DNA from: Chlorokybus atmophyticus
Lineage: Eukaryota; Plantae; Mesostigma and Chlorokybus algae
NCBI GenBank assembly: GCA_009103225.1
Contig: RHPI01003335.1
Span: 1 to 11,529 of the forward strand
Length of the DNA stretch: 11,529 nt
Direction: 5' to 3'
Part shown: positions 1-11,529 of the stretch, in pieces
How the letters are laid out: the number at the start of each line of letters is the position of its first letter
Numbering within the stretch: position 1 is the stretch's first letter
Notes under the pieces: generated by a model
The model's database searches: none
Told to the model about the DNA's origin: nothing
Seen by the model: the letters and a program-made list of their open reading frames with translations, nothing else
Translations under genes and position numbers: made by a program

Positions 1-6
1 CCCTCC

Positions 7-30
7 GCGTGCGTGTGTGTGTGTGTGTGC
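7..30. repeat. (GT)n/(GC) dinucleotide microsatellite at the 3' end of an intron
   Basis: gcgtgcgtgtgtgtgtgtgtgtgc immediately precedes the AG acceptor at 31-32; (GT)8 at 13-28. Confidence 0.9.
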
Positions 31-32
31 AG

Positions 33-965
33 CTCGGGCAGGACTTCTTCAGGACCCCCATGCACGCCTCATAAACTACGACTTCAAACTTGTGGTGCAA
101 GGTAGGGCGTCTTCTTAACACACATCAGTCATGCGCCACTGAGTCCCCACTCAGTGGCGCATGACTGATGTGTGTACACTCGCGTGTATCACGTGTCACG
201 CTCTACTACTCGCAGATCTTGTTTGCCTGTTCTGCCTTTTGCAGCAAGCAATGTTTCAAAACCGCTAGTAATACTGTTACAACACATGTTGCTTCACCCT
301 GGTGAACAACACTCAGGCCAGAGGATTCAAACCAGTCGGTGGCCACTTGCAAGCCACATCAGCGTGTTGAAGGGCTTGCTGGAGTCAACAGACGACAACA
401 ACACGTTGACTTTGGATGATGAAGAGGCGAAGGCCATGCAGCAGTGTCTGCAGATGCTGCGCCCAACGTCATTGACAGACCAGAAGATAAACTCCATGGT
501 AAGTTTGGGCCAAGGCCGAAGCACGAGCAGCCCTCGACAAGCCAGTTGAAGTAACCGCTTTATCTTTATTTTTTGGTTTCTGTTCTTTTTGGCTTGCAGG
601 ATGATGCCGCTGATCTGCTTGAGTTGGCCAGAAAATACGACGTGAAGATGTTGTATGATTGCTGTGAAAAGTGTTTTAATTATTTAATTATTAAGCTCAC
701 CCCAACTTCAAAGCTGGCATGTGTATCAGTGGTCAAGGATGGCAGTGCTTGCGGACACATACGACCTGCCAAATGTTCGCCAGCACGTCATCTCTAAGCT
801 GCAGTCTCCCAATAGCACACAAGGATTGAAAAAAAATAATTTCTGCGAGACCGCTGTACGGATACGGTGCTTGAAGTTCTGTTTCAGCAAATTGCAGATG
901 AGCGGGAGCGCAACAAGGCCTTGAGGAAGACACTTGGACTCTGGAGAATTGTAACAGGCTCGTAG
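33..965 (+). pseudogene. BTB/POZ domain protein with BACK-like helices, 5'-partial, disrupted by two frameshifts (probable pseudogene or assembly errors)
   Basis: Exons 33-101, 317-498 and 600 onward are joined by in-phase GT-AG introns (102-316, 499-599). They give ...LLQDPHARLINYDFKLVVQGQRIQTSRWPLASHISVLKGLLESTDDNNTLTLDDEEAKAMQQCLQML...DDAADLLELARKYDVKMLYDCCEK, a typical BTB pattern. The frame stops at 795-797. The BACK-like MAVLADTYDLPNVRQHVISKL continues in the +1 frame from 739. LRDRCTDTVLEVLFQQIADERERNKALRK returns to the original frame at 843, with TAG at 963-965. Confidence 0.65.
118..175. repeat. Perfect 27-bp inverted repeat with CCCC loop (intronic hairpin)
   Basis: ACACACATCAGTCATGCGCCACTGAGT (118-144) + CCCC + ACTCAGTGGCGCATGACTGATGTGTGT (149-175); the arms are exact reverse complements, checked base by base. 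Confidence 0.95.
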
Positions 966-1414
966 TATCAACCTGCCCAAGCAGCAGAAAACAGTCGTGG
1001 GGAACGTGTCAAGCACTCTTGTTGTTGGAGTTCTCTTAGAAACACGAGTAAACTCAACGCATGTTACGGTCATCTAGCCCGTGAGGCAGGTGTGTCTGTG
1101 TGCCCCGAAGTTACAATTGTTGCAAGCATGTGTTCATGTGTTCATCTGCAAACGATCAGCAAGCTCGTCGCATGCACCAACAGCCATCATGCACCTCCTT
1201 GACGCCAGGACCGCTGCTGCTGAGGCATTGTTGCGGTGATGAGGACAGCGAGCGAATGCAGTGACAGCGACACGAACAGCGGGGTGACGCCAAGGGTAGC
1301 GTGTAGGGTATGTGTTGTGTGCCGTGGGCTGGGGAGACGTGGAATGTGGGACATGTGTGGTGTATGATGTGTGACAGTCTCCCGCAGCGCTCAACCACCA
1401 GCGCAGTCAGCAGC

Positions 1415-1995
1415 CTACTGAGTTGGCACCCAGCCTCCTCCACGTCGACTGGCTGCCAGCTTGTTGGCAAATAATTCAGCGAATGTGGCAACATACAGCA
1501 ACTCAGGCAAGCTGTTGTCTGAATCTTGGAGATGCATGTGCATGGGTCATCTCTGCGTGTGTGCACGCACGCATGTACATCATGCGGTGTAGGTCGCAAC
1601 ACAGCATGACCAGCACAGATGCATGTACACACGAGCATCATGATTGGCGGCCGTTGTCACTTGTGTTGAGAGGTGATGCGGGACTGCCAATGAAACAGCG
1701 GTGACATGAACAGGCCTTTTCTTGCTTGCTTTGAAAACCACTGTTTGGACCGTGTCTCAACTTGACAAGAGCGTTAGGCCTACACCTGACACAGCTTTGC
1801 ATGCTGAAGTGTGCCGCCGCAACCGCAAGTGTGGCACAGCTAGCGCGCCAATGCACTGCCATCCGCTGATCGACGGCTGGACTCACTCGTCCCTCCTGCT
1901 GCAGCTTTGTATGACGATGTTGCTGTACTAGTAATTTCACACTGCTGCAGGCCTCGTTCTGATACCTTGCCTATGCCACCCGTCGCGGCACACAT
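1415..1995 (-). CDS. Candidate two-exon orphan ORF (about 70 aa), unrecognised
   Basis: Exon 1995-1887 (MCAATGGIGKVSERGLQQCEITSTATSSYKAAAGGT) ends at a phase-1 GTGAGT donor. Exon 1518-1415 follows a TTCAG acceptor in matching phase (NNSLPELLYVATFAELFANKLAASRRGGGWVPTQ*). A minus-strand TGTAA lies at 1111-1115. No family recognised. Confidence 0.25.
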
Positions 1996-2035
1996 GCATG
2001 CATGTAGAGTAGCACAGTCTAAGGGCTCTTACTTT

Positions 2036-2040
2036 TTACA
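2036..2040 (-). terminator. Putative chlorophyte poly(A) signal TGTAA for the BLISTER-like gene
   Basis: First minus-strand TGTAA (plus TTACA) downstream of the stop at 2570-2572, giving a 3' UTR of about 530 nt. UGUAA is the established Chlamydomonadales poly(A) signal. Confidence 0.35.
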
Positions 2041-2569
2041 CAACTACGTGCCCTATGTGCTGTGTATGCATGCAACAACGCTTGTCTAGTGCTGTGACAG
2101 ATTATGCACAAGCTATGGCTTGATAAGGTACTGGTTAGTCAGTCATGCTGACTGCCTCGCTTGCTCTTGTAGCAATCTGTTGGCAACTGATGCACACTGA
2201 CACGCCTTTTCATGCAAGTTGCCCCTTGCCTTGGACGCGCTGCTTGTGTGCATTGTCGCATGCTTGATGTGAGTGGCCTACCCTGCTGCCACCCACGAGA
2301 GAAACGACCCATATCCCGCACTCATGCCCAACATAACAGTAGGAGTAGCACAACCTGTTGGCAGGGCGTTGCGCGCTGTGCGTGGCGTAGTGGAACAGCG
2401 AAGGACAACCAACGAAGCATCACACACCGAACTGCCTTGCTTGATGATGGTCAACACTTCAAAACAGAGACAGGTTTCTCCTCTGAACGTGGCGCAACAC
2501 GCGCGCATACACGCTGCCACATGAATGACATGACATAACAATTGATTCAGCACCTTTCAAAGAGAAAGT

Positions 2570-5500
2570 TTATAGGCTTCTGGTTGTCCTACGCTTGGGT
2601 CGACTCGTTGGAAGGAACCCCAGCAGCCACCCAAAGATATGTTCAACCACCTGTGTGGCACACATTGAGCACTAACATCCCGCAAGTGCGTTACAAAGTT
2701 TGTGCACAGCTCACACGCATAGAAACACGCACACAATTTGTGCACGCACCTCTTCCTGTTCTTCATCACCGTCATTGGCTGGCGACGACGCTTTGCTGGC
2801 AACGGGCATCCCATGCGTGATGCTCTGCGCCACGAGCAGCTCCAGCCTTTGCGTTTGGTTCTCAAGCCGCTCGGACAAGTCGCGCTTCGCACTCTGCCAT
2901 GCACGCATGGTAACTCACAGAGTGGCACCTTCTCAAAAGCTGCAACACACATGACATGTGCATATTGACATACCCTCAGTTGAGCAGCATTGTTGGATTC
3001 ATGCACCAGTGCGGCCGCGAGCCTCTTCTGGTTGCTGGACAGCTCAGATATCAGACCATGTATGCTGTCAATGACCCTCAGCTGCTCTTGTGACACTCCA
3101 CCAGCCTGGTTGGTGTGTAACACAACACGACAGTTGGTTAACTCTCCGTCATTATGTCTTTTGTTGTGATGCAGGCAGTGCAGTCCACCTTGAGAGCTTC
3201 TGCTGCTGCCGCTAGTGCGTCGCTGCCACTTGTGCCAGGCTTTTCGCTCGCAAGACCTGCAGCTGCTGTTGTTGATGTGTGTCCACGGTGTATGTTGTGT
3301 ATTCAATGTGTACACAACAAGGTGCATGCGTGCCTGCGCGTGTGCGCATCTGTGTGCGCGTGTGTGTGCCTTTATGTGTATCTGCGCGCATGTGCAACTG
3401 TATGCACGCGCGCATGTGTATGTGTGATCAGGAACTTGACCGGCAACACGAGCACAAAGCTTTACAAGCTCAACAAATAGCCTTACAATAATAGCACACA
3501 GCATTGTACAACGTCGTCAACCACCACCACCACCACCACCACCACCACCACCACCACAACAACAACAGCGGAACATACTTGGTGGAAACCTGAAGGATAC
3601 CAACCGATCAACACTCCTTGCGGACATGGATGTTGATCGCTCGAGGCGACGCACAACGGAGTCACTCGCTGCTGCACAAAGCACAAACAACAGGATTGTC
3701 AAGTCATATCTACGCTCTCAAATGACCAGGATGTTGATAACTTATGTGTGCATCTCATAAGCACAGTACCTGCTGCCATGGCAGCAGACACGGCAGCTGC
3801 AGCACGCGCAGAACCCTCCTCAGCAGCCTTCTCCAACGACTTCATTTTCTGCTCATCCTCTGAGCAATAGTAACAATTACATCATAATGATGGTGCTGCC
3901 TTGTTTCATCCATGCGTGCGTGTTCGTTTGTGCGTGTGTGTGTTGTTAGCAAGTGGTCCTTGTGCAGAGGACACGACACTGAACATGAAGGACTGCTCGC
4001 GAAGGCATGATACTTGACAGGATAGCACACAACAAATGAACTTGCTAGTTGGTGAGGCACTCACCTGCAAACTCAGCTTCATCTGTCTGCACAGCTATTG
4101 CTGCAGACGCTTTGGGTGCGCTTTCAGCGTGAGCCGCTGTGCCATTGGCCTGCGGCTTGCGGGGACTCACCTCCGCTAGCTGTCACAGCACACACAAATT
4201 CAGTAGAACACGCAGGCACTAGTCACAGCTGACACATAATCCACCAATGACATGCATGAGAGAATACAACTGTATATTATTGCATGCAACTTACAGGGCC
4301 GTCAAGCGAGGCTCTTCTCAATCTGATTGAAAGGTTGCGCTTCTCATCTTGCAGCGCCTCGACTTGCGCACGCAAAGCTGCGCGCTCGGCGGAAACCGAA
4401 TCCAAAGCCTGCCTGGCAAACAATGACGCTTGATACAAACCACTCTTTATGACGATGCGCATGCATACACACATTGCGAAGCAATGAACTGACATGACCA
4501 AAAAGGGCTCATGAGAAATTGGACAATAAACAACACGTACTTGCTGTGGGCGGCCTGCGATTGCAAGATATCAAAGTCTCGACGCAGCTTGAGCTCAGAT
4601 GACCTGAGTTTCAATAACTACAAGCCAAACATAAGATATAATGCGATAATCAAGCAATTTGTCATGATGCTCAACAGCATGGTGCACATATGTACACGTG
4701 AATCACCTTGTCCTCAAGTTCAACATTCTCCTTTGCAAGCGCCTGTGCGCGCTCAACAGCCTCCTGATAAAGCTTCTTGGCTTCGTTCTTCTCTGCTGAC
4801 AATGCTGCCAGCACCGCCTGCATGCACATGTAATCAACACACACGCGCATGCACAATATATGTAATCTTGAGGTAATGTATATGACCTTAGAACATTGCA
4901 CCGAATACGCAAAGTACCCACGATGCACACAGTCTTAAGGCACAGTATCCGTAAGAGGTGTATGTCAAGACTGGTGCAGCAACCAACAAAGCCAACTCAC
5001 TGTTTGCGCATTGATTTCTGCCTGATAGCGCTCTGCATCCAATTTGAGATTCTCAACCACTTTGCCCTGTGGACACACATGGCATCAGCCAACATGCAGG
5101 ACACAGAAGCAATGGATTGAAGCCAAAGCCAAAGGCAAGCGTGGACAATTGCATGCAAACCCGATACCAAAGCATTGTAGTTTTCGGCAAGAGAACTGTT
5201 CTCAATAGCCAGGGCGTTCGCAACAGCATTTTGTCCTTCTAACCCTCTCAAGAGTGCAAACTTCTCCTGTGTCAGGTCTTCAATGTGCTGCACACAGCTG
5301 ACACATAAGGCCAGCATGCACTAGTAACATGTCCATAATGCCAGGCCAAGCATATGTGTCTGCGTATTTCAATTCAAGGGCCGTGTATCAACCAGCTAAA
5401 CCTGCGTGAGTATGTCTACCACACATGTGTACATACGCCTGTGTGCATGTGCGCAAGCATGTCTACGCGTGCGCATGCGCATGCGAATGCGCATGCACGC

Positions 5501-7228
5501 ACGCGTGTACATGAATGTATACACATGTCTGCATGCGTGCGTGCATGTGAAACACTACAAAGAAACATGGCAAACAAGAGCCAACCTGCTGTAGGTCATG
5601 AAACTGGTTTGTTCCTGGTGTAGGAGGCGGCGGTGAAGCCGGCCTTGAAGCGGGTCGCGGTGGCGGCGGGGGCGGCTTTGGTAGCGGCGACTGCGGGCGC
5701 GAGTCCAGCCTCGGGGACGCGATGTTGGGATCTGACGTTGAGGGCGTCAACATGGTCGGCCTCGACGCGGTCCTTTGGAAGAAAGATGGTGACGCCAATG
5801 GCGTTGTTGCAGCAGACTGTTGTGCGGATGAAGAAGTCACTGTGGCTGCTGCATCACCAAATGACGGCCGCACAATCGTTTGATCATCGATTGGCAAGGA
5901 GTATGCTGGCCTCTGCTGGGTGGTCATGAACAATACGATTGTTTACCACTTAGCAATGGAAGCAACTCTGTGACCACTGCATGGGACAAGGCTTGCCTAC
6001 AGATTAAATATCTTGAGGCAATATAACAACATCAATGTCAAGTCTGCCTATCTGCAAGTGTGTGTTCATCTGTGTCAAGGGTTGCAAGAGCAGATGCATG
6101 CTACTATGCAGGGCCACAATTGGCAGTGACTCATCACAGGGTATGATGACATTCAGACTGGGTTTGCTCGGACCGTACCTGAGAGTTCATTGCAAGGCTT
6201 GTTGGAACACTGCTGCTTTGGTAATAGCCCAATGGGCTGGCTTGGTAGCCTGATGGCTGCTGCAGAGGGGAAACTGCTATTGATGGTTGTTGCTGTTGTT
6301 GTTGGCTTCCAGCAGCGTAGTACCGCATCGGACTGCCGGCAACACTTGAGGGTGACGTGGCTGCGTACGGATTGGGAGAGCTTGCGGGTGTGTTGTAAGG
6401 CTGGGACGGGACATATGAGCCAGACATTGGGTACGAAGGCCGCTGCCTGCAAGTTTTCGCTATGTGAGTTACCGTGCATATGATGTGTCAATTGTGCGGA
6501 AACCAAACTGTATAGAGAGCGTGAAGTACGCATGCAGGGGTTTGCTCCTACTAAACTGTGCACCGCTCAAGCATGCCAGGTATAGACTATGCAGCATGAG
6601 ACACATGTGGTTGTAATTGTTCTCCATTTTAGAGCTCGCGCATCGAACTACAAAGAACATTTCTTCTGCAACGCCTATTCTGTGAGATTGTCTGATAGCC
6701 AATAGTACATATTTGTCACGGCAGCATACATCACAAGCAGCATACAGCACAATAGTCTCGTTGACTGACTTTCCGGCTGCGTTCAGTACAAGCTTAAGCT
6801 ACTACAGAAGCAAGCATGCACAGAACTTCGTGGCACGCAATGCTTGAGGCAACTTGGTTTTCACACCGCTGGTTCATGATAGTGTTTAGAAAAGAGAAGA
6901 TCAGTCATACTGTCAGCCAATCTTGCATGCAGTGCATGAATTGAAAACACTGCGAGCATGCAATGCTCGTGGAGCAGCTAGCGTACACTGAGATCAGAAT
7001 ACTTGACGAGCTCATAAGCATATAGTAGTTGTCGCGTTGGTAAAGCACCAGCTTGCAGCACACATTACGCAAGCAAGCAAGCATAAGCGTCTACTCAGCT
7101 GGAAAGCTTGCCTTACGTAACAAGTAGACCTACTTAATTACTAGAGACAGCTGGCGGCAGCATGCCAATGAACACACACAGACACAACAACCAACACGCA
7201 CACAAGCACAAGCACACATGGCTTACAT
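2570..7228 (-). CDS. BLI: BLISTER-like (BLI/KOS1) long coiled-coil protein, 15 exons, about 604 aa
   Basis: Exons (plus coordinates, in transcript order): 7227-7228 (AT of the start), 6179-6446, 5586-5915, 5168-5287, 5001-5066, 4707-4817, 4541-4617, 4295-4412, 4065-4179, 3770-3859, 3579-3671, 3189-3256, 2974-3105, 2750-2893, 2570-2650. All introns are GT-AG and phase-consistent; the total is 1815 nt. Motifs QHIEDLTQEKF, LKLRSSELKLRR, LQDEKRNL, QLRVIDSIHGLISEL, LENQTQRLELL and C-terminal VVEHIFGWLLGFLPTSRPKRRTTRSL* match in order those recalled for Arabidopsis BLISTER (QHIEDLTQEKF, LRLRSNELKL, LEAQTQRLEL, VVERVLGW..KRRTSKLL). Tandem acceptors at 5912/5915, 3668/3671 and 3256/3262/3265 are unresolved, and the 5' end is uncertain. 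Confidence 0.88.
3322..3426. repeat. Alternating purine-pyrimidine (TG/CG/CA) intronic tract
   Basis: tgcatgcgtgcctgcgcgtgtgcgcatctgtgtgcgcgtgtgtgtg...gcatgtgtatgtgtg inside BLI intron 3257-3578. Confidence 0.8.
3521..3565. repeat. Compound trinucleotide microsatellite (CCA)12(CAA)3, read as (TTG)3(TGG)12 on the BLI sense strand
   Basis: Read directly at 3521-3556 and 3557-3565; starts about 13 nt into the intron after the donor at 3578. Confidence 0.9.
5420..5548. repeat. Alternating purine-pyrimidine intronic tract with imperfect self-complementarity
   Basis: cacacatgtgtacatacgcctgtgtgcatgtgcgcaagcatgtctacgcgtgcgcatgcgcatgcgaatgcgcatgcacgcacgcgtgtac... in BLI intron 5288-5585. Confidence 0.8.
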
Positions 7229-7377
7229 GGTGTGGCAGCAGGAAGTTGCGGGGTAGACCTTTCAGGGCCCTGAAACAGGAGCAAGCTAATTGAGGGAGAA
7301 TGCTGATAACCACCCCACCTACGCTACTACGCCTCTACGACACTTGCATCCACCTTCACAGCCATGTCACCAGCGCG
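7229..7377. promoter_or_regulatory. Compact bidirectional promoter / 5' UTR region between BLI-like (-) and ARH-like (+) genes
   Basis: Only 149 bp separate the BLI start (7228) from the first plausible ARH start (7378). The sequence is C/T-rich on the minus strand left of about 7300 and C-rich on the plus strand to its right, like two outward-facing UTRs. It contains the palindrome TTTCAGGGCCCTGAAA (7260-7275). Confidence 0.5.
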
Positions 7378-7489
7378 ATGCTGGCTGTGGCTAGCCGGTC
7401 CAGCTCGTCCACTTTCACCTCCTCACACCTTCGCCTTTCCCCTCGCCTCCGCTTCCACGCCTCCGCAGCGATCACCAGGCAAAGCGTAG
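7364..7489 (+). promoter_or_regulatory. Out-of-frame upstream ORF (41 aa) overlapping the first ARH AUG
   Basis: gccATG at 7364 runs MSPARCWLWLAGPARPLSPPHTFAFPLASASTPPQRSPGKA to TAG at 7487-7489. It spans AUG 7378 and ends 128 nt before AUG 7618. It matters only if the transcription start is upstream of 7364. Confidence 0.35.
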
Positions 7490-10400
7490 CACGGATCAGG
7501 CTTAATACGGCAGCTCCACCACCTCCTGGGCAAAGCTGCCCAGGAGGCGGTGGAGGCGGCGGCGGCGGACGTCGTGGTGGAGGCGGAGAAGTAGGTTGTG
7601 GTAGTGCTAGTATAGCGATGGCCGCCGCGGAGGATGTGCGCAGCAGAATGTCCGCCGCCCTGCTGGGCATGTTTGTCGGGGACGCCCTTGCCATGCCCGT
7701 GCATTGGGTAAGCACAAGCAAGCAGCATTGCCAGTGGTCGTGTTCGTTGGCTGAACTGCATGCATGCTGGCTGGAATGCTTACTTGCTACTCTTCACATC
7801 GTTTGTCTATTGGGTGGTTTGTCCGGTTGTTTGTTGACCAGCTTGCCTGCCTGCTTGTGTACTTGCTTGTGCGTTTGTTTATGTGCGTGCTTGTTTATGT
7901 GTTTGTTGAGTTGGTTGTCTGTCTGTCTGTTTGGCTGTCTGCTTTCCTTCTGTGTTGCTTGTTTGCATGCATTCGTGCGTGCGCATACACACAATGGTCA
8001 GTTGACCAACAATGCAAGAAGGCTAAGTTGGCATGCACACACAGTTTCGGTTGTCTTTGTGTGACTGCTGCTTGAGCCTGCTAGTTGTCAATGCAGCTCA
8101 GTCGGTCTGCAAGACCATATTTGCGCACAAAGAAAATCAATAGGTCTAATCCAACCACTTTTTGTCAGACAGACTATCTGCATAACAACCTGTTGACAGC
8201 TGATGCGATTCAAATTCATGTGTGTGCTGCGCAGTATTACAGTACGGGTCTGCTCAAGCAAGACTACGGCGAGGTAAAAGGCTACCTGCAGCCCAAAAAG
8301 CACCACCCGCAATCAATGGTGCATTCGACGACTTACGAGCCAGCCGACGCTGACAAGTTCGACATACTTCATGACCAGGCCGTTCATTACGGCACCAAAG
8401 AAAAGGGCAGCGAGTATGAGCTTAACAAAGTGAGTGAGTCTTGTTATGATTGTGACAGCGTGTGATGTTGTGGTGTTGCGTATGAGATGTGATGACAGCT
8501 GTCTCAGGAAGGCGGGGGAGTTCTTCCATTATCATGGCAACCTGCCTGCGGGCGGCAACACTCTCAACTTACAGGTGTGTTGTAAAGTCATGTATACTGT
8601 AAAATCGGAGCATGCACCTCAGCGACTGCATATGCGTGCGTGCACATAACAACACTCATATGCGTATAGGTGCACGTGCGTGTGATGGCGTGCGTGCGCG
8701 TGCGCGTGTGTGTGTGTGTTTGCGCGTGCATTTGCGCGCGCAAGTGAGTGCGTGGGTGCGTGCGCAGGCTTGTACTCCAACCACCACATATATGTATACA
8801 CGCACGTGCACGCAATTGACACCGCAGGGTACACTATAATCTTGATGATGCATGTTCACCCCTTCATATTGGAGAATCTTAGGCATCCTCTCTTTTGCCA
8901 CAGTTGCTGCGTTTGCTCATGCGGACAATTGTGAAGAACGGCGGCAAGTACGATGCGCATCAGTACCTCGCTGCGTTCCGCGACTTCATGCTTACGGCCG
9001 GCAGCCATAAAGACACGTTTGTGGAAAGCTACATACGAAAGTACTTTGAGGCGTATTCAAGAGGCAAGGTAAGTGCAAATGGGCTCATTACTGTCTGTTT
9101 GCAAGCATGTGCTCAAGCACCGTGGGCCAAAAGATGGTGTAACTGTTTTGTGTGACTTAACTCTCAGTACAAACTCATGCAGTGGCAAATGTAATCAAAC
9201 TTATGCAGCCTGAGACAGAGTGCGCCATCTCGCAAAAAGAATTTTGGTCCATCGCGAGCATGAGCGGCTGCTTGACAGCTGTCCCCTTGACAATGCTCTT
9301 CCTTGGTGATGAAGCACAGTAAGTAAAGTTCTTGATGTGTTGATTATTGTTTGAATGTGGTGACTTCTCGTGTTAATCACTGTGTTTAGCTGCCCTTTTT
9401 TTATGGTTGTTATACGATTTTGTCCTGGTGTATGAGTTTCTGGTTTGCTTTGTGCAAAGCTTCTGCTCTGGTTTGATAAAGCTTGTATGTGCAGGGCAGA
9501 GAGTGTGGCGGTAGCGCACCATCGTTTGTTTCACAATTCTGAGACGGTGGAAGAGACGACGCGCGACATCTGCAAACTGCTCATGACCTTGTTGACAGCA
9601 GGCAGCAATAAGCCTTTGCCTCAGTTGCACAACGCTGCAGGCAGGTTATGTTGCCTGAGTGTATCAGCTGTTGAGGTGCTGCATGTGCGCATACGTGTGT
9701 GTGCATGTGCGCGCGCGCGCCCATGCACTAGTGCGTGTGTGCAAGTGCGCTTGCACACGTGTACATGTATGCAAATGTGTACATGTGTGCGTGCGTATGC
9801 GTGTGGGTGCGTGTGTGTGGCAGACCCACAAACAGCCACATTGTCATGCAGCAAGACAGCATTTGCCCAAAGCCACCGGCGACGAGATGTTGAAAAAGTA
9901 CCAGGAGGCGAACTCACCTTACAACATACCCGCTGACGAGATGTACAAGCTGCATAGAGACATGGAGGAGAACACCTTTGACATTGATGCAGCTCTGAAG
10001 CAACCCGTAGAAGAGGTACAAGCCCAAACTTTCTCCACCAGTGATACTGTGTATCACCATTCAAGGCATCGGTCCAATTAAGAACTTTCAACAACTTGTC
10101 AACAATTATTTGTGAGTGGGTGGATGGGTAAGTGGGTGCGCGCGCGCGCGTGTGCGTGCGTGTCCAACACATGTGTGCGTGCGTGTGGGACCCCACACGC
10201 ACGCACACATGTGCATGTACACACATATTCATATAAATAGAGGCAAGATGTTGGCACTTGACAGATCTATGTACTGCGTGATTTGTATGCATGTATGTTC
10301 AAGTGTGAGAATGGTTAAGCCTCTTAGTTCGTCACTGCATATGTCCATTTCAAGGTGTTGGGCAAGCGTTTGATGACCGCGTGCTACCCCGAGCATGGTT

Positions 10401-10888
10401 ACCCGGCGCTGCTGTATCTGGCGCTGAAGTGCGGTGGGGACTTTGAGGCCGCGCTGCTGGCGAACACGAACGCTGGCGGGGACAGCGTCCATCGCGGGGC
10501 TCTGCTCGGCGCGGTCCTTGGCGCAGCGGGTAAGCGCGCGACATTGACATGTGGCATTGACTACTCACACCTGTCGTGTGAGCACATCGTTTCGTGTACG
10601 TTCGCGCGTTGCTGTACGTGTGAGTGTGCGCCAAGACGCGTGTATGATTGCGCGGGTGCGCGCATTCGCGCGTTGGCTCTGTCTGTAATGTATATATGCT
10701 TTGTTTACTCTCTACTGTGTTGGTGTCAAGGTGGTATGCAGTCCATCCCGCAGCATCTCATTGACGGTCTAGCAGAGAGAGACGGCATCAAAGCGGATAT
10801 CGACGCGTTTGTTGAGCTTGCGTCAAGTAAGTACGAATTGATGCAGATGCTTCGCCAAGCGGATATCCCTTTTGGACTGATGAGATAA
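7378..10888 (+). CDS. ADP-ribosylglycohydrolase (DraG/ARH/crystallin-J1 fold) family protein, divergent clade, 9 exons, about 501 aa with putative transit peptide (about 421 aa from AUG 7618)
   Basis: Exons 7378-7707, 8235-8429, 8512-8574, 8904-9068, 9209-9318, 9495-9644, 9856-10015, 10355-10529, 10731-10888 (1506 nt). The boundaries of introns 2 and 6 have alternative in-frame solutions. Motifs: SAALLGMFVGDALAMPVHWYY, DILHDQA, HYHGNLPAGGNTLNLQ, FMLTAGSHKDTFVESY, TACYPEHGYPALLYLALK, DFEAALLANTNAGGDSVHRGALLGAVLGAA, IPQHLIDGL. The N-terminal GDA helix and C-terminal ANxGGD..GAxLGA..IP are family hallmarks. Confidence 0.9.
7514..7555 (+). other. GC-rich 19-bp hairpin (1 mismatch, AAGC loop) within ARH exon 1
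   Basis: CTCCACCACCTCCTGGGCA (7514-7532) / TGCCCAGGAGGCGGTGGAG (7537-7555); encodes PPPPGQSCPGGGG. Confidence 0.85.
7760..7985 (+). repeat. Degenerate tetranucleotide (TTGT/TTGC/CTGT) low-complexity tract in ARH intron 1
   Basis: gcttgcctgcctgcttgtgtacttgcttgtgcgtttgtttatgtgcgtgcttgtttatgtgtttgttgagttggttgtctgtctgtctgtttggctgtctgc; G recurs about every 4 nt. Confidence 0.75.
8630..8812. repeat. Alternating purine-pyrimidine (GT/GC) tract in ARH intron 3
   Basis: gcgtgcgtgcgcgtgcgcgtgtgtgtgtgtgtttgcgcgtgcatttgcgcgcgcaagtgagtgcgtgggtgcgtgcgc... Confidence 0.8.
9680..9820. repeat. Alternating purine-pyrimidine tract in ARH intron 6
   Basis: tgcatgtgcgcatacgtgtgtgtgcatgtgcgcgcgcgcgc...gtgcgtgcgtatgcgtgtgggtgcgtgtgtgtgg. 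Confidence 0.8.
10168..10213. repeat. Perfect 22-bp inverted repeat with 2-nt spacer in ARH intron 7
   Basis: CACATGTGTGCGTGCGTGTGGG (10168-10189) + AC + CCCACACGCACGCACACATGTG (10192-10213); exact reverse complements. Confidence 0.92.
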
Positions 10889-11123
10889 GTGTCCATTGGC
10901 GACCCAAAACTGCACAACACACGCTCTTCAGCCCTACTTATTTACTGTTTACATATCAATGCCTGTGCCCTGGCTTGCACCCTCCCTATCCGCTTATGAT
11001 ATTACCCTGTGTATTGTGACCAACTGTTAAGGGCTGAGGTTTTGTGCAAAGCTGTTAAACGACGCGTGCTTTGGCTTGCCGTTTAGAGTAAGGGCTTTAT
11101 TCTATGATGGCAGTAAGCTCTAT

Positions 11124-11175
11124 GTTGTGTTGTCCTCACGAGTACTGTGGCAAGTTGTGTCGTTGTCACGAGTAC
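11124..11175. repeat. Degenerate direct repeat, 30-bp period
   Basis: gttgtgttgtcctcacgagtac (11124-11145) versus gttgtgtcgttgtcacgagtac (11154-11175): 19/22 identical. Confidence 0.7.
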
Positions 11176-11360
11176 AGAACTCAAACTGTTGATTGGTCAC
11201 AAAGACTGCATGCATGTAGCTTTGAGCCTTCCAATCAGCTGACACACCAATAAACAAAGGGAGTCAAGCAGTGACATCATTATTCATTGGTGTGGAGCAC
11301 AACACAAGTGGGTATCTGCTTCGTAAGCACTTATGCGTGCCACTTTGCATTCAATTAAAC

Positions 11361-11421
11361 TCATGAAGAGGTAAGCAGCGATGGGTCTGCCCAGTTAACA
11401 AAGCTGATACCTTGGGCAGCG
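11361..11421 (-). CDS. Candidate terminal exon of a convergent gene extending beyond the window
   Basis: After the (GT)n tract on the minus strand, acceptor catcTAG is followed by xAAQGISFVNWADPSLLTSS* (TGA at 11363-11361). A minus-strand TGTAA lies at 10949-10953. Too short to identify. Confidence 0.25.
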
Positions 11422-11451
11422 CTAGATGTGGCACATAATTGAAGCGGGAGT

Positions 11452-11452
<1 letters not shown>

Positions 11453-11529
<77 letters not shown>
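11453..11529. repeat. (AC)38+ microsatellite running off the window end
   Basis: Uninterrupted AC repeat of 77 nt to the last base; probably an assembly break point. Confidence 0.98.

Follow-up and report, generated by a model that had tools for sequence, protein, structure and literature searches.

The window, an 11,529-nucleotide stretch of Chlorokybus atmophyticus DNA (contig RHPI01003335.1), carries a gene for a protein of the ARH/DraG family (PF03747). The gene is nuclear and transcribed, and it consists of nine spliced exons that extend on the + strand from 7300 or 7618, depending on the start codon, to 10888 (Table 1). Its coding sequence of 1584 nt specifies 527 aa from the ATG at 7300, 501 aa from 7378, and 421 aa from 7618, and a stop codon lies in frame directly upstream of the ATG at 7300. 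All eight junctions are present, with zero base differences, in RNA-derived contigs of runs X1, X2, and X3, which belong to two independent studies; spliced RNA was assembled in both, and the X1 contig depth is about 110. An X2 RNA contig spanning 10730-11062 covers the 3' UTR to at least 11062. Splice dinucleotides were checked, and the intron at 9641-9851, after exon 6, is of the GC..AG type. Gene structure and expression are demonstrated by these data. A few substitutions at otherwise conserved positions could be read as the mark of a decaying gene, a pseudogene, or an annotation artefact. Such an origin is barely credible for a gene with a reading frame intact through nine exons, spliced RNA in two studies, and most of the hallmarks of its family.

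Table 1. Exons of the ARH-family gene, in window coordinates, with the motifs they encode
Feature	Position	Strand	Content	Support
Exon 1	7300 (ATG)-7707	+	In-frame ATGs 7300, 7378, 7618; N-terminal extension, then first ARH motif GDALAMPVHW 7678-7707	RNA contig unbroken over 7226-7706; joint 7707/8235
Exon 2	8235-8429	+	YY of HWYY; HHPQS (family HPxS); start of family-specific insert	RNA joints, family alignment
Exon 3	8512-8574	+	HYH 8527-8535; AGGNTLN 8548-8568	Joints 8429/8512 and 8574/8904; no X1/X2 base differences
Exon 4	8904-9068	+	GSHKDTFVESYIRKYF, resembling family HxDxYxE..R with Tyr replaced by Phe; GSHKDT 9000-9017	RNA joints, family alignment, column statistics
Exon 5	9209-9318	+	WSIAS, resembling long-form WSIGS	RNA joints, family alignment, exon search
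Exon 6	9495-9640	+	RLFHNS, versus LTH/PTH of family and canonical ARHs (Thr replaced by Phe)	RNA joints, column statistics, hhalign
Exon 7	9852-10015	+	Long-form insert; SPYNIP, resembling family GPGNIP	RNA joints, exon search
Exon 8	10355-10529	+	ACYPEHG and NTNAGGDSVHRGA, the C-terminal metal-site motif; GGDSVHRGA 10475-10501	Pfam, library matches, DraG alignment
Exon 9	10731-10888	+	Stop TAA 10886-10888	RNA joints

A first-pass annotation of this DNA had opened the gene at 7618, which is an in-frame ATG but the third of three. The N-terminal extension is about 80-106 aa long, rich in Ser, Ala, and Arg, and poor in acidic residues; counted from the Met encoded at 7378, it comprises 80 aa with 9 R/K, 1 D/E, and 17 S/T. 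In composition only, it plausibly resembles an organellar presequence, and we infer an organellar location for the protein; the organellar ADP-ribose-related function that the first-pass annotation had suggested is conjectural.

The protein was searched exon by exon, with the nine exons as separate queries. Exon 8 alone matches PF03747 at 45.7 bits (E 9e-12), above the Pfam gathering score of 26.2, and retrieves 494 library matches, while exon 1 matches profile positions 1-19 at 17.9 bits. The nearest relatives, at 41-51% identity, are bacterial MAG proteins and proteins of scattered protists. All nine exons match long-form proteins in that same identity range, and exons 5 and 7 match these proteins only. 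The exon-sized queries retrieved neither an annotated protein of the window itself nor an orthologue from a related alga. The terms long form and HWYY clade are operational names used here for a group with no published definition found, and literature searches of open-access papers returned no published description of the clade. No curated NCBIfam model was found for it: the highest score is 48.8 bits with the DraG equivalog model (cut-off 337) and 30.5 with the Tri1 model (cut-off 490), both far below threshold.

The ARH fold was predicted for P0276, a close homologue, with a pLDDT of 95.7, and its top Foldseek matches are MJ1187, Tri1, DraG, and ARH3. No solved structure was found for any HWYY clade member, the best PDB identity being 13-17%. 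Exons 2, 4, and 8, each compared singly with PDB sequences, retrieved nothing relevant, and a search of the ESM Atlas returned generic ARH clusters only. Family membership, the residue equivalences set out below, and the conservation of the family are demonstrated here.

Characterised ARHs all use a binuclear centre, and a Glu is crucial in ARH3 (review PMC7050489). The DraG motif comprises E28, D60, and D97. In HMMER alignments, the His of MPVH falls on the Glu of DraG GDALGATVE and the family motif GGDnvhRG on DraG GGDADTTG. An hhalign comparison with E. coli YegU (probability 94.8%) places the MPVH His and the C-terminal motif as HMMER does, and sets the N-T of GENT on the D-T of YegU TDDT; the G[D/E] of G[D/E]NT is tentatively assigned to T-D by continuity with the aligned N-T. 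For TDD, the equivalence is taken from this YegU comparison because a profile of the HYH-GENT-HxDxY region gave chance matches only against the PDB. With these equivalences, the canonical catalytic Glu (DraG E28, ARH3 E41) is replaced by His in the window protein, the canonical T-D-D is absent in favour of G-G-N-T, and the canonical GGDxDT becomes GGDSVH, with the first Asp retained, Val in place of the second Asp, and His in place of the Thr.

These results bear out what the first-pass annotation observed and part of its interpretation. The motifs on which it relied (GDALAMPVHW, HYH, AGGNTLN, GSHKDT, GGDSVHRGA) all lie on the + strand where it had read them, and the equivalences it had drawn by eye are supported by HMMER against DraG and hhalign against YegU. 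It was right to describe a probable ARH/DraG-fold protein without the canonical Glu, TDD, and DxDT ligands, two of whose positions are taken by His. In a rival reading, other acidic residues fill the canonical metal positions, and this is an ordinary protein de-ADP-ribosylase of the DraG/ARH1/ARH3 type. The common predicted fold, the common Pfam family, and the retained first Asp of the C-terminal motif speak for that reading. It is nevertheless very unlikely, as the residues assigned by HMMER and hhalign to five canonical ligand positions are His, Gly, Asn, Val, and His and the DraG and Tri1 model scores fall far short of their cut-offs.

DraG (dinitrogenase reductase-activating glycohydrolase; PDB 2WOC/2WOE, 3G9D) has the all-alpha ARH fold predicted for P0276 and belongs to the same Pfam family, and its GDAL motif and C-terminal N-x-GGD motif align directly with the window protein and the clade. 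It differs at Glu28 (His here), TDD (GGN here, G[D/E]N in the clade), and D-x-D-T (D-S-V-H here), lacks the clade's approximately 65-75 residues between motifs I and II as well as the long-form inserts, and is 14-16% identical. Human ARH3 (ADPRHL2; PDB 6D36 and others) has the same fold as the P0276 model (Foldseek E about 1e-8) at 13-15% identity, but its Glu41 flap and binuclear Mg ligands are not conserved in the clade. MJ1187 (PDB 1T5J), an uncharacterised ARH protein with canonical motifs, is the best structural and HMMER match; YegU, also uncharacterised and canonical in its motifs, aligns over its full length. The TH motif and GGD are common to YegU, MJ1187, and the clade, whereas Glu, TDDT, and DxDT are retained by MJ1187 and YegU and not by the HWYY clade.

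The altered residues are not a peculiarity of this gene. In about 218 full-length relatives, GDALAMPVHWYY, HYH, G[D/E]NT, HxDxYxE..R, LTH, and GG[D/E]NxHRG are 90-100% conserved. Among these relatives, the His of MPVH and HYH are conserved at 100%, G-x-N-T at 100/97/100%, the Asp of HxD at 100%, TH at 97/97%, CY at 100/99%, GG and the Arg at 100%, and the His of NxH at 90%. An insert of about 65-75 residues carries additional invariant His and Tyr residues (HWYY, HPxS, HYH). The relatives are spread over many bacterial phyla, green algae, Corallochytrium, and Hondaea, and the long form is encoded at 394 bacterial genome loci. Hosts of the clade include ammonia oxidisers, sulfur oxidisers, sulfate reducers, Planctomycetota, Spirochaetes, green algae, and other protists. 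Short-form green-algal proteins (for example Chlorella CHLNCDRAFT_137616 and Gonium GPECTOR_23g55) share HWYY, HYH, GENT, HNDTY, and GGENCHRG with the clade. They are about 360-370 aa long, lack the WSIGS and GPGNIP inserts, and are closest to the Planctomycetota type, whereas the window protein is of the long form.

The unusual active-site residues are the near-invariant signature of a large and widespread subfamily and not specific to this gene or to algae. The earlier description of the site as rebuilt is right in that the canonical ligands are replaced, but the replacement is clade-wide in bacteria and eukaryotes. Degenerate members such as ARH2, SelJ, and J1-crystallin, to which the protein had been likened, fit poorly and were rejected as models, with replacement residues here that are 90-100% conserved across bacteria and eukaryotes. 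With conservation this high among proteins that are only about 37% identical overall, the active site of the family is most likely functional. Of the two options first proposed, a pseudo-enzyme or a His-based site, a conserved His-containing site is favoured at the family level, since the hallmarks barely vary among the bacterial phyla and the several eukaryotic lineages that have them. Conservation of this strictness points to a functional, differently liganded site in the family and away from decay. Against catalysis in the clade stands the fact that neither the binuclear centre nor the crucial Glu of characterised ARHs (PMC7050489) is kept.

The whole clade has the same fixed exchange, in which the Glu of the Glu flap became His, T-D-D-T became G-[D/E]-N-T, and D-x-D-T became [D/E]-N-x-His. 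A His/carboxylate metal centre would take the place of the all-oxygen binuclear one, and the clade may act as a metal-dependent glycohydrolase on an ADP-ribose-like ribosyl conjugate.

Bacterial gene neighbourhoods, which the first-pass annotation had proposed to inspect, contained no conserved partner, either in three contigs or among ORFs clustered from 80 bacterial genome loci. No ADP-ribosyltransferase, sirtuin, or macrodomain partner and no DraT/GlnB-type context occurs in the neighbourhoods examined. A GltB-like FMN/CDGSH protein adjoins the clade gene in seven Campylobacterota loci, MFS transporters occur in about nine clade loci, and YceI in five; all are weak leads. One relative, P0284, is a NUDIX-ARH fusion, which is compatible with nucleotide-sugar chemistry. 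Its NUDIX domain resembles the YfcD/IDI type, below model cut-offs, and was rejected as a defined ADP-ribose pyrophosphatase.

Of the 40 columns with at least 95% conservation, the window copy has the family residue in 38. It has GDALAMPVHWYY, HPxS, and HYH, whose family columns are 95-100% conserved, and retains all His residues, Asp493 and Glu497 (alignment columns), Cys-Tyr, and GGD..HR. It also has HxDxYxE..R, LTH, CYxEHGxP, and GG[D/E][N/S]xHRG, apart from two substitutions that turn DTY into DTF and LTH into LFH, and the long-form inserts are present as WSIAS and SPYNIP. The acidic residue of G[D/E]NT, which is D or E in about 95% of relatives, is Gly, with the codon confirmed by RNA contigs. 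The few other relatives with a non-acidic residue in this column have Q, N, A, K, or M, and eukaryotic cases are Q in Hondaea and in one MMETSP transcript and A in [Myrmecia] bisecta. The first-pass annotation had missed this divergence of the protein from its own family, both the Gly in G[D/E]NT and the Phe for Thr in LTH. The Gly of GGNT, assigned by continuity to the position of DraG D60, weakens the case for catalysis in the window protein.

The algal copy could be a binding-only pseudo-enzyme or a structural subunit, either an organellar reader of ADP-ribose or a nucleotide or a scaffold in a larger complex, a reading that is possible but doubtful. In its favour are the Gly at a predominantly acidic column, the Phe in place of a TH-motif Thr that is kept even in canonical YegU, the Phe for the Tyr of DTY, and the non-acidic variants of other eukaryotic members. 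Organellar machines also offer precedents: Chlamydomonas ArhL (PDB 8XKS chain Q), the one chloroplast ARH-like protein known, whose catalytic residues are only partly conserved, is a stromal subunit of the Orf2971-FtsHi chloroplast import motor, and mt-SAF23 is an ARH-fold protein in trypanosome mitoribosome assembly. ArhL resembles the window protein as a green-algal ARH-fold protein, with an organellar location that is known in its case. Orthology to ArhL was rejected, as ArhL is only 12% identical to the long-form homologue P0276, ranks 25th in Foldseek, and was not retrieved by HMMER with P0007, P0226, or clade profile A1. The near-complete set of conserved positions, with every His in place, is also unlike a decayed pocket.

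The reading we prefer, and consider rather probable, is that the window carries an expressed nuclear long-form gene of the HWYY clade, that the clade is likely active with a His/carboxylate metal centre, and that the window copy is an altered enzyme or a binder. The window protein combines nearly all clade hallmarks with loss of the remaining TDD-derived carboxylate (GGNT) and of the Thr of LTH, so that it may be an enzyme whose chemistry is weakened or changed, or else a derivative that binds a ligand. More tentatively, the HWYY clade might constitute a distinct ARH catalytic class whose His/carboxylate centre may hold Zn, Fe, or mononuclear Mn and whose substrate is neither Arg- nor Ser-ADP-ribose. 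A further-modified copy might then have been recruited to an organelle by green algae, there to hydrolyse or sense a metabolite related to ADP-ribose.

ARH-fold hydrolases have been reviewed as binuclear Mg/Mn enzymes dependent on a Glu flap (PMC7050489), and the HWYY clade replaces these ligands in a fixed manner. Should its members turn out to be ordinary ADPr hydrolases whose ligands differ, the outcome would be a modest refinement of annotation. One characterised bacterial member would define the role of the clade. The algal copy provides a natural variant with one carboxylate fewer, which may be imported by an organelle, a setting in which little is known about ADP-ribose biology.

The ARH/DraG-fold gene on the forward strand is a spliced nine-exon gene with a PF03747 match, and the unusual ARH motifs that the first-pass annotation had described in it are confirmed. 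Six-frame translation and ORF lists gave ARH-like peptides broken up by repeat-rich introns. Exon joints were sought by mapping Logan contigs from four sequencing runs onto positions 7200-11100, leaving out 8682-8731 and 10125-10166 as repeats. Eight joints were found, common to runs X1 and X2 and partly to X3 (two studies), and the contigs show zero base differences and zero indels relative to the gene. Exon ends were set from the joints with cut offsets and a splice-dinucleotide check. Seven of the eight introns are GT..AG, and one (9641-9851, supported by three runs) is GC..AG. The spliced form is present and the introns are absent in the runs, as in RNA, and our guess is that all four are RNA. 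Microsatellites of the (CA)n/(TG)n type are abundant in the introns and 3' flank (8640-8830, 9690-9830, 10120-10240, and 11351-11528).

Exons of the ARH/DraG-fold gene, each set from contig joints and splice dinucleotides
Exon	Position	Strand
1	7300 (ATG)-7707	+
2	8235-8429	+
3	8512-8574	+
4	8904-9068	+
5	9209-9318	+
6	9495-9640	+
7	9852-10015	+
8	10355-10529	+
9	10731-10888 (stop included)	+

Counted from the first in-frame ATG (7300), which has an in-frame stop just 5' of it, the CDS is 1584 nt and encodes 527 aa; positions 7378 and 7618 hold two other ATGs in the same frame. An out-of-frame 41-codon ORF (7364-7489, +) is located between the first two in-frame ATGs. The 80 residues from M7378 up to the domain contain 9 R/K, 1 D/E, 17 S/T, and 10 A and are followed by a Gly run. 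Organellar presequences typically have such a composition, and by sequence the protein is probably organelle-targeted.

The 5' loose end of an X1 contig maps to 6416-6445, and the contig joins 6445 to 7226. This 5' part was considered as an upstream exon and rejected, since the contig skips a stretch with CT..AC ends on the + strand, which makes it a minus-strand intron belonging to a divergent neighbour. The neighbour has an ATG near 6427 and a Q/P/S-rich N-terminus, and its first exon overlaps the 5' region of the ARH gene, making a head-to-head overlapping transcript pair (6416-7300). Minus-strand ORF pieces at 4277-5317, with heptad-like, coiled-coil-looking sequence, probably belong to the neighbouring gene as exons.

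Exon 8 scores above the Pfam PF03747 gathering score, and exon 1 is a weak match. With exon 8 as the sole query, an exhaustive HMMER search retrieved 494 proteins, and the full-length proteins among them share the unusual motifs. Two further homologue searches and sequence inspection divide this widespread group, here called the HWYY clade, into two forms. The short form (~362 aa) occurs in bacteria (Planctomycetota-type, Methylotenera, and others) and in green algae including Chlorella, Gonium, Edaphochlamys, Pleodorina, and Chlamydomonas eustigma. The long form, at ~420 aa, carries additional WSIGS and GPGNIP inserts; its members come from bacterial MAGs, Corallochytrium, Hondaea, and MMETSP and EukProt transcripts. 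Each of the nine exons matches long-form proteins, at 41-51% identity, and exon-by-exon searches found no closer relative. Screening a single genome from each bacterial or archaeal species located long-form relatives at 394 loci in Nitrosospira/Nitrosomonas, Desulfobacterota, Campylobacterota, Bacteroidales, Verrucomicrobiota, Planctomycetota, and Spirochaetes. Two metagenomic proteins, P0001 (780 aa) and P0035 (775 aa), carry tandem double HWYY-type domains. Chlamydomonas Cre01.g016150, an ARH paralogue named 'ADP-ribosylglycohydrolase', is tabled among singlet-oxygen-responsive genes in a SAK1 study (PMC4067076).

All characterised ARHs contain a binuclear metal centre, and the flap Glu of ARH3 is crucial (PMC7050489); the DraG motif is E28, D60, and D97 (PMC8120803). 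HMMER comparison with PDB sequences aligns the clade's MPVH His with the Glu of DraG GDALGATVE (Glu28, tag allowed for) and of MJ1187, and GGDnvhRG with DraG GGDADTTG. The same two equivalences were returned by hhalign of clade alignment A2 against E. coli YegU (L086:8096-9100; probability 94.8%), which also pairs LTH with PTH and the N-T of GENT with the D-T of TDDT, bearing out the acidic-ligand replacements first aligned by eye. A clade-specific insert of ~65-75 residues directly precedes GENT/TDDT. By continuity, G-[D/E] would correspond to T-D of TDDT, consistent with a helix that begins right after the GENT Thr in the AF2 model of P0276, the closest full-length homologue. Thus, canonical Glu is His in both the clade and the Chlorokybus protein; T-D-D-T is G-[D/E]-N-T and G-G-N-T, respectively; T-H is T-H and F-H; and G-G-D-x-D-T is G-G-[D/E]-N-x-H and G-G-D-S-V-H.

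Conservation was scored in 218 full-length relatives, with each exon peptide added separately as a fragment. At the motif positions, the values are D of GDAL (99%), H-W-Y-Y (100/100/95/100%), H-P of HPxS (99/95%), H-Y-H (100% each), G-x-N-T (G 100%, N 97%, T 100%), D and Y of HxDxY (100/99%) with the following E and R (96/100%), T-H (97/97%), C-Y (100/99%), G-G (100%) with the next position acidic in 98%, His of NxH (90%), and R-G (100/96%). Overall column identity in clade alignments is just 37-38%, so this strictness points to a selected, working site rather than a decaying one. The first interpretation is thus partly right: the active site is non-canonical and His-containing, but it is a hallmark of the clade rather than peculiar to this gene or to algae.

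The Chlorokybus protein agrees at 38 of 40 columns conserved at ≥95%; at the other two, Phe replaces the Tyr of DTY and the Thr of LTH. A further change is Gly at the G[D/E]NT position, where ~95% of relatives have an acidic residue, and the Gly codon is unchanged in the presumed RNA contigs. Non-acidic residues occur here in a few bacteria and several eukaryotic members (Hondaea and an MMETSP transcript have Q, [Myrmecia] bisecta has A); although the numbers are small, the pattern suggests repeated loss of the carboxylate in eukaryotes.

ArhL is an ARH-like stromal subunit of the Chlamydomonas Orf2971-FtsHi import motor (PDB 8XKS, chain Q) with catalytic residues conserved just in part (bioRxiv 10.1101/2024.09.02.610899), and it was the most evident candidate for an already described counterpart of the gene. 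The P0276 model (60-sequence alignment; pLDDT 95.7, pTM 0.95) best matches MJ1187, Tri1, Lmo0067, DraG, and ARH3 at 13-17% identity, whereas 8XKS chain Q ranks 25 at 12%. HMMER queries with the long-form profile, one long-form protein, and one short-form protein of the Chlamydomonas clade all failed to retrieve 8XKS. Orthology with ArhL was therefore rejected. PDB searches returned no solved structure for any clade member. Organelles do use ARH folds as structural subunits, as in ArhL and in mt-SAF23, a mitoribosome factor of trypanosomes, and these precedents keep alive the alternative that the Chlorokybus copy is a scaffold; we consider a binding or scaffold role possible but rather unlikely.

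Bacterial neighbourhoods, proposed earlier as a check, gave no conserved operon around long-form genes and no ADP-ribosyltransferase, sirtuin, or macrodomain partner (three contigs, and ORF clustering over 80 genome loci). At seven Campylobacterota loci (L080:4416-5960 and six others), the long-form gene directly adjoins a co-directional gene (gaps of -45 to +16 bases) whose product is a GltB-like FMN protein carrying CDGSH iron-sulfur domains, and the two may form an operon. Other recurrent neighbours over the 80 loci are MFS transporters (~9) and YceI (5). In a spirochaete-type MAG (L004:8001-9767), a YfcD/IDI-like NUDIX domain, below model cut-offs, is fused N-terminal to the long-form domain, and the gene adjoins that of a PEP-utilising enzyme. 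The NUDIX fusion and the tandem double-domain proteins lean weakly towards small-molecule ribosyl/nucleotide metabolism and away from protein de-modification.

On the best reading, the HWYY clade is a conserved but uncharacterised branch of the ARHs whose metal site has been remodelled, and the Chlorokybus gene is a further-modified eukaryotic member whose product is, by a modest preference, still an enzyme.
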